Part shown: one piece after another, positions 1-49,003 of the stretch
How the letters are laid out: every line of letters starts with the position of its first letter
Numbering within the stretch: position 1 is the first letter of the stretch
Source: Nanobdellota archaeon
GTDB lineage: Archaea > Nanobdellota > Nanobdellia > Woesearchaeales > SKGA01
NCBI GenBank assembly: GCA_051819745.1
Contig: JBNJGO010000004.1
Span: 1 to 49,003 of the forward strand
Reading direction: 5' to 3'
Length of the DNA stretch: 49,003 bases
Position numbers and translations under genes: made by a program
Notes under the pieces: model-generated
What the model was told of the DNA's origin: nothing
Database searches by the model: none
Seen by the model: the letters and a program-made list of their open reading frames with translations, nothing else

Positions 1-201
1 TTACAATTTTCTTGGATGCTTTTCATCGCGGAAACAGTGTCAGGATCGATTGCCATAAAGAAAAGAAAAGAGAACTACTATATAAATATTATTTTTTTTT
101 ACTACTTTTAAGTTAAAATAATAGTTTTTTTTAAAACAAACAACAAAACCACCACCTAAAAATCAATAATTATTGAGAGAAAAAAACAACATAATTATTT
201 A

Positions 202-753
202 TTAATCCAACTGTTTGAAAAAAGTTTTTTTCAAAGGGAAACATAATTGTTTATTCCTGAGAACATCAACTTCATCCCAAATATATTTTGAAAATAAATC
301 AGATCTCAAATCAGAAATTAATTTCTCTACAACAGCATCATCAAAAAATCGTTTCATAAGTTCTTCAGCAACGATATGAACTGTTGCTTCTAATCTTATT
401 TCATTTATACTATTTTTAGATAAAAATAAATCATAAAAATTATTTTCAAAAAATATATTATGAGTTAATAAGCGAAAAAAATCAAAAAAAATTTTATTAT
501 TCTGTTGATTAACATTTAATAAATTAGGTCTCGATATCGAAGGATATGTACCTAAAATTAACCAAAAAGAATAAGAATTATTTTTAAAATTCAAACCAGA
601 CAGTTTATTCAAATTCGAAATTAAATCAGTTTGATATTTATTTACAAATTTATTTAGCACAAGCAATTTCGATTCAAAAAAAGTTTCATCAAATTTTAAG
701 TGTAAAAAACCATCCACTAAAGGAAAGGATGTTTCAAAAGTAATACTAATCAT
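202..753 (-). CDS. RiPP-cluster accessory protein; HExxH-degenerate paralog of 2696..3250 (family not recognised)
   Basis: ORF 202..762 starts at TTG. The first ATG, at 753, overlaps the stop of the SagB-like gene (ATGATTAG, 746-753). It is collinear by eye with the 184-aa ORF 2696..3250: ITFETSFPL/VTFQTSYYL, FWLILGTYPSISRPNLLNV/VWLFHGWQPSTSTPLLLNT, FFDFFRLL/FFNLVHEL, EIRLEATVHIV/YIELEAIVNTV. It has THNIF where the paralog has HELIH. A T7 run follows the stop on the coding strand. Confidence 0.6.
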   Translation of the reverse strand: MISITFETSFPLVDGFLHLKFDETFFESKLLVLNKFVNKYQTDLISNLNKLSGLNFKNNSYSFWLILGTYPSISRPNLLNVNQQNNKIFFDFFRLLTHNIFFENNFYDLFLSKNSINEIRLEATVHIVAEELMKRFFDDAVVEKLISDLRSDLFSKYIWDEVDVLRNKQLCFPLKKTFFKQLD

Positions 754-1480
754 ATTTCCCAATGACCCCCATATAAATTATTTTTTCATCATCCGGAAAA
801 TCTAAGAACTCATTTATCCCATCATCTGTGAAACCACCAATCGTACAACAACCTAAATTCAAATTTTCTGCAACTAAATACATGTTTTGAGCTAAATGAC
901 CTGCATCTAAATAAACATAACGAAAAGATCTAGCACCATATTTTATTTGGGCCCTGTCATAAGGACTTGAAATCATAATTAAAACAGCAGAATCCAGAAC
1001 CATATCTTGCGAGATAAATTTATTTAAGGTAGGTATTTTAATTTCTTTGATTAAAAGCTCTAAAGAATGAGATAAGACATCATAATGATAAATACCTGGT
1101 TCGACACCTACACAATTTTGTACAGCAACATATATTTCAATTGGAAATCTTGCTCCTGCTGAAGGATAAGCTCGTCTAGTATCATCTAATGACTTTACGG
1201 AATTTGAATTTGTAATTCCTGCTGAAAAAAATAACAAGGTTGATAATTCTTTAATTGTAATCGGTTTTTTATTAAATTCTCTACGAGATTTTCGTTTTAA
1301 TATCAGTTCGAATAAACTATCGCTTTTAATATTCGGTTCAGGTAAATTAATTTTTTTAAATCGAGGGTATGATTTAAAATAAATTTTAACCCAGGATTTA
1401 GGAGTAAATTTAGATGAAGCTCCATCTAGAGAAAAGATGTTTGTTTTTTCGTGTAATTCTTTAAATGTTGTCATTTTCAT
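746..1480 (-). CDS. SagB-type (nitroreductase-fold, FMN) dehydrogenase of azole RiPP pathways
   Basis: 244 aa. Nitroreductase/SagB-like motifs: KRKSRREF, RRAYPSAGARFPIEIYV, YLDAGHLAQNMYL, GCCTIGGF...DDEKIIYMGVIGK. The ATG overlaps the YcaO stop (ATGA at 1477-1480). Confidence 0.85.
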   Translation of the reverse strand: MKMTTFKELHEKTNIFSLDGASSKFTPKSWVKIYFKSYPRFKKINLPEPNIKSDSLFELILKRKSRREFNKKPITIKELSTLLFFSAGITNSNSVKSLDDTRRAYPSAGARFPIEIYVAVQNCVGVEPGIYHYDVLSHSLELLIKEIKIPTLNKFISQDMVLDSAVLIMISSPYDRAQIKYGARSFRYVYLDAGHLAQNMYLVAENLNLGCCTIGGFTDDGINEFLDFPDDEKIIYMGVIGKYD

Positions 1481-2703
1481 ACAAATGGATGTGGAATCTT
1501 ATTTAATTTTTGTTTTTTAATTCGAGGACCAAAAAAATATTTAAAATGTTCAAATAAATATAGTGGATGTAATTCAGGAATAATTGTTTTATATACAAAA
1601 AAACCAGCATTTCTTGTTTCTTTAGAGGTTAAATTTTTTGTAAAAACAGTAAAATTTTTTTCAGACAGTAAATTCAAAACATTTTTGAGATAATCAGATT
1701 TAGAAATTTTAATTTTTAAATTTTCAATCGATGTTTTTCGTGGAGTATAAAGAATAAAATCAAGATGTTTAATCATAGATGATGAAGACCAAAATAAACC
1801 TCTATCCTCAATAGAACTCATATTTTTTTCATCTTTAATTGATTTTCCTTCAATTAATTGGTATCTAATCCACAATCTAGTATGTTGTGCTTCAAGAATC
1901 GCCCCTTTTGTAGCTAACAAGACATCCCAATCAGTTTTAGTTCCTATAGAAATAGCAGGTCCAACACCACTCCTATCAACAAGCACACATAGAATTGTTG
2001 GAATTTTAATATCTGTTGTTATATCAAAAAAATAAGGTTCTAAAAAATATCGCTTCATTCGAGAAATTATCTCATTTAAATCAGAATCATTTATAGAATC
2101 AATGTTTATTTTAATAGGTGACCTTTTTTCCAAATAAGTTAACATAAATGAATCTCGTTCTATAAGTTCACAGATTCCTTTGTAAATTGCTTCTTCTTTG
2201 GTTGATGCGCACGCAGCACCATTACTTATTGGTAATCTTAATACTCTTTCTTTATTTGAATAAGGGACATAAATTAATTGCGAAGGTAAATAAATATCTT
2301 TATTATTTAATATATCAAAAACAGAAATCCAATTAAATTCTTCATCATGTAACTCTTGCTTCAAAGAATAAGTTATTTTTTGGTTATTAACAAAACGCAC
2401 AGGATCAATAGCATTATCCAATTGATTAAAATTTTTTTTAATACCTATTTCAAAATTTGAGGATAGTTCAAATCGCTCAATACATTCTCCCATTGCTTTA
2501 ATTTGTGCTTTGTTATCAGTTAAAGAAAGTCCAGAACCTTGATTATCATCATCTTTTATAAAATCAGGTAAACCATTCACATTCATAAACGCAGTATACT
2601 GAAAAAACTTAGGCTCATCTGTAAATTGAAATGATTTCTGAAGTGAAGAAATAATTTTATTTTGTTCAAGCATTGAACGCATTCTACTAAGCGTATTATC
2701 CAT
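1477..2703 (-). CDS. YcaO-family cyclodehydratase
   Basis: ORF 1477..2715 starts at TTG. The first ATG, at 2703, overlaps the upstream gene's stop (ATGGATAA, 2696-2703). YcaO hallmarks: GSGLSLTDNKAQIKAMGECIERF, SNGAACASTKEEAIYKGICELIERDSF, and a Pro-rich C-terminus (KIPHPFV). At about 408 aa it is a YcaO domain only, with no fused E1-like domain. Confidence 0.9.
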   Translation of the reverse strand: MDNTLSRMRSMLEQNKIISSLQKSFQFTDEPKFFQYTAFMNVNGLPDFIKDDDNQGSGLSLTDNKAQIKAMGECIERFELSSNFEIGIKKNFNQLDNAIDPVRFVNNQKITYSLKQELHDEEFNWISVFDILNNKDIYLPSQLIYVPYSNKERVLRLPISNGAACASTKEEAIYKGICELIERDSFMLTYLEKRSPIKINIDSINDSDLNEIISRMKRYFLEPYFFDITTDIKIPTILCVLVDRSGVGPAISIGTKTDWDVLLATKGAILEAQHTRLWIRYQLIEGKSIKDEKNMSSIEDRGLFWSSSSMIKHLDFILYTPRKTSIENLKIKISKSDYLKNVLNLLSEKNFTVFTKNLTSKETRNAGFFVYKTIIPELHPLYLFEHFKYFFGPRIKKQKLNKIPHPFV

Positions 2704-3250
2704 ATGTTTCACCAAACCATTTTGAAAAAGAAATATTTTTACGTTTAATGAGAGTATTTATTTCTCTCGTACGAATCCAAACATATTTATAAAAACCACC
2801 GAACTCAGCATGAAAAGATAATTCTTCAAGATCATCTTTGGAGAATATTTTTTTAAGAACTCGTATTAAAACCGTATTCACGATTGCTTCAAGTTCAATA
2901 TAATCCCATTCTCCAAGATTATTTTTAATTGGAATATACATAATATTTTGATGAATTAATTCATGAACAAGATTAAAAAAACAAAAATTTAACTGCTCAC
3001 CATAAGTGTTTAAGAGTAAAGGTGTTGAAGTACTTGGTTGCCATCCATGAAATAACCAAACATCAATTTTTTTAATAGGCCATCTCACACCCGTTTCTGT
3101 TTCAATTGCTTTTAACAAATAAGATTTATGTTTGAAAAATAAATTTTTCAATTTTTCTAAAAAAGCATTAAGTTTTTCTCTATTATAAGGAACACAAATT
3201 ATCTTTGATTGCAGATAATAACTTGTTTGAAAGGTTACTTTAACGACCAT
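2696..3250 (-). CDS. Putative HExxH metallopeptidase-like protein (RiPP-cluster accessory; family not recognised)
   Basis: 184 aa. ATG at 3250 is preceded by AGGT. HELIH (aa 96-100) is encoded at 2951-2965. It is a paralog of ORF 202..753 and lies between the precursor-like ORF and YcaO. Confidence 0.6.
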   Translation of the reverse strand: MVVKVTFQTSYYLQSKIICVPYNREKLNAFLEKLKNLFFKHKSYLLKAIETETGVRWPIKKIDVWLFHGWQPSTSTPLLLNTYGEQLNFCFFNLVHELIHQNIMYIPIKNNLGEWDYIELEAIVNTVLIRVLKKIFSKDDLEELSFHAEFGGFYKYVWIRTREINTLIKRKNISFSKWFGETYG

Positions 3251-3292
3251 ATTAATTACCTGAAAATAAATTAAATAAAAAAAAAAGAAAAA

Positions 3293-3493
3293 TCAATCCA
3301 CTTTTGATTCGAGCATATCTTCGGTAACTTTACAACCATAACAGCCACCACCACAAGAACGACAACCAGAACATTTTGATGCATTCGAAACAGCATCATA
3401 TGGTTTTAGAGGACTTTCTTTCATTGAATCGGTATCCAATTTGTAAGATAAATTTGGCTTATAAGAGTTTTTTAAAGTATAAACTCCATTCAT
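3293..3493 (-). CDS. Candidate RiPP precursor peptide (Cys-rich core CSGCRSCGGGCYGC)
   Basis: 66 aa. The ATG is preceded by GGGGG 7-11 nt upstream and by an AT-rich TATA-like tract. The N-terminal ~40 aa are leader-like with no Cys. The core has five Cys at aa 41-54 (nt 3332-3373) interleaved with Gly/Ser, followed by an acidic tail VTEDMLESKVD. It lies immediately 5' of the modification genes. Confidence 0.65.
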   Translation of the reverse strand: MNGVYTLKNSYKPNLSYKLDTDSMKESPLKPYDAVSNASKCSGCRSCGGGCYGCKVTEDMLESKVD

Positions 3494-3762
3494 TTTAAAA
3501 CCCCCGACGGAAACCCATCAAAGTAAATTTTAATTATAATATATTTAAATCTTTGGTTGATTTTTGGAAATAAAATTTAAAATTAAAAAACTTAAGAACC
3601 AATCAAAAACAATAAATAATTATTATTTCTTATTCATAAAATTTTTTTAATGTATATTTATCATAATTCATCATAAATAAAACAAGACATAAGAATATAA
3701 GCAATACAAAAATAAAAATAAAAAAATAAACCAATCTTAAAAAACAGCATCTAATCAGTCAG

Positions 3763-5991
3763 TTAACCATAATAACTCGGTTTCTGATCTTTCATCTGTT
3801 GACCTTTTGCCGAAGAGAACTTATCTTTAAGTTCTTGATACGAATCTTGGATTTCCTTAGAAGCACTTGGTGTAACTTTTTTCAAGGCTTTATTGAATGA
3901 TGACATTGAAATACTGTTAGTATCAATATTTTTACGCATTTCAATCATGACAGCTTCACGACAAACAGCTTCAATATCAGCACCGACATACCATTGCGTG
4001 TTATTAACTAACGTGTCGATATCAACATCTTTATCCAATTTCATACCATCCAAATGAACTTTAAAAATAGATCTTCTCGCTTCAGCATCAGGAGCATTAG
4101 CGAGAACAATACGATCAAAACGACCAGGTCTTAGTAGCGCCGTGTCCATAACATCAGGCCGGTTCGTTGCCGCGATGACAACGACGTCATTGAGTTCTTG
4201 AAGCCCATCGAGTTCAGTAAGTAATTGGTTAACTGCATTCATACCACTTTCGCTGGACGCGTTTTGTTCAACTTTACGATTCGAAGTGATCGCATCAATC
4301 TCATCAATGAAAATGATGGAAGGAGAAACTTGACGTGCTTTTTCAAATAATTTCTTGACAAGCTGAGGTGTTTCATTCACCCATTTGGAAAGCAATTCAG
4401 GACCTTTTACAGCAATAAAATTTGCTTCGCTTTCCTTAGCAACAGCCTTTGCAAGCATCGTCTTTCCGGTTCCAGGAGGACCATACAGTAAAATACCTTT
4501 TGGAGGCGTTACACCAAGACGTTGAAATTTATCTTTGTGTTTAAGAGGCCATTCGACAGCTTCAATAAGATCTTGTTTGACTTCTTTCAAACCACCAATA
4601 TCATCATATTTGACATTTGGCGTTTGCACAAGAACTTCTCTCATCGCGCTTGGGCGAACAGATTTGAGAGCTTCAAGCAAATCTTTATGAGATATACTGA
4701 CGTTTTCCAACACTTCTTGAGGAATAGAATCTTCTTCGCTGAGCTTTAGATCAGGAAGTAACCGTCTTAAGACAACCATTGCAGCTTCTTTGCAAAGAGC
4801 TGAGAGATCCGCACCAACAAAACCATGAGTGATACGAGATATTTTTTCAAGATCAACATCATCAGATAAAGGCATGTTTCTTGTGTGAATCTTGAGAACG
4901 TTTTTACGACCGTCTACTGAAGGAACACCAATTTCAATCTCACGATCAAAACGACCAGGACGGCGAAGCGCCTGATCAATAGAATTAACAATATTTGTCG
5001 CGGCCATAACAACGACTTTTCCTCGAGTATTCAAACCATCCATAATCGCAAGTAATTGCGCAACAACTCTCCGTTCAACTTCACCTTTAGATTCTTCACG
5101 TTTAGGAGCAATAGCATCAATCTCATCAATGAAAATGATGGAAGGAGCATTCTCTTCAGCGTCTTCAAAAATCTTTCTAAGATTCTCTTCAGATTGGCCG
5201 TAAAATTTACTCATTATTTCAGGACCATTGATAACATGAAAATTACTATTTGTTTCGTTAGCTACCGCTTTTGCAAGAAGGGTCTTACCAGTTCCAGGGG
5301 GACCATGAAGTAAAACACCTTTTGGAGGTTCAATCCCAAGACGTTCAAAGATTTCAGGATGTTTGAGTGGAAGCTCGACCATTTCACGAACTTTTTTCAC
5401 TTCATCACTAAGACCACCAATGTCCTCATAGGAGACTTCAGGAACTACAGGCTCTTCTTTGAGTTCGACAGCTTCGTTTAAGAATTCCACATCAGTATCT
5501 TTAGTGACAACAACAGGAACTTTTTTTGGATCTGTAGATACAGTAATAAACTTGATATCACCAAGACCAAAGCGAGAAAAAGTACCTCCAAGGGAGATAA
5601 GATCACCTTTTTGAACAACACGAGAATTTAGTGCTCGATTGAAAAATACGGGATTATCAACCTTTATCTTGATACCTTCTCGTGCGGGAGCGATAGTCAC
5701 TTTATGAGCTTCTTTTACATCCGCTTTTTCAACGACAACATATTCTCCAATACTAGTTTTTGCATTTCGACGGACTAAGCCATCCATACGAATAATGTTA
5801 AGCCCAATATCTCCTGGAAGAGATCGTTCAACAAGAACTGTCGTTGATCGCTCGCCAGAAATAGTTACAAAATCTCCGGGATTAACATCTATTTTTCTCA
5901 TGTAAGAGCTATCCATACGAACAATGCCTTTATTGACATCTTCTTGGATAGCTTCAACAACTTTCAAATGAATTTGTGGTGTTTCAGTCAT
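3763..5991 (-). CDS. cdc48: CDC48/VCP-like AAA+ ATPase (two AAA domains)
   Basis: 742 aa. It has a double-psi-barrel-type N domain, two Walker A motifs (GPPGTGKT twice), two Walker B motifs (IIFIDEID twice), and RPGRFDR twice. AGGTGAT precedes the ATG. Confidence 0.95.
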
Positions 5992-6031
5992 GGAATATCA
6001 CCTTTTAACACCTAACGACTTTAGAAGTCAA

Positions 6032-6472
6032 TCAGGCAGAATTTCCTTTTTTTGTTGCTTTAGCAGAACCTTCTCCTTGAATTTTTGGAAGTTTAACGGG
6101 AGCCGGAAGGTTTATTTCCTTACTCAAAATGAGAGCTTCAACATTACATTGATGTAAAATTCTGTTGAACACAACAAGAGCAATATCTTTTGGAAGGGAT
6201 TTTTTATCTTTCCACTCGTTAGATATGGTAGTTGCTGTTGATTCGTCAGCTAGATAGAGTAAATCACCTTCAAGAAGAATTTTTCCGATTTCAGGAGAAT
6301 AATTTGCAGTGTAAGAAAAGGATATTCTGAATGCTCGTTGTTTACTTCCTTTAACAACATTTGATTCTTCAACATCTTTAATGTTGAGACCAGAGTTGAT
6401 ACTTACTTTTTTAGATTGTTTTTTGTTTTTTTCAACAAGTATTTTTGTAAAGCTGAAATTTAATATTGTCAT
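6032..6472 (-). CDS. Hypothetical protein
   Basis: ORF 6032..6592. The internal ATG at 6472 is preceded by GGAGGAAC (6477-6484). The upstream 40 codons look non-protein-like. No family recognised. Confidence 0.5.
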   Translation of the reverse strand: MTILNFSFTKILVEKNKKQSKKVSINSGLNIKDVEESNVVKGSKQRAFRISFSYTANYSPEIGKILLEGDLLYLADESTATTISNEWKDKKSLPKDIALVVFNRILHQCNVEALILSKEINLPAPVKLPKIQGEGSAKATKKGNSA

Positions 6473-6623
6473 TGTAGTTCCTCCATATACATGCTTTTCA
6501 TTTTTTACTAGAGCACAATAAGGAATACCATAGCAATACACTGCTACATACCCTCTCCCCATAGTGCCAGCGGATTTAACTATATCCACCATTTAAACAA
6601 GAGCAAGAAATAGTATTTAAAGG

Positions 6624-7628
6624 TTATTGTTCCAGGGTGTCTGTTTCAGCGAGAAAACGGATTCGTCGGTATTCAGCAAGCGCATAAGAAGCGAATGTTT
6701 CGTTATGTATAACTAGCACATTTTCATCATTATTTTCTCGGGCGTTCTTGGTTGGATTGTACGATCCCATGACAGTGGTAGAATTATCGATGATAAATAT
6801 TTTTTCATGCATAAAACCAGGATTCGCATCAGTTAATACGTCAAGACCATGATCGCGAAATAATGGAAGCTCACTATAAGGATTTTGTCCGGAGCTTTCA
6901 AAAACCCCACTGACAGTAACGTTTTTTGAGATGTTAATAACTGTTTGCCCGAGAGCATCACTTGTAAACATAAAAGAAAGTATTCTAAGATGAGATTTTG
7001 TCGTTTTGAGAGTGTTTGAGAGTAATGATTCGCATTCTTGGACCGGACTAAAACACACATCAATCATAGAACCAGAAAGATTAACGTGATAAGGTGTTTG
7101 AGGATGAAAAAAAGTTTGAGAATCGGAAGAGGATGTTGTTTTAATTCGAGACCATTCTTTGAAATATAATTGTGCAATTTTTTGAGAACGAACCAAAACA
7201 ATAGCATTATCGTTTAAATACGAACCAGTGAAAGTAGGATTCCACGTTCCTGTAAGTACTGTTTTATTGTTGAAAATACAAAATTTATGGTGCATTAATC
7301 CTTTGCTTGAAACAGGGCTTATATAAGAATGGTTTGATAGCTCGGTGGAACAAGAATCTTCAAAAATCAATGAATTTGTTTGATTGAGAGTAGAGTTGAA
7401 TAAGTCGGGATCAATATCATAAAACGCACAATAAGCAGATTCTGATTCGTTGATAAGAGTGTTAAGAAGGAAAGGACAATTATGATCCTGACAACTGAAA
7501 AAATCGACCGAACCACTATCTGAAAAGGTTGTTTGAACTAGAAAAGAAGGTTGATATATCCAGATTAAACCTGCCAGATACACTAGTAAGAATAGAGAAT
7601 AATATATTGCTCGTCGAGGAAAATACAT
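6624..7628 (-). CDS. Phospholipase D/nuclease-superfamily (HKD) protein, N-terminally membrane-anchored, probably extracytoplasmic
   Basis: There are two HKD-type motifs: MHHKFCIFNNKTVLTGTWNPT (Asn in place of the motif Asp) and MHEKIFIIDNSTTVMGSYNPT. The N-terminus has a TM helix (YYSLFLLVYLAGLIWIY). There are many N-x-S/T sequons. The ORF starts at TTG 7640; the first ATG is at 7628. Confidence 0.8.
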   Translation of the reverse strand: MYFPRRAIYYSLFLLVYLAGLIWIYQPSFLVQTTFSDSGSVDFFSCQDHNCPFLLNTLINESESAYCAFYDIDPDLFNSTLNQTNSLIFEDSCSTELSNHSYISPVSSKGLMHHKFCIFNNKTVLTGTWNPTFTGSYLNDNAIVLVRSQKIAQLYFKEWSRIKTTSSSDSQTFFHPQTPYHVNLSGSMIDVCFSPVQECESLLSNTLKTTKSHLRILSFMFTSDALGQTVINISKNVTVSGVFESSGQNPYSELPLFRDHGLDVLTDANPGFMHEKIFIIDNSTTVMGSYNPTKNARENNDENVLVIHNETFASYALAEYRRIRFLAETDTLEQ

Positions 7629-7692
7629 ATTCTTAATCAAGATAATTATTTTTTTTAAGAACTTAGGAGATATATCCGAAAATATTACGGTT

Positions 7693-8259
7693 TTAGTGTT
7701 TTAATCGTGAAGAGAGAGAATCAAAGCTTTTTAGGATGCTGGATTTAGTTTGAGGATACTTGGTGTGAACTCGTTCAAGAAGTTCGTGAGAATGATTGAT
7801 GAAAGGTTCTTTAATGTCAAATATTTTTTTTAGCTCTAAACACTCAGCATAGGAAAATAACCGCAATGGATTGACCGAAGGTTGCAATGAAGATAATAGT
7901 TTTTGTTCAGATTGTTTTGTGAATAAAGAAGTTAATTGCAAAGAAACATGTTCTTCGAGAGGAGAAGCGATAATACGTTGATAAGAATCTGGATGAGGTT
8001 GCAAGTCAGAAGAGTTCGAAGATTGTATGAGTACTTGAGCAGGCGATTTTTTAAAAATCTCATCAAGTAATCGTTTAAGGATCAGTGCAGAAGATATTTG
8101 GGAGGAGGTAATAACATAAGTATTTTTTGGATTAAGCTCTTTTGTTTTTCGCAAGTGTTTTCTTAATCGTTTTTGAGCCATACGTAGAAACAATTCTTGA
8201 GTATAGTTACATCTAGTAAGATCGGAATAGAACTCACCCTTTGAAATCTTTTCAACCAT
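7693..8259 (-). CDS. Hypothetical protein
   Basis: ORF 7693..8271 starts at TTG. The first ATG is at 8259, with an AT-rich TATA-like tract about 25 nt upstream, so the transcript may be leaderless. No family recognised. Confidence 0.45.
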   Translation of the reverse strand: MVEKISKGEFYSDLTRCNYTQELFLRMAQKRLRKHLRKTKELNPKNTYVITSSQISSALILKRLLDEIFKKSPAQVLIQSSNSSDLQPHPDSYQRIIASPLEEHVSLQLTSLFTKQSEQKLLSSLQPSVNPLRLFSYAECLELKKIFDIKEPFINHSHELLERVHTKYPQTKSSILKSFDSLSSRLKH

Positions 8260-8513
8260 ATAAAACGTCAATGGAAATATATTTTTAATACTATCGAAGA
8301 ACTAGGATTGAAACCACTTTATAATAGCTACAGAAGAGAAATATTTATAAAGTTGGAGTCACTTCTTTAGAGTAGTGTTTGAAATAGTGAATTGAACACA
8401 GTATTACTCACAAGCACTCACCTCTTTTTCCCGGGAGGACTGCACTTCTTGTGCGGTCCTTCAGGGTTTAGAGTTCCTTCTAAAAACAGCACACAAGAAA
8501 AAATAAGATAATA

Positions 8514-10253
8514 TTATCGCTTCTTTTTGTACAAAAGTAACAACAAAGACAACATCACAAGAATAGAAAGAGAAGAACCAAATATAAATCCATTCCAAAA
8601 AGAACGATCAAAAGAAAGAGAAAAAGTTGATTCTTGGGGAAAATACCCTGAAACATCACTAAGGTGAAGAGCATATTCGGTAAATAACAAAGCAGAAACA
8701 GGATCCTCTTGAGCGAGGACTTGAGAATACTCATAATAACTATACCCTAAAATAGGAAATCGATCCAAGGCAATTGAAGAAGAGAGTATTTCTGCTGTGC
8801 GATTTAATTTTACATCAAGAAGAGGTTGATTTGCAGATTCGGGCAAAGTAAGTGTCGAGATAAATAATTCAGAGTGAGCTTTTGCCTTGGAGGCTTTAAA
8901 CAATGCTAGAGCATATTCCTCGTCATTAAAATACTGTTGAGCTTGATTAATATTTTCGGAAACACTTGATAATAATGAAGGAGCAACCATCGTACGCAAT
9001 AACGTATAACGGACTTCAGCATTATGAATTTCTTCAAGGGAAGCACTTTTCAGATGAGGAGTGTCAAGTTGGAGCGAGGGACCGTCAAGACCAAAAAATG
9101 AAGACCATACAACCGCACTATACTGTCTTTCCAACGCATAAGCTAATAGAGAGGTAGAAATGTTGCTCGTGTTTATTTCATCAAGATACTGTTTTGATTC
9201 TAATAATCGTTCCTTGACAACAACATACGCTTCAAGATCAGAGAACGTAGAAAGAGGTTTATTGTCAACAATAGATTCACTGCGCTCTATGGCCGAATAA
9301 AGAACATCATAGGATTGTTTGAGTTCTTCTTGTGAAGTGTTTTGAAGAAGTAATTGTCGCAAGCGAAGATTAGCAGTATAACAATATGAAGCTCTCGAAT
9401 ACCATTTTTTGTTTGAAGAAGCATTTTTTGAATTGTTAAAAAAATCACGAGCGTACGTGAATAAGGAAGAATTAGACTCAGGTACTTGAGATAACAAGGA
9501 CTGGGTTCGATTACAAAGCAAATCAGATGTGTGTTTCATCGTTGAAGAATATGCTTTTGAAGGGGAAGGAGCATCGTATTGAGAAAGCTCATAGGAACCA
9601 TTTGATGCAATTGCCAACGCTTCACGAACAGTAGATATAGGAAAAATATCGACAGATACATTTTTTGAAAGTTGTGTGAGATTAAGTGGTTGAGAAGTGA
9701 CGTTTGACGAGTTTGAAAGAGAGTGATTTTTTAGAGGAATAAAAGAAAATTTAGGGACAAACACAGTATTTATCGAAGAGGAATGATCTGCTGCTGAAAT
9801 TTTTTCTTTAACACCGGAAACAGGAGTTATTACACCGCCAGAACTAATAGCTCCAGTCATCGCTATCGAATCAGGAAAAGGAATGTCTTCAAGAAGAGCG
9901 AGCGTGAGTAAAGCAGTAGCCCCGCCCGCACTTGGACCACCAATTATTGAAGAATCGGCTTTTATCGTGTAAAAAAAATCAAAGGAAGAACAATCCTGAG
10001 AAGAAAGGTCACAAGCTATTTCATTAGCAATACGAGTGGCAGTTTGAGTGTCAAGTTGAGAGGAAGGAAATGATTGGATAAACACATCACCACTCCCTCC
10101 AGATTCCATTCTCAATGAAAGACTCGCAGTACCACCTATTTGCGTACCATTATCAAGAATTTTTACAGAAAGAAGCGAAACGCTATCGCTGACCGAAAGT
10201 ACAGGTAACGCGCATAAGACCAGAAATATGAGTAGTAAAAGTGGAAATCGCAT
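8514..10253 (-). CDS. Lon-protease-domain (S16) protein with signal peptide and C-terminal TM anchor; no ATPase domain
   Basis: 579 aa. The N-terminus is signal-like (MRFPLLLLIFLVLCALPVLSV). S16 catalytic-region motifs: IIGGPSAGGATALLTLALL and MTGAISSGGVITPVSGVKEKISAA. There are many N-x-S/T sequons. The C-terminus has a TM helix plus KKKR. Confidence 0.75.
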   Translation of the reverse strand: MRFPLLLLIFLVLCALPVLSVSDSVSLLSVKILDNGTQIGGTASLSLRMESGGSGDVFIQSFPSSQLDTQTATRIANEIACDLSSQDCSSFDFFYTIKADSSIIGGPSAGGATALLTLALLEDIPFPDSIAMTGAISSGGVITPVSGVKEKISAADHSSSINTVFVPKFSFIPLKNHSLSNSSNVTSQPLNLTQLSKNVSVDIFPISTVREALAIASNGSYELSQYDAPSPSKAYSSTMKHTSDLLCNRTQSLLSQVPESNSSLFTYARDFFNNSKNASSNKKWYSRASYCYTANLRLRQLLLQNTSQEELKQSYDVLYSAIERSESIVDNKPLSTFSDLEAYVVVKERLLESKQYLDEINTSNISTSLLAYALERQYSAVVWSSFFGLDGPSLQLDTPHLKSASLEEIHNAEVRYTLLRTMVAPSLLSSVSENINQAQQYFNDEEYALALFKASKAKAHSELFISTLTLPESANQPLLDVKLNRTAEILSSSIALDRFPILGYSYYEYSQVLAQEDPVSALLFTEYALHLSDVSGYFPQESTFSLSFDRSFWNGFIFGSSLSILVMLSLLLLLYKKKR

Positions 10254-10292
10254 AGGAGAAAGTGAATGAGAAAGAGTTTAAAAAAGTATCAC

Positions 10293-10886
10293 TTAATGTT
10301 TGTTTCGACCGCGAGCCCTAACGACTTCAAGACGATCGAGAACAGCAGAATAATTATTTGAGGAAGAATATCCTTCAAGAAAGGCAGAGAATAAAGACTT
10401 CGCTTCTTTGTAATGAGTACTTTCAAGCGCTTGTTCAAGTAAATGAATGTCAACAGCATAATCTTCAGCTTTTGTTGAAAAAAACGACAGACCGAAATCA
10501 ATCAGAAAAAGAACCCCATCAGAGACAATACAATTTGAGGTTGTGAGGTCCCCATGGACTATCGTATTGTTGTGTAGTAACGCCGTGTATGAACCGAGAA
10601 GTTTGAGAAATGAAGAATCAGCATTATTTGAGAACAACCAATCTCGAAGGCGAAGCCCAGGAAGATATGTCATCGTGATTGTGGAGTTTTCAAGAGAAGA
10701 GTCAGGAACAGGAATACCAAGAGAATGAGCTTTCTCAAGCACTTTTTGCTCTCGTTTTGAACGTGATTTTCGAAGGGAAGTGTCAAGTTCAGGGTGACGA
10801 TAGGATTTAGCAACACGAACCTTAGAGACCGTCTCACCATCCCGGTAGATAATACTTTCTGCACCTTGAGATAATTGTTCGACCAT
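10293..10886 (-). CDS. bud32: Bud32/PRPK-type KEOPS kinase
   Basis: 197 aa. Motifs: GAESIIY, HGDLTTSN, LIDFGLS. The short RIO/Bud32-like architecture is typical of the archaeal Kae1-associated kinase. Confidence 0.85.
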   Translation of the reverse strand: MVEQLSQGAESIIYRDGETVSKVRVAKSYRHPELDTSLRKSRSKREQKVLEKAHSLGIPVPDSSLENSTITMTYLPGLRLRDWLFSNNADSSFLKLLGSYTALLHNNTIVHGDLTTSNCIVSDGVLFLIDFGLSFFSTKAEDYAVDIHLLEQALESTHYKEAKSLFSAFLEGYSSSNNYSAVLDRLEVVRARGRNKH

Positions 10887-11017
10887 ACTAAGGGGAAGAG
10901 AATACTTGTTTTAAAATATTGCGGAAGAAAGGAATAAGGGAAAATAGTATTTTTATCATTCAATAGTGATAAAAAACACAAATATTTATATAGTACTGTT
11001 ACCTAACAACATCTACA

Positions 11018-11386
11018 ATGGTAAAAAATGATTTGGTAAATAGGATCCTAACATACAGCACAATAGCACTAGGCGCTTTCTCAGCATACAATTGTTCAAG
11101 CTACAAAACAATTAGTGGAGAACCAACGGTCGGCGTTGTTAAATATAATGACGACAAAAAAGTGATACAAACAGGCATAACATTTGACAAATACGATAAA
11201 CAAGCTTTCTTAATAGCAACAGAAAAACCAACAGAAAAAAAGAAAGTACACAGTAAATATGATAGCATAAAAAAAATCAAAATTGAAGTTAATAGACAAG
11301 ATTGGAACCAGATAAAAAATAGAGATAAAAATAATACCACTTACATTTTAACTCCTGCAACTATAAAAAAAATAAAATACAAATAA
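11018..11386 (+). CDS. Hypothetical secreted/lipoprotein-like protein
   Basis: 122 aa. A hydrophobic N-terminus ends in a lipobox-like FSAYNC. It is Lys-rich. TTTATATA lies about 26-33 nt upstream of the ATG. Confidence 0.5.
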   Translation: MVKNDLVNRILTYSTIALGAFSAYNCSSYKTISGEPTVGVVKYNDDKKVIQTGITFDKYDKQAFLIATEKPTEKKKVHSKYDSIKKIKIEVNRQDWNQIKNRDKNNTTYILTPATIKKIKYK

Positions 11387-11391
11387 AAAAC

Positions 11392-11787
11392 TCAGCGAGA
11401 TTTCATCAAAGCATGAGGTTGTTTAATAGGAGTAAGTTCCGCAGTTATTCCCGCACCAGAGCTTGAACAAGCACCTTGTTGAAGTAAAACATTATTTCCT
11501 TCAGTAGTTATACAACACGATCCTGAACATTCTCCTTCAGCCAAGATACTATAATCGTACTGCCCACAAGTACAGCCAACCACATCACCACCATCGTCAG
11601 TGATGCGACTCAAGCTAGCAGTAGTTTGCTTAGCATCTCCCACCAAATTCTCATCCACTTGAGTTTGAGGAGTCATCTGAGCAGAACCGCCAGTATTGAC
11701 CATCATTACTAAACTAATCACTCCAACCACAGCGACAATAGCCACCAAAGAAAGAAGTGCAAAACTATTATTATTTTCTTTTGCCAT
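11392..11787 (-). CDS. Small membrane-anchored Cys-rich protein (single CC...C module)
   Basis: The ORF starts at GTG 11799. The ATG at 11787 is preceded by GAGGTG. It has an N-terminal TM helix and then VGCTCGQYDYSILAEGECSGSCCITTEGNNVLLQQGAC, which resembles the repeat module of 12409..13743. Confidence 0.55.
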   Translation of the reverse strand: MAKENNNSFALLSLVAIVAVVGVISLVMMVNTGGSAQMTPQTQVDENLVGDAKQTTASLSRITDDGGDVVGCTCGQYDYSILAEGECSGSCCITTEGNNVLLQQGACSSSGAGITAELTPIKQPHALMKSR

Positions 11788-11906
11788 TATAAAAAACACC
11801 TCACATGTTTATAAAACATACTGAGAACAACACCATTTATAAGTGTTTCGCCTAAAAAAAGAAAAAGAAAAGAAAAAAATATTCTTAACTCCAAATAATA
11901 AGAAGT

Positions 11907-12251
11907 TTAGAACTTAAATTTTTTAGCGTGATGACCAATCACAGGCAAGGGTTTTTCTTCGCCTTGAGCCGAATTAATTATTCCAATGATAAATAATACC
12001 AACATCGCAATATTTACAATCCACGCTATAAAGAAAAGGAATCCTAAACTTATTGCTGTCAAAATAACTGCTACAATTGACAATATTATTGCAGTAATAG
12101 CTAAAACTAAACCTTGATAGACATGAAATTGTGCGAATTTATTTTTTTTCATATTCTCATCAACCAAATACCAAATTAACCCTATTGGGAAAAAATATGC
12201 TAAAATCGCACATGCTTTACCATCATCAATTTCTTGTTTTTTTGCTTTCAT
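11907..12251 (-). CDS. DUF4870-like small membrane protein
   Basis: The ORF starts at TTG 12272. The ATG at 12251 is preceded by GGGGGAT. It has three predicted TM helices. The ILAYFFPIGLIWYLV...HVYQGLVL pattern is reminiscent of DUF4870. Confidence 0.6.
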   Translation of the reverse strand: MKAKKQEIDDGKACAILAYFFPIGLIWYLVDENMKKNKFAQFHVYQGLVLAITAIILSIVAVILTAISLGFLFFIAWIVNIAMLVLFIIGIINSAQGEEKPLPVIGHHAKKFKF

Positions 12252-12408
12252 AAATATCCCCCTATTTTCCAAGAGTAAAGAATATTAATTTATATGTTTA
12301 TAAATTTTTTCTAATATCAAATACAAAAAAGTATGAGATATAAAAGGTCGAAAGAAGAAAAAACGTTCTTAAGAAATTAAAATAAAAGAAAAAAAGAAAA
12401 AAATTGAT

Positions 12409-13743
12409 CTAATTCAAACCCAACGACTCACGGTAAGGCTCACACACATCAGCTTCGCAGTGAATCCCATTGCTCGCATTGACAGGATAATAAAAGACTT
12501 CGGCGGAAGTACTTTCACCACCAGTACAATAATCAGGATGACCTACAAATAGTGATGAATGCGTTGAACCATCAGCAGAATATTTACAGCAACAATACTG
12601 GGCTAAATCTACATAGCAATCTTGAGCGGGAACTCCTTGATGAAAGAATGCCCCAACACCAAGATCATCACATTCACCTTCAGTAGATTGAAATGCATCA
12701 TCCTGTCCATTTACAAAAGATAATTGAGTTCCATTATCAACGAAAATAGGATTAAAATCATAACAACAACCAAGAGATTCATTTTCTCCTTCAAGAGAGT
12801 GATCTGCAGGAGAATATGCATCACATAAATCCGGATCCGTTATATTATAAAGAACAGCACCCCCATCATCTTGACAATCCAAAACAGGAAGCCAAACAGA
12901 CTGGTTATTCAACAAACAACATGCTTCTCGAGAATTTTGCTGATCAGCAGAATCTAAACATTCTTCTTTGGAAACGTCAAGTGCGATTCCTTGCGATTGA
13001 TAATTATTTTCACACCAAAAAGCAGTCGTCCACATCAGATTTCCAGCATCATTAACTCGGCAACAAACATCTCGACATAATTTTTCATCGTCAACTAGAA
13101 AATATGTCCCTTCTTGATCCTTGCATTTTTCAGGAGGAAGGATTTCAGTATGAAAACCAACAGCACTATCATCTTCGATTACACAACAATCAGATTGTTC
13201 TTCGCATTTTTCGTCAGCAACTAAATAGCCCTGATGTTCATCTTTACAAAACTGACTTGGATTTGGATCTGAAACCATATAAAACTCACCTGTTTGAGAT
13301 GAATAACAACATCGCTCTTCAACATCGCATTTTTCTAAAGGAAGAACATAGCCACCATATTTATCTTTACACTCTTGTTGAGGATTTGCGGAATAAAACA
13401 TGTGAAATTCACCAGTAACAGAATCATAACAGCACGTTTCTGATTCTTCATCACCACAAGTCTTTTCCCAAGAACCACCATATCGTTTACATTCTTCTTG
13501 AGAATAGGACGGATGGGATTGACCGTCAATAATACAGCAACCTTTTATTGTTAATTCGTTTGAATTTATTTCAGCAGAATCATACGAACGTTCTCTAGAA
13601 AAAGCTTCACCAGCAATATTATCATCAGCTGAAGAAATAGAAGATACATCAATCAGAGAAACAATTCCAACAATCCCTACGATAGCAACAACACTAACTA
13701 GAAATAACGTAAATTGTTTATCAGTTATATTCATTTTGGACAT
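12409..13743 (-). CDS. Cysteine-rich repeat surface protein (about 8 CC-x-C-x-C modules), N-terminal TM/signal anchor
   Basis: The ORF runs to 13863. The ATG at 13743 is preceded by GGTGGGGTG. After the anchor (FTLFLVSVVAIVGIVGIVSLI) come repeated modules such as CCYDSVTGEFHMFYSANPQQECKDKYGGYVLPLEKC, CCYSSQTGEFYMVSDPNPSQFCKDEHQGYLVADEKC and CCVIEDDSAVGFHTEILPPEKCKDQEGTYFLVDDEKLC. Confidence 0.7.
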   Translation of the reverse strand: MSKMNITDKQFTLFLVSVVAIVGIVGIVSLIDVSSISSADDNIAGEAFSRERSYDSAEINSNELTIKGCCIIDGQSHPSYSQEECKRYGGSWEKTCGDEESETCCYDSVTGEFHMFYSANPQQECKDKYGGYVLPLEKCDVEERCCYSSQTGEFYMVSDPNPSQFCKDEHQGYLVADEKCEEQSDCCVIEDDSAVGFHTEILPPEKCKDQEGTYFLVDDEKLCRDVCCRVNDAGNLMWTTAFWCENNYQSQGIALDVSKEECLDSADQQNSREACCLLNNQSVWLPVLDCQDDGGAVLYNITDPDLCDAYSPADHSLEGENESLGCCYDFNPIFVDNGTQLSFVNGQDDAFQSTEGECDDLGVGAFFHQGVPAQDCYVDLAQYCCCKYSADGSTHSSLFVGHPDYCTGGESTSAEVFYYPVNASNGIHCEADVCEPYRESLGLN

Positions 13744-13873
13744 TACAACACCCCACCACACTATCAAAAAAAGTGCGATACTAACGATGGAGAAAAAATC
13801 ATTTATAAAACTTACTATACAAAAACAAAACAACAATAAATACAATAAAAAAAATAATATCAAATCAAATTAT

Positions 13874-14167
13874 TTAATCGAGAGAATTCAAGAGATCATC
13901 CATTTCATATTTTGAGACTTTTCCTTTGTTGAGAAGACCCATCACGGGTTTTTTATCTCTACCACCAACAACGGAATCATACTCGAATTCATTAGTTTCT
14001 TTTTCAATAGGTTTAATTGAAGAAGATGCTTCGTTTTGAGCTTCTTCAAACGCTTGCTCATAACTAGTATCAGCAACCGCATCAAATTCATCTTCAAAAC
14101 CTTCACCAAAATCTTCATACAAATCAGGATCGTAAGGGTCAGTCATATCTTCTTGGTCATAATCCAT
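13874..14167 (-). CDS. Hypothetical acidic protein
   Basis: The ORF runs to 14212. The ATG at 14167 is preceded by GAGGTGA. The N-terminal half is very Asp/Glu-rich. No family recognised. Confidence 0.5.
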   Translation of the reverse strand: MDYDQEDMTDPYDPDLYEDFGEGFEDEFDAVADTSYEQAFEEAQNEASSSIKPIEKETNEFEYDSVVGGRDKKPVMGLLNKGKVSKYEMDDLLNSLD

Positions 14168-14315
14168 AAATCTCACCTCAACCAGAGTAGTGTATATGTT
14201 TGAGATTCTCACATATATAAATCTTTCGAAAATGTTGTTACTTTTAAGTAGTTTATTTTTATGTTTTCATTTTTTAAAAAGTAGAAAAAAGTACAACTGA
14301 ATGAAAAAGAAGTAA

Positions 14316-14636
14316 TTACGACCTTTTTTTATCAAAAGGAATGCGCGTGAACTTTTTACAAGAAAAACAATAATACGTCACTTGTTTTTTTCGAATTCGA
14401 ACCCTATAATTCTTTCCAGGAATAAAAACAGTTTTACAATGTTTGCAATAAGATCTTTTAATGTCACGAGGGAGTTTAACACGATTTTTACGACTAATTC
14501 TACGAATAAGGTACGAATAACGCTGAGAACGAGAGGGACGAGTGAACAAAAATTTTTTTTGAAGAGAAAATAACTCATCAATGGCACGATGTGAGCGACG
14601 AGCAATCTTTTTCTTAAATCTTTTTTCAAAAACCAT
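14316..14636 (-). CDS. rnp4: RNase P protein component 4 (Rpp21/Rpr2 family)
   Basis: 106 aa and basic. It has an Rpr2-type helical N-terminus followed by a zinc ribbon, CKHC...x17...CFSC. Confidence 0.85.
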   Translation of the reverse strand: MVFEKRFKKKIARRSHRAIDELFSLQKKFLFTRPSRSQRYSYLIRRISRKNRVKLPRDIKRSYCKHCKTVFIPGKNYRVRIRKKQVTYYCFSCKKFTRIPFDKKRS

Positions 14637-14730
14637 ACTAACAACAAGTAATTATTAAAGACTATAAAAAACTAACCTTACAAGCAACAAAACTCGAAAA
14701 ACACTTAAAAGATAACTGCAACAACAATAG

Positions 14731-15237
14731 ATGATGAACGAAAAAAACCACAATCAAGTACTTCTTGACAGCATAACAGCATTTGCAAAAGAACTATGTG
14801 ACCCATCAAACATTTTTAAACAAGACATTGAAATCCATAAAGGAATCGCTGTAGAAATACCACCTCACATCACCACACTAATACAACAAATTAGTGAAAC
14901 ACCACTACACAAAGGAAAAATAATCGGCAGATTCAAACACAACACATTCATACCAAGTACAACACTTCTAGAGCGAATACAACAACACACAACAAAATAT
15001 ATTAAAGTAGATGAAAACACTGCATGGTTATTTACTTGCGCGAGAGATATTTTTCCAGAAAATATCATAGAACGAGGGTATGAAGCCAATAATTACACTA
15101 CAAAAAAAGTACTTGTTATAGATAATAATAAAAGAGTAATCGGAATTGCAAAACGACAAAAAAGAACAGCAGGAACAATCTATAAAAATATTATTGATAT
15201 CGGTAAAGCACTGCGAGATGAAATAACTATTTCTTAA
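14731..15237 (+). CDS. NIP7-like ribosome-biogenesis protein with C-terminal PUA domain
   Basis: 168 aa. The C-terminal pattern AWLFTCARDIFPENI...KKVLVIDNNKRVIGIAKRQ...IYKNIIDIGKALRDE matches the archaeal Nip7 PUA region as I recall it (..FLFTTGKD..KRVVVLNDLGDIIGIG..IKNLKDVGEFLRR). Confidence 0.65.
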   Translation: MMNEKNHNQVLLDSITAFAKELCDPSNIFKQDIEIHKGIAVEIPPHITTLIQQISETPLHKGKIIGRFKHNTFIPSTTLLERIQQHTTKYIKVDENTAWLFTCARDIFPENIIERGYEANNYTTKKVLVIDNNKRVIGIAKRQKRTAGTIYKNIIDIGKALRDEITIS

Positions 15238-16417
15238 GCACTTCTAAAGCAGGAAGTTTTTGTCCAGACAATAGTTGAAGGCTGGCACCACCACCCGTTG
15301 AGATGTGAGTCATGTCATTCTTGTAAGGAGTTTGACGAAGTGCAGCTGCAGTATCACCCCCGCACACGATGGAAGTCATAGAAGATTCTGCAATTAATCT
15401 AGCAATCCTTCGCGTTCCGGTATCAAAAGGAGGAACTTCAAAAAGACCTAAAGGACCATTCCAAACAACTGTTTTTGCAGAGTGAAGTAAAGTGGAAAAA
15501 ATATTTACGGATTCAGGACCAATATCATATGCTGATTTGAAGGCAGGAATATCATCTGAAGAACATACTGAAATATGTTTTTGCCCATCAAAAGAAGAAA
15601 CCGTTCTTATTTTATTAAGATATGAAGGAGCAGTTACAAGAAAGTCTTCAGGAAATACCAATTTTTCACGATATTCATTAAATAACCATTCGGCTTGTGA
15701 AAGCATATCATTTTCAACAAGAGAAGAGCCCACTTCAAGACCAATCGCCTTCATAAAGGTAAATACAACCCCACCTGCAAGAATTATCTTATCAACTTGA
15801 GATGCGATAGCGTGAAACAAAGGAAGTTTATCAGCTATTTTAGCAGGACCGAAAATTGCGATTATAGGATGGTTTTGATCTAAAGAAACATGTTCTAATT
15901 CTTTTTCTATAAGCAAGCCGGCAGAGGAAGGAAGCAACTGAGGTAATTGATAGACAGAAGCATCTTTTCGATGAGCAGTTCCAAACGCATCATTAACATA
16001 CACATCAGCAAAGGAAGATAATTGTTTTGCAAAATCCAAATCACCTTTTTTTTCACCTTCATAAAAACGAAGATTCTCAAATAAAACAATACGAGAAGAA
16101 GAAGGTAATTGTTCGTAAATATCTTGATGAAAATATACTGGTTGCTCAAGATATTCTTCAAGCCTATCAAGAACAGGATGAAGAGATAATGTCGACATCC
16201 TCTTACCATTTGGCCGTCCAAGATGAGATGCGAGAATGAGTTGTTTTGGAGATTGTTCTAGAATGTGTTGTATTGTTGGAAGTGCGTTTCGTATTCTAAA
16301 ATCACTCGAGATAACACCGTTGTCATCTAAAGGAACATTCAAATCAAGACGCAGAAAAACCCTTTTATCTTTCAAATCAACATCCTGAACTTTTTTAATA
16401 TCATTGAAATCCATCAT
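15227..16417 (-). CDS. pgk: Phosphoglycerate kinase
   Basis: 396 aa. Motifs: RLDLNVPL, ASHLGRP, AFGTAHR, GGGAS. The ATG overlaps the upstream stop (ATGA), and GGGTGA lies upstream. Confidence 0.95.
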   Translation of the reverse strand: MMDFNDIKKVQDVDLKDKRVFLRLDLNVPLDDNGVISSDFRIRNALPTIQHILEQSPKQLILASHLGRPNGKRMSTLSLHPVLDRLEEYLEQPVYFHQDIYEQLPSSSRIVLFENLRFYEGEKKGDLDFAKQLSSFADVYVNDAFGTAHRKDASVYQLPQLLPSSAGLLIEKELEHVSLDQNHPIIAIFGPAKIADKLPLFHAIASQVDKIILAGGVVFTFMKAIGLEVGSSLVENDMLSQAEWLFNEYREKLVFPEDFLVTAPSYLNKIRTVSSFDGQKHISVCSSDDIPAFKSAYDIGPESVNIFSTLLHSAKTVVWNGPLGLFEVPPFDTGTRRIARLIAESSMTSIVCGGDTAAALRQTPYKNDMTHISTGGGASLQLLSGQKLPALEVLKK

Positions 16418-16734
16418 AACTCACCCTTATGTTTATTAGCATACTCAAACACTCTCGAATCAGGATTAACACCATCTTTAGCATTTAACGAATAATACAC
16501 TTTTCTTGAAACCGAACCCCATGAAAAAGAACCTTTTTCTTCGACTGTTTTCTTATCAAAGACTTCTAAAGACACTCCTCGTTCACACTGATAATACACA
16601 TTTCTCATAGAAGTTTTTGCAAAAAGAACTTTATAATGACTATAAATATCGTACGCAGTAAGCGATCCGAACACAAAGAGTATTTCTTTGATATGCTCTC
16701 GCACAACACTATATGAAGGTCTTCCTCGCGACAT
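16414..16734 (-). CDS. Hypothetical small winged-helix-like protein (weak PadR-like pattern)
   Basis: The ORF starts at GTG 16737 with an ATG at 16734. It is co-transcribed and overlapping with pgk. LTAYDIY...VYYQCERG...KVYYSLN is a weak wHTH resemblance. Confidence 0.45.
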   Translation of the reverse strand: MSRGRPSYSVVREHIKEILFVFGSLTAYDIYSHYKVLFAKTSMRNVYYQCERGVSLEVFDKKTVEEKGSFSWGSVSRKVYYSLNAKDGVNPDSRVFEYANKHKGEL

Positions 16735-17081
16735 CACAATACTTTAGATAAACATCGCTTAAAAAAGTATCGTTTAAAGGATACCATCGCACAAGGAATA
16801 AAATTGTATAACCAACAATATAAAAAACAACTTTTACCATAAAATGTGGAAGAACACCTCATCGAAGGTTTTTTTGAGAGGATCGGAACGAATAATAAAT
16901 ATGCAAAAGCATCAATACTATCTTGCGGGACAGCGCCGTTTAAAGAGCTATGTCCAGAACAAAACACCAAGTGTATGAAAGAAAACAAAAAAAACCTCTT
17001 TGACTAAAATTTTGAGGAAAAAGAGCCACACATAATTGAACACGAAAAAAGCAGTGTGAACAAAGCTGTTTCAATACATTA

Positions 17082-18689
17082 TCAAAACGTATTATCTGAA
17101 AAAAACCGACGATATTTTGCTAATGCAGATTCAAAACTATTATTTTGAAATAAAGCAGTCATAGTATTACGATACAAACAATTAAAAGAAGGTTTTTTAG
17201 TAAGATTAACACGTCGCAAGTCAGGTTCATTATTTGAAAATAAAGAATTATCCCTTTCAGAAACATATACTACGTCAGGTTTGAAAGTAGCATTTTCATT
17301 GAAAGAAGATAAAGACATCGAAGCATCTTCAAAAAGATAAATTGAATCAGAAGTAGTGTATTGCATGACAGTTCTCACAGGATTAGAATAAACATTAACA
17401 ACAGCAGATTCTACTCTAAACGAACCTAAATAACCCTTGAGATTTTCATTGAAAAACACTTCTTTTGATACTTTCTGATCAATAAATTTGTTGGTAAAGA
17501 ATCTATTATCTAATTTCTCATAATAAATCCTCACCTGAACACCGTTATGAATAGGTAAAAATAATTGCTTTCCTTGTTCATCAATATAAGGAATTGGGCG
17601 AACACCTTCAAAATCAATATCATATTTTTTTGGATTAACATCAATAGCTTGTCGTTGAAGGATCCTGTTTGTCTCAACGATAGCACTTGTTAACTGAGCA
17701 CCATCCGAATTAGATTTCCAAGGAACATTAGTAACAACTACAATACCATTATCATAGGAATATAAACCAGTAGGATTTATTGAATCAGAAGGCATGTATT
17801 CTCCGTTCAAAACCAATTCATTAGAAAAAATATGCTTATCCTTTTCAACTAATTGTTTTTCATAATCTATCTCTCGAAGCAATAATTTTTTTGTTCGAAT
17901 AATATTTTTTTTTGAAACATCAGTCGAAACAAATGAAGAATAAAGCAAGCACGTATCAACAAAACCCTTAGCACGAGCGAGAGATTCAAGATTTTTTGAT
18001 TGTAACAAAGAACCCATAAAATCATCAAATTTTTTATCATTAGAAAGAACATCTTCTAAATCATAAGACGAAACTTTATCTAACTGCATTGCAGAAATGT
18101 CATTAACTTTACTATCAAGATATTCTGTTGAATAATCATTAGCATCAGCAAAATCTCGAAGAGATTCAGCATGATTAAAAAACGTCTCATACGCTAAAGA
18201 ATCCATATCCAATATAGTGGACACCACCTTATCAAGAGCACGCTCATCAGTCAACTCAAGAGTATAACGATCATGCTTATTAGCTTGACGACGAGACAAA
18301 TCCTGTTGTAATCGTGAAGGCAAAGAAGAACGTTTTGAAACTGAAGATTGATCTAACAAGGTATTAGCTTCAACAAGATCATCATCAAGAACGGCAGAAG
18401 TATAATCGAGAAGAAAAGAAACATCCTTTCTAGCAACAGAATAATCAGATATTTTCGAAGCAGAAGTAGCTTTTTTACCACGTTCAACAACAACATCCAA
18501 AGAATCTTCTAACTGTGAAACATCAAAAGAAAAATTCCCTGGCGTTTCCTCTCCAGCTACCTGTTCAGAAAAATCAGATTCAAACACTTCATGAGGTTCA
18601 TATTCTTGCGATAAAGCCGTTGCTGAAAGTACTAGACTCGCAAGACCGACAGCATATTTAACAAAAGAATGTTTTGGAGATAAAGACAT
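17082..18689 (-). CDS. Hypothetical secreted protein
   Basis: 535 aa. The N-terminus is signal-like (KYAVGLASLVLSATALSQ). No family recognised. A TATA-like element lies 23-31 nt upstream of the ATG, so the transcript is probably leaderless. Confidence 0.6.
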   Translation of the reverse strand: MSLSPKHSFVKYAVGLASLVLSATALSQEYEPHEVFESDFSEQVAGEETPGNFSFDVSQLEDSLDVVVERGKKATSASKISDYSVARKDVSFLLDYTSAVLDDDLVEANTLLDQSSVSKRSSLPSRLQQDLSRRQANKHDRYTLELTDERALDKVVSTILDMDSLAYETFFNHAESLRDFADANDYSTEYLDSKVNDISAMQLDKVSSYDLEDVLSNDKKFDDFMGSLLQSKNLESLARAKGFVDTCLLYSSFVSTDVSKKNIIRTKKLLLREIDYEKQLVEKDKHIFSNELVLNGEYMPSDSINPTGLYSYDNGIVVVTNVPWKSNSDGAQLTSAIVETNRILQRQAIDVNPKKYDIDFEGVRPIPYIDEQGKQLFLPIHNGVQVRIYYEKLDNRFFTNKFIDQKVSKEVFFNENLKGYLGSFRVESAVVNVYSNPVRTVMQYTTSDSIYLFEDASMSLSSFNENATFKPDVVYVSERDNSLFSNNEPDLRRVNLTKKPSFNCLYRNTMTALFQNNSFESALAKYRRFFSDNTF

Positions 18690-18820
18690 ATATGTTGTTA
18701 AACAGTAGAAATTTATAAATTTTTCTATTTTTAACTACTGTTTAGTGGTTCTTTTATTTTTTAAGCATATGATACAACACACACTCAAATCCAAAACAAA
18801 AGAAGAAAAGAAACTCAAAG

Positions 18821-18907
18821 AAAAAAAAGATGCGAGGGAGGATAAACTCACTAACGCTCGAGACCCTCACTCGACAAGAAAAAAAGAAAAAAAAGATGCG
18901 AGGGAGG
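18821..18907 (-). repeat. Perfect 21-nt direct repeat (18821-18841 and 18887-18907) duplicating the tRNA-Leu 3' end plus its oligo-T tail
   Basis: AAAAAAAAGATGCGAGGGAGG occurs twice, 66 nt apart. On the tRNA strand this reads CCTCCCTCGCA + TCTTTTTTTT. Confidence 0.8.
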
Positions 18908-19021
18908 GGATTTGAACCCCCGAACCCACTAAGGGACAGGATAACCTTTCAGCCGACAACAAGAACATATTGTCGAACTGTCTTAAGTCCTGCGCATTTG
19001 ACCAGACTTTGCTACCCCCGC
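18897..19021 (-). tRNA. tRNA-Leu(UAA) with canonical 37/38 intron (about 39 nt, 18943-18981)
   Basis: I folded the cloverleaf by hand. Acceptor GCGGGGG/CCCTCGC. 3-bp D stem. Anticodon stem CAGGA/TCCTG with loop CUUAAGA. Long variable arm. T arm GGGGG-TTCAAAT-CCCCT. Discriminator A. The intron contains a CGACAA/TTGTCG hairpin. TTTTTATAAATA lies about 30-40 nt upstream. Confidence 0.85.
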
Positions 19022-19085
19022 GCGAATAAGTACTTAAAAAACTTCAAATATTTATAAAAATTACTCTATAAAGAAATAAAAGAAA

Positions 19086-19283
19086 CTAGAATCTCTTAAA
19101 CTGAGAAGATGTTTCAGTAAGATCGACATGACCTAAAAACACCGCTCGACAACAGTATCTTTCTAAACCAAGGTCATCCATAACAGCACGTTTATCCTCG
19201 CCTTTAGAAACTCGTTTAGAATATTCTTCCCAGAGGTGACCAATGGGTTTTCCGCAACTTACACAACGAACAGGTATAATCAT
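19086..19283 (-). CDS. rpoN: DNA-directed RNA polymerase subunit N (Rpb10)
   Basis: MIIPVRCVSCGKP...RYCCR zinc-binding pattern. The ORF starts at GTG 19295; the canonical MIIPVRC start is the ATG at 19283. Confidence 0.9.
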   Translation of the reverse strand: MIIPVRCVSCGKPIGHLWEEYSKRVSKGEDKRAVMDDLGLERYCCRAVFLGHVDLTETSSQFKRF

Positions 19284-19340
19284 AATATCAACCACACATA
19301 ATTTTACTATAATATATAAAAAAATAAAATAAAAATCGAA

Positions 19341-19736
19341 TTAACGATAGGATTTTTGTCTCTTTGAACGAGGATTTCCTTGACTGTTTGGCTTTGAAAC
19401 CTCTCGTCGACGAACATCAGCAACCAATAATTGCCGATCATAATCCATAAACACGTCTTTGAGCGAAGAGTATTTTTCTACTAAAGCTCTACCAATAGCA
19501 AGACGGCACGCTTCAGTTTGACTCATAAAACCCCCACCAGATACTGAGACCACAATATCCACTTTAGAAGCATTATCTCCAGCGAGGATAAGAGGTTCTT
19601 GTAATTTCAAACGAGCCATCGCAGGTTCAAAAGCATCGAGAGACGTATTATTAATTGTAATTCTGCCCGAACCAGACTTTAAGGTTGCTCGAGCAACAGC
19701 AGTTTTTCTTTTTCCTGAAGTAACAATTGATTTCAT
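19341..19736 (-). CDS. rps9: 30S ribosomal protein S9 (uS9)
   Basis: TSGKRKTAVARA...GGGFMSQ...RRREVSKPNSQGNPRSKRQKSYR. The ATG at 19736 is preceded by AGGTGA. The ORF start, GTG 19745, overlaps the L13 stop. Confidence 0.95.
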   Translation of the reverse strand: MKSIVTSGKRKTAVARATLKSGSGRITINNTSLDAFEPAMARLKLQEPLILAGDNASKVDIVVSVSGGGFMSQTEACRLAIGRALVEKYSSLKDVFMDYDRQLLVADVRRREVSKPNSQGNPRSKRQKSYR

Positions 19737-19741
19737 GAATT

Positions 19742-20152
19742 TCACCTAAATCTCTTGAGAACATCACCAACGGTAATGTAATGGATCGACGGAAGCTTTT
19801 CAACACTAGCACCCTCAATACGAACCGGAGCCACATCCTTGAATTCTTCAGGCATCCCACTATAGCAAAGAACTCTCTTATACGCTTGAGCACCTTTATC
19901 TTGTTTATAGGGAAGCATACCTCGGATGGTCTTTCTCAAGAACCGATCTGGCATTTTCTGAAGGAAAGGACCTTTTGAAGGAATTCCACGTTCATTCTTT
20001 TCAGAAACATCAGCGATAGTTTTTGCCTTACGACCGGAAATGACTGCTTTTTCAGCGTTGACGACACGAACTTCTTTACCGAGAAGCGCTTGCTTTGCAG
20101 CAAAAGTAGCGATTCGACCAACAATCATATTTTCTGCATTGATAACGATCAT
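19742..20152 (-). CDS. rpl13: 50S ribosomal protein L13 (uL13)
   Basis: VINAENMIVGRIATFAAKQALLGKEVRVVNAEKAVISG... has the uL13 pattern. The ATG is at 20152; the ORF starts at TTG 20158. Confidence 0.95.
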   Translation of the reverse strand: MIVINAENMIVGRIATFAAKQALLGKEVRVVNAEKAVISGRKAKTIADVSEKNERGIPSKGPFLQKMPDRFLRKTIRGMLPYKQDKGAQAYKRVLCYSGMPEEFKDVAPVRIEGASVEKLPSIHYITVGDVLKRFR

Positions 20153-20158
20153 TTTCAA

Positions 20159-20515
20159 TTACCCCATGATTCTGATATTTTTAGCACCTGGATTCTTTTC
20201 CATAAGAGCTTCAATAGAAAGAGCTTCTCCCTTTGTAGAAAGAATCTTTTCTTTTGCACCCTCAGAAAATTGCAGTGCAGCAACAGTCACTTTTCTATCA
20301 AGTAATCCGCTACCAAGAACCTTACCAGGAACGATGATTATCTCACCATCTCGAGCAGTTTTAGCTATTTTGAAAACATTTACCTCTCTTTTTCGACGAG
20401 TAGGTTTCTCAAGCTCGACAGCTACTTGTTTCCAGAGAGGAATCTTCTTATTAATAGCAAGCGTATTAAGCTCGCTAATGAGACCCTCTACATAATCATT
20501 TTTGATTCTTTTCAT
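20159..20515 (-). CDS. rpl18e: 50S ribosomal protein L18e (eL18)
   Basis: Its position between rpoD/tRNA and rpl13 follows the conserved archaeal order. PLWKQVAVELEKPTRRKREVNV...IIVPGKVLGSG has the L18e pattern. The ATG is at 20515. Confidence 0.9.
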   Translation of the reverse strand: MKRIKNDYVEGLISELNTLAINKKIPLWKQVAVELEKPTRRKREVNVFKIAKTARDGEIIIVPGKVLGSGLLDRKVTVAALQFSEGAKEKILSTKGEALSIEALMEKNPGAKNIRIMG

Positions 20516-20605
20516 CTTGATCACAACAATTCCTATTATTTATTTATCATTCAGTTGTTTTTTTACGGAAAAAACATAAACCGTTACCACGTAAAACGTG
20601 AAAAA

Positions 20606-20734
20606 TGCGGGAGAAGGGTTTCGAACCCTCGCAGGCACTAAGCCACACGGCCCTCAACCGTGCCCGTTTGACCAATCCGGCGGACACGCTCGATAGTTCA
20701 TCTACTGGAGCGAGACCGTCTCCGGCACTCCCGC
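20606..20734 (-). tRNA. tRNA-Leu(GAG) with a non-canonical ~45-nt intron in the D-loop (about 20676-20720)
   Basis: Acceptor GCGGGAG/CTCCCGC. Anticodon stem CACGG/CCGTG with loop UUGAGGG. Long variable arm. T arm GAGGG-TTCGAAA-CCCTT. The D arm (CCG-GAUUGGUCAAA-CGG) is assembled only after removing 45 nt bounded by a GCCGGA direct repeat. Mature length is 84 nt. Confidence 0.8.
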
Positions 20735-20770
20735 ATGATAAGCGTAATATAAGTATTCTTGAAGTATCAC

Positions 20771-21556
20771 CTATAATTCTTTTTTTGCGAGATTACCAAA
20801 TTCTTTGAGTTGGTCATTGAACACATCAATTGAACGAGTTACAATCTCTTTAGCAGATAACGCTCCAAACGATTCCACAGTAAAAATGAACGAAGAATTA
20901 TCAAGCGTTACATTGACAATCTCATCATTAACACCTGAAACCGCATCAACAAGTTGAGCACTGGAAATGAGTTCAGTGTCGATTTCTCCTTTTTTATTGA
21001 ATACTTGAGGAGGAAATTTACTTTTGAATGAGGAAAAATCTTTATGTTTATTATTTACCTTAATAATTGGTTTATGACGATACCATATAAGTCCAGGATT
21101 CCATTTACTATGTTCGTTACCAAGACCCAATCTCGCTGTAGCTTCAAATTCTAACTTTTGACCTTCATTAAGATGAACTAAAATAGTATCAGGATGAACA
21201 GGAGTAACTTTTGGATCTGCAGATTCGAGATCTTTAGCATACACTGTTCGGGGACCTTCCACTTTCAATGAAACTTTTAATTCACATTGAGCGCAACCAG
21301 CACCTTTACAAGGACATTTTTCTTTACGATTATATGAGTCAAGATCTGATTTGAAAACAACAAGACCTAGACGATGAGCAAGTACTTCATCATAAAGAAT
21401 AGAATCATTCTTATCAAAAGTAACATCATCGATAGCCATTGTTGGAACTTCATTTAACATGTAACGACGAAGCGCATTTGCATACGCAGGAGTCACATTC
21501 TCTAAAGTGAAATGTAAGCATTCATCGGAAGCAGATTGGATTGAAACTTTCATCAT
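20771..21556 (-). CDS. rpoD: DNA-directed RNA polymerase subunit D (Rpb3/AC40-like)
   Basis: 261 aa. ANALRR..L...P, a Cys cluster CPCKGAGCAQC, and conserved placement after S11. AGGTG lies upstream of the ATG. Confidence 0.9.
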   Translation of the reverse strand: MMKVSIQSASDECLHFTLENVTPAYANALRRYMLNEVPTMAIDDVTFDKNDSILYDEVLAHRLGLVVFKSDLDSYNRKEKCPCKGAGCAQCELKVSLKVEGPRTVYAKDLESADPKVTPVHPDTILVHLNEGQKLEFEATARLGLGNEHSKWNPGLIWYRHKPIIKVNNKHKDFSSFKSKFPPQVFNKKGEIDTELISSAQLVDAVSGVNDEIVNVTLDNSSFIFTVESFGALSAKEIVTRSIDVFNDQLKEFGNLAKKEL

Positions 21557-21576
21557 ATAACACCTAATTTAAGAGT

Positions 21577-21978
21577 TTAAGGACGACGCCCTCTTTGCCC
21601 GCCTTTTTTCCTGCAACCACCATGATGGACAGGAGTAACATCTTCGATGAAACCTATTCGAAGACCCATTCTTGAAAGTGCACGAACCGCAGCCTGACTA
21701 CCAGGACCAGGATTCATAGGACCATTATGCCCCCCTGGAGCACGAATTTTGATGTGTAGTCCACCGACACCTTTCTCTTTAGCGATTTCGGCAGCTTCTT
21801 TTGCAGCTCTCATTGCAGCAGTAGGACTTGATTCTAAACGGTCACTTTTTACAACTTGACCACCGCTCGTTAAAGCAAGCGATTCAGAACCAGTTACATC
21901 AGTAATATGGATAATTGTATTATTGTATGAGGCGTAAATGTGCGCTACAGCCCATCGAACATTCTTATCAAATCTCAT
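21577..21978 (-). CDS. rps11: 30S ribosomal protein S11 (uS11)
   Basis: [16 protein letters not shown]...[12 protein letters not shown]...[11 protein letters not shown]...[25 protein letters not shown] lies upstream. The ATG overlaps the S4 stop (ATGA). Confidence 0.95.
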
Positions 21979-22784
21979 TTCTTCTCACCTTTATCATCAG
22001 AAGAATCATCGGACTTTGAATCAGTCTTAGTAGATGATTTTTTATTGGAGGAATCAGATTCCTTGTCGTCGTCTTTAGTAGCACCCTTAACATTCTTTTC
22101 AGATGCAGAGGTTTCTTTCTTGTCACTGTCAGAATCTTTTTTTTCAGCATCGCTTTTATTGTCACTTTTTTCTTTTGAAGAAGAGGACTCTGCTTTATCA
22201 TCCGATTTTTTTGATGTTGAAGAATCAGAATCTTTCTTTTTTGAAGAGCTTTTCTTTGTAGATTCTTTTTCAGGTTGTGCTCGCTCAGGATGTTCATCAC
22301 TGTAAAGCGAAGAGGATGTTGAAAATTCAATACCTGCTTCTTCAGAAACAGTTACTAAATATGACGGAGAAGTTACCTTATATCCGTTAACAAGAATATG
22401 TTCATGAGTGATGAACTGTCTTGCTTGTTTCACGGATCGTGCTAGACCCTTATTATATACAACTGTTTGTAAACGTCGATTCATAACATCATCAATTTTC
22501 AAACCAAGAATCTTGTCAAAAGATGCTTCTCCTTGAACAAGCCCTAGTTCATTAATACGACGGAACAAATGTTTTTTTTCAACAGCAACTTGATCAGAAG
22601 TAGCTGCAATCAGATATTTAGCTTGACTCTTGAATTTCTTCAAGACAGTCTCCATTCTCCATATCTCGCGTTTGTTTTTAGTCCCAAATTCTTTAGCAAG
22701 ACGTTTTTCGTCATCGATTCGGGATTTTATCCATGGATGATTTGGAGTTTCATATTTTCTTCGAATTCGTTTTGGAGTTCCCAT
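21975..22784 (-). CDS. rps4: 30S ribosomal protein S4 (uS4) with a ~100-aa Ser/Lys/Asp-rich C-terminal extension
   Basis: [18 protein letters not shown] is the canonical archaeal S4 N-terminus, with its ATG at 22784 (the ORF starts at GTG 22799). An S4 RNA-binding domain follows. The low-complexity tail is encoded at about 21978-22280. Confidence 0.9.
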
Positions 22785-22827
22785 TTTTTCATGCCACACT
22801 CGCTATTATTATAGTATTATTTTATGT

Positions 22828-23340
22828 TTATTTTCGAATAGTTGTTTTTTTCTTAACCGCGGAACCTTTACCAGCATTAGGTCTAAAGTGAGATCGAGTA
22901 CGTTGACCTCGAAGAGGTAGTCGCCACTGGTGTCTGAGACCTTGGAAGGATTTCATTTTCTTCTTTCGTTTAATATCATTGTCTTGTTTGTAATGAAGAT
23001 CAGAATGAAGTAAATGAGCGTCTTCACCAGTCTCATAAGATTTTTGAACATTATATGTCCAAGCAGGAATATCAAACTTAGCAGGGTTTTGAAGAACATT
23101 CTCGATTTGTTTAGCTTGCTTTTCAGAAAGAGAACCTGTTTGAGTCATAGAGTCGAAATCTGAAACTTTACAAATTATTCGAGCAAAATTCTCACCAACA
23201 CCAGTAATTTTTTGAAGAGCCAAATAAAGCGGTTTTTCACCCTTCAAATCAGTGTTTGCAATACGAACGATGTGCCGAAACTCACCATTATCTTGAGTGG
23301 AAGTGTCAGCCGTTTTTGAAGATGTTTCCTTTGTTGCCAT
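22828..23340 (-). CDS. rps13: 30S ribosomal protein S13 (uS13)
   Basis: FRHIVRIANTDL.G...ALQKITGVG...LRGQRTRS has the uS13 pattern. It is the first gene of the S13-S4-S11-RpoD block. Confidence 0.95.
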   Translation of the reverse strand: MATKETSSKTADTSTQDNGEFRHIVRIANTDLKGEKPLYLALQKITGVGENFARIICKVSDFDSMTQTGSLSEKQAKQIENVLQNPAKFDIPAWTYNVQKSYETGEDAHLLHSDLHYKQDNDIKRKKKMKSFQGLRHQWRLPLRGQRTRSHFRPNAGKGSAVKKKTTIRK

Positions 23341-23644
23341 TATACATCACAATCGATTAAACTTAATTTTATAATTTTTAGCAATACTACAACAATCGAT
23401 GACGAGAAAGAGAGATTACCAGTAATCACTCCCTCAGCGCTCTTCACTCGGGATGTTGTATCGCTGATAGAAGAAACTAGAGCCCATTTATAAAACCTGT
23501 GGTTTTGTATTTGCAGTAGTCGTCTACATAAAGAATTGAAAAAAAAGAACAACAATACCTAAGCCAAACTCAAAAGAAAAAAGAGGGCTGCGCCTGATGA
23601 AGGAAAAAAAAAGACATTTTTTCCGGACCAGACGCCGAGAAAAG

Positions 23645-23763
23645 GGCGGCGCCTGGGATTTGAACCCAGACTAAGGGATTTCTGCATGCACGGATAAAGT
23701 CAAGAAAACTTTAGTTGTGCTCACCACAGTCCCTTGTGCTAACCAGGTTACACTAACGCCACC
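23645..23763 (-). tRNA. tRNA-His(GUG) with G-1 and canonical 37/38 intron (44 nt, 23680-23723)
   Basis: Acceptor GTGGCGT/GCGCCGC, with an encoded G-1 opposite discriminator C73 (a His identity element). D stem GTGT/GCAC. Anticodon stem AGGGA/TCCCT with loop CUGUGGA. T arm CTGGG-TTCAAAT-CCCAG. Confidence 0.85.
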
Positions 23764-23892
23764 ACAAGTATCTGAGAGTAACAGCAACTTATTTTTAAAG
23801 GTTTTGTGTGAATGTGAAATTTTTTAAACTAGAACAGTCATAAACGTAACTATTAAATATTTCCTCTCAACCAACGACTAGACGTGAGAAGT

Positions 23893-26505
23893 ATGGATTT
23901 CAAAGCTATAGAAGAAAAATGGCAGACATTATGGGATGAACACAATGTGTTTACAGTCACTGAAGATAATGATAAGCAAGCATACTACGTTCTAGAAATG
24001 TTTCCTTATCCTTCTGGCGACGGACTTCATCTCGGTCACGCTCTTAATTATGTTATTGGAGATATTCAAGCAAGATTTAAACGACTTCAAGGATTTAATG
24101 TCTTGCACCCTATGGGTTATGATGCCCTAGGACTTCCTGCAGAAAATGCAGCTATAAAGGCAGGAACACACCCTAAAGAATATACTGAAACATCAACAAA
24201 AGGATATATCAAACAACAAAAACATCTTGGCCTGAGTTTTGATTGGTCGAGAGTATTAAGCACTGCAGACCCATCATATTACAAATGGGATCAATGGATT
24301 TTTCTAAAACTGTTTGAAAAAGGTCTTGCATATCAGAAAACATCAGCTGTCAATTGGTGTCCAAAATGCAATACAGTACTTGCTAATGAACAAGTGGAAA
24401 ATGGTACATGCTGGCGTCATGATGATACTGAAGTTGAAGTAAAACATCTCAAACAATGGTTTTTTAAAATCACAGAATATGCCGATGAACTTTACGAACA
24501 CATCGATAAACTCGATAAATGGCCTGCCCGAACCAAAGCGATGCAAAAGAATTGGATCGGAAAATCACACGGAACAGAAATTGATTTTGAAGTTAATTCT
24601 AAAAAATGGCCTGTTTTCACGACAAGACCAGACACTATTTTCGGCGTGACATTCATGGTGATTTCTGCTCAACACGATACATTAATGAACATCGTCACTG
24701 AAGATCGCAAAGAAGAAGTCAAAGCATTCCTTCATAAGTTACATAGTGTTTCAGAAAAAGAATTAGATTCTATGGAAAAAGAAGGTGTGTTTACAGGATC
24801 ATATGCGATAAACCCTGCGACTGGAAAAGAAATACCTATTTATGCAGGAAATTTTGTCGTCGCAGATTACGGGTCCGGAATGGTCATGGCAGTTCCTGCT
24901 CACGATCAGAGAGATTTCGAGTTTGCAAAAAAATATGATATTCAAATACAACAAGTTATCAGCGGAGATCAAACGGAATCAAAAGCATACACGGGCACAG
25001 GAGTACTTACTAATTCAGAAGAATTCACTGGAATGGATAACGAACAAGCAAAAGAAAAAATAACACAATGGCTTGAAAGCAAGGGAATTGCTAGAAAGAA
25101 AGTGAATTTCAAACTTCGCGACTGGGGTATTTCCCGACAACGATATTGGGGAACGCCAATCCCTATTATCCACTGTGAACAATGCGGAGCAGTACCTGTG
25201 CCAGAACAAGACTTACCAGTTGAACTTCCTCGAGATGTTACTTTTGGAAAAGGAAATCCTCTTGAAACAAACAAGGAGTTTGTCAACACCACCTGTCCAA
25301 AATGCGGTAATCATGCAACGCGAGAAACAGACACCATGGATACTTTTGTTAATTCTTCATGGTACCATTTACGATATACAGACCCTAACAACGATAAGGC
25401 TATCTTTGACAAAGAAAAGGCAAACTATTGGACTCCAGTAGACAAATACATTGGAGGAGCAGAACATGCTTGTATGCACTTAATATATTTTAGATTCTAT
25501 ACAAAATTCCTTCGAGATCTAGGACTCATCTCGTTTGATGAGCCAGTTAAACAATTATTCCACCAAGGAATGTTACATGGTGACGACGGAAATAAGATGT
25601 CAAAAAGTAAAGGTAATGCGAAAGTTCCAGAAACAGTTTCGAAAGAATATGGGATAGATACTGCTCGTTTTTTTATTGTAAGTGTAGCATCACCTGAAAA
25701 AGATTTGTTCTGGAGTGAAAATGGAGCTGAAGGAGCACTTAAATTCATCAAAAAAGTGCACAATTATATTACCAACGAAGCAAAAATAGGATCTTCATCA
25801 AAGAAGATAACAAGCAAAATACAACGAACGATTAAAGAAGTGACCTATGACATTGAGCATTTCAAATACAATCTCGCAGTCATCAAACTACGACAACTCT
25901 TTGAATCATTCGAACAAGAAATCGCAAAAGAAGATCTAGAGAATTTTATCAAACTCATGAACCCTTTTTGTCCACACCTAACTGAAGAATGGTGGGAGTC
26001 TTTAGATAATGAACGATTCTTAAGCACATCTTCATGGCCAAAACACAACGATTCACTGATTGATGAGTCTGCAGAGTATGAAGACACATATGTTGAGCAA
26101 TTATACAAAGATGTGGAAACAATACAAGACATTTCAGGCATAAAAAACCCTGAAGAAATCGAATTATTTATTTCGCCACAATGGAAATATGATTTCTACA
26201 CTCAACTCAAAACATTACTAAAAACAACACACAAGCCAAATGAAATCATTCCTGAAATTATGAAAACTGAATTGAAACGACACGGTAAGGATATTGTCAA
26301 GCTTATACCAGCATGTATTAAAGAACCGTCAAAAATTCCAGAAGTCATACTTGATCAAGAAAAAGAAAAAAACATCTTAGAAAAACAAATTTCCAATTTG
26401 AAAAATAAGACTGGGGCTAACATCATCTTAACAACGGCAGAATACAGCGATAACGCTAAAGCAAAACAAGCAAGTCCTGGAAAACCAGCGCTCCTTCTAA
26501 GGTGA
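23893..26505 (+). CDS. leuS: Leucyl-tRNA synthetase (bacterial-type signature)
   Basis: About 870 aa. Motifs: MFPYPSGDGLHLGH (HIGH), HPMGYDALGLPAENAAIK, KMSKSKGN (KMSKS). The ORF starts at GTG 23884; the first ATG is at 23893. Confidence 0.95.
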   Translation: MDFKAIEEKWQTLWDEHNVFTVTEDNDKQAYYVLEMFPYPSGDGLHLGHALNYVIGDIQARFKRLQGFNVLHPMGYDALGLPAENAAIKAGTHPKEYTETSTKGYIKQQKHLGLSFDWSRVLSTADPSYYKWDQWIFLKLFEKGLAYQKTSAVNWCPKCNTVLANEQVENGTCWRHDDTEVEVKHLKQWFFKITEYADELYEHIDKLDKWPARTKAMQKNWIGKSHGTEIDFEVNSKKWPVFTTRPDTIFGVTFMVISAQHDTLMNIVTEDRKEEVKAFLHKLHSVSEKELDSMEKEGVFTGSYAINPATGKEIPIYAGNFVVADYGSGMVMAVPAHDQRDFEFAKKYDIQIQQVISGDQTESKAYTGTGVLTNSEEFTGMDNEQAKEKITQWLESKGIARKKVNFKLRDWGISRQRYWGTPIPIIHCEQCGAVPVPEQDLPVELPRDVTFGKGNPLETNKEFVNTTCPKCGNHATRETDTMDTFVNSSWYHLRYTDPNNDKAIFDKEKANYWTPVDKYIGGAEHACMHLIYFRFYTKFLRDLGLISFDEPVKQLFHQGMLHGDDGNKMSKSKGNAKVPETVSKEYGIDTARFFIVSVASPEKDLFWSENGAEGALKFIKKVHNYITNEAKIGSSSKKITSKIQRTIKEVTYDIEHFKYNLAVIKLRQLFESFEQEIAKEDLENFIKLMNPFCPHLTEEWWESLDNERFLSTSSWPKHNDSLIDESAEYEDTYVEQLYKDVETIQDISGIKNPEEIELFISPQWKYDFYTQLKTLLKTTHKPNEIIPEIMKTELKRHGKDIVKLIPACIKEPSKIPEVILDQEKEKNILEKQISNLKNKTGANIILTTAEYSDNAKAKQASPGKPALLLR

Positions 26506-26509
26506 TGCA

Positions 26510-27160
26510 ATGACTAAAAAAGCAGTGCTATTTGATCTTGATGGAACACTTGTCAACTCAATACCGTTTCATTATTCAATACATAAAACAACTATGAAAC
26601 AACGAGGTATCGACTTGAGCGAAGAATTTTTTGAGATGGAATGTAATGGGGCTTCACCAACAGAATTTTATGCAACAATATTCCAACACTATAAAGGAAA
26701 TACAAGAGGATATAAAACAGCATTGGGAGAATATAAGAAAATAAGAAAACAACAAGATCTTAGTACAATAAAAACATTTCCTGGCGTGAAAACAGTTTTG
26801 AAACAACTACAAAAAGCAGGGTATAAGATTATCATCGCTACATCTTCAACTCACCAGTATGCAAAAACAGTTCTTAAAAGAAACAATATCATTCAATATG
26901 TTGATGACATCGTTGGAAGTAATGAAGTAGCTCGATCAAAACCACACCCAGATATTTTTCTGATGGCGCGAAAAAAGTCAGGTATCAAGAAGGCCGAATG
27001 TGTTGTTGTCGAGGATGCGGTAAATGGTGTAAAAGCTGCAAAACGCGCAGGCATTGATTGTTTGTGTATGCTCACTTCTGAGAAACGCAAGGACATCCCT
27101 GACTATGCCACTGTTGTCAAGAAACATTCGCAATTATTTGATGTTATTGAGAATATATGA
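26510..27160 (+). CDS. HAD-superfamily hydrolase (beta-phosphoglucomutase-like subfamily)
   Basis: Motifs: LFDLDGTLVNS (motif I), ATSS (motif II), KPHPDIF and VVVEDAVNGVKAAKRAG (motifs III/IV). AAGGTGAT lies upstream. Confidence 0.8.
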   Translation: MTKKAVLFDLDGTLVNSIPFHYSIHKTTMKQRGIDLSEEFFEMECNGASPTEFYATIFQHYKGNTRGYKTALGEYKKIRKQQDLSTIKTFPGVKTVLKQLQKAGYKIIIATSSTHQYAKTVLKRNNIIQYVDDIVGSNEVARSKPHPDIFLMARKKSGIKKAECVVVEDAVNGVKAAKRAGIDCLCMLTSEKRKDIPDYATVVKKHSQLFDVIENI

Positions 27161-27813
27161 TTATGAAATGCAGTACTATTATAAGGACTATTGACGAAAT
27201 ATACGATCGTTTTAGCATTCCTTCGTTTCTTGCTACGCACATGAAACAAGTCGCAGCTATAGGTAAATTCTTATGCACTCATCTCAACCAAGACCTTGAT
27301 ACTGATTGTGTTGTTGCCGCCCTTCTTCTTCATGATCTAGGCAATGTTGTCAAGTTCGATCTTGATAGTCCTTTGAGTGAACAGTTGTGTTCTCAGGATG
27401 AAAAAGAGCGGTTGAGAATATTGCAGTCCGACTTGAAAGAGCGTTATGGTAAAAATGCTGATGAAGCGACAAAGCGCATGGTTGAGAAGCTAAAAGTTCC
27501 TAAAAAAGTGAAATGGCTTCTTGAGAACGCTACGTGGCTTAACATCGAAAAGGTAAGAGATAGTAATTCTATTGAATTGAAGATTTGTGCGTATGCCGAT
27601 TACCGTGTCAGTCCGAAAGGCATTGTTTCGCTTAAAAAGCGTCTTCATGATTTGAGGCGTCGCTATCACGATTACCCTCATACCAATTCGCTTCCAGAGG
27701 ATAAAGTTAAGAAACGCGATAACGCATATTATGATATTGAAAAGCAACTTTTCTCAAAAACAGATATTAAACCAGAGGATATCACTGAAGAAAATATTTC
27801 TAACATACAATAA
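27157..27813 (+). CDS. HD-domain protein
   Basis: 218 aa. H...LLLHDLGN has the HD pattern. The ATG overlaps the HAD stop (ATGA). Confidence 0.7.
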   Translation: MIMKCSTIIRTIDEIYDRFSIPSFLATHMKQVAAIGKFLCTHLNQDLDTDCVVAALLLHDLGNVVKFDLDSPLSEQLCSQDEKERLRILQSDLKERYGKNADEATKRMVEKLKVPKKVKWLLENATWLNIEKVRDSNSIELKICAYADYRVSPKGIVSLKKRLHDLRRRYHDYPHTNSLPEDKVKKRDNAYYDIEKQLFSKTDIKPEDITEENISNIQ

Positions 27814-27826
27814 ATAAAAAAGAAAT

Positions 27827-28127
27827 GGCGCGCGCGAAGGTGGACTGCAACAGACACTTCCAGTGAACCCTGAAGATTCCTCCACTCTGCAACCCTTCAA
27901 ACACCGTAACAACAGCGTATGGCTGCTCCCGTCAAGGCCTCTCTGGCACATCGCAAAAGATATTTTTTCCGACGTGTGACCAGGTTGACTGGCGTTACGA
28001 TCAAGAAGGACAGAGCATCGACAGGCACAACAGGACTGAAAGCACCTGCGAGCCGCCCTTCACGCTTCAGCCCGCCCAACGACCCATTTGACGTTATAGG
28101 TGAGGGTCAACCACCCGGCCTAGCCAT
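27827..28127 (-). ncRNA. Signal recognition particle (7S) RNA, about 300 nt
   Basis: This is a GC-rich island in AT-rich DNA. The minus-strand 5' end, GGCUAGGCCGGGUGGUUGACCCUCACC, resembles archaeal SRP RNA 5' domains. It contains GACGGGAGCAGCCAUA, which matches the helix-8 (G)GAAGCAGCC motif. A TATA box lies about 25 nt upstream and an oligo-T (CCAUUUCUUUUUUAUUU) follows the 3' end. The ends are approximate to within about 5 nt. Confidence 0.7.
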
Positions 28128-28147
28128 TAACGAGAAAACACGACATT

Positions 28148-28158
28148 CTTTATAAAAG
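28148..28158 (-). promoter_or_regulatory. TATA box for the SRP RNA gene
   Basis: CTTTTATAAAG on the minus strand lies about 21-31 nt upstream of the inferred SRP RNA 5' end. Confidence 0.45.
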
Positions 28159-28192
28159 TTTACACAAAATGAAGAAAAAAAAGGATTACACA

Positions 28193-29227
28193 TTATAATA
28201 GAAATAATACAAGCTCAAGTAAAGCATAGCCAACAAGGCAACCTGCAGTGAGAAAAGGCATTGCAGGATAAAATCGATCTTTTTTACCAAGGAAGAAAAG
28301 CAAAGCCAAAGAAACAACAGCCACACATACAACAATAAGAGTGTAAGCGAAAGCAACATAGTTACCAACTCCTCGGACCATTAATGATTGTAAAACAGCA
28401 CCCGAAAATATGAGCGGAAAAACAACATCACCACCACCAAGAATCGCTGATTTTTTCGAAGATTTCTTTGAATATTTTTTCTGAGGAGAAAATGTTATTT
28501 TAGACTTGGCCTTGGAAGAATAACTACGAACAGTATTTTTCACAGTTGAAAGTGCAGTTTGATATAAGGAGTCAAATTTTGAAGGAACTTTTTTTGAAAG
28601 ACGAGAAGATGACGAATAAGGAATTGAAAAACCAGCAAAAATATTTGATTTTGAAGTGAACTTCGCCAATGTAATCATGTGTTTGCTCTTCCAAACAGCA
28701 TACATGTCATAAACGGAAATAATGAGTAAAAGTAACACTGCAGACCATACTGATTGAAATAATGGTGCGATAAGAAAAGCAATACCAGCATAAACAAGAA
28801 CTTCAGTTGTATTATGGATCAGGGGTGATGCGAAAGATAATTTTAGAATCATAAGAACTAAAGCTATAAGCAAGGCAATCCAAGATGTTAAAAACACACC
28901 TAAAAGAACAGATATTGAAAGCATGACGGCAAGAGCATACCATGTTTTCCAAATATGTTTCCCAGAACGAAACCGCATAAGAACAAACAACAACCCAGTT
29001 GCAATTCCAACACCTATTACGAGATACCATATTGAAGTCGATTCATTTTCGAACTCAGGACGTTCTCCGATTGTCGTATTACTATATACTATTTTTGTTG
29101 AAGAAACATTATCCTCGGAAACAACTGTTTGAGAGGTTCCATCAAAAGAAAGAACAAAAAGACCAATACATTGAGATAGTACAAATAAAGACAGTAAGAG
29201 AATAGTAATAGGTGTTGAGTGTTTCAT
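28193..29227 (-). CDS. Presenilin/signal-peptide-peptidase-like (A22, GxGD) intramembrane aspartyl protease
   Basis: 344 aa and polytopic. Motifs: SVYDMYAVW (YD), LGGGDVVFP (GxGD), and YPAMPFL (a PAL-like variant). Confidence 0.8.
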   Translation of the reverse strand: MKHSTPITILLLSLFVLSQCIGLFVLSFDGTSQTVVSEDNVSSTKIVYSNTTIGERPEFENESTSIWYLVIGVGIATGLLFVLMRFRSGKHIWKTWYALAVMLSISVLLGVFLTSWIALLIALVLMILKLSFASPLIHNTTEVLVYAGIAFLIAPLFQSVWSAVLLLLIISVYDMYAVWKSKHMITLAKFTSKSNIFAGFSIPYSSSSRLSKKVPSKFDSLYQTALSTVKNTVRSYSSKAKSKITFSPQKKYSKKSSKKSAILGGGDVVFPLIFSGAVLQSLMVRGVGNYVAFAYTLIVVCVAVVSLALLFFLGKKDRFYPAMPFLTAGCLVGYALLELVLFLL

Positions 29228-29253
29228 GGAATAGTGAAAGCAAGGACTTGTTT

Positions 29254-30159
29254 TTAATTCTTTCGAGAAGAACGAGTCACTTTCTTAGTATATGATCGCC
29301 GAGGAGATTTTTTTTGAGAGGGTTTTTTCGAACTCTTTTTTTTATTTGATGAAGGATGAGAATCATTGAACTTATTAAAATAACTCTCACTGCTAAAAAA
29401 CTTGAATGTCTTATACAGTTTCATCGCCTGACCTAATTTTGCACCACTCCGAAGAATTCTTGCGATACGAAATACCCGAACTAACTTAAAAACACGCAAT
29501 ACACCAACAGCGGGTATTGCCGCAATGACATCAATAAAATGACGTTTGAAAAAATCCTTTGTGTTTTTAGAATGAAACGCTAGAATAACTACATCAACAA
29601 TAAAAATAACTGTAATAAACGCATCGACGTATTTTAAAATATTAGTTAAATAAAATGGATCGAAGAATAATTGTATAAAAATGGAAATAAATGCCAGAGC
29701 GACAGCAACAAGAATGACAATACCCCAGACTGTTTCAAAAGTGTATGAAGAAATATCTTTTTCTAACTCGGAATGTAATTTTTTCAAATCTTTTTTTTCT
29801 TGTTTCAAACCACGAATGTCAGGACGTGTTAAATCCGAAAATACTCTGCTAAGACCAATAACTAAGATGATGGAAAGGACAAATATTATAATATCAAGTA
29901 GCATTTCACCAAGACCTCCACTCAATAATTCAAAACCCAGTAATTGAAACAGAACAAAACCAGAAATTACAACAGCCAAACCACCAAACAAGAAATTATT
30001 ATCAGAATGGTCTTTGAATATACCAATTAACAAACCAGAAATTATCAATGCAATAAATTTGAATTTTCGCATTTCAGGACTTAAATCAAGAACACCATCA
30101 AAGAGAATAATAAGAGAAGCTGCAATGAAAAAATATTGATTTATTTTTTTAACATCCAT
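29254..30159 (-). CDS. Membrane protein with an isolated voltage-sensor-like domain (S1-S4), no pore domain
   Basis: 301 aa. It has about four N-terminal TM helices, a charged linker, and then an Ion_trans-like S1-S4: VDAFITVIFIVDVVILAF (S2), HFIDVIAAIP (S3), LRVFKLVRVFRIARILR (S4, Arg/Lys every third residue). The protein then ends in a Lys/Ser-rich tail with no S5-P-S6. Confidence 0.65.
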   Translation of the reverse strand: MDVKKINQYFFIAASLIILFDGVLDLSPEMRKFKFIALIISGLLIGIFKDHSDNNFLFGGLAVVISGFVLFQLLGFELLSGGLGEMLLDIIIFVLSIILVIGLSRVFSDLTRPDIRGLKQEKKDLKKLHSELEKDISSYTFETVWGIVILVAVALAFISIFIQLFFDPFYLTNILKYVDAFITVIFIVDVVILAFHSKNTKDFFKRHFIDVIAAIPAVGVLRVFKLVRVFRIARILRSGAKLGQAMKLYKTFKFFSSESYFNKFNDSHPSSNKKKSSKKPSQKKSPRRSYTKKVTRSSRKN

Positions 30160-30179
30160 AATAACAACCCATATTCTTA

Positions 30180-30509
30180 TTATTTATTTTTATTATCTGA
30201 TTTTTTCTTGAAAGCATCATATTCTTTTTTCGAGAGAACAATAACTCGCTCTTTACGTTCAGAAGGCGAAGCATCCAATGCTAATTCATCTTCAACAGGA
30301 GCCCTAGTCATGCTAATCATCGAAGCTAAAAACATCGTTCCAGAAACAATGCCGACAATTATAGCCCAAGACATTGAAATTGAAGATATAAAAAATATCG
30401 CGATAAGAAGACCTAAAATGGAAACAAGAAAAAAACCTTGAGATAATGGGGCAACTTCAAAAGAAGATTCTCGATTGACTCTTGATGATTTTTTCTTTTT
30501 ATCTACCAT
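30180..30509 (-). CDS. Hypothetical small membrane protein (2 TM)
   Basis: 109 aa, with two adjacent hydrophobic helices and charged termini. No family recognised. Confidence 0.5.
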   Translation of the reverse strand: MVDKKKKSSRVNRESSFEVAPLSQGFFLVSILGLLIAIFFISSISMSWAIIVGIVSGTMFLASMISMTRAPVEDELALDASPSERKERVIVLSKKEYDAFKKKSDNKNK

Positions 30510-30520
30510 TAAAACACCTA

Positions 30521-31525
<1,005 letters not shown>

Positions 31526-31687
31526 TCAAACCTCTTTTTCCCAACAAGATGACACCAAGATACTATTATAAAGGTTTGGAACTATTCTTTAATGATAACA
31601 ATATAATTTTTATCCATATCTCTGTTTCACAATATATATAAACTAAGAAAAGCAAAGAGTATTTACGAGAGTACACAGGTGATAATT

Positions 31688-31891
31688 ATGGGAATTGCAA
31701 AAACATCTATTGATTGGATCGCATTAATACTACTAGTAATTGGCGGTATTAATTGGGGTCTTGTAGGACTTTTTAAAATCGATTTAGTACAAGCAATACT
31801 TGGTAGCGTTCCAATACTTCAAAATATCGTTTATATTTTAGTTGGTATCGCAGGATTATATGGAGTATACATGCTTGCCAGAGCAGATTAA
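31688..31891 (+). CDS. DUF378-family small membrane protein
   Basis: GGINWGLVGLF...VYILVGIAGLY has the DUF378 pattern. The ATG at 31688 is preceded by AGGTGAT. The ORF starts at GTG 31679. Confidence 0.75.
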   Translation: MGIAKTSIDWIALILLVIGGINWGLVGLFKIDLVQAILGSVPILQNIVYILVGIAGLYGVYMLARAD

Positions 31892-32074
31892 TCCCTTTAA
31901 ACAGTACCCTTTTTCTTTTTATTTGTTTTTTTAATTTCTTATTATTTTCAGATACAAACAAATAAACAAAGATCACGATTTTTCTAGAACAAAATAAGAA
32001 TACTGAGAATACTACAACAATACAATACAAAAGTATAAAAATGAAAAAATAATTTGAAATGATGGTGATATGAT

Positions 32075-32356
32075 ATGATACATGAACAAAGAGAAGACCT
32101 TTCTGCAAAAACTCTCGATCTTAAACGAGCGATTGATTCATTGAAAGAAGAACTTGAAGCAGTTGACTGGTATAATCAAAGAGCAGATGCGTGCACCGAT
32201 GAGAATCTCAAGAAAATCCTCCTTCACAACGCTGCTGAAGAAAAAGAACATGCTGCGATGCTAGTTGAATGGCTCCGTCAGAACGATACAGAGTTTGAAA
32301 GCGAGCTCAAGGAGTATGTGTTCTCTGATAAGAAAGACATTGCACATCACGACTAA
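32075..32356 (+). CDS. Encapsulated-ferritin-like (EncFtn/Flp) protein, no encapsulin partner in window
   Basis: 93 aa. EELEAVDWYNQRADACTD...LLHNAAEEKEHAAMLVEWLRQND closely matches the EncFtn core as I recall it from Rhodospirillum rubrum (EELEAVDWYDQRVDAS..HNRDEEKEHAAMTLEWLRRND). GGTGA lies 6 nt upstream of the ATG. Confidence 0.8.
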   Translation: MIHEQREDLSAKTLDLKRAIDSLKEELEAVDWYNQRADACTDENLKKILLHNAAEEKEHAAMLVEWLRQNDTEFESELKEYVFSDKKDIAHHD

Positions 32357-32475
32357 GCCAAGTAATTTTTATTTTATTTTTTTTGTTAACATAAGTTTAA
32401 TGATGGAAAAAACAAAGGAGTTCAAATTTTTTTAGAAACAAAGCGATTAAAAATTAAAAGAAATGAAGCAAAAGA

Positions 32476-32886
32476 TCACATTCCTAATTGTTTAATTAAT
32501 TTAGAGGATGAATTTGTTTTCTCACCACCAACATTATACACCATTTTTATATTATATTTATCACAAACATCATTTTCAGGAACATTATCTTTATTTCTAT
32601 CACCACCATTTGCAAAAATATCAGGTTTTAATTTCTCAAGAGTTTTACACACTGTTTTATCTTCATCTATAGCTACGATTGCTTCGTCAACCATTTCTAA
32701 ATGCTCGAGAATATATTTTATATCATTGGCATCATGTATAAGTTTTCCTTTTTTTCTAATTTGTTGATCATTGTTATTGACTATAACAATTAATTTATCA
32801 CCTAACTTCTTAGCTTCAACAAATAATCTAACGTGTCCCTTATGCAATATAGAAAAATACCCTGAAACACAAACTGTTTTTACCAT
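32476..32886 (-). CDS. Cytidylyltransferase-like nucleotidyltransferase (HxGH family)
   Basis: 136 aa. GYFSILHKGHVRLF carries the HxGH motif, followed by ANGGDR and SSS..I. Specificity is not assignable. Confidence 0.75.
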   Translation of the reverse strand: MVKTVCVSGYFSILHKGHVRLFVEAKKLGDKLIVIVNNNDQQIRKKGKLIHDANDIKYILEHLEMVDEAIVAIDEDKTVCKTLEKLKPDIFANGGDRNKDNVPENDVCDKYNIKMVYNVGGEKTNSSSKLIKQLGM

Positions 32887-32995
32887 TTTTAGTAAAAAAA
32901 ATAAAATAAAGGTTTATAAACATTTAGGTATGAAAACAGCATACAAAAATCAAAGAATGCAAATATTTAAAACAAAAATACTACTTGAAACGAAT

Positions 32996-33250
32996 ATGGC
33001 AATAATCAGTATTTTAGCAACAATATTCGGAACCGCAATGGCTTTAGCAAACATCCCACAGGCTATCAAGATTTTTCACAGAAAAAGCGCCAAAGATATT
33101 TCTATACTTACATTTTCAGTTGTTCTTATAGGAAGTATCGTGTGGACGATATATGGTATTAACATCAGCAACACACCACTCATCGTAGCTAATAGTGTTG
33201 GAGTAGTCAGTGTTGGAATGGTTGTTATTGGAGGAATATTATATCGATAG
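32996..33250 (+). CDS. SemiSWEET / PQ-loop (MtN3-like) 3-TM transporter
   Basis: 84 aa from the ATG at 32996. Three TM helices and ANIPQAIKIFHRKSAKDIS (PQ motif). The upstream part of ORF 32771..33250 overlaps the cytidylyltransferase gene and is not coding. Confidence 0.7.
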   Translation: MAIISILATIFGTAMALANIPQAIKIFHRKSAKDISILTFSVVLIGSIVWTIYGINISNTPLIVANSVGVVSVGMVVIGGILYR

Positions 33251-33842
33251 GTTTTGTTGAAATGAAGATGCTATTTTTATCAGAACCTTTATCAGCCCAT
33301 GCTTTCTCAAACAAATCTTTTGGAATTCTTTTGTTCGATTCTGGAGTACCAGCGCCAGTATTATGAACGACAACATGGTTATCATCATAACCAACAAGAG
33401 TGACAAAATGTCCTCCGAAGCCTTTTTTCCCTCGAATCAAATTCCAATTCAAAGTGACAATAACAAGAGTGTCTTGTGTTAGTTGAGTTAATAATTGTTG
33501 AAGAGAAATATCTTTTTTAACAACAACACCTAAGGAATCAAGTTCTTGAGATATTGTTTCAAATAATATTTTACCATCTTCATTTATCGTTCTTTTAAAA
33601 TAATCATTATAGGTGGTTGGTAAGGAATCATCTCGTGTAACATATAACACCCTCAAATTATTTTTTATTGCAGATAAACACAACCCTTTACAAAAAGTTA
33701 ATCCTGAAGAAAGTTGATGAGATTGTTGTTTAATGTCTTCTGGAGTTATATCAATACCAAAATAACGCAAAACAAGATAAAGACTTGTTGGACCACAAGT
33801 CACAGAAGGGGATTGTTTTTTGAAAGGGACATCGAGTTGCAT
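33225..33842 (-). CDS. Peptidase C39-like (papain-fold Cys protease) stand-alone domain protein
   Basis: 205 aa. Q..SVTCGPTSL contains the putative catalytic Cys, and GGHFVTLVGYDDNHVVVHN the putative His/Asn. Its 3' end overlaps the convergent SemiSWEET gene by 26 nt. Confidence 0.65.
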   Translation of the reverse strand: MQLDVPFKKQSPSVTCGPTSLYLVLRYFGIDITPEDIKQQSHQLSSGLTFCKGLCLSAIKNNLRVLYVTRDDSLPTTYNDYFKRTINEDGKILFETISQELDSLGVVVKKDISLQQLLTQLTQDTLVIVTLNWNLIRGKKGFGGHFVTLVGYDDNHVVVHNTGAGTPESNKRIPKDLFEKAWADKGSDKNSIFISTKPIDIIFLQ

Positions 33843-33919
33843 ATATTACTCATTAAAAAAGAGTTCTTTAAATAGATTTTGCAATAAACAACCAGAAAAC
33901 TACAATACATAAAAAAAAA

Positions 33920-36340
33920 TTACTCTGGTTGAATCCCGAGTTCTTTTTCCTTCTCTGCAATCTTAAATGTTGTTTTGATAACAGTGTCAGGATTCAAACT
34001 GATTGACTGGATACCGCATTCAACAAGGAAGGTTGCAAAATCCTCATAATCAGAAGGAGCTTGACCGCAAATACCAATATATTTTCCTTTACTATTAGCA
34101 GTTTCTATAACCCATTTAATAAGTCGTTTGACAGACTCGTTCCGTTCATCATAGAGATGGTTGACGATTTCACTATCCCTGTCAAGACCGAGCGTGAGTT
34201 GTGTCAAGTCGTTGCTTCCGATACTGAACCCGTCGAAGATGTCGAGGAATTCATCCGCTTGTATGACATTCGATGGTATCTCGCACATACCGATGATTCG
34301 AAGCCCGTTTTCTCCTTGCTTCAATCCGTTCTTAGCAAGCTCGTCAACGACATTTCTCGCTTCTTCCACTGTCCGGCAGAATGGTACCATGATCTCTAGG
34401 TTTTTCAATCCCATCTCTTCACGAACCTTTTTGATCGCACGGCATTCGAGTTCAAATCCTTCTCTATAATTTCCTTTGTAATATCTACTCGCTCCACGCC
34501 ATCCTATCATGGGATTGTCTTCTTTAGGTTCGAATTGTGTTCCGCCGATGAGATTCGCGTATTCGTTCGACTTGAAATCACTCAATCTGAGAATTACTTT
34601 CTTTGGATAAAAAGCCGATGTTAACATAGCAACACCATATGACAATTTATCAACAAAATACTGTGCTTTATCATCATAACCAGCAGTCAATTCAGCAATC
34701 TGTTTTTTAACAGATACATCCTCAATAGAATCATAATGAAGAAGTGCAAGAGGATGAATCTTAATATAACTGTTGACAATAAATTCTTCTCGAGCAAGAC
34801 CAACGCCTTTATTTGGAATAAAACTCGTCTCAAAAGCTTGAGAAGGATTAGCAAGATTCATCATAATTTTCGTTTTAGTTTGTGGAAGTTCATCAACCTT
34901 AGTCTTCTCAACCTCAAAATCAACTAAACTTTCATACACATAACCCGCATCACCTTGACTACAATCAACAGTAACATCTTGACCAGAGGTTAAACGTTCA
35001 GTACCATCATCAGTTCCAACAATACAAGGAATACCTAATTCTCGAGAAATAATAGCTGCGTGACAAGTTCTACCGCCCCGATTAGTGACAATAGCACTAG
35101 CAATTTTCATGATCGGCTCCCAATCAGGATCAGTCATTTCTGTTACAAGAACTTCTCCTTTTTCGAACTTATCTATGTCATGAACACTTTTTATAACATG
35201 AGCTCGACCACTACCTATTTTTTGGCCAACACTACGTCCTTCAACAAGCGCATTATCTGGAGAGTCGTTAAGATGATACGATTCCATGACAGACAAATCT
35301 TTTGTAGACTGGACAGTTTCAGGTCTTGCTTGGACGATAAAAAGTTCTCCTGAAATCCCATCTTTTGCCCATTCCATATCCATTGGTTTGAAATGGCCTG
35401 CGTGCTTGGAATAATGATCTTCAATGGTTTGAGCCCATTTGGCTAACGTCAATATTTCATCATCGGAAATGCAAAACTGTCTACGATGAGTGATATCTAC
35501 AGGAACATTCTTGGTTGTTTTATTTCCACCAACATCATAAATCATTCTTATTGACTTCGCACCAACTTTCTTAGAAATTATTGAGTTATAACCATCTCGA
35601 AGCGTTGGTTTGAACACATAAAACTCATCAGGATTAACAGCTCCTTGAACTACATTTTCGCCAAGACCATATGCTCCTGTGATAAAAATAGAATCTTTGA
35701 AACCAGTTTCAGTATCGATGGAAAACATAACACCACTTGATGCTTTGTCACTTCGGACCATTTTCTGAACACCAATAGAAAGGCCAATAGAAAAATGATC
35801 AAAATCCTTATCAACACGGTAACTAATAGCACGGTCAGTGAATAAACTAGCAAAACATTTTTTACAAGAAGAAATGAGTTCTTTAGGACCTTTGATGTTA
35901 AGATATGTTTCTTGTTGACCTGCAAAACTTGCGTCAGGAAGGTCTTCGGCAGTTGCACTGCTTCTGACAGCGACATCAGTGTGATCACCATATTGTTTAC
36001 AAATATGATCATAACTTTCAATTATAGAATCTCGAAGTTCGTCAGGAAATTCTGCTTCGCGAATCAGTTTTCTCACTTTTGCTCCTCGCTCGCGAAGATT
36101 TGAAAGATCAGACGTATCAAGATCAGAAAGGATTGATCGAATCTCATCTTTAATACCTGTCTTATCAATCAAGAAATAATATGCGTGAGCAGTTACTGCA
36201 AACCCATTTGGAACACTAACCCCTTTTTCAGTTAGATTTGAATACATCTCTCCCAGAGAAGCATTCTTTCCACCAACAAGGGAAACATCATCAATACCTA
36301 ACTGATCAAACCATAACACTAATTCATTACTCTTATCCAT
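33920..36340 (-). CDS. ppsA: Phosphoenolpyruvate synthase (pyruvate, water dikinase)
   Basis: 806 aa. It has an ATP-grasp N domain, a swivel phosphohistidine motif GGRTCHAAIISRELGIPCIVG, and a C-terminal PEP-utilising TIM barrel (GSNDLTQ). GAGGTG lies upstream. Confidence 0.95.
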   Translation of the reverse strand: MDKSNELVLWFDQLGIDDVSLVGGKNASLGEMYSNLTEKGVSVPNGFAVTAHAYYFLIDKTGIKDEIRSILSDLDTSDLSNLRERGAKVRKLIREAEFPDELRDSIIESYDHICKQYGDHTDVAVRSSATAEDLPDASFAGQQETYLNIKGPKELISSCKKCFASLFTDRAISYRVDKDFDHFSIGLSIGVQKMVRSDKASSGVMFSIDTETGFKDSIFITGAYGLGENVVQGAVNPDEFYVFKPTLRDGYNSIISKKVGAKSIRMIYDVGGNKTTKNVPVDITHRRQFCISDDEILTLAKWAQTIEDHYSKHAGHFKPMDMEWAKDGISGELFIVQARPETVQSTKDLSVMESYHLNDSPDNALVEGRSVGQKIGSGRAHVIKSVHDIDKFEKGEVLVTEMTDPDWEPIMKIASAIVTNRGGRTCHAAIISRELGIPCIVGTDDGTERLTSGQDVTVDCSQGDAGYVYESLVDFEVEKTKVDELPQTKTKIMMNLANPSQAFETSFIPNKGVGLAREEFIVNSYIKIHPLALLHYDSIEDVSVKKQIAELTAGYDDKAQYFVDKLSYGVAMLTSAFYPKKVILRLSDFKSNEYANLIGGTQFEPKEDNPMIGWRGASRYYKGNYREGFELECRAIKKVREEMGLKNLEIMVPFCRTVEEARNVVDELAKNGLKQGENGLRIIGMCEIPSNVIQADEFLDIFDGFSIGSNDLTQLTLGLDRDSEIVNHLYDERNESVKRLIKWVIETANSKGKYIGICGQAPSDYEDFATFLVECGIQSISLNPDTVIKTTFKIAEKEKELGIQPE

Positions 36341-36417
36341 ACAAACACCTCTTTTTTAACCGTGAACACAAAAAAAATAAAACGAAATAAAAAAAAATAA
36401 TTACCAACTATTAATTA

Positions 36418-37470
36418 TTATTTTTGAACATGTATTGTCTGCGTTGGAAATGCAAAAGACAAACCTTGTTTATCAAACTCTTTTTTAACAACCATATTGA
36501 CTTCGTCTTTTGTTCCGAGAATATCAGATAAATCCTTAATCCAATATATTACTTGAACGTCAAGAGTGGAAGAACCAAAATTAACAAAGTGAACCATGCT
36601 TTCATCATCAGTTTTCGAGTTTTTTACAATAATATTTTTAAGAATTTTTTTTGCTTTCTCAAGATCTTTGGCACTCGTACCATATTCTAGACCAACAACA
36701 AGTTTTTCACGACGCATATCTTCACGACTGACATTTTCAAGAACGGAATCTGCAATAGTCTTGTTTGGCATGACAACATGGGTCTTTCCAAACGTTTCAA
36801 GCGTTGTTGTCCGAAGACTTATTTTGCTGACAAAACCATCTTGACCAGCAACCTTGACCCGATCACCAACTTTGAAGGGTTTGTCCATGATAACAGCAGC
36901 TCCGCCAAACATATTGCCAATAATATCTTGAGCGGCAAGAGCAAACGCTAAACCACCAATACCAAGGCCGGCAACAACGCCTGTTACTTTCACACCAAGA
37001 TTTTGGAGGATGACGACAAGTGCGATTGCATAAACGAGAACATTAACCAAACGAATAAGGGTTTGATAAATCGTCTCATCTATCTTATACTTTGGACTTT
37101 CAGTCAATGGAGAAACATAATTCTTAATAAAACCATTTGATAAGCGAACGATAAACCAAGCACAATCAAAAATAATAAGCACTGTTATTATTTGAGTGTA
37201 AATCGAATCAACTTTAGATGATAACACCAGAAGTTGACGAGCATAATGAAATGAAACTATAACAACACCAAATACGATCGGCTTACGCAATGCTTTGATA
37301 AGAATGTCATCGAGTTGAGATTTTGTTTTTGAAGCCAGAGAAAGAAATATTTTTTCAAAAAGAAAATAAACAATTTTCACACCTACAAAGGATAAAATAA
37401 TAACACCTAAAAACAATAGGTATTGAATAATAGTATTTCCTGCAATAGTAAGTGATAACAGATCAGCCAT
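36418..37470 (-). CDS. Small-conductance mechanosensitive channel (MscS family)
   Basis: N-terminal TM helices, then GGLAFALAAQDIIGNMFGGAAVIMDKPFKVGDRVKV, which is the MscS core. The ATG is at 37470; the ORF starts at TTG 37479. Confidence 0.9.
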   Translation of the reverse strand: MADLLSLTIAGNTIIQYLLFLGVIILSFVGVKIVYFLFEKIFLSLASKTKSQLDDILIKALRKPIVFGVVIVSFHYARQLLVLSSKVDSIYTQIITVLIIFDCAWFIVRLSNGFIKNYVSPLTESPKYKIDETIYQTLIRLVNVLVYAIALVVILQNLGVKVTGVVAGLGIGGLAFALAAQDIIGNMFGGAAVIMDKPFKVGDRVKVAGQDGFVSKISLRTTTLETFGKTHVVMPNKTIADSVLENVSREDMRREKLVVGLEYGTSAKDLEKAKKILKNIIVKNSKTDDESMVHFVNFGSSTLDVQVIYWIKDLSDILGTKDEVNMVVKKEFDKQGLSFAFPTQTIHVQK

Positions 37471-37734
37471 GAGAATCAACTCGCAAATGATATAATAAAA
37501 ACTTGTTTATATATCTTTGCCTTGGTTGACATTGTCCAGAGAGAAAAACAATTATATGGTAAAAAAAATGAATGAGAATATGCAAAAAAAGTGGAATGAA
37601 AACACCTTGGTTGATGTGTTTTTGGAATGCTTGAAAAAATAATATTGCAAATGAACGTGAAGTAACATTCTGGACAGCACGCATTTAACATCATATATAA
37701 CAGAGATCACTAATTGCAAAACCACCTAAAAACA

Positions 37735-38703
37735 TTACTCATAAGAATACGACCCAGAAATAATTCGTTTGAATGTGTTTTGTGCATCTTTTCGAGACAT
37801 TGAGTTTAGAGAAGCAAATTCATTTTTATCAAAAGCAGAACGAGCATACGTATTGTTAATTAATTCGCTATTTGAAATGATAAGAGGAACATGTTGTTTT
37901 TTAACAGGTAAAAAATATTCGTCCAAATTATTATACTGACGACCAACAAGATAAGGAGAATTTTCGATCACAGAAATAAAAACATTATTATTCGCATCAA
38001 GTATTATTTCTCGATTAGAATCAAATAGATAACCACTTTCAGCAGGAATAATCAAAGAGCCTGTAGTCAAATCAACAGCAGAACCATTCATTTCAGGTAA
38101 ACGAGATTTTATTTTTTCAGGGATTTTTCGATTGTTCAACGATTTGAGCTTGAGAATACCAGTTTCAAGTTTGTGATAATCATCAAAAAATTGACCTAGC
38201 AAGTGACGATACAAGTCGGAAGTCATTGATTCAAGATTCAACGATTCAAAATAACTTATATTATTATAAAATCTGAAATCAGGATTGGGAAAAAAAGAAG
38301 CTTTATCAGCAAAATAACATAACTGCGCATCATCAGTCAAGCCCAATGTTCCGGACGAACCAGAAGGTAAAATGATTTTTTCTTTAATAGCGACAACTTT
38401 TTCTTCATTTTCAGACCATTCAGAAAATAAATTTTCGATGAGATCAACAATATCTTGATTTTTGTGATCAGTCATGAAATTTCCAACAAAAGACTTATAG
38501 AGTCGTGGAACCGCATGAGTCAACGAGAAAGGTTCGAAGTATTTCTTGTGACTGAACACCCTATAATCAACAATAGGACTATTTGGCAATCGTGCAGCTT
38601 TAGAATTTAATTTGTAAATATCACCTTGTAAGGTAACAAACAAATCTTTTCCTGCAAATGTCGCTTCACCAACAATATCCAACTGTTGCTTGTCTGAACC
38701 CAT
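37735..38703 (-). CDS. Hypothetical protein
   Basis: 322-aa ORF with an ATG start. No recognisable motifs and no TM segments. Confidence 0.6.
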   Translation of the reverse strand: MGSDKQQLDIVGEATFAGKDLFVTLQGDIYKLNSKAARLPNSPIVDYRVFSHKKYFEPFSLTHAVPRLYKSFVGNFMTDHKNQDIVDLIENLFSEWSENEEKVVAIKEKIILPSGSSGTLGLTDDAQLCYFADKASFFPNPDFRFYNNISYFESLNLESMTSDLYRHLLGQFFDDYHKLETGILKLKSLNNRKIPEKIKSRLPEMNGSAVDLTTGSLIIPAESGYLFDSNREIILDANNNVFISVIENSPYLVGRQYNNLDEYFLPVKKQHVPLIISNSELINNTYARSAFDKNEFASLNSMSRKDAQNTFKRIISGSYSYE

Positions 38704-38888
38704 AAAAAGTACCCTCTAACAGTGATAAGTTTTGTTTATAAAAACATATTGTTTCTTAAAAATATATTTTCTAACAGTAATACTGATGGAAATACTACAG
38801 TCGCATATGTCAATAATACTTTATCGCAAAACAGAATATCTGAAGAAAAAAGAAATGTTTAAAATAAACATTACAGTTCTTAGAATGT

Positions 38889-38947
38889 AAATCAATGATG
38901 AAGTTATTCCCGACTGACAGTATGATGAAACTATTACTCTGAGATTT
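38889..38947 (+). ncRNA. C/D box sRNA (2'-O-methylation guide)
   Basis: The architecture is complete. Terminal stem AAATC (38889-93) / GATTT (38943-47). C box ATGATGA (38895-901). 12-nt guide AGTTATTCCCGA. D' CTGA (38914-17). Loop CAGT. C' ATGATGA (38922-28). 10-nt guide AACTATTACT. D CTGA (38939-42). TTTAAAATAA at 38858-67 acts as a TATA box. Confidence 0.8.
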
Positions 38948-38978
38948 ACTTAACACCCTGCATTTTCCAATAACAGCT

Positions 38979-40178
38979 TCAAGGACGAATAATACCCTCA
39001 ACCTTCAAGGATTCTCGAACTAAAGCAATTGCTTTTTTCACATCACTTTCTAACGTTTTTGATCTTAAATGACATCTTGCGATCGCTTGAGATAAACGCA
39101 TCACACCATGAACTGTTCGAGGACCTATTTCTACAACAAAATTAGATTCTGATGATTTAAGCTCTCTAATAAAATCAGTCACTATTGATTCAAAAGAAGG
39201 GTCAAAGAAAACATCTTTTTCAAGAGCATAAGAAACATAACGCTTGATAAAATCAATATCTTCTTTACGTCTTTTTTTAGGTGCAGAATCAGTCACGATT
39301 TGTTTAGCAATAGAAGCTGTTTTTTCAACACCAGGTCTACGAATAATAAATACTAGATGAAATCGAGATAAAAGCGCACTATCAAAAGGAATTTGTTCTT
39401 TGAGAATCGAAAGACTTTTACCAACAAAACGATCAGCTTTAGGATTAGCAGTTGCTTGAATTGAGACTTCGGCAGGAATTTTTTCATGTTTTCCACCTTT
39501 ATCGTACGTGACAAAACCTTTTTCCATGGCAGAATATAATGCCGCCGTATCGCCTGATTTCATCAAATTAAGCTCGTCAATCGCACAAATACCTTTATGA
39601 GCTCGAGGAAGCAAACCTTTTTTCATCTCATCGCCTTTAAACATAACACTTAACCCTGCACCAGATGCTCCAGAACCTAAACCAAACACACCTATAGGAG
39701 CCAAATCGTGAGTACTCCGGATGATATCGGTCTTTCCAGTACCAGGATCACCCAATAAAAGCAAGTGAAATCTTTCTTTAGAGAATAATTGCAACATCGA
39801 AGCTATTTTAATAGCGTCAAACCCTAAAATATGAGGTGCGACAAATTCTTTTATTTTATTATATGCAACAGACGAAAAATCTTTGAAAGAAAATTCGAGT
39901 TCTTTATCTTTAATAATTGTATTTAGATCCTCAATTCGAGCTTTGATTGAAGTGTCAGCATGAAATGAAGTGAATTGAGATACTGAACGTTTTGAAGAAA
40001 GCGATTTCGAGATATTAAGAGGAGAATCAACAATACCAATTCGTTTTGCTTTCAAAAGAAATTTCAAATCTTTAATAGCATCAGCATCAAGAAAACCTTT
40101 GAGATACCCTAGTTTTTTCCTTTGATATTTTGAAAGAGGAAGTAATTGACGTAAAACATCCATAACAGTTCTATCCAT
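38979..40178 (-). CDS. MCM-family AAA+ ATPase core without the N-terminal OB/zinc-finger domain
   Basis: About 399 aa. VAPHILGFDAIKIASMLQLF; Walker A HLLLLGDPGTGKT; Walker B GICAIDELNLM; AALYSAMEKG.V.Y.KGG; ATANP; arginine-finger region ALLSRFHLVFII; lid RTVHGVMRLSQAIARCHL. The ATG at 40178 is preceded by AAGGT. The ORF starts at TTG 40187. Confidence 0.8.
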   Translation of the reverse strand: MDRTVMDVLRQLLPLSKYQRKKLGYLKGFLDADAIKDLKFLLKAKRIGIVDSPLNISKSLSSKRSVSQFTSFHADTSIKARIEDLNTIIKDKELEFSFKDFSSVAYNKIKEFVAPHILGFDAIKIASMLQLFSKERFHLLLLGDPGTGKTDIIRSTHDLAPIGVFGLGSGASGAGLSVMFKGDEMKKGLLPRAHKGICAIDELNLMKSGDTAALYSAMEKGFVTYDKGGKHEKIPAEVSIQATANPKADRFVGKSLSILKEQIPFDSALLSRFHLVFIIRRPGVEKTASIAKQIVTDSAPKKRRKEDIDFIKRYVSYALEKDVFFDPSFESIVTDFIRELKSSESNFVVEIGPRTVHGVMRLSQAIARCHLRSKTLESDVKKAIALVRESLKVEGIIRP

Positions 40179-40327
40179 AATAATCAAACCTTTGAAAAAA
40201 ACAATAGGACTAAGACATATATAAAAGTACCTATAAACCGATAAAAAATATTAAACTAAAAAAATAATTCAACAAACTCAAAGGACATCCAATAGCTTAA
40301 TAAAAGAAAGACCATTCTTTAGCACTT

Positions 40328-41530
40328 ATGGATTGTGCTCTACTATGTAATATGTCTGTGCCAGAGATTTGTGCAGAAGATATCAAGGAATTAGTAAATA
40401 AAGAATGCAGTATCAAACCAGGAGTTTGTATTGCTAAAGATGTAACTGTAAATGATATTGCAACGTTAACATATTTTTGCCAATCAACCTATAGGGTCGT
40501 ACCTCTATTTAGAACTATAACTACATCGGCCTTTTCACAAGAAAAGATTGATGTTGAAACATTAAAAAAGGACTTAAATGCAAACACTCAACCATTTAGC
40601 GCTATTGAAAAAGAACTAATTGAAAATAGCAAACATTTCGCGCTTCGAATAACAAAAAGAGTTAATACTACCACCACCTCACCTGAAATTGAAAGAACAG
40701 TAGGTGCATGGTATCAAGAAAAAGCAAAAGAAATCAAAGCATTGGATGTTAATTTGAATAAGCCAGATTTACCGATACATGGAATATTAACTGAAGATGA
40801 AATCTATATTGGTGTTGATGTGACTGGCGTTGACTTATCCAAAAGACCATATAAAATCCTCCCATATAAAACTTCAATTAATGGAGTTATTGCATATACT
40901 ATTGCAAAACTTTCAGGATTGAAAAAAAACCATACAATTCTCGATCCATTTTGTGGTAGTGGAACAATTATTATTGAAGCCGCACTCTATCAACAGGGAA
41001 TATCTCCCTTTGCTTTAAACCAAACATTTACTGGATCAACGCTAAAACCATTCAAACAAGCGTTTCAAACAGTAAAAAGAACAACAGGATCAACAACAAA
41101 AGAAACTTCAGCACAAATAACCGGATACGACACTCAATTTAATATTATGAATCAAGCGAGAAAACATGCTAAACTCGCAAGAGTTAAAGAACACACAACA
41201 ATATCAAAAGTTGATGTTGATTGGATAGATATGAAATTCGATAAAGATTCTATTGATCTGATTATTACAAATCCCCCTCAAGTGAGTAAGAAATTGCATA
41301 ATGAAAAAGAAATAGCAAAAATATACGATGAATTCTGTTACCAAATACACCACTTACTAAAACCAGAAGGACAATCAGGAGTGTTATTAAAACACACTTC
41401 ATTATTCGAAGACAGTTGCACTAGACACGATTTGCAAATCATCAAAAAACAACCCATCCTCAACGGTGATGAAACATTAAATTTACTTCTTCTAAAAAAA
41501 AATACGAAACAACCTAAAGAATGGATCTAG
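40328..41530 (+). CDS. THUMP-domain RNA methyltransferase (Trm14/RlmL-like, SAM-dependent)
   Basis: 400 aa. It has an N-terminal THUMP-like region, SAM motif I DPFCGSGTIIIEAAL, and catalytic motif IITNPP. Confidence 0.85.
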   Translation: MDCALLCNMSVPEICAEDIKELVNKECSIKPGVCIAKDVTVNDIATLTYFCQSTYRVVPLFRTITTSAFSQEKIDVETLKKDLNANTQPFSAIEKELIENSKHFALRITKRVNTTTTSPEIERTVGAWYQEKAKEIKALDVNLNKPDLPIHGILTEDEIYIGVDVTGVDLSKRPYKILPYKTSINGVIAYTIAKLSGLKKNHTILDPFCGSGTIIIEAALYQQGISPFALNQTFTGSTLKPFKQAFQTVKRTTGSTTKETSAQITGYDTQFNIMNQARKHAKLARVKEHTTISKVDVDWIDMKFDKDSIDLIITNPPQVSKKLHNEKEIAKIYDEFCYQIHHLLKPEGQSGVLLKHTSLFEDSCTRHDLQIIKKQPILNGDETLNLLLLKKNTKQPKEWI

Positions 41531-41581
41531 AAAAGAAAAACAAATACAATACCAACACATCCAGTATCACAGATTACTAGA

Positions 41582-41890
41582 TTATTTTTTCGATGACTTT
41601 TTTGGAAAAAACTTGTTTAGAAATGATTTTGATGCCAAAGATGATTTTTTAGAAGAGGTTTTTTTAGAAGGAAAAGATTGAAATAAATGTGTTCTATCAA
41701 CAATCAATTCGCCAATAACAGCAAAAGGTATTGCAACGAGTGCAACAACAAAAACAACATTCCACGTAATGGGTTCGCCAGAAGCTATCTTTACTGCAAT
41801 CAAATCTTCAATCAAACCCATGAGCAGACCAAATATTAAAAATTCTAGAAATAATTCTAATCGTTTTCTTTTCATTACAGCGAATTGCAT
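41582..41890 (-). CDS. Hypothetical small membrane protein
   Basis: 102 aa, with 2-3 TM helices and a Lys/Ser-rich tail. No family recognised. Confidence 0.5.
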   Translation of the reverse strand: MQFAVMKRKRLELFLEFLIFGLLMGLIEDLIAVKIASGEPITWNVVFVVALVAIPFAVIGELIVDRTHLFQSFPSKKTSSKKSSLASKSFLNKFFPKKSSKK

Positions 41891-41961
41891 ATTAAAAGTA
41901 TTAAAATCTTTCTATTTTATCACCACTAACACTAAATAATATCAAAACCAACATAATAACA

Positions 41962-43440
41962 TCAAACACTTTCTGTTCGAAGAGATTTTAACAAACTAAA
42001 ACATAACAATATTAGAATTGCTGCAAAGGGAAGAGCAAGAGAAATTGTTGCCGTTTGAAGTGCGATCAAACCACCACCAAGAAGAAGAGCAGCTGCAACA
42101 GCACCTTCAAGAAGAGACCAAAATACTTTCAATCGAACCGGAGGATTCTCATTACCACCTGAAGTTATCATATCAATAACAAAGGAACCTGAATCTGAAG
42201 AAGTGACAAAAAATGTAATTATGAGAACAGTTGCAAGAACACTAATGGCTGTTGCTAAAGGGAATGGTTGAAAAAACTCAAAAAGAGCAGTAGTGATATT
42301 GTTAGTAACTGCTTGAAGAAGACGACCATCACCAATAATATGCTGATGAATACCTGTAGAACCAAATGCCGTTAACCATAAAAAACTAAATAATGTAGGA
42401 ACAAATAACACCCCAGCTATAAATTCCCGAATAGTTCTTCCTTTCGAAATTCTTGCAATGAAAATACCAACATAAGGAGACCATGCAATCCACCAACTCC
42501 AATAAAAAATAGTCCATTTACTTTGCCAATCACCCGCTGTAAAAGCTTGATTCCAAAGAGACAAACCAATAAAATCTTGCAAGAAATGACCTATGTTTTG
42601 AAAGAAAGATTTGAGAATGAAAACAGTGGGTCCCGCTATAATGACAAAAAGCAATAGACAGCCAGCCAGAGAAATATTAAATGTGCTCAACCATTTAATT
42701 CCCTTATCAACTCCCGAAAGTACCGATGCTAAAGCCATCGAAGTAATAATTGCAATAATAATAACCTGAACGGTGCTTGACTGCATAATACCAGTGAGAT
42801 AACTCAACCCTGTATTTATCTGCATGGCTCCAAGCCCAAGAGAGGTGGCAACACCAAAAAGAGTACCTAACACTGCAAGAATATCGATAGTATGACCAAC
42901 CCAACCATAAATTCGTTTACCGAATATCGGATAAAAAATGTAACGTATGGAAAGAGGATAACCTTTTCGGTAACTAAAATAAGCGAGGGCAAGACCAATA
43001 ACAATGTATGTTGCCCAAGCATGAAAACCCCAATGAAGAAAACTAAAATCCATAGCTGTTTGTGCAGCTGCAATTGTTTCACCAGTACCTGTTGGTGGAG
43101 AACCATAATGAAGCAAAGGTTCTGCAACACCATAAAACATAAGACCAATACCCATTCCAGCACTGAATAACATAGCAATCCAAGCAAAAAAACTGTATTT
43201 TGGTTTAGAACCATCAGATGAAAGACGAAGTTTACCATACTTGCTAACCAACAAATAAATGGAAAATCCTAAAAAAATAGTTACACTTAATATCAGAAAC
43301 CAACCAAAATATTGGTTCATCCCATCATTAAGAGCAGAAACACCCTTCTCAAAAGAACTTGTAAAAAGTACGGAAACAAGCACTAGTGCAAATATAATTC
43401 CTGCAGAAGTATAAAATACTGGAGGATTAATCCTTTTCAT
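41962..43440 (-). CDS. BCCT-family (betaine/carnitine/choline) transporter
   Basis: 492 aa and polytopic. It carries the hallmark WTIFYWSWWIAWSPYVGIFIARISKGRTIREF. Confidence 0.9.
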   Translation of the reverse strand: MKRINPPVFYTSAGIIFALVLVSVLFTSSFEKGVSALNDGMNQYFGWFLILSVTIFLGFSIYLLVSKYGKLRLSSDGSKPKYSFFAWIAMLFSAGMGIGLMFYGVAEPLLHYGSPPTGTGETIAAAQTAMDFSFLHWGFHAWATYIVIGLALAYFSYRKGYPLSIRYIFYPIFGKRIYGWVGHTIDILAVLGTLFGVATSLGLGAMQINTGLSYLTGIMQSSTVQVIIIAIITSMALASVLSGVDKGIKWLSTFNISLAGCLLLFVIIAGPTVFILKSFFQNIGHFLQDFIGLSLWNQAFTAGDWQSKWTIFYWSWWIAWSPYVGIFIARISKGRTIREFIAGVLFVPTLFSFLWLTAFGSTGIHQHIIGDGRLLQAVTNNITTALFEFFQPFPLATAISVLATVLIITFFVTSSDSGSFVIDMITSGGNENPPVRLKVFWSLLEGAVAAALLLGGGLIALQTATISLALPFAAILILLCFSLLKSLRTESV

Positions 43441-43537
43441 ACACTAAACTGTAAAGAAGAAACTTATAAATTTTTTTAAAACACGATGACAAATCATAAT
43501 AATAACATTTAATAATGAAAACATCTCAATAGGAAAT

Positions 43538-44098
43538 ATGATTGACTTTAGCCACATAAGGGAATTTGTCAGAGAAGAATTAATAGATGAACCTTCAGGT
43601 CATGATTATGCACACGTGATGAGGGTGTTCAAGAATGTTGTTCTTATTGGACAAAAAGAAGATATTGATATTGATGCAGTCAAAGCAGCAGCTCTCCTTC
43701 AAGACATTGCATATGCAAAAAAATTCTTCAAAAAAGAATATGCAAAAACAAGTCATGATATTGCAAAAGATTTTCTTAGTGAAAAACATTTCAAACAAGA
43801 ACAAATCAATACCATTCTTGAAACAATACGAAAACACGATGTCTGGATGAATAACGACGATAATGATCCGATGGAAGTAAAAGTACTACGAGATGCTAAT
43901 CGTCTTGATTATTTGGGACATACAGGAATAATAAGAGCAGCAGCATATTCTGCACATGCAAATAAAAATATCATAAAGCTTCTTGAAAGAATAGTAAAAC
44001 TAAAAAACGAGTTTGAAACGTCATATGGAAAGCAACTTTCAAAAGACAGAGTCAAAGTCGTCGAAGATTTTCTTGAACAACTCAAGCAAGAATATTAA
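43538..44098 (+). CDS. HD-domain phosphohydrolase
   Basis: 186 aa. HDYAHVMRV...LLQDIA...RDANRLD has the HD-superfamily pattern. Confidence 0.7.
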   Translation: MIDFSHIREFVREELIDEPSGHDYAHVMRVFKNVVLIGQKEDIDIDAVKAAALLQDIAYAKKFFKKEYAKTSHDIAKDFLSEKHFKQEQINTILETIRKHDVWMNNDDNDPMEVKVLRDANRLDYLGHTGIIRAAAYSAHANKNIIKLLERIVKLKNEFETSYGKQLSKDRVKVVEDFLEQLKQEY

Positions 44099-44202
44099 AG
44101 AAGCGTATCATAAAGACACTATCACCAACAACAATAGTCCGATCATAAGAATCAGAGGATGAAAAAAAAGAAAAAAAAGAACAAATAGCTACAATAGAAG
44201 GA

Positions 44203-45306
44203 TTAATTCGAAACAGTAGAATTTAACACAACATCTGTCATAGCGGTACTATTGGTAGTATTGACCGAAGCATAATATACTATTGTAGCATTATCTCGTA
44301 ATCTTTGAGCAAGAGATTCATACACCTCAAACATACTCTCTTGTGCCATTATCGAAGAAATATATTCTTGAAGAACCACTTCTCGACCATTTACAGGAAT
44401 TGTTTCATTAAAACCAATGTAACGACCCTCAGAACTGTTCTCTTTTAGAATGATATGGAAACCGAATGGAGATTCAACAATTTGTCGTTCACCCTGATCC
44501 ATTGTAAAGCTAGCATTTTCAAAAGAAGCAACCATCTCGCCTCGACCGAAGGTGTATTCACCACAATTATTTCGACTAGCAACATCCATACTATACTCAT
44601 TGACAAGACCGCAAAAATTACTATTATTTTCTTGTTCGAGAGAATCATTGATTTCAACAGCTAGTTCTAGCGAAGTAGACTTGTTTGTTTCATTGTTTAC
44701 TTCGATGAGAATGTGTTTGACTGTAACTGTTGGTGGTTGGTAAAACGATTCCTTATTTGTAGTGTAATAGTCTTTTCGCTCCTCCATTGTGAAGTTAAAA
44801 AGGGTAGGGTCTGCAGAATCTTTTATCAATTTTTGAATGGTAATTTGTTCTCGGTACTGATCTAAAACCATATCAAAATCCATTCCTTGAGCTGAAAGTT
44901 GATTCTTGAACTCAGAAAGTGAAGAATTTGAAAGCAGTAATTGTTCTTCAATCATTTGCTTAACTTCAGCATCACTTGTAACCATACCTCTTGACTTCGC
45001 TTCTTGGAGCAATAATCTTGAATCAACAATATCTTTTACAAGCTGATCTCTACCTAGTTGGAGCTTAGTCTGTACAGGAAGCGAATCCCATCTTGAATCA
45101 ATATAATCGCTTGTTATTTCTTCACCATTAACAGATACAACAACTGAAGAAGAATCTTGAGTGTTCCATAAGATTAACCCTGCAGAAACCACTAGAGCAA
45201 CACCAACAAGGATAGCAACTAGAAGAAGAGTATTTGGTTTCTTAGGAAGGTATGTTGAAAAGGAAGGTTTATTTCCTTCAAAAATCTTTTTAGCTTGACG
45301 TTTCAT
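44203..45306 (-). CDS. Membrane-anchored parvulin-type peptidyl-prolyl isomerase (PrsA/SurA-like)
   Basis: 367 aa. N-terminal TM helix, a SurA-N-like helical region, and a PpiC domain (VTVKHILIEV...GEYTFGRGEMV..FE...FGFHIIL). AGGTGAT lies upstream. Confidence 0.8.
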   Translation of the reverse strand: MKRQAKKIFEGNKPSFSTYLPKKPNTLLLVAILVGVALVVSAGLILWNTQDSSSVVVSVNGEEITSDYIDSRWDSLPVQTKLQLGRDQLVKDIVDSRLLLQEAKSRGMVTSDAEVKQMIEEQLLLSNSSLSEFKNQLSAQGMDFDMVLDQYREQITIQKLIKDSADPTLFNFTMEERKDYYTTNKESFYQPPTVTVKHILIEVNNETNKSTSLELAVEINDSLEQENNSNFCGLVNEYSMDVASRNNCGEYTFGRGEMVASFENASFTMDQGERQIVESPFGFHIILKENSSEGRYIGFNETIPVNGREVVLQEYISSIMAQESMFEVYESLAQRLRDNATIVYYASVNTTNSTAMTDVVLNSTVSN

Positions 45307-45456
45307 AATAAATCACCTATATATGTTATAATCAAATAATAAAAACAACCTGATAATCAATAGTGAACCAGAGTGTATTCACTCAATAGTATTGTCTCTT
45401 TTATTAAAGTTTCCTTCATGTAATGATAAAAGGACACTCGATCGATATTTACAACA

Positions 45457-46407
45457 TCATTCAGATTCTGAATTAAAACGAATTGCAATGGTCGATGCTG
45501 AAAAATCAGCCATTTGAAGGACAATCATATCAAGATAATGGATAAGAACCATTTCATCGCTAGATAGCACAGAAGAATCTTTCGAGGAGAGTAAAGATAA
45601 TGCTTTTTTCTCAAGCTCTTTTTTTATCAATGATACTTCAACCATCTTTTCAAAGGAAAAATCGTAAAATACAGCATAATATTTTTCCATGTACTCTATG
45701 ATGGATTCGAATAATTCAACAGTATCTTTTGATAGCGAAGGTATTGCTAATTTGTAGTGATTGGCAATATATTTAAAATTATCAGCTACTTTTTCCAAAT
45801 TCCAAGCAATAACATACCAAAAATGACCTTTGTTTTTATTGTCTAAGGATTTGTTGAGCAAGCGTTCACAAAAATTAGTTAATTTATTGTTATTTTGTTC
45901 TGCGGAGACTTGTTCTTGAAGTAAATCAGCATTATTTGTTTTGAAAGATTCTAATGTATCTTTTGCTGATGTTAATAAAAGACGAAATGCTCTTCGAAGA
46001 GAAGAATCAAATTCTGAAGTCTCAATTTCAGCAACTTGACCAACAACAATGCGTAATTTTGACTTATCCTTAATGATAAACCCGACAAAAAGTTTAGATA
46101 CAAGTTCTTCAATGACTTTGTATTGTTCTTTGGAATAAGAAACGATTTCAATCTCATTATAACCTTGTTTATGAAAAGAAGAAATCTGCCAACGGAGAAC
46201 TCGCTCAGACATATCACTAATATCTATTTTAATACTAGAATGAGGTGAAGAAAAGGTATCCGGAATAAGAAGCAAATTAGCATTATGTGATTTACAATCA
46301 AGATAATCACCTTTGGAAAGATTGTTTTTTTTAACCCAATCGCTTGGAAGCGAAACAACAAGAGTTTTTTCAGCAAGCTGTATTATTTTTCGTTTCAACA
46401 CAATCAC
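45457..46407 (-). CDS. AbrB/SpoVT-domain plus PhoU-like repeat protein (archaeal PhoU-type regulator)
   Basis: 316 aa. The N-terminal swapped-hairpin pattern KIIQLAEKTLVVSLPSDWVKKNNLSKGDYL is followed by helical PhoU-like repeats. The GTG start at 46407 overlaps the upstream stop (GTGA). It is a paralog of the CDS at 48334. Confidence 0.75.
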   Translation of the reverse strand: MIVLKRKIIQLAEKTLVVSLPSDWVKKNNLSKGDYLDCKSHNANLLLIPDTFSSPHSSIKIDISDMSERVLRWQISSFHKQGYNEIEIVSYSKEQYKVIEELVSKLFVGFIIKDKSKLRIVVGQVAEIETSEFDSSLRRAFRLLLTSAKDTLESFKTNNADLLQEQVSAEQNNNKLTNFCERLLNKSLDNKNKGHFWYVIAWNLEKVADNFKYIANHYKLAIPSLSKDTVELFESIIEYMEKYYAVFYDFSFEKMVEVSLIKKELEKKALSLLSSKDSSVLSSDEMVLIHYLDMIVLQMADFSASTIAIRFNSESE

Positions 46408-47066
46408 CTTAATTTCTGAAATTCTTCAACGCGAGATAATCCTCTTTTAAGACCCTTAATGAACGATTTTATATAATTTACTTTTTTTAGGATGGATAAA
46501 CGATTCTTTTGGTTTTTGAATTCATCCAAGGCAGACATTTTCTTCTGAAAGGTGGATGAGATGTCTATGACAAGCCGAGGATTTAGATGGTGTTTTGATT
46601 TAAATAATCTCCAAATACCAAAACCGTATACATCAGTTTCTATCTTACGATCAAGACGTAATTGGTCATAACATTCTAAGACTATGGAATTAACAAAACG
46701 ATGATCGGGATGAGAATCGTCTGGAGCGTGAGTAAATATTTTTTCTGGATTGTATTGTAGTATTAATTCTTGCAGTGTTGTGGAGATATCTCGTTCTTTT
46801 GAATCTGTTGAAAAATGACCGCTTCGTAATCCCAAAAATATAACTCCCGAACCTCCAATAATAGCATCTGCTGAAGTGCTTTCATCAATCGTTAATTTCT
46901 TAACAACATCTCGACGATAATAGGGGGTTGATCTCTCACTGTATGAAAAAACAATGGTGATGACTTCTTTTCCTTCCAAAGCATACTTACTAAGAGCACC
47001 ACCACAGCCGAGGACAGAATCATCAGCATGAGCTACAATGGAAAGAATGGTATTTGATGAAGACAT
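46404..47066 (-). CDS. PIG-L/LmbE-family N-acetylglucosaminyl deacetylase
   Basis: 220 aa. Motifs: ILSIVAHADDSVLGCGG and HPDH, the zinc-binding motifs of the family. Confidence 0.85.
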   Translation of the reverse strand: MSSSNTILSIVAHADDSVLGCGGALSKYALEGKEVITIVFSYSERSTPYYRRDVVKKLTIDESTSADAIIGGSGVIFLGLRSGHFSTDSKERDISTTLQELILQYNPEKIFTHAPDDSHPDHRFVNSIVLECYDQLRLDRKIETDVYGFGIWRLFKSKHHLNPRLVIDISSTFQKKMSALDEFKNQKNRLSILKKVNYIKSFIKGLKRGLSRVEEFQKLR

Positions 47067-47189
47067 ATGCTAAGACTACTACCCCTATTATATTAATATT
47101 GCGATATAAAGGCCTTTTTACAGATTAAGAAGAAAACCGCATAAAACAAGCTTACAAGGGAAAAACACACAAAAAACGAAGACACAATA

Positions 47190-47197
47190 TTTATAAA
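47190..47197 (+). promoter_or_regulatory. TATA box for tRNA-Gly
   Basis: TTTATAAA lies 29-36 nt upstream of the mature tRNA 5' end. Confidence 0.45.
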
Positions 47198-47225
47198 GAA
47201 GAGGTTGTTTACGGCGTATTGCATC

Positions 47226-47300
47226 GCACCAGTAGTCTAATGGCTAGGATACTGGCCTTCCAAGCCAGTGGTCCGGGTTCGAATCCCGGCTGGTGCACCA
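47226..47300 (+). tRNA. tRNA-Gly(UCC), intron-less, CCA encoded
   Basis: Acceptor GCACCAG/CTGGTGC. Anticodon stem CTGGC/GCCAG with loop CUUCCAA. T arm CCGGG-TTCGAAT-CCCGG. Discriminator A at 47297 and genomic CCA at 47298-47300, followed by TTTT. Confidence 0.9.
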
Positions 47301-47480
47301 TTTTCTTTCACATATAACTACACATATAACGTGTATTCAATTCTATTCAACCAAATGAGAAGAGAGGTTTGTATCATACTCTTAAGGAGACTTAATACTG
47401 CTTATAGTTCTTAAGGATGAGTCTTATAACCTCACCTTACCATAAAAAGATATGTGTGCAGGGCACATGAGGTGAGCGAT

Positions 47481-47957
47481 ATGAGTAAACATGAAAATAA
47501 AGACGAGATTCTTTTAGAATGGCTGAGGTCAAATTCAAGATTACCATTGACAAAAATCAGTCGAAAAACACACATTCCTATTTCAACATTGTTTGATCGA
47601 TTGAAAGAACAAGAAAAATCTTTGATAACAAAACACACCACATTAATCGATTTTTCAAGATTGGGATACCATACCAAGGTACACTTATTCTTGAAAACAC
47701 CAACAGAAACAAAAAAATCTCTTGAAAGACATTTAAAGACCAATAAAAAGATAAATTCAATCTACAAGGTCGCAGACAAGTACCATTTTATGGTTGAAGC
47801 AATATTTAAGCATTTAAGTGAATACAAGGATTTTTTAGAAGATCTCGAGGAACGATTTGCGCCATTAACATATCAAAGCTACTTTATTGCACAGGATTTG
47901 AAACGAGAATCATTTCTTGCACAAGAACAAGCAGAATATGGAATTAGCGCAAAATAA
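47481..47957 (+). CDS. Lrp/AsnC-family transcriptional regulator
   Basis: HTH: ILLEWLRSNSRLPLTKISRKTHIPISTLFDRLKEQEK, with a C-terminal RAM-like domain. The ATG at 47481 is preceded by GAGGTGA (47469-75). The ORF starts at GTG 47454. Confidence 0.85.
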   Translation: MSKHENKDEILLEWLRSNSRLPLTKISRKTHIPISTLFDRLKEQEKSLITKHTTLIDFSRLGYHTKVHLFLKTPTETKKSLERHLKTNKKINSIYKVADKYHFMVEAIFKHLSEYKDFLEDLEERFAPLTYQSYFIAQDLKRESFLAQEQAEYGISAK

Positions 47958-48044
47958 AAAAAGGGAAAGAGGAGAAAAAGGCCGACACACAACAGGACGG
48001 GCCATCCAGTGTGCGTGCCGGTGATGTGAGGTATTTCTGATGGA

Positions 48045-48227
48045 TTACGAATATTCATCATATCCTTTCATAAAACCAGCTTCATCTTGAGACATCTCAT
48101 CGTTATCAAGCATTAAGTCAACATAAGTACTATCATAGATGTCGTACTCGAGAAAACGATCAAATACCCTTTTATTTTTAGATGGATTATCCTCTAAAAG
48201 ATAATTTTTTTTAGTATTAGATACCAT
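48045..48227 (-). CDS. Hypothetical small acidic protein
   Basis: 60 aa. The ATG is preceded by GGGGGTG about 8 nt upstream. No family recognised. Confidence 0.4.
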   Translation of the reverse strand: MVSNTKKNYLLEDNPSKNKRVFDRFLEYDIYDSTYVDLMLDNDEMSQDEAGFMKGYDEYS

Positions 48228-48333
48228 ACACGCACCCCCAAGTGACGTAACCGTTATACTCTATGAGCAAAAAAAATATATATGTCTTTACCATATACTA
48301 TATATATTATATATGTTTTTATAAGATAATACG

Positions 48334-49003
48334 ATGGAATTTAGAAAACTCATACAATTAGGACAAAACTCATATGTCATTTCAATACCAAAAAAATGGA
48401 TTGAAAAATATCAACTCGAGAAAGGAGATTTGATAACATTTAACAAAATAGGAAATAGTATTATACTCAGTCCAACAACAAATCCTGAAAAAGAAGAACA
48501 TATCAGAACAATAACCATCGAAAAACAATCAACTCGAAGAGAAATAAAACGAAAACTATTAAGCCTTTATGAACATAATGCAACAACAATAATTCTTGAA
48601 GGAAAAGGAGTAGACACCCACACACAAACAATAACAAAACTCATCGACACATTAATAGGGCTTGAAGTCATAGAGCAAGATAAAGAAAAAATAATCGCAA
48701 AGACATACATCAAAACAGAAGATGTCGATATCATCGCATTTATCAAAAGAGCAGATAATACTATACGCTCGATGCTTACAGAACTGATAGAATCTATTGA
48801 AAAAAACACCACAAGCACGATCCCACAAGCCATAAAACAACGAGAACAAAATATCGATAAAATAACCCGATTATTACAACGGACAATCAGAGAACGACTG
48901 TATAAGCAAGAAGTGAATTCAAAATCAAACCCTCTTGAACTCATAAGATATTATCAATTAATCACATTTTTAGAAAAAATATCCGATTATCTTGAAAAAA
49001 TAC
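48334..49003 (+). CDS. AbrB/SpoVT-domain plus PhoU-like protein, paralog of 45457..46407 (3' end beyond window)
   Basis: This ORF is not in the supplied track because it has no stop in the window. I translated it by hand from the ATG at 48334: MEFRKLIQLGQNSYVISIPKKWIEKYQLEKGDLITF... It stays open to 49003. The AbrB-like N-terminus aligns with KIIQLAEKTLVVSLPSDWVKKNNLSKGDYL. Confidence 0.75.
   Translation, partial: MEFRKLIQLGQNSYVISIPKKWIEKYQLEKGDLITFNKIGNSIILSPTTNPEKEEHIRTITIEKQSTRREIKRKLLSLYEHNATTIILEGKGVDTHTQTITKLIDTLIGLEVIEQDKEKIIAKTYIKTEDVDIIAFIKRADNTIRSMLTELIESIEKNTTSTIPQAIKQREQNIDKITRLLQRTIRERLYKQEVNSKSNPLELIRYYQLITFLEKISDYLEKI

What the first reader, a model, noticed from the sequence alone, without database searches (positions are those of the whole stretch)
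202..3493. Compact YcaO/SagB azole-RiPP (TOMM-like) operon in a small-genome archaeal context, with no recognisable E1-like partner
Five co-directional minus-strand genes are translationally coupled through overlapping start/stop codons: ATGGATAA at 2696-2703, ATGA at 1477-1480 and ATGATTAG at 746-753. In order they are a 66-aa Cys-rich peptide, a 184-aa HExxH protein, a YcaO, a SagB-type dehydrogenase and a 183-aa paralog of the HExxH protein.

A YcaO cyclodehydratase plus an FMN SagB-type dehydrogenase next to a small Cys/Ser-rich ORF is the established signature of thiazole/oxazole-modified peptide biosynthesis. Three things are unusual here:
1. The YcaO (about 408 aa) is domain-only, and I see no E1-like 'C protein', Ocin-ThiF-like protein or other RRE-bearing partner. 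Azoline-forming YcaOs normally need one.
2. The positions where such a partner would sit are filled by two paralogous proteins of about 185 aa that I cannot assign to any family.
3. There is no transporter or immunity gene in the visible flank. CDC48 lies on one side and the window ends 200 nt beyond the other.

The surrounding genome looks like a reduced, probably symbiotic archaeon, where RiPP chemistry is poorly explored.
Basis: partly seen in the sequence, partly recalled or inferred. Interest (0 to 1): 0.88.

Follow-up and report, generated by a model that had tools for sequence, protein, structure and literature searches.

The report
Archaeal azole-peptide operon lacking E1 partner
A small archaeal (Woesearchaeota-like) operon has what it needs to turn the cysteines of a short peptide into thiazole rings but lacks the helper protein such enzymes normally need, and it carries a previously unnamed pair of mini metalloprotease-like proteins, one apparently active and one inactive.

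Summary
Five co-directional minus-strand genes (202-3493), three junctions with overlapping stop/start codons, encode a 66-aa precursor (core CSGCRSCGGGCYGC), a 184-aa HExxH protein (P2), a SagD-family YcaO, a SagB-family dehydrogenase and a 183-aa paralog of P2 (P5). The five-gene order and the precursor recur in at least six diverged metagenomic lineages. The nearest named relatives are Woesearchaeota MAGs.

What is new here:
1. P2 and P5 are not cryptic E1-like/RRE proteins. AlphaFold models (pLDDT 93 and 88), Foldseek and motif statistics place them in an unnamed zincin (gluzincin-like) family. P2 keeps HExxH plus a downstream Glu. Every P5 has lost the catalytic Glu.
2. Sister cassettes (L024, L026) have the same architecture plus a genuine TOMM C protein (ThiF/E1-like) between P2 and YcaO. 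So the pair is an accessory module, not a positional replacement.
3. No ThiF-like ORF exists in the 49-kb window or in any C-less relative.

Best reading: a linear azole peptide operon in which the YcaO works without an E1-like partner. P2 is probably the maturation peptidase and P5 its non-catalytic partner. Whether P2/P5 took over leader recognition is open. This is a new variant of a known kind.

The parts
3531..3550 (-). AT-rich TATA-like element (TTTAAATATATTATAATTA) about 40-55 nt upstream of the precursor ATG; putative archaeal promoter
   Evidence: Read from the sequence. L001 has a similar TTTATATA element and the same GGGGGT Shine-Dalgarno-like run before its precursor ATG. Inference only.
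3293..3493 (-). Precursor peptide gene (66 aa). Leader is residues 1-40 with motif K-E-S-P-L. Core is C41-C54, CSGCRSCGGGCYGC (nt 3332-3373). Acidic tail is KVTEDMLESKVD (nt 3296-3331).
   Evidence: Orthologous small ORFs lie upstream of P2 in L001, L005, L007, L013, L014, L022, L023, L024 and L026. Core pS >> pN.
3251..3292 (-). 42-nt T-rich spacer (T5-C-T10...) between precursor and P2; possible partial terminator/attenuator, followed by an AGGT SD-like element
   Evidence: T-runs of 6 or more are present in 5 of 8 C-less loci, but the genomes are AT-rich, so this is weak evidence.
2696..3250 (-). P2: 184-aa zincin-like protein with HELIH (nt 2951-2965), E119 and E121 on the following helix. 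Predicted active metallopeptidase.
   Evidence: No Pfam, NCBIfam or PDB sequence hit. AF2 pLDDT 93.3. Foldseek top 50 are essentially all M1-type gluzincin catalytic domains, including the lanthipeptide leader peptidase EryP, plus one M30 (best E=0.027, prob 0.98). Family-wide, HExxH occurs in 88/110 members and position 121 is E/H/D in 105/110. Distant members give sub-threshold SprT-like/WLM hits.
1477..2703 (-). YcaO cyclodehydratase, SagD family, 408 aa, domain-only, C-terminus PHPFV
   Evidence: PF02624 E=1.9e-48; TIGR03604 194.6 bits. The ExxER and ELIERD motifs align with MJ1094, LynD, TruD and MusD. Clade members L007 and L014 pass the curated cut-off.
746..1480 (-). SagB-family FMN dehydrogenase (244 aa) with the conserved K-Y pair (QIKYG)
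   Evidence: TIGR03605 146.6 bits vs cut-off 78.4; PF00881 E=3.6e-25. KY is conserved in all orthologs. KY is catalytic in McbC according to PMC8442711.
202..753 (-). P5: 183-aa paralog of P2 with the same predicted fold. Its active-site motif has degenerated to RLLTH (first His and catalytic Glu lost; H and E of the LEA motif kept). Predicted pseudo-peptidase.
   Evidence: BLASTP vs P2 E=2e-10. AF2 pLDDT 88.3 with the same topology. The catalytic Glu is absent in every P5-clade member examined.
150..201 (-). T-rich region after the P5 stop codon; probable end of the operon. A separate gene starts at about nt 55 and runs off the window.
   Evidence: sequence reading only.

Best explanation
This is a functional, self-contained five-gene linear azole peptide (TOMM/LAP-type) operon of a Woesearchaeota-like DPANN archaeon.

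Proposed steps:
1. The 66-aa precursor is bound through its leader motif ([I/V/M][E/D][S/D]P[L/I], about 12 residues before the first Cys) and/or its conserved acidic C-terminal tail.
2. The SagD-family YcaO uses ATP to cyclodehydrate the five Cys of CSGCRSCGGGCYGC (possibly also Ser) to azolines.
3. The SagB-family FMN dehydrogenase oxidises them to azoles.
4. P2, a ~184-aa zincin-like HExxH...E metallopeptidase of an unnamed family, trims the leader and/or tail. It probably works as a heterodimer with its catalytically dead paralog P5, which would contribute substrate binding or regulation.

The canonical E1-like (C) partner really is missing from this clade. Orthologous sister cassettes still have it, so here the YcaO most likely recognises its substrate without an E1-like/RRE protein, as the bottromycin YcaOs do.

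Shown: gene content, family memberships, conservation of synteny and precursor, the zincin-like fold and motifs, absence of a ThiF-like ORF locally, and presence of a C protein in sister cassettes.

Inferred: the chemistry (azoles), proteolysis by P2, a P2/P5 heterodimer, partner independence of the YcaO, and the direction of change (loss of C).
For: - YcaO and SagB family hits, with ATP/Mg motifs aligned to solved YcaOs.
- The KY pair in SagB and the Pro-containing C-terminus PHPFV are conserved in all orthologs. Their significance follows PMC8442711.
- The five-gene synteny and precursor are conserved across at least six lineages in differing neighbourhoods.
- The precursor core is under purifying selection.
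- P2 and P5 have confident AF2 models with zincin topology. Foldseek hits are consistently zincins: M1-type, EryP, SprT-like, M61.
- The motif pattern is HExxH plus E/H/D across 110 family members. Sub-threshold SprT-like/WLM Pfam hits recur.
- P5 lacks the catalytic Glu in every lineage but stays intact. dN/dS between L001 and L009 is 0.27 for P5 and 0.16 for P2.
- L024 and L026 cassettes contain the pair plus a C protein that passes TIGR03882's cut-off.
- There is no ThiF-like ORF in the window or the C-less loci.
- Scores against the SagD model fall stepwise from the C-containing YcaO (278.6) to the C-less ones (224.6 down to 183.1).
- Bottromycin YcaOs act without a partner (PMC8442711).
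- Heterodimeric metalloproteases are established RiPP leader peptidases: TldD/E (one active and one inactive paralog), and also PttP1/P2 (PMC5810440 and PMC10885120).
Against: - No biochemical data exist.
- Foldseek E-values are not significant on their own (best 0.027 for P2, about 1 for P5), and the MSAs behind the models hold only 12 sequences.
- The window's YcaO falls below the curated SagD cut-off.
- The C-terminus is PHPFV, not a full PxPxP.
- A trans-encoded E1-like partner cannot be excluded from a 49-kb window.
- No exporter or immunity gene is visible.
- P2-P5 pairs also exist without YcaO, SagB or a precursor (L009/L010/L011 and L027). The pair therefore need not be dedicated to this peptide.
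- The direction of C loss versus gain is not resolved by the tree. It shows two sister groups, and bootstrap values are 55-79%.
Confidence: 0.55

Rival explanations
1. P2/P5, especially the dead paralog P5, have taken over the job of the lost E1-like protein. They would bind the leader or tail as an added beta-strand on the zincin sheet, present it to the YcaO and perhaps activate it. That would make them a new, protease-derived type of YcaO partner.
For: - The four genes are tightly translationally coupled, and their order is strictly conserved.
- P5 is retained without catalytic residues in all lineages.
- The leader motif I(E/D)(D/E/S)P(I/L/F) is shared by C-containing (L026) and C-less precursors. 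It is therefore probably read by a component common to both.
- The YcaO shows no compensating extra domain.
Against: - The pair coexists with a genuine C protein in L024 and L026, so partner replacement is not its ancestral role.
- P2 keeps a complete catalytic motif.
- Stand-alone pairs and singleton family members occur away from any YcaO.
Confidence: 0.2
2. An E1-like/RRE partner is encoded elsewhere in the genome and acts in trans. The operon would then be mechanistically a conventional TOMM.
For: Only 49 kb of the genome is visible. RiPP accessory proteins are sometimes encoded outside the cluster, as with TldD/E and AplP-like proteases (PMC10885120).
Against: - No ThiF-like ORF is found in the window or in any of about 15 related contigs of up to 16 kb (precomputed Pfam lists).
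- In the sister cassettes the C gene sits inside the operon.
- Flanking genes differ in every lineage, so the conserved unit is the five genes alone.
- The genomes appear reduced.
Confidence: 0.12
3. P2/P5 are a self-protection (immunity) module or a general protease pair, rather than the maturation protease. The pair-only loci would then be orphan immunity loci.
For: Intact P2-P5 pairs without precursor, YcaO or SagB occur in two unrelated lineages (L009/L010/L011 and L027). No other immunity gene is visible in the operon.
Against: - L009, L010 and L011 encode identical proteins, so they are one population.
- Their deletion junction lies in ATG-overlap microhomology, which preserves both frames by construction.
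- L027 is only a 1.6-kb contig.
- Protease-based immunity is unusual for azole peptides (my own knowledge, not tested here).
Confidence: 0.1
4. P2 is not a hydrolase but an Fe/alpha-ketoglutarate-dependent HExxH oxygenase that hydroxylates the peptide or oxidatively removes its C-terminal tail, like PflC/PosC.
For: Zincin-fold HExxH proteins in RiPP clusters can be alpha-KG hydroxylases that also cut off a conserved C-terminal tetrapeptide (PMC12636437). This precursor has a strongly conserved C-terminal tail.
Against: - P2 gives no NCBIfam or Pfam hit of any kind, so none to a curated HExxH-domain model, even at E<=1.
- At 184 aa, P2 appears to be little more than a minimal zincin catalytic domain (secondary-structure layout).
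- Woesearchaeota are generally regarded as anaerobes (my own knowledge), which argues against O2-dependent chemistry.
Confidence: 0.05
5. The C-less cassette is a decaying, non-functional remnant after loss of the essential partner.
For: The window's YcaO scores below the SagD cut-off. One relative (L022) has a stop codon inside SagB. One lineage has deleted the peptide, YcaO and SagB.
Against: All five ORFs are intact in at least six lineages that have diverged to 39-69% identity. The peptide core is under strong purifying selection. The catalytic motifs of YcaO, SagB and P2 are retained.
Confidence: 0.05

Closest known systems
Canonical TOMM/LAP synthetases (SagBCD, McbBCD, BalhBCD; archaeal thermoacidophisin and haloazolisin clusters)
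   Same: A SagD-family YcaO, a SagB-family FMN dehydrogenase with the KY pair, and an adjacent precursor with a Cys-rich core and Gly before several Cys. Archaeal TOMM families are already known (PMC4603692).
   Different: There is no E1-like/Ocin-ThiF C protein or fused C domain. There is no CaaX or TldD/E protease and no ABC transporter. Two ~184-aa zincin-like paralogs flank the D and B genes. The host is a DPANN archaeon.
Sister cassette in metagenomic contigs L024/L025 and L026
   Same: It is orthologous: precursor, P2-like (HELAH), YcaO (37% identical), SagB (40%) and P5-like (RMLIH), all tightly coupled.
   Different: It has a 330-aa ThiF-family protein between P2 and YcaO that passes the cut-off of TIGR03882, 'TOMM precursor leader peptide-binding protein'. 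Its precursor tail is shorter (7-9 aa vs 10-15 aa).
Bottromycin YcaOs (BotC/BotCD type)
   Same: They are YcaOs that form a thiazoline or an amidine without any partner protein (PMC8442711). The substrate carries a C-terminal recognition ('follower') sequence (PMC4603692). Here the C-terminal tail is the best-conserved part of the precursor outside the Cys core.
   Different: They are bacterial and modify a single Cys, and the window's YcaO matched only SagD-type and YcaO-domain curated models. Here at least five Cys and a SagB-family dehydrogenase are involved.
TldD/TldE (M103) and PttP1/PttP2 (M16) heterodimeric RiPP leader metalloproteases
   Same: TldD/E is a pair of paralogous subunits, one with the metal-binding catalytic motif and one without, that removes the leader from an azole peptide, microcin B17 (PMC5810440; PMC10885120). 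PttP1/PttP2 is likewise a two-protein RiPP leader metalloprotease complex.
   Different: The folds and sizes are unrelated (about 450-480 aa, from my own knowledge, vs 184 aa). TldD/E is usually encoded outside the cluster. Formation of a P2/P5 heterodimer is only inferred.
M1-family RiPP leader peptidases (AplP, EryP) and minimal zincins (minigluzincin proabylysin, SprT-like/WLM)
   Same: An HExxH helix followed by a Glu-bearing helix. Foldseek's best matches are M1 catalytic domains, including EryP. The weak profile match to proabylysin covers the 'P..LN...LIHELxH' segment.
   Different: No significant sequence match to any curated family. P2 is about 184 aa and appears to have no accessory domains. 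The spacing is HExxH-x20-E (E121), with an extra P2-specific E119 at x18.

Membership tests
TOMM / linear azole peptide (LAP) biosynthetic cluster | YcaO-domain cyclodehydratase of the SagD family | tested here: met
   PF02624 E=1.9e-48. TIGR03604 matches end to end at 194.6 bits, below the cut-off of 219.25 for the window. Orthologs L007 and L014 score 224.6 and 223.8, and L024 scores 278.6, all above it.
TOMM / linear azole peptide (LAP) biosynthetic cluster | Conserved ATP/Mg-binding acidic motifs of YcaO | tested here: met
   The ECIER and ELIERD segments align with the corresponding motifs of MJ1094, MusD, TruD and LynD.
TOMM / linear azole peptide (LAP) biosynthetic cluster | Proline-rich C-terminus (PxPxP) typical of azoline-forming YcaOs | tested here: inconclusive
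   All orthologs end in PHPF(V/L), which has two of the three prolines. The significance of the feature follows PMC8442711.
TOMM / linear azole peptide (LAP) biosynthetic cluster | E1-like (C) or Ocin-ThiF-like (F) partner with an RRE, separate or fused | tested here: not met
   - No ThiF, SagC or TIGR03882 hit among the five proteins.
- The YcaO is domain-only.
- P2 and P5 have a zincin fold, not E1/RRE.
- phmmer with the L024 C protein finds nothing in the window or the C-less loci.
- The rest of the genome could not be tested.
TOMM / linear azole peptide (LAP) biosynthetic cluster | SagB-family FMN-dependent azoline dehydrogenase | tested here: met
   TIGR03605 scores 146.6 bits against a cut-off of 78.4. 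The K-Y pair is conserved in all orthologs.
TOMM / linear azole peptide (LAP) biosynthetic cluster | Adjacent precursor with a leader and a Cys/Ser/Thr-rich core | tested here: met
   A 66-aa ORF with core CSGCRSCGGGCYGC. It is conserved upstream of P2 in all YcaO-containing relatives and is under purifying selection.
TOMM / linear azole peptide (LAP) biosynthetic cluster | Azol(in)e heterocycles actually installed on the peptide | not testable with these tools
   This needs expression and mass spectrometry (-18 or -20 Da per Cys).
Zincin (gluzincin-like) metallopeptidases - P2 | HExxH on one helix plus a third ligand (Glu) on the following helix | tested here: met
   HELIH at residues 96-100. 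E121 is invariant in the P2/P5 clade, and that position is E/H/D in 105/110 family members. The predicted helices span residues 87-102 and 117-132.
Zincin (gluzincin-like) metallopeptidases - P2 | Zincin catalytic-domain fold | tested here: inconclusive
   The Foldseek PDB top 50 are essentially all M1-type zincin catalytic domains plus one M30, but the best E is 0.027 (prob 0.98, TM 0.42-0.53). Named hits in the viral library are also zincins, with E of at least 0.06.
Zincin (gluzincin-like) metallopeptidases - P2 | Membership of a curated peptidase family by sequence | tested here: not met
   No Pfam, NCBIfam or PDB sequence hit. Only distant relatives give sub-threshold SprT-like/WLM hits.
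Zincin (gluzincin-like) metallopeptidases - P5 | Catalytic Glu of HExxH | tested here: not met
   The motif reads RLLTH in the window. In all P5-clade sequences the Glu is replaced by L, M or I.
alpha-KG-dependent HExxH RiPP hydroxylases (IPR026337 type) | Sequence match to the curated HExxH-domain family | tested here: not met
   No NCBIfam or Pfam hit for P2 at E<=1. The family is described in PMC12636437.
Partner-independent ('standalone') azoline-forming YcaO, bottromycin type | Catalysis without any partner protein | not testable with these tools
   Only the local absence of an E1-like gene is shown. Activity must be measured.

The most novel reading that the evidence does not exclude
After losing its E1-like/RRE partner, this archaeal TOMM lineage either evolved a YcaO that processes several Cys without any partner, or re-used a protease-derived pair (active P2 plus pseudo-protease P5) as the leader/follower-binding and activating subunit. 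The second case would be a third, structurally unrelated class of YcaO partner, alongside E1-like/Ocin-ThiF and TfuA. The natural pair of orthologous cassettes with and without the C protein (L024 vs the window) would make the basis of partner dependence directly testable.
Probability: 0.22. Interest if true: 0.85.

Novelty: new variant of a known kind. Interest (0 to 1): 0.62.

Why it matters
Azoline-forming YcaOs of the SagD type are thought to depend on an E1-like or Ocin-ThiF partner for substrate recognition and activation. This lineage keeps the precursor, cyclodehydratase and dehydrogenase under selection without that partner, while orthologous sister cassettes still have it. That gives a natural with/without comparison for asking what makes a YcaO partner-dependent.

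It also defines an unnamed family of ~190-aa zincin-like proteins (226 representative clusters at E<=0.001). An active/inactive paralog pair from this family is built into these archaeal azole-peptide cassettes, making it a candidate new class of RiPP peptidase.

Finally, it documents RiPP chemistry in Woesearchaeota-like DPANN archaea, for which I found no specific description in the searchable literature.

Tried and rejected
1. Cryptic E1-like/RRE identity of P2/P5 (the AmiB precedent in PMC8442711). Rejected: both fold confidently as zincin-like domains, and no RRE or E1 protein appears among the Foldseek hits.
2. Predicting a peptide-P2-P5 complex from a Gly-Ser-linked, paired alignment.
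3. Using the pair-only loci as proof that P2/P5 act independently of the YcaO. This was downgraded:
   - L009, L010 and L011 encode identical proteins, so they are one population.
   - The YcaO-SagB deletion lies between two ATG-overlap junctions, so both frames survive automatically.
   - L027 is an independent case, but the contig is only 1.6 kb.
4. Assuming the wider HExxH family is always YcaO-linked. Rejected: P0161, P0162 and P0167 sit among unrelated genes.
5. Searching genome contigs with the 110-sequence alignment failed because it had no conserved stretch. The 12-sequence alignment found one Woesearchaeota MAG and five metagenome loci.
6. A link to the MopE-like copper-binding neighbour. 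It is lineage-specific (L001 and L009 only), so I dropped it.
7. The core as a ferredoxin-like Cx2Cx2Cx3C metal site. Cys number (5-10) and spacing vary between lineages, so a fixed cluster-binding motif is unlikely.
8. A T-run attenuator after the precursor. It is present in only 5 of 8 C-less loci, in AT-rich DNA, so it is unconvincing.
9. Direction of C loss from the phylogeny. The NJ tree places C-containing lineages basally. But the sequences of known context resolve into just two sister groups with 55-96% bootstrap support, so loss versus gain rests on outside parsimony, not on the tree.

Full report
OBSERVATION.
- precursor 3293-3493 (66 aa)
- P2 2696-3250 (184 aa)
- YcaO 1477-2703 (408 aa from the ATG)
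- SagB 746-1480 (244 aa)
- P5 202-753 (183 aa from the ATG)

The overlaps ATGGATAA (2696-2703), ATGA (1477-1480) and ATGATTAG (746-753) read directly from the sequence. The precursor is separated from P2 by a 42-nt T-rich spacer. None of the four larger proteins has a membrane-spanning segment.

FAMILY ASSIGNMENTS.
- The YcaO matches Pfam PF02624 (E=1.9e-48). It matches the SagD-family model TIGR03604 end to end at 194.6 bits, below the curated cut-off of 219.25.
- Its two acidic ATP/Mg motifs (ECIER, ELIERD) align with those of the solved YcaOs MJ1094, MusD, TruD and LynD.
- At 408 aa it leaves no room for a fused E1-like domain.
- The dehydrogenase passes the SagB-family cut-off (TIGR03605, 146.6 vs 78.4 bits). 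It keeps the K-Y pair, which is catalytic in McbC (PMC8442711).
- All orthologous YcaOs end in PHPF(V/L), a partial version of the proline-rich C-terminus typical of azoline-forming YcaOs (PMC8442711).

THE LOCUS IS REAL AND CONSERVED. P2 has only nine cluster-level relatives in the indexed 5.8-billion-protein collection, and P5 has three. Their contigs show the same order: small ORF, P2, YcaO, nitroreductase, P5. This holds in L001/L002, L003-L006, L007/L008, L013, L014/L015, L022 and L023, and the flanking genes differ in each lineage. So the five genes are the conserved unit.

The small ORFs share three features:
- a leader motif [I/V/M/F][E/D/S][D/S/N]P[L/I] about 12 residues before the first Cys
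- a core of 5-10 Cys, mostly at CxxC spacing
- an acidic tail, LE(A/S)K(L/V)(D/N)

In the closest lineages the core and tail, CSGCxSCGGGCYGCK(V/I)T(E/D)DMLE(A/S)K, are nearly invariant while synonymous sites are close to saturated (pS 0.30-0.64 vs pN 0.02-0.10). It is therefore a translated, selected gene.

The named relatives are Woesearchaeota MAGs. The window's other genes are archaeal housekeeping genes: CDC48, MCM, PGK, LeuRS, PEP synthase and a presenilin-type SPP. The operon's GC is 27% against 35% for the rest of the window.

WHAT P2 AND P5 ARE. They are paralogs (27% identity, E=2e-10) with no Pfam, NCBIfam or PDB sequence match.
- AlphaFold2 gives confident models: P2 pLDDT 93.3 and pTM 0.90, P5 pLDDT 88.3. 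Both have the same layout: a three-stranded sheet, a long backing helix, a helix carrying HExxH, and a following helix carrying a conserved Glu.
- Foldseek against the PDB returns, for P2, essentially only catalytic domains of M1-type gluzincins (IRAP, ERAP1/2, aminopeptidase N, the lanthipeptide leader peptidase EryP) and one M30 enzyme. The best E is 0.027, prob 0.98, TM 0.42-0.53. P5 gives the same family, not significantly. The named hits in the viral library are again zincins.
- An exhaustive profile search finds 226 representative clusters (E<=0.001), almost all 160-215 aa.
- In a 110-member alignment, HExxH is present in 88 members. The position equivalent to E121 is Glu, His or Asp in 105. 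That is the pattern of a metal site.
- Distant members give recurrent sub-threshold SprT-like/WLM hits. The family profile touches the minigluzincin proabylysin over the 'P..LN...LIHELxH' segment, but not significantly (E=0.28).

I conclude that P2 and P5 belong to an unnamed zincin-like family. Every P2 keeps HExxH and E121. Every P5 has lost the general-base Glu (RLLTH, CLLTH, HMLIH, HMMVH, RMLIH and others) but keeps E121. P5 is therefore a conserved pseudo-enzyme.

THE DECISIVE COMPARISON. A more distant P2-like protein (P0030) lies in a cassette with this order: 70-aa Cys-rich precursor, P2-like (HELAH), a 330-aa ThiF-family protein, YcaO, nitroreductase, P5-like (RMLIH) (L024/L025).
- Its YcaO is 37% and its SagB 40% identical to the window's.
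- The ThiF protein passes the curated cut-off of TIGR03882, 'TOMM precursor leader peptide-binding protein' (41.0 vs 36.9 bits), and hits the SagC family.
- L026 repeats the pattern as far as the contig reaches.

So the zincin pair coexists with a canonical C protein, and it is not a positional stand-in for one. The window's clade is the same cassette without the C gene. phmmer with the L024 C protein finds nothing among all ORFs of 60 aa or more in the window and in the C-less loci.

Scores against the SagD model fall stepwise. The C-containing YcaO scores 278.6. The C-less ones score 224.6, 223.8, 201.6, 194.6 (window), 185.3 and 183.1.

In a neighbour-joining tree, P2 and P5 together separate from singleton family members in 200/200 bootstraps. 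The C-containing P2s group together (191/200), and the C-less P2s plus L027 group together (158/200). Among sequences of known context this is a two-group split, so it does not by itself show whether C was lost or gained. I favour loss because SagD-family YcaOs are canonically C-dependent and the C-containing YcaO is the more canonical one. That is an inference.

MECHANISM I COMMIT TO (confidence about 0.55 overall).
1. The precursor is modified by the YcaO (ATP-dependent cyclodehydration of the five Cys) and then by SagB (oxidation to thiazoles).
2. P2 is the zinc peptidase that removes the leader and/or the acidic tail, working with P5 as a non-catalytic partner.
3. The YcaO recognises its substrate without an E1-like/RRE protein.

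Precedents:
- Partner-free bottromycin YcaOs (PMC8442711), whose substrate carries a C-terminal recognition sequence (PMC4603692).
- Heterodimeric metalloproteases that process RiPP leaders, namely TldD/E (one active and one inactive paralog) and PttP1/P2 (PMC5810440, PMC10885120).

The C-less precursors have longer, better-conserved tails (10-15 aa) than the two C-containing ones (7-9 aa). That fits a shift to C-terminal recognition, but with only two C-containing examples it is no more than a hint.

RIVALS.
(a) P2/P5 took over the partner role (0.20).
   - For: tight coupling, strict order, a conserved dead paralog, and a leader motif shared with C-containing cassettes.
   - Against: coexistence with a C protein, and family members that occur away from any YcaO.
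(b) A trans-encoded partner (0.12). This cannot be tested from 49 kb.
(c) An immunity or general protease pair (0.10). It is suggested by pair-only loci: L009/L010/L011 (one population, with a frame-preserving microhomology deletion) and the independent L027.
(d) An Fe/alpha-KG HExxH oxygenase like PflC/PosC (0.05; PMC12636437). P2 matches no curated protein-family model at all.
(e) A decaying remnant (0.05). This is contradicted by intact ORFs and purifying selection.

COMPARISON AND NOVELTY. By content this is a TOMM/LAP-type cluster. It fails one defining feature of the canonical system, the E1-like/Ocin-ThiF partner. So I describe it as working like a TOMM and file it as a new variant, not a standard member.
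- Archaeal TOMMs are already known: haloazolisins and thermoacidophisins, all with a C protein or C domain (PMC4603692).
- Partner-free azoline formation is known from bottromycin.
- New here are the C-less SagD-type cassette with a C-containing ortholog for comparison, the unnamed zincin family with its active/dead pair embedded in these cassettes, and the DPANN host.

LIMITS.
- There is no biochemistry.
- The structure models rest on 12-sequence alignments.
- Fold matches are consistent but individually non-significant.
- Only 49 kb of the genome is visible.
- The tree is NJ with moderate support.
- No complex prediction was possible.

Noticed in passing
L009:5548-10552 (NCBI GCA_964409805.1, Woesearchaeota MAG); L010; L011 (JBKHAG010000006.1): A close relative of L001 has the MopE-like gene followed by P2 and P5 only. 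The precursor, YcaO and SagB are all deleted, and P2 and P5 overlap by 8 nt. The three assemblies encode identical proteins, so they are one population. The deletion junction lies in the shared ATG-overlap microhomology.
   Followed up: yes
L027:203-1357 (ENA ERZ27248349 k141_638566, 1.6 kb): A second, divergent stand-alone pair: P2-like (HELIH), a 28-nt gap, then P5-like (RLLVE). There is no precursor, YcaO or SagB on the contig. The pair may exist as an independent two-gene module.
   Followed up: partly
window 202-3493 vs the rest of the window: The operon's GC is 27.1% against 35.0% for the rest of the window (P5 only 22.8%). The cassette also sits in a different neighbourhood in every lineage. 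It may be a horizontally mobile cassette. No mobility genes were seen, but the window ends 200 nt beyond the operon.
   Followed up: partly
L022:1934-2254: The SagB ortholog has an in-frame stop after 80 codons near the contig end. This could be a pseudogene or an assembly or sequencing error.
   Followed up: no
P0038 (433 aa) compared with L014:7630-8184: Over most of its first ~120 residues this representative matches the L014 P5-like protein almost exactly. It then continues as a phosphoglucomutase/phosphomannomutase-like sequence (my reading of the sequence). This is probably a chimeric contig or a rearrangement.
   Followed up: no
window 3251-3292: A T5-C-T10 run lies directly after the precursor stop codon and before P2. 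It could act as a partial archaeal terminator that raises the peptide:enzyme transcript ratio. Similar runs occur in 5 of 8 C-less loci, but the DNA is AT-rich.
   Followed up: partly
window 1-55 (minus strand): A separate gene starts at about nt 55 (MAIDPDTVSAMKSIQENC...), behind its own TATA-like element, and runs off the window end. Its identity is unknown.
   Followed up: no
L001:89-3952 and L009:5548-9417: A ~1290-aa protein with Cu-binding MopE-like repeats lies directly upstream of the cassette in one lineage only. It is not conserved elsewhere, so it is probably unrelated to the operon.
   Followed up: partly
L019:279-5480: A distant singleton member of the HExxH family (P0167) lies 3.6 kb from a weak ATP-grasp MvdD-like (graspetide-type) gene. 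This may be coincidence.
   Followed up: no
window 3332-3373 (precursor core): The first four Cys have the spacing Cx2Cx2Cx3C, the same as the classical 4Fe-4S ferredoxin motif (my own knowledge). Spacing and Cys number are not conserved in other lineages.
   Followed up: partly
outgroup family members P0057, P0098, P0161, P0162, P0167: Singleton members of the ~190-aa family carry HELIH plus a His, not a Glu, at the position of E121. This suggests a His-His-His type metal site in the ancestral, non-YcaO-linked branch.
   Followed up: no

Follow-up and report, generated by a model that had tools for sequence, protein, structure and literature searches.

Five genes on the minus strand of the window (the whole 49-kb stretch of DNA analysed) are arranged as an operon in which two small genes, here named A and B, flank those of two peptide-modifying enzymes. 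The first encodes a precursor peptide of 66 aa (3293..3493, from the ORF list) with a leader, a Cys-rich core (CSGCRSCGGGCYGC, nt 3332-3373) and a C-terminal tail that is acidic and conserved (KVTEDMLESKVD, nt 3296-3331). It is followed by A (2696..3250, 184 aa), a YcaO cyclodehydratase of the SagD type (1477..2703), a SagB-type FMN dehydrogenase (746..1480) and B (202..753), which has 183 aa from its ATG and would be 3 aa longer from a TTG at 762; the positions of A and B agree with those of the initial annotation. The YcaO is matched by PF02624 (E 2e-48) and by TIGR03604 (E 2e-57, with a score of 194.6 bits that lies below the model cutoff of 219.25), and SagB by TIGR03605 (E 5e-43) and PF00881 (E 4e-25). 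The reading frames are tightly packed: the YcaO ATG at 2703 overlaps the stop codon of A by 8 nt (ATGGATAA), and SagB shares 4 nt with YcaO and 8 nt with B (SagB/B junction ATGATTAG).

With a YcaO, a SagB and a Cys/Ser/Thr-rich precursor, the locus has the modifying enzymes and the substrate of a TOMM or linear azol(in)e cluster. Only about 60 residues precede the YcaO domain, and the protein ends in PHPFV, in line with the PHPF[VL] ends of the YcaOs across the clusters. Upstream of A at other loci (L003, L007, L009, L013, L014, L028, L029 and L032) lie related short reading frames that likewise encode a core of CxxC repeats and a C-terminal tail, the residues ahead of the first Cys being only loosely alike across lineages (K, Q, S or G). 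The cluster has neither a transporter nor any other gene that could be a candidate for immunity.

Paralogous proteins of probable zincin fold

The initial annotation had aligned A and B along their full length by eye, and this similarity proved significant both in BLASTP (27% identity over 162 aa, E 2e-10) and in an hhalign comparison of 17 A-type with 19 B-type sequences (probability 100%, E 5e-46, 182 aligned columns). An S-x-P-x-LLN strand preceding the helix and the Glu of an LEA motif are retained in both clades. As the initial annotation had noted, neither protein could be placed in a known family: A and B gave no significant sequence match in Pfam, NCBIfam, PADLOC, PHROGs or PDB sequences, and the weak Pfam matches within the A/B family are zincins only, for example SprT-like, WLM, M64 and Aspzincin.

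Protein A carries the annotated HELIH motif (H96, E97 and H100; 2951..2965) inside a predicted helix of residues 87-102. These three residues and E121 are invariant in 17 of 17 aligned orthologs, at identities down to 30%. E121 (2888..2890), on a predicted helix spanning residues 117-132, stands 20 residues past H100, within the gluzincin spacing of about 18-25 residues (HExxH-x20-E); it is the sole Glu conserved across the wider family, while E119 varies in the 17-sequence alignment, and from sequence and predicted secondary structure it is a candidate third zinc ligand. The AF2 model of A is confident (pLDDT 93.3, pTM 0.90), with a topology predicted for both proteins of a strand, a short helix, a 30-residue helix, two strands and six helices. 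In a Foldseek search against the PDB, all 50 matches listed for A are gluzincin catalytic domains, at weak scores (best E 0.027, probability up to 0.98, TM-score 0.42-0.53); those at the top are M1/M30 domains and include IRAP, ERAP1/2, APN and the lanthipeptide peptidase EryP. Compared with the PDB, the family profile aligned best to the minigluzincin proabylysin (4jiu), with an E-value of only 0.18 and over 30 positions that cover the strand and the HExxH helix. We therefore describe A, which is under purifying selection (dN/dS 0.16-0.29), as a minimal, gluzincin-like zincin and predict it to be an active metallopeptidase.

In B, the profile alignment places RLLTH (460..474) opposite HELIH, so that the first His is replaced by Arg and the catalytic Glu by Leu, and the second His is kept. 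The initial annotation had both His ligands and the Glu lost; this holds for the Glu and the first His. Glu is never found at the catalytic position of B-type proteins; of the 32 listed sequences that lack HExxH, 28 have L, M or I there, the exceptions being short divergent members or sequences outside the YcaO-linked B clade. The position of the first His varies, with HMLIH in L009, CL[LI]TH in L003 and L007, and RLLTH in the window. The AF2 model of B (pLDDT 88.3) has its secondary-structure elements ordered as in A; searched alone in Foldseek, B gave matches at an E-value of about 1 or worse, none of them significant. B is under purifying selection (dN/dS 0.27-0.32; YcaO 0.24, SagB 0.14), and about 30 B-type sequence clusters at 50% identity are present in public data.

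Gene order and partner genes across lineages

Pattern-based scans recovered one locus from GTDB genomes and five from JGI metagenomes; since such scans are insensitive, genomic context was mostly obtained from look-ups of exact proteins. A homolog search seeded with a 144-sequence alignment additionally returned 20 proteins. The order precursor-A-YcaO-SagB-B is shared by the window, L003/4, L005-8, L009/16, L014/15 and L032/33, and by L029-31 with an extra gene. The fixed order and the 8-nt overlaps are seen in at least six diverged lineages, and A and B accompany YcaO-SagB in this order in every diverged lineage with a long enough contig. B is full length and unchanged in position in every complete cluster, at an identity between lineages of only about 25-30%. 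Significant similarity, an invariant HExxH in A, structural matches of A to zincin peptidase catalytic domains only, at weak E-values, and co-occurrence with YcaO thus support the proposal of the initial annotation that A and B form a pair of enzyme and pseudo-enzyme paralogs with a peptidase fold.

The loci L001, L002 and L011, from Woesearchaeota MAGs, lack precisely the precursor and YcaO-SagB, and in these A and B are intact and re-joined by an overlapping stop and start. This locus without YcaO, SagB and precursor indicates that A and B are a unit of their own. Compared with the full cluster L003, dN/dS of the orphan genes is 0.16 (A) and 0.27 (B). The orphan arrangement belongs to one shallow lineage only, with L001 and L011 99.95% identical, and all three contigs stop about 45-100 nt past B. 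A MopE-like gene, hinting at a copper link, adjoins A/B in L001 and L003 and is absent from the window and the other lineages.

The distant HExxH relatives of A and B are stand-alone genes, and these were split from A and B together in 52 of 60 NJ bootstraps. Within the pair, monophyly was recovered in 31/60 bootstraps for B and 12/60 for A, and matching A/B subclades in 3-4/60. The NJ tree thus gives some support to B monophyly and to A plus B against the outgroup, and did not show a strict co-phylogeny. Each B is about equidistant from all As, which fits a single, old duplication, and of the two proteins B is the faster-evolving. A, B and the segments of the precursor were not systematically complementary in net charge or pI. 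A viral origin of the family was rejected, as no relatives were found on IMG/VR contigs, and so was membership of a defence system, as PADLOC gave no match.

SagD-type, azoline-forming YcaOs normally need an RRE/E1-like partner. No E1-like "C" protein was found by Pfam and NCBIfam in the operon or anywhere in the 49-kb window. Clusters such as this one (type I) are devoid of E1-like and RRE proteins, and A and B are their only conserved genes besides YcaO, SagB and the precursor. In the sister clusters L028-L031 (type II), A and YcaO are separated precisely by a truncated SagC-like gene. Its product of 177-201 aa scores 44-48 bits with TIGR03882 (cutoff 36.9) and aligns to positions 138/163-297 of 319 in TIGR03603 and to residues 105-245 of ThiF and 154-224 of TruD, spans that leave no room for an N-terminal RRE. 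No relative of this protein was found across the 49-kb window. A truncated SagC-like protein in type II and none in type I, with A and B present, reads as a reductive series, whose starting point, a full-length SagC, is an assumption, no example having been seen among these lineages.

Proposed handling of the precursor by A and B

The reading that we prefer, and to which we give an even chance, is that A and B are a cluster-dedicated pair of enzyme and pseudo-enzyme whose task would be recognition and trimming of the Cys-rich precursor, with a logic comparable to that of TldD/TldE. A and B would then be an undescribed family of minimal zincins of about 180 aa, serving as the precursor-handling module of a five-gene archaeal operon of the TOMM/LAP type. 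YcaO and SagB would form thiazoles in the precursor before A acts; A, as a putative zinc endopeptidase, would bind zinc and cut off the leader, the conserved C-terminal tail or both. B, in which the catalytic Glu and a His ligand are lost but the fold and the putative strand and helix segments of the substrate cleft are kept, may be a peptide-binding or stabilising partner that does not cleave, probably in a heteromer with A, as TldE is for TldD. Peptidase activity of A, and a role for B in leader binding, as a scaffold or in immunity, had been offered by the initial annotation, and we likewise put them forward as proposals. Against the pair model stand the weak Foldseek scores of A and the insignificant ones of B, and the loose similarity of the residues ahead of the first Cys, which mark out no cleavage site. 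The model also leaves the absence of an RRE/E1-like partner unexplained.

That absence is the point of departure for a reading to which we assign a small but real chance, namely that B, perhaps with A, replaces the SagC/E1-like-plus-RRE partner, by binding the precursor and presenting it to, or activating, the partnerless YcaO. Proteolysis would then be secondary; the two readings overlap and are compatible. Type I clusters without an E1-like/RRE partner, and sister clusters with a truncated one, favour a role in recognition, as does the lack of room for an RRE in the latter. The coupling of the genes, with A overlapping the start of YcaO and SagB that of B, fits as well. On the other hand, deletion of YcaO, SagB and the precursor has left A and B intact and joined anew, the predicted fold of A and B is neither a winged helix nor E1-like, and we know of no pseudo-zincin that acts as a RiPP recognition element. 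In favour of replacement, a proline-rich C-terminus, such as the PHPF[VL] ends found here, is typical of azoline-forming YcaOs (PMC8442711), which normally have a partner, and Cox et al. proposed that leader binding in haloazolisin clusters must be the work of an uncharacterised protein (PMC4603692). Some YcaOs are however partner-free, for example those of bottromycin (PMC8442711), and a C-terminal precursor tail is conserved here as it is there.

The orphan A-B locus also bears on the idea that A and B are a module for self-protection or scavenging, which would act on the mature thiazole peptide, the cell's own or that of a neighbour, by degrading or sequestering it, and have no role in maturation. 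Intact orphan genes with low dN/dS, the lack of a transporter or other candidate immunity gene in the cluster, and the common outlasting of production genes by immunity genes among bacteriocins speak for it; but the orphan locus comes from a single shallow lineage in which the deletion may be too recent to show decay, its genome could carry YcaO and precursor beyond the contig ends, and a soluble zincin pair as immunity is to our knowledge unprecedented among TOMMs, so that we consider self-protection improbable. Further, A could be a non-hydrolytic HExxH metalloenzyme, such as an oxygenase dependent on Fe and alpha-ketoglutarate, for which the precursor would be a substrate of hydroxylation or of oxidative cleavage of its C-terminal tail. 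Alpha-ketoglutarate-dependent HExxH oxygenases (IPR026337, which we take to correspond to TIGR04267) are more than twice the size of A, and A has no NCBIfam match at E up to 1, which leaves the HEXXH-domain model unmatched. The third conserved ligand of A is moreover a Glu at gluzincin spacing, and its structural matches, among those listed, are all hydrolytic gluzincins. We regard an oxygenase as very improbable. In its favour, HExxH proteins of RiPP clusters are not always hydrolases, the alpha-ketoglutarate-dependent PflC and PosC oxidatively remove a C-terminal tetrapeptide (PMC12636437), and the tail at the C-terminus is conserved in the precursors of the A/B clusters. Finally, the faster evolution of B and the stepwise erosion of its ligands (HMLIH, CL[LI]TH, RLLTH) might be taken as signs of a decaying duplicate without a function of its own. 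This is scarcely credible and already contradicted by the conservation data, as B has the dN/dS of a constrained gene, retains its full length and its place in all complete clusters despite its low identity, and is represented by the about 30 B-type sequence clusters in public data.

Relation to known systems and significance

The peptidase/pseudopeptidase pair resembles TldD/TldE (M103) in that the two proteins are paralogs of which one keeps the metal motif and the other is dead, and in that the substrate, for A and B presumably, is a thiazole/oxazole-modified ribosomal peptide. The folds are however unrelated, M103 subunits being about 450-480 aa with HExxxH and A about 184 aa with HExxH-x20-E, and TldD/E is a housekeeping pair with its genes outside the cluster, whereas those of A and B are part of it and lie on either side of the genes for the modifying enzymes. 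A and B match no Pfam or NCBIfam family, and neither the sequence search of the PDB nor the 50 Foldseek matches listed for A included a TldD/E chain. In TldD/TldE, metal is bound by TldD only, and TldE, the diverged paralog, is required in the active complex for removal of the microcin B17 leader (PMC10885120; PMC5810440).

As in gluzincins (thermolysin-like; M1, with AplP and EryP of class III lanthipeptides), A has an HExxH helix and a Glu ligand, here predicted, on the next helix. Unlike M1 enzymes, with about 850 aa in four domains and an HExxH-x18-E signature, A is a stand-alone domain of 184 aa with HExxH-x20-E; the GxMEN exopeptidase motif is absent in the aligned A clade, and Pfam Peptidase_M1 is unmatched. 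Minigluzincins (proabylysin and projannalysin, about 105 aa, soluble) are, like A, archaeal, minimal, single-domain HExxH proteins, from which A differs by about 80 more residues and four extra C-terminal helices, and we know of no RiPP context or dead paralog for them. Two paralogous subunits of peptidase fold also act jointly in RiPP maturation in the M16 pairs PttP1/PttP2, AlbE/AlbF and PqqF/PqqG, in which one subunit is inactive; these are, however, large clam-shell proteins with an inverted HxxEH, from a family unrelated to A and B. PttP1/P2 and AlbEF have been described as paired peptidases of RiPP maturation (PMC10885120).

Like the SagC, BalhC, McbB and Ocin-ThiF-like partners, A and B adjoin a SagD-type YcaO in a TOMM operon, and unlike these they have a predicted zincin fold. 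In the streptamidine cluster, AmiB reportedly turned out to be a hidden E1-like/RRE protein. Such a hidden identity was rejected for A and B, given their confident AF2 models with zincin topology and the zincin structural matches. TIGR03603, TIGR03882 and PF00899 are unmatched by both at E up to 1, the winged-helix topology of RREs (about 85-100 aa, three helices and three strands) is absent from their predicted topology, and no RRE-containing chain is among the structural matches listed for either.

Metalloprotease leader peptidases of RiPPs described so far include M1, M16, M50, M61 and M103 (PMC10885120). If the peptidase/pseudopeptidase reading is true, a cluster-encoded zincin of 180 aa with an obligate dead paralog would be a compact new leader-peptidase family, and A/B could serve as a portable, sequence-specific processing tool. 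If instead the pair replaces the partner, it would make a novel structural class among RiPP recognition elements, with its origin in the substrate cleft of a protease. With a SagD-type YcaO that here lacks the usual RRE/E1-like partner, substrate recognition by partnerless, azoline-forming YcaOs becomes directly testable, for which five small genes suffice. No characterised YcaO peptide from DPANN lineages was found in the literature searched, and the A/B clusters offer an entry point to archaeal YcaO peptides. The family is additionally a clean natural case of pseudo-enzyme formation, in which no B has kept the Glu and erosion of the metal ligands then followed lineage by lineage.

The five-gene cluster and its paralogous pair

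Five closely packed genes were found in the ORF list between positions 202 and 3493 on the reverse strand of the window: a precursor of 66 aa (3293-3493), protein A of 184 aa (2696-3250), a YcaO (1477-2703; PF02624, E 2e-48), a SagB-type dehydrogenase (746-1480; TIGR03605, E 5e-43) and protein B of 183 aa (202-753). Against TIGR03604, the model of the SagD subfamily, the YcaO scores 194.6 bits (E 2e-57), below the model cutoff of 219.25. Overlaps of 8 nt join the A stop to the YcaO start (ATGGATAA) and the SagB stop to the B start (ATGATTAG).

The initial annotation had proposed that A and B are paralogs, and this is confirmed both by BLASTP (E 2e-10, 27% identity over 162 residues) and by aligning a profile of 17 A sequences with one of 19 B sequences (probability 100%, E 5e-46, 182 columns). 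The HELIH of A had been correctly placed at nt 2951-2965 (-). In the profile alignment it lies opposite RLLTH of B (nt 460-474), so that B lacks the first His and the catalytic Glu, as had been described, and retains the second His, which had been considered lost.

Neither protein had been assignable to a known family, and this held: A and B have no match in Pfam, NCBIfam, PADLOC or PDB sequences, and the PHROGs search returned non-significant matches only (E 0.06 or worse). Both AlphaFold2 models are of high confidence (A: pLDDT 93.3, pTM 0.90; B: pLDDT 88.3, pTM 0.88) and share one order of elements, which opens with a small sheet of three strands and a long backing helix and continues with the motif helix, a second helix carrying a conserved Glu and then more helices. 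For A, all 50 Foldseek matches listed from the PDB were gluzincin catalytic domains, including those of IRAP, ERAP1/2, aminopeptidase N, the lanthipeptide peptidase EryP and lugdulysin, with probabilities up to 0.98, weak E-values (best 0.027) and TM-scores of 0.42-0.53; B gave non-significant matches only, with aminopeptidase N again first. Residues H96, E97, H100 and E121 are invariant across 17 A orthologs with identity down to 30%. Motif, spacing and secondary structure, along with structural matches that agree with one another but are statistically weak, support placing A among the gluzincins, as a predicted member of an uncurated minimal-zincin family with a gluzincin-like signature.

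Among 1.84 billion cluster representatives searched with an HMM, 226 relatives were recovered at E <= 1e-3, nearly all of 150-215 aa and most retaining HExxH; the distant HExxH members are stand-alone genes beside unrelated genes, such as NUDIX. A Pfam scan of 144 relatives gave weak, scattered zincin matches only (SprT-like, WLM, M64, Aspzincin), and the family profile ranked the archaeal minigluzincin proabylysin first in the PDB, at E 0.18. The pair belongs to none of the TldD/E, M16, M1, RRE, E1-like and alpha-KG-HExxH families.

In the 433-aa protein P0038, a B-type zincin (HMMVH) makes up the N-terminal 127 residues and the other ~300 are unrelated, so that P0038 is a fusion protein or else an assembly chimera. 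A third, acidic and HExxH-less clade (P0052, P0054, P0063, P0152; L025, L026, L027: 7001-7585) of the family may represent an independent pseudo-zincin serving some other role. On contigs of up to 611 kb, the P0052 gene directly precedes a pair of genes for archease and the RtcB tRNA ligase and overlaps the archease start, with no YcaO nearby.

Conservation of the pair across lineages

Wherever a close A homolog lies on a long enough contig, the gene order is precursor-A-YcaO-SagB-B (here type I). This is the case in the window and at homologous loci L003/4, L005-8, L009/16, L014/15 and L032/33, where co-occurrence of the pair with YcaO, named initially as a check, was thereby found; the truncated loci L010, L012 and L013 are consistent with this order. 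In NJ analysis, A and B together separated from stand-alone relatives in 52/60 bootstraps, with monophyly of B in 31/60 and of A in 12/60, and the distance from each B to all As is roughly equal. This separation and equidistance would fit a single old duplication, after which B evolved faster.

By sequence, B is a pseudo-enzyme that has been conserved. In the HExxH-less sequences listed, Glu occupies the catalytic position in 0/32 and Leu, Met or Ile in 28/32, the four exceptions (G, K, F) being outside the YcaO-linked B clade or short divergent members. The first-His position is variable (H, C, Y, R, S, N, E and others); most sequences retain the second His and, further downstream, the LEA Glu. 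By lineage, the B motif reads H-M-[LM]-[IV]-H (L009, L014), C-L-[LI]-T-H (L003, L007) and R-L-L-T-H (window), a series that looks like stepwise erosion once the general base had been lost. The dN/dS of B (0.27-0.32), set beside those of A (0.16-0.29), YcaO (0.24) and SagB (0.14), indicates that B is not decaying. Before the motif helix, a strand motif, S-x-P-x-(L)LN, is conserved in both clades and would line the putative substrate cleft.

Precursors were compared from the window (3296-3373), L003, L007, L009, L013, L014, L028, L029 and L032, and in all lineages a variable leader of ~19-54 residues precedes a core of CxxC repeats containing 5-9 Cys, after which comes a C-terminal tail of 5-27 residues. 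The tail is conserved within lineages (KVTEDMLEAKLD type), strongly so in close relatives of the window (KVT[ED]DMLE[AS]K[LV]). A core enclosed by leader and tail may imply two trimming events, or a C-terminal recognition sequence as in bottromycin; varying leader length with a conserved tail may likewise point to C-terminal recognition in the style of a follower peptide.

In a deeper A subclade (L029-31 and the partial L028; type II), A and YcaO are separated by a sixth gene, for a truncated SagC/E1-like protein of 177-201 aa (L029:7580-8113; L028:884-1489). This protein scores 44-48 bits against TIGR03882, which has a cutoff of 36.9. Its alignments span 138/163-297 of 319 in TIGR03603, 105-245 in ThiF, 204-349 in MccB and 154-224 in TruD; two CxxC pairs are kept, space for an N-terminal RRE is absent and the Rossmann part is reduced to roughly one half. 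A 77-aa ORF at L029:6751-6984 (...SSKCGGSCGPTCTSCSCSSCSNCSGCNCSSCG...) is the likely type II precursor; the gene in the source record at this site (6827/6854-6973) is a different ORF.

In MAGs of one shallow Woesearchaeota lineage, A and B are directly adjacent with overlapping stop and start (L001:9457-10552; L002:245-1340; L011:7001-8096), and each contig stops 45-103 nt past B. These loci are 91-92% identical to L003 at the nt level, and what they lack relative to it is precisely the precursor gene plus the entire YcaO-SagB segment. That A and B survive, re-coupled, after loss of YcaO-SagB argues that they work together.

Possible functions of the pair

The model that we prefer, at roughly even chances, is that A would act as the zinc endopeptidase of the cluster and B as its dead partner, the retained cleft of which would bind or position the precursor, or B would stabilise A. 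The closest functional precedent is TldD/TldE, also an active protein with a diverged paralog: TldD alone binds metal, and the complex that cleaves off the microcin B17 leader is active only with TldE (PMC10885120; PMC5810440). The logic of the pair is also like that of heteromeric M16 RiPP peptidases.

The main rival, compatible with the preferred model and clearly less probable, is that B and/or A stand in for the missing E1-like/RRE partner that usually presents the precursor to YcaO. Such a partner is wholly absent from type I clusters and present only in truncated form in type II; the genes overlap, and the YcaOs end in PHPF[VL], a proline-containing C-terminus of the kind typical of azoline-forming YcaOs (PMC8442711). 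However, a locus with A and B only exists, as do partner-free YcaOs, as in bottromycin (PMC8442711). Should pseudo-zincin B prove to be the recognition subunit of YcaO, the significance of the system would be greater. The orphan A-B pair is also the sole support for an immunity or scavenging module, which we regard as unlikely. That A is a non-hydrolytic HExxH oxygenase has a precedent (PMC12636437), but A has no similarity to that family and we consider this very improbable, while a functionless duplicate, the least probable reading of B, is contradicted by its conservation.

A review of RiPP leader peptidases lists metalloprotease families M1, M16, M50, M61 and M103 (PMC10885120), and our literature searches found no description of this zincin family or cluster type. 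We rate as new a minimal zincin family occurring as a predicted active/dead pair inside a cluster for a thiazole/oxazole-modified peptide (TOMM) without a canonical partner.

Genomic setting of the cluster

G+C content is 26-28% in the first four 1-kb bins (window 1-4000), which contain the cluster, versus 30-41% in later bins. Between L001 and L003, dS is ~0.22-0.24 for A and B and 0.72 for the adjacent MopE-like gene; together with the low G+C, this gap suggests that the cluster moves or recombines between lineages. In these two lineages the MopE-like gene (L003:89-3952, L001:5548-9417) sits next to the cluster on its upstream side; it is absent from the window. Its ~1290-aa product is rich in Cys, looks secreted and has Pfam Cu-binding_MopE matches; a connection with a Cys/thiazole-rich peptide, for instance through metal handling, would be conceivable. 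Among named relatives, the one closest to B is from a Candidatus Woesearchaeota MAG. Adjoining the cluster are housekeeping genes (CDC48, PLD-like protein, Lon_C-domain protein, RIO kinase, PGK, LeuRS). The 579-aa Lon_C protein (window 8514-10253) has a Lon_C (S16) proteolytic domain as its sole Pfam match, no ATPase domain, and hydrophobic N- and C-termini, and looks like a membrane-anchored Lon-like protease.

What the first reader, a model, noticed from the sequence alone, without database searches (positions are those of the whole stretch)
3293..3493. Candidate precursor peptide with core CSGCRSCGGGCYGC and an acidic follower
The 66-aa ORF has a Cys-free leader of about 40 aa (MNGVYTLKNSYKPNLSYKLDTDSMKESPLKPYDAVSNASK). 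This is followed by five Cys within 14 residues, spaced by Gly/Ser/Arg/Tyr (nt 3332-3373), and then a 12-aa acidic tail (KVTEDMLESKVD).

It has its own ribosome-binding site (GGGGG) and lies directly 5' of the modification genes. The C-x2-C-x2-C-x3-C-x2-C spacing would give a densely thiazol(in)e-decorated segment. The same spacing could also bind metal or be a substrate for other Cys chemistry. A C-terminal follower is less common than a simple leader-core layout.
Basis: partly seen in the sequence, partly recalled or inferred. Interest (0 to 1): 0.7.

Follow-up and report, generated by a model that had tools for sequence, protein, structure and literature searches.

The report
Archaeal azole-peptide precursor gene, conserved
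The 66-codon gene is real and is most likely the substrate peptide of a compact thiazole/oxazole peptide pathway in tiny DPANN archaea, a known kind of pathway built in an unusual way, and no such archaeal product has been isolated in the papers I could search.

Summary
ORF 3493..3293 (-) encodes a 40-aa Cys-free leader, the core CSGCRSCGGGCYGC and the tail KVTEDMLESKVD, preceded by GGGGG, 7 nt and ATG.

It is a real gene. I found 13 further distinct homologues in DPANN archaeal contigs (Nanoarchaeota and Pacearchaeota MAGs, plus metagenomes). Wherever the contig extends far enough, the gene sits beside a YcaO, a SagB-type dehydrogenase and a small HExxH protein, while the flanking genes differ. 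Synonymous changes far outnumber non-synonymous ones (core pS 0.1-0.76, pN 0-0.12).

The core (13-14/14) and follower (9-12/13) are much better conserved than the leader (7-19/41). At longer range the core varies: Cys is replaced by Ser, the core expands to 10 Cys, or it becomes CTKCSTCTKCGGKCSKCS. A short leader motif (I/V-E-S/D-P-L/I) persists.

Best reading: this is a linear azole-containing peptide (LAP/TOMM) precursor, similar in style to microcin B17. The pathway is unusual in three ways:
- The YcaO has no E1-like or Ocin-ThiF partner.
- An active mini-zincin is paired with a catalytically dead paralogue.
- The precursor carries a conserved follower.

Related YcaO/nitroreductase/peptidase clusters were already reported in CPR bacteria. 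No chemistry was tested here. I rate it a new variant of a known kind, of moderate interest.

The parts
3293..3493 (-). Precursor peptide gene, 66 aa plus stop. Leader 3374-3493, core CSGCRSCGGGCYGC 3332-3373, follower KVTEDMLESKVD 3296-3331.
   Evidence: ORF list. Homologues P0002-P0005 and loci L008-L012, L015, L017, L021 and L023. pN/pS of 0.03-0.49 over core plus follower.
3404..3424 (-). Leader motif M24-K-E-S-P-L-K30. The family consensus is hydrophobic-x-[ED]-[SDNG]-[PA]-[LIV], and it is the only leader element shared across the family. Putative recognition sequence.
   Evidence: Alignment A3 of 12 precursors, with consensus LxDxIExPxxL. That it is a recognition site is inferred.
3501..3505 (-). 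Shine-Dalgarno-like GGGGG, 7 nt upstream of the ATG.
   Evidence: Sequence. Same arrangement in L001, and G-rich boxes in L007, L008 and L023.
3273..3292 (-). Oligo-T tract (T5-C-T10-A-T3 on the coding strand) directly after the stop codon. Possible partial archaeal terminator between the precursor gene and the enzyme genes.
   Evidence: Sequence. T-rich tracts lie at the same place in L001, L012 and L023. Function is inferred from general knowledge of oligo-T termination in archaea and was not tested.
2696..3250 (-). 184-aa mini-zincin with HELIH (residues 96-100), 18 residues, then E119-L-E121. Predicted leader and/or follower peptidase.
   Evidence: No Pfam or NCBIfam hit. AF2 model with pLDDT 93.6. 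All top Foldseek PDB hits are M1 gluzincin catalytic domains, including the lanthipeptide peptidase EryP, but they are weak (E 0.085-1, TMq 0.36-0.5). HExxH is kept in copy 1 at all 11 loci examined.
1477..2715 (-). YcaO cyclodehydratase (412 aa from the TTG start; the source aa from the ATG at 2703). The YcaO domain stands alone, with no fused or adjacent E1-like or Ocin-ThiF partner.
   Evidence: PF02624 E 2e-48. TIGR03604 (SagD family) 194.6 bits, full length but below the 219 cut-off. AF2 pLDDT 93.9. Foldseek top hits are LynD (E 4.8e-23, TMq 0.78), MusD, MJ1094, TruD and McbD. The C-terminus PHPF[VIL] is invariant in the clade.
746..1480 (-). SagB-type FMN dehydrogenase (azoline to azole), 244 aa.
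   Evidence: TIGR03605 E 4.9e-43 and PF00881. PDB relatives are BmdC, the thiazoline oxidase CyaGox and McbC. The Lys-Tyr motif (IKYG) is conserved across loci.
202..762 (-). 186-aa paralogue of the mini-zincin in which HExxH is replaced by RLLTH. A conserved pseudo-peptidase and putative non-catalytic partner.
   Evidence: 27% identity to the 184-aa protein, E 2e-10. The catalytic Glu is lost in copy 2 at all 7 two-copy loci.

Best explanation
The ORF encodes the precursor of a linear azole-containing peptide (LAP/TOMM) made by a compact DPANN-archaeal pathway.

Proposed mechanism:
1. The 66-aa peptide is translated from the ATG at 3493. An oligo-T tract after its stop codon may keep precursor mRNA in excess over enzyme mRNA (inferred).
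2. The stand-alone YcaO uses ATP to cyclodehydrate Cys41, 44, 47, 51 and 54, and probably Ser42 and Ser46, to azolines. It is guided by the leader motif (M-K-E-S-P-L-K) and/or the conserved amphipathic follower. It does not use a canonical RRE-bearing partner (inferred).
3. The SagB-type flavoprotein oxidises the azolines to thiazoles and oxazoles. The C-S and S-C dipeptides could give fused bis-heterocycles, as in microcin B17 (inferred by analogy).
4. The HExxH mini-zincin trims the leader and perhaps the follower. It may work as a heterodimer with its catalytically dead paralogue, in the manner of TldD/TldE (speculative).
5. The product would be a polyazole of about 14-15 residues. Its target is unknown.

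Shown here: the gene is real, conserved and under purifying selection, and it is always linked to these enzymes. The enzymes carry the signatures of azoline and azole formation.

Not shown: any modification, cleavage site, recognition mode or biological activity.
For: Gene reality:
- 13 further distinct homologous precursors with the kernel SCGGGC[YH]G[CS].
- Purifying selection in this frame: core pS 0.10-0.76 against pN 0-0.12.

Linkage to the enzymes:
- At every locus whose contig extends far enough, the peptide gene lies immediately upstream of a YcaO plus SagB dehydrogenase plus HExxH protein. The flanking genes differ: CDC48 here, a MopE-like gene in L001, r-protein/Trm112 genes in L003, transposase fragments in L008, toxin-antitoxin genes in L021.

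Enzyme signatures:
- YcaO: the best NCBIfam match is the TOMM SagD family (194.6 bits, against 93 for the McrA-thioamidation family). The closest fold is the cyanobactin heterocyclase LynD. The Mg/ATP Glu motifs align. The invariant C-terminal PHPF[VIL] resembles the PxPxP motif associated with azoline-forming YcaOs (PMC12338566).
- Dehydrogenase: TIGR03605, relatives McbC, CyaGox and BmdC, conserved Lys-Tyr motif (the KY residues are catalytic in McbC according to PMC8442711).

Core behaviour:
- Cys is replaced by Ser at two core positions in L011 and L021. This keeps the residue cyclisable but removes a metal ligand.
- The core expands to 10 Cys in L015 and differs in L023, while the leader motif is kept.

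Precedent:
- Sister YcaOs in CPR bacteria sit in YcaO/nitroreductase/M16-peptidase clusters. Such clusters have been described as LAP clusters (PMC7298704).
Against: - No E1-like (C) or Ocin-ThiF (F) partner and no recognisable RRE is present in the operon or among the large ORFs of the 49-kb window. Most characterised azoline-forming YcaOs need one; the bottromycin YcaOs are the known exceptions (PMC8442711).
- The TIGR03604 score is below NCBI's cut-off.
- By sequence, the best PDB hit is the thioamide-forming MJ1094 (E 1e-13), ahead of LynD (E 4e-9).
- The core is almost invariant among many loci, which is atypical for antibiotic RiPPs and would also suit a structural or metal-binding role.
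- No transporter or immunity gene is linked.
- The peptidase assignment rests on a motif and on weak fold matches.
- No expression or mass-spectrometry data exist.
Confidence: 0.78

Rival explanations
1. The peptide is the YcaO substrate, but the chemistry is backbone thioamidation or amidine formation rather than azol(in)e formation.
For: The best sequence match in the PDB is MJ1094, the TfuA-independent archaeal McrA thioamidation YcaO. No E1-like partner is present. Stand-alone YcaOs are known to make thioamides and amidines (PMC8442711).
Against: A SagB-type dehydrogenase with the catalytic Lys-Tyr motif is translationally coupled to the YcaO at every locus examined. The core is built of Cys and Ser. 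Cys-to-Ser swaps are tolerated. The NCBIfam SagD-family score is twice the methan_mark_1 score. No TfuA or sulfur-donor gene is present. The closest fold is LynD.
Confidence: 0.07
2. The modified peptide is not a short secreted antibiotic. It is a cell-associated molecule, such as a metallophore, cofactor-like peptide or symbiosis factor, and it keeps part of its leader or follower. The near-invariant core would reflect a conserved partner.
For: The core is 13-14/14 identical and the follower 9-12/13 identical across loci whose leaders share only 7-19/41 residues. No exporter or immunity gene is linked. The hosts are DPANN archaea, which as a group have reduced genomes and putatively symbiotic lifestyles (abstracts of PMC12153355 and PMC10936187).
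Against: An intact HExxH peptidase is conserved in every cluster examined, which argues that processing occurs. The core does diversify in L015, L023 and L011, as expected for a bioactive RiPP. This reading differs from the best explanation only in the fate and role of the product.
Confidence: 0.1
3. It is an unmodified Cys-rich metal-binding mini-protein that merely neighbours the YcaO genes.
For: The CxxCxxCxxxCxxC spacing could chelate Zn, Cu or Fe. In L001 the upstream gene has a MopE copper-binding domain.
Against: Two of the five Cys are Ser in L011 and L021. The number of Cys varies from 3 to 10. Adjacency to YcaO and SagB holds at every locus long enough to show it, while other neighbours, including the MopE-like gene, are not conserved.
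Confidence: 0.04
4. It is a spurious ORF in AT-rich intergenic DNA.
For: The ORF is short. Cys-dense six-frame windows are not rare in this window. The source's gene call differs from the ORF (48 aa).
Against: There are 13 further distinct homologues, excess synonymous change in this frame, and a conserved RBS or promoter box and start codon.
Confidence: 0.01

Closest known systems
Microcin B17 system (McbA precursor; McbBCD synthetase; TldD/TldE leader peptidase)
   Same: A Gly/Ser/Cys-rich core containing S-C and C-S dipeptides. In MccB17, G-S-C and G-C-S become fused oxazole-thiazole and thiazole-oxazole units. Both have a YcaO (McbD-like) plus an FMN dehydrogenase (McbC-like, KY motif). 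In MccB17 the leader is removed by a metalloprotease made of one active and one related inactive subunit (PMC6722960).
   Different: There is no McbB (E1-like, leader-binding) homologue. The peptidase pair belongs to a different, much smaller HExxH family and is encoded inside the cluster. The precursor has a conserved C-terminal follower. There are no McbEFG export or immunity genes. The host is an archaeon. The precursor has no detectable sequence homology to any curated family (no NCBIfam or Pfam hit).
LAP clusters of CPR bacteria (YcaO + nitroreductase + peptidase; Sharrar et al. 2020, PMC7298704)
   Same: The same clade of compact ~400-450-aa YcaOs, with the N-terminal DEPKF and C-terminal PHPF motifs. 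The same YcaO-SagB gene pair without a C protein, a small precursor gene immediately upstream, and a metallopeptidase in the cluster.
   Different: The CPR clusters seen here use an M16 peptidase and Pro/Cys-rich precursors (L019, L024). The archaeal clusters use the mini-zincin, with or without a dead paralogue, and the SCGGGCYGC-type core with a follower.
Bottromycin pathway (follower peptide; partner-independent YcaOs)
   Same: The YcaO works without an E1-like or Ocin-ThiF partner, and the precursor carries a C-terminal follower (PMC8442711). My own recollection, not checked here, is that the bottromycin follower is the recognition element.
   Different: This precursor also has a 40-aa N-terminal leader with a conserved motif. 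There are five or more cyclisable sites rather than one. A SagB dehydrogenase is present. There is no second YcaO, radical-SAM methyltransferase or macroamidine logic.
Archaeal TOMM families of Cox et al. 2015 (haloazolisins, thermoacidophisins; PMC4603692)
   Same: Archaeal YcaO-based clusters with predicted Ser-rich or Tyr/Gly-rich precursors, all uncharacterised.
   Different: Haloazolisins have fused C-D cyclodehydratases and thermoacidophisins have discrete C proteins, whereas no C protein is present here. The precursor table held as text for that paper contains no GGGCYG-type core and no Nanoarchaeota entry.

Membership tests
LAP / TOMM precursor peptide (RiPP class) | Short ribosomal peptide with a Cys/Ser/Thr-rich core, encoded next to the modification genes | tested here: met
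   A 66-aa ORF with 5 Cys and 2 Ser in 14 residues, 42 nt upstream of the operon. The same holds at related loci.
LAP / TOMM biosynthetic cluster | YcaO-domain cyclodehydratase (D protein) | tested here: met
   PF02624 at 165.8 bits against a cut-off of 25.7. The full-length TIGR03604 match scores 194.6 bits, below the 219 cut-off. The fold matches LynD, MusD, TruD and McbD.
LAP / TOMM biosynthetic cluster | E1-like (C) or Ocin-ThiF-like (F) partner carrying a RiPP recognition element | tested here: not met
   None of the operon proteins hits such a family. The YcaO model consists of the YcaO domain only. None was found among 20 large ORFs of the window. The rest of the genome could not be searched.
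LAP / TOMM biosynthetic cluster | FMN-dependent SagB/McbC-type azoline dehydrogenase with the Lys-Tyr motif | tested here: met
   TIGR03605 at 146.6 bits against a cut-off of 78.4. PDB relatives are McbC, CyaGox and BmdC. The KY motif is conserved.
LAP / TOMM precursor peptide | Leader with a conserved recognition motif, removed by a protease | tested here: inconclusive
   A weak shared motif, [ED]-[SDNG]-[PA]-[LIV], is present, and an HExxH protein is conserved in every cluster examined. Binding and cleavage were not tested. The peptidase fold match is weak.
LAP / TOMM | Azol(in)e heterocycles actually present in the mature product | not testable with these tools
   This needs mass spectrometry or NMR of the expressed peptide.
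Azoline-forming YcaO subclass | Pro-rich C-terminal PxPxP motif | tested here: inconclusive
   The clade ends in an invariant P-H-P-F-[VIL], that is PxPxΦ with the last Pro missing. The motif's significance is taken from PMC12338566.
Thioamide-forming YcaO/TfuA systems | An adjacent TfuA, or McrA as the substrate | tested here: not met
   There is no TfuA in the operon. TIGR03266 scores 93 bits against a cut-off of 365.
Gluzincin metallopeptidases (HExxH + downstream Glu) | HExxH on the active-site helix, a third ligand Glu about 18-20 residues downstream, and a zincin fold | tested here: inconclusive
   HELIH-x18-ELE is conserved. The confident AF2 model has the expected beta-sheet followed by two helices. 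The Foldseek top 50 are all M1-type peptidases, but with E of at least 0.085. There is no Pfam hit. Distant family members give sub-threshold SprT-like, WLM and DUF zincin hits.
Curated bacteriocin/TOMM precursor families (NCBIfam, Pfam) | A match to a curated precursor HMM | tested here: not met
   Zero families matched, at E up to 0.1 in NCBIfam and 0.01 in Pfam.

The most novel reading that the evidence does not exclude
The azoline-forming YcaO of this CPR/DPANN clade may work without any E1-like or RRE partner. Substrate recognition would instead come from the conserved C-terminal follower and/or from the mini-zincin and its catalytically dead paralogue acting as a new peptide-binding scaffold. 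The nearly invariant polyazole product would be a DPANN factor aimed at a conserved target in the host or in competitors.
Probability: 0.2. Interest if true: 0.7.

Novelty: new variant of a known kind. Interest (0 to 1): 0.45.

Why it matters
According to a 2025 survey, only lanthipeptides have so far been characterised among archaeal RiPPs (PMC12144867). I found no paper in the searchable library that describes an azole peptide from DPANN archaea. This cluster is very small: five genes in about 3.3 kb, with one defined precursor. That makes it a practical target for heterologous reconstitution.

If the YcaO really cyclises five to seven residues without an RRE-bearing partner, it would be a minimal cyclodehydratase, useful for peptide engineering. 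It would also extend the known ways in which RiPP enzymes recognise their substrates, here through a follower and/or a pseudo-peptidase scaffold. A strongly conserved polyazole in ultra-small archaea, a group thought to be largely symbiotic, would also be a concrete candidate molecule for host or competitor interaction.

On the other hand, the class (LAP) and the sister clusters in CPR bacteria are already known, so the result refines existing knowledge rather than overturning it.

Tried and rejected
- Pfam and NCBIfam scans of the peptide and of both 184/186-aa proteins found no family.
- A PDB sequence search with the zincin profile gave only noise.
- The sigma-70 promoter and hairpin-terminator scan showed no enrichment, and it does not apply to an archaeon.
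- A scan of viral contigs for the core motif found no relative.
- The genome-collection scan for the core motif confirmed only one locus out of 58 pattern matches, so the family is rare in species-representative genomes.
- I searched the supplementary files of Cox et al. 2015 that are held as text (including the precursor table) for the core: absent.
- Literature searches for DPANN or Nanoarchaeota LAP precursors found nothing specific.
- Cys density as a statistic turned out not to discriminate.
- I considered a radical-SAM (SCIFF or ranthipeptide-like) substrate and rejected it, because no rSAM gene is present in any archaeal locus.
- I considered the mini-zincin family to be a dedicated YcaO partner and rejected that for the wider family. 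A distant member (P0070, locus L018) sits beside FtsE/FtsX-like genes on a contig that also encodes RF-1, with no YcaO in view. That contig does end soon after, so a YcaO further on cannot be excluded.
- The small hydrophobic ORF 3630..3734 (-) upstream of the precursor is not conserved in L001 and is probably spurious.

Full report
**1. Observation**

It has a 40-residue Cys-free N-terminal part, the 14-residue segment CSGCRSCGGGCYGC (nt 3373-3332), the tail KVTEDMLESKVD and a TGA stop. On the coding strand a GGGGG run (3505-3501) lies 7 nt before the ATG.

Directly after the stop there is a T5-C-T10-A-T3 tract (3292-3273). The next gene starts at 3250.

Cys density on its own is weak evidence. 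Thirteen six-frame 14-aa windows in this 49-kb window have at least 5 Cys, against a mean of 1.6 in first-order Markov simulations, and most of them are off-frame readings of real genes. The case therefore rests on context and conservation.

**2. Context**

Four co-directional, overlapping genes follow the ORF:
- A 184-aa protein with no Pfam or NCBIfam hit (2696-3250).
- A YcaO (1477-2715; PF02624 E 2e-48). Its best NCBIfam match is the TOMM SagD family, TIGR03604, at 194.6 bits. The match is full length but below the 219-bit cut-off.
- A SagB-type dehydrogenase (746-1480; TIGR03605 E 4.9e-43).
- A 186-aa paralogue of the first protein (202-762; 27% identity, E 2e-10).

Upstream lies a CDC48 gene. 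The window is archaeal. It contains an archaeal SRP RNA, a 125-nt tRNA match that ARAGORN does not report (consistent with an intron), and archaeal housekeeping genes such as MCM and RNA polymerase subunit D. The cluster has 23-30% G+C, against 32-40% in the next 5 kb.

**3. The ORF is a real, conserved gene**

A protein search found four homologues outside the window (P0002-P0005). Motif scans of genome and metagenome collections, plus look-ups of neighbouring genes, added more:
- L008: a Nanoarchaeota MAG.
- L009-L011: JGI metagenomes.
- L012-L014, L015-L016 and L017.
- L021: a Pacearchaeota genome.
- L023.

In total there are 13 distinct precursors besides the window's own.

Wherever the contig is long enough, the peptide gene lies immediately upstream of a YcaO plus SagB dehydrogenase plus a 165-216-aa HExxH-family protein. 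The flanking genes are unrelated between loci: a MopE-like gene, ribosomal-protein/Trm112 genes, transposase fragments, toxin-antitoxin genes, an S8 peptidase.

Codon comparisons among six close loci show many synonymous and few non-synonymous differences. In the core, pS is 0.10-0.76 and pN is 0-0.12. Over core plus follower, pN/pS is 0.03-0.49.

The 66-aa start is supported in two ways. SYKPNL(S/T)Y is conserved upstream of the source's shorter 48-aa call. L001 also has an identical GGGGG-7nt-ATG arrangement.

**4. Pattern of conservation**

The core is 13-14/14 identical, the follower 9-12/13, and the leader only 7-19/41.

Across the whole family the invariant kernel is S-C-G-G-G-C-[YH]-G-[CS]. 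The core does change at longer range:
- L011 and L021 have Ser in place of two of the Cys (CKGSRSCGGGCYGS).
- L015 has an expanded core with 10 Cys.
- L023 has CTKCSTCTKCGGKCSKCS.

The one leader element shared by all is a short motif, hydrophobic-x-[ED]-[SDNG]-[PA]-[LIV]. Here it is M-K-E-S-P-L-K, residues 24-30. A follower of 8-37 residues is always present, usually beginning with Lys or Arg. From visual inspection, not a formal test, it often contains an acidic, Leu-containing stretch.

Cys-to-Ser exchange keeps a residue cyclisable but removes a metal ligand. This argues for heterocyclisation and against metal binding.

**5. The enzymes**

*YcaO.* The AF2 model is confident (pLDDT 93.9). 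Its best matches are the cyanobactin heterocyclase LynD (E 4.8e-23, TMq 0.78), then MusD, the M. jannaschii thioamidation YcaO, TruD and McbD. The whole protein is accounted for by the YcaO domain, so there is no fused recognition domain. The Glu-rich Mg/ATP motifs align. All clade members end in P-H-P-F-[VIL] and share an N-terminal F-[TN]-D-E-P-K-F motif. A C-terminal PxPxP motif is associated with azoline-forming YcaOs (PMC12338566).

*Dehydrogenase.* It is related to McbC, the thiazoline oxidase CyaGox and BmdC. It keeps the Lys-Tyr motif, which is catalytic in McbC (PMC8442711).

*Missing partner.* No E1-like or Ocin-ThiF partner was found in the operon or among 20 large ORFs of the window. 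This defining feature of canonical TOMM synthetases is not met. Partner-independent YcaOs are documented for bottromycin (PMC8442711).

**6. The 184-aa and 186-aa proteins**

The 184-aa protein has HELIH at residues 96-100, then 18 residues, then E119-L-E121. Its AF2 model is confident (pLDDT 93.6) and shows a small beta-sheet followed by the two motif helices.

The 50 listed Foldseek PDB hits are M1-type peptidases: IRAP, ERAP1/2, aminopeptidase N and other M1 aminopeptidases, and the lanthipeptide peptidase EryP. They are weak, however (E 0.085-1.2, TMq 0.27-0.5). The profile found no PDB relative by sequence.

A profile search found 289 representatives of this ~180-200-aa family. Distant members give sub-threshold hits to zincin families: SprT-like, WLM and DUF3267. 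One distant member (P0070, locus L018) lies beside FtsE/FtsX-like genes on a contig that also encodes RF-1, with no YcaO in view. The wider family is therefore not dedicated to YcaO clusters.

In the seven two-copy loci, copy 1 always keeps HE[LI][IV]H and copy 2 always lacks the catalytic Glu. The four single-copy loci keep HExxH.

I read copy 1 as the leader and/or follower peptidase, and copy 2 as a conserved pseudo-enzyme. The pair parallels TldD/TldE, the active and inactive paralogous subunits that remove the microcin B17 leader (PMC6722960). This parallel is an analogy and does not imply homology.

**7. Relatives of the YcaO**

The YcaO clade includes proteins from Nanoarchaeota, Pacearchaeota and Promethearchaeota MAGs. 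It also includes CPR bacteria: Levybacteria, Woesebacteria and Patescibacteria.

The CPR loci L019 and L024 have a Pro/Cys-rich small ORF, a YcaO, a nitroreductase and an M16 peptidase. This is the architecture reported as LAP clusters in CPR genomes by Sharrar et al. 2020, who found 110 such clusters (PMC7298704).

I found no paper describing the archaeal version or this precursor family. A 2025 survey states that only lanthipeptides have been characterised among archaeal RiPPs (PMC12144867).

**8. Mechanism proposed**

1. The precursor is translated from its own RBS. In other loci a TTTAAA-type box sits 24-32 nt before the ATG, which suggests leaderless transcripts.
2. The oligo-T tract after the stop is also present in L001, L012 and L023. 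It may act as a leaky archaeal terminator that raises the precursor-to-enzyme ratio (inference).
3. The YcaO cyclodehydrates the five Cys, and probably Ser42 and Ser46.
4. The SagB protein oxidises the azolines to azoles. The C41-S42 and S46-C47 dipeptides could form fused bis-heterocycles, like the G-C-S and G-S-C sites of microcin B17 (PMC6722960).
5. The mini-zincin trims the ends.

Every step after gene identity and enzyme family is inferred. Confidence that this is an azole-peptide precursor is about 0.78. Confidence in the peptidase and pseudo-peptidase roles is lower.

**9. Rivals**

- Thioamide or amidine chemistry, about 0.07. It is disfavoured by the ever-present SagB dehydrogenase, the Cys/Ser core and the absence of TfuA.
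- A cell-associated or partly processed product rather than a secreted antibiotic, about 0.10.
- An unmodified metal-binding peptide, about 0.04. It is disfavoured by the Cys-to-Ser exchanges and the variable number of Cys.
- A spurious ORF, about 0.01 or less. This is refuted.

**10. Verdict**

The feature is a new precursor family and a variant architecture within a known RiPP class. The variant features are a partner-less YcaO, a mini-zincin with a dead paralogue, and a leader-core-follower layout with an unusually conserved core. Sister clusters are already known from CPR bacteria. Interest is moderate (0.45). It would rise if partner-independent, follower-guided or scaffold-guided cyclodehydration were demonstrated.

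Noticed in passing
L019:3738-3953 and L024:3763-3972 (CPR bacterial contigs): Sister YcaO/SagB clusters in CPR bacteria carry quite different Pro/Cys-rich small ORFs (for example ...AQPCKPPGPPVPCRPPTCAPQPCKCTSPCVCSTPRCRVSEIRTRR) and an M16 peptidase instead of the mini-zincin. These ORFs too have a short charged C-terminal tail after the last Cys.
   Followed up: partly
L008:1-300 and 3640-3945 (Nanoarchaeota MAG073 contig JAYEMU010000037.1): The whole five-gene cluster is flanked by ORFs that look, from reading the translations only, like a DDE-type transposase fragment and a TnpB-like zinc-ribbon ORF. Together with the low G+C of the cluster in the window (23-30% against 32-40%), this hints that the cluster moves horizontally.
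   Followed up: no
window 3293-3493 versus the source's gene call P0001: The source's own gene call for this ORF starts at codon 19 (Leu, read as the initiator Met) and gives 48 aa. Homologue conservation and the RBS support the 66-aa ATG start. Likewise, P0002 in L001 is probably called 9 codons too long, from a TTG.
   Followed up: yes
window 18897-19021 (-): Rfam reports a 125-nt tRNA match that ARAGORN does not report. This is consistent with an intron-containing archaeal tRNA.
   Followed up: no
window 27822-28130 (-): A full-length archaeal SRP RNA (104 bits) confirms that the contig is archaeal.
   Followed up: no
window 11392-11799 (-): A 135-aa ORF with an N-terminal hydrophobic helix and a Cys/Gly/Ser-rich C-terminal part (…GCTCGQYDYSILAEGECSGSCCITTEG…). 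It may be a secreted or pilin-like Cys-rich protein and is unrelated to the cluster.
   Followed up: no
window 8514-10253 (-): A 579-aa protein with an N-terminal hydrophobic (signal-like) segment, a Lon-type S16 protease domain only (no AAA domain) and a C-terminal hydrophobic (anchor-like) segment. This is an unusual membrane-associated or extracellular Lon-like protease.
   Followed up: no
L003, L009, L011, L021 versus window, L001, L007, L008, L014, L015, L023: Loci with a single HExxH protein (encoded on the opposite strand) have long followers of 25-32 aa. Loci with the active plus dead paralogue pair have short followers of 8-15 aa. This may reflect co-evolution of the follower and the peptidase pair, but the loci are not phylogenetically independent.
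   Followed up: partly
window 3630-3734 (-): A 34-aa hydrophobic ORF (TTG start) lies in the AT-rich spacer between CDC48 and the precursor gene. It has no counterpart upstream of the precursor in L001 and is probably spurious.
   Followed up: partly
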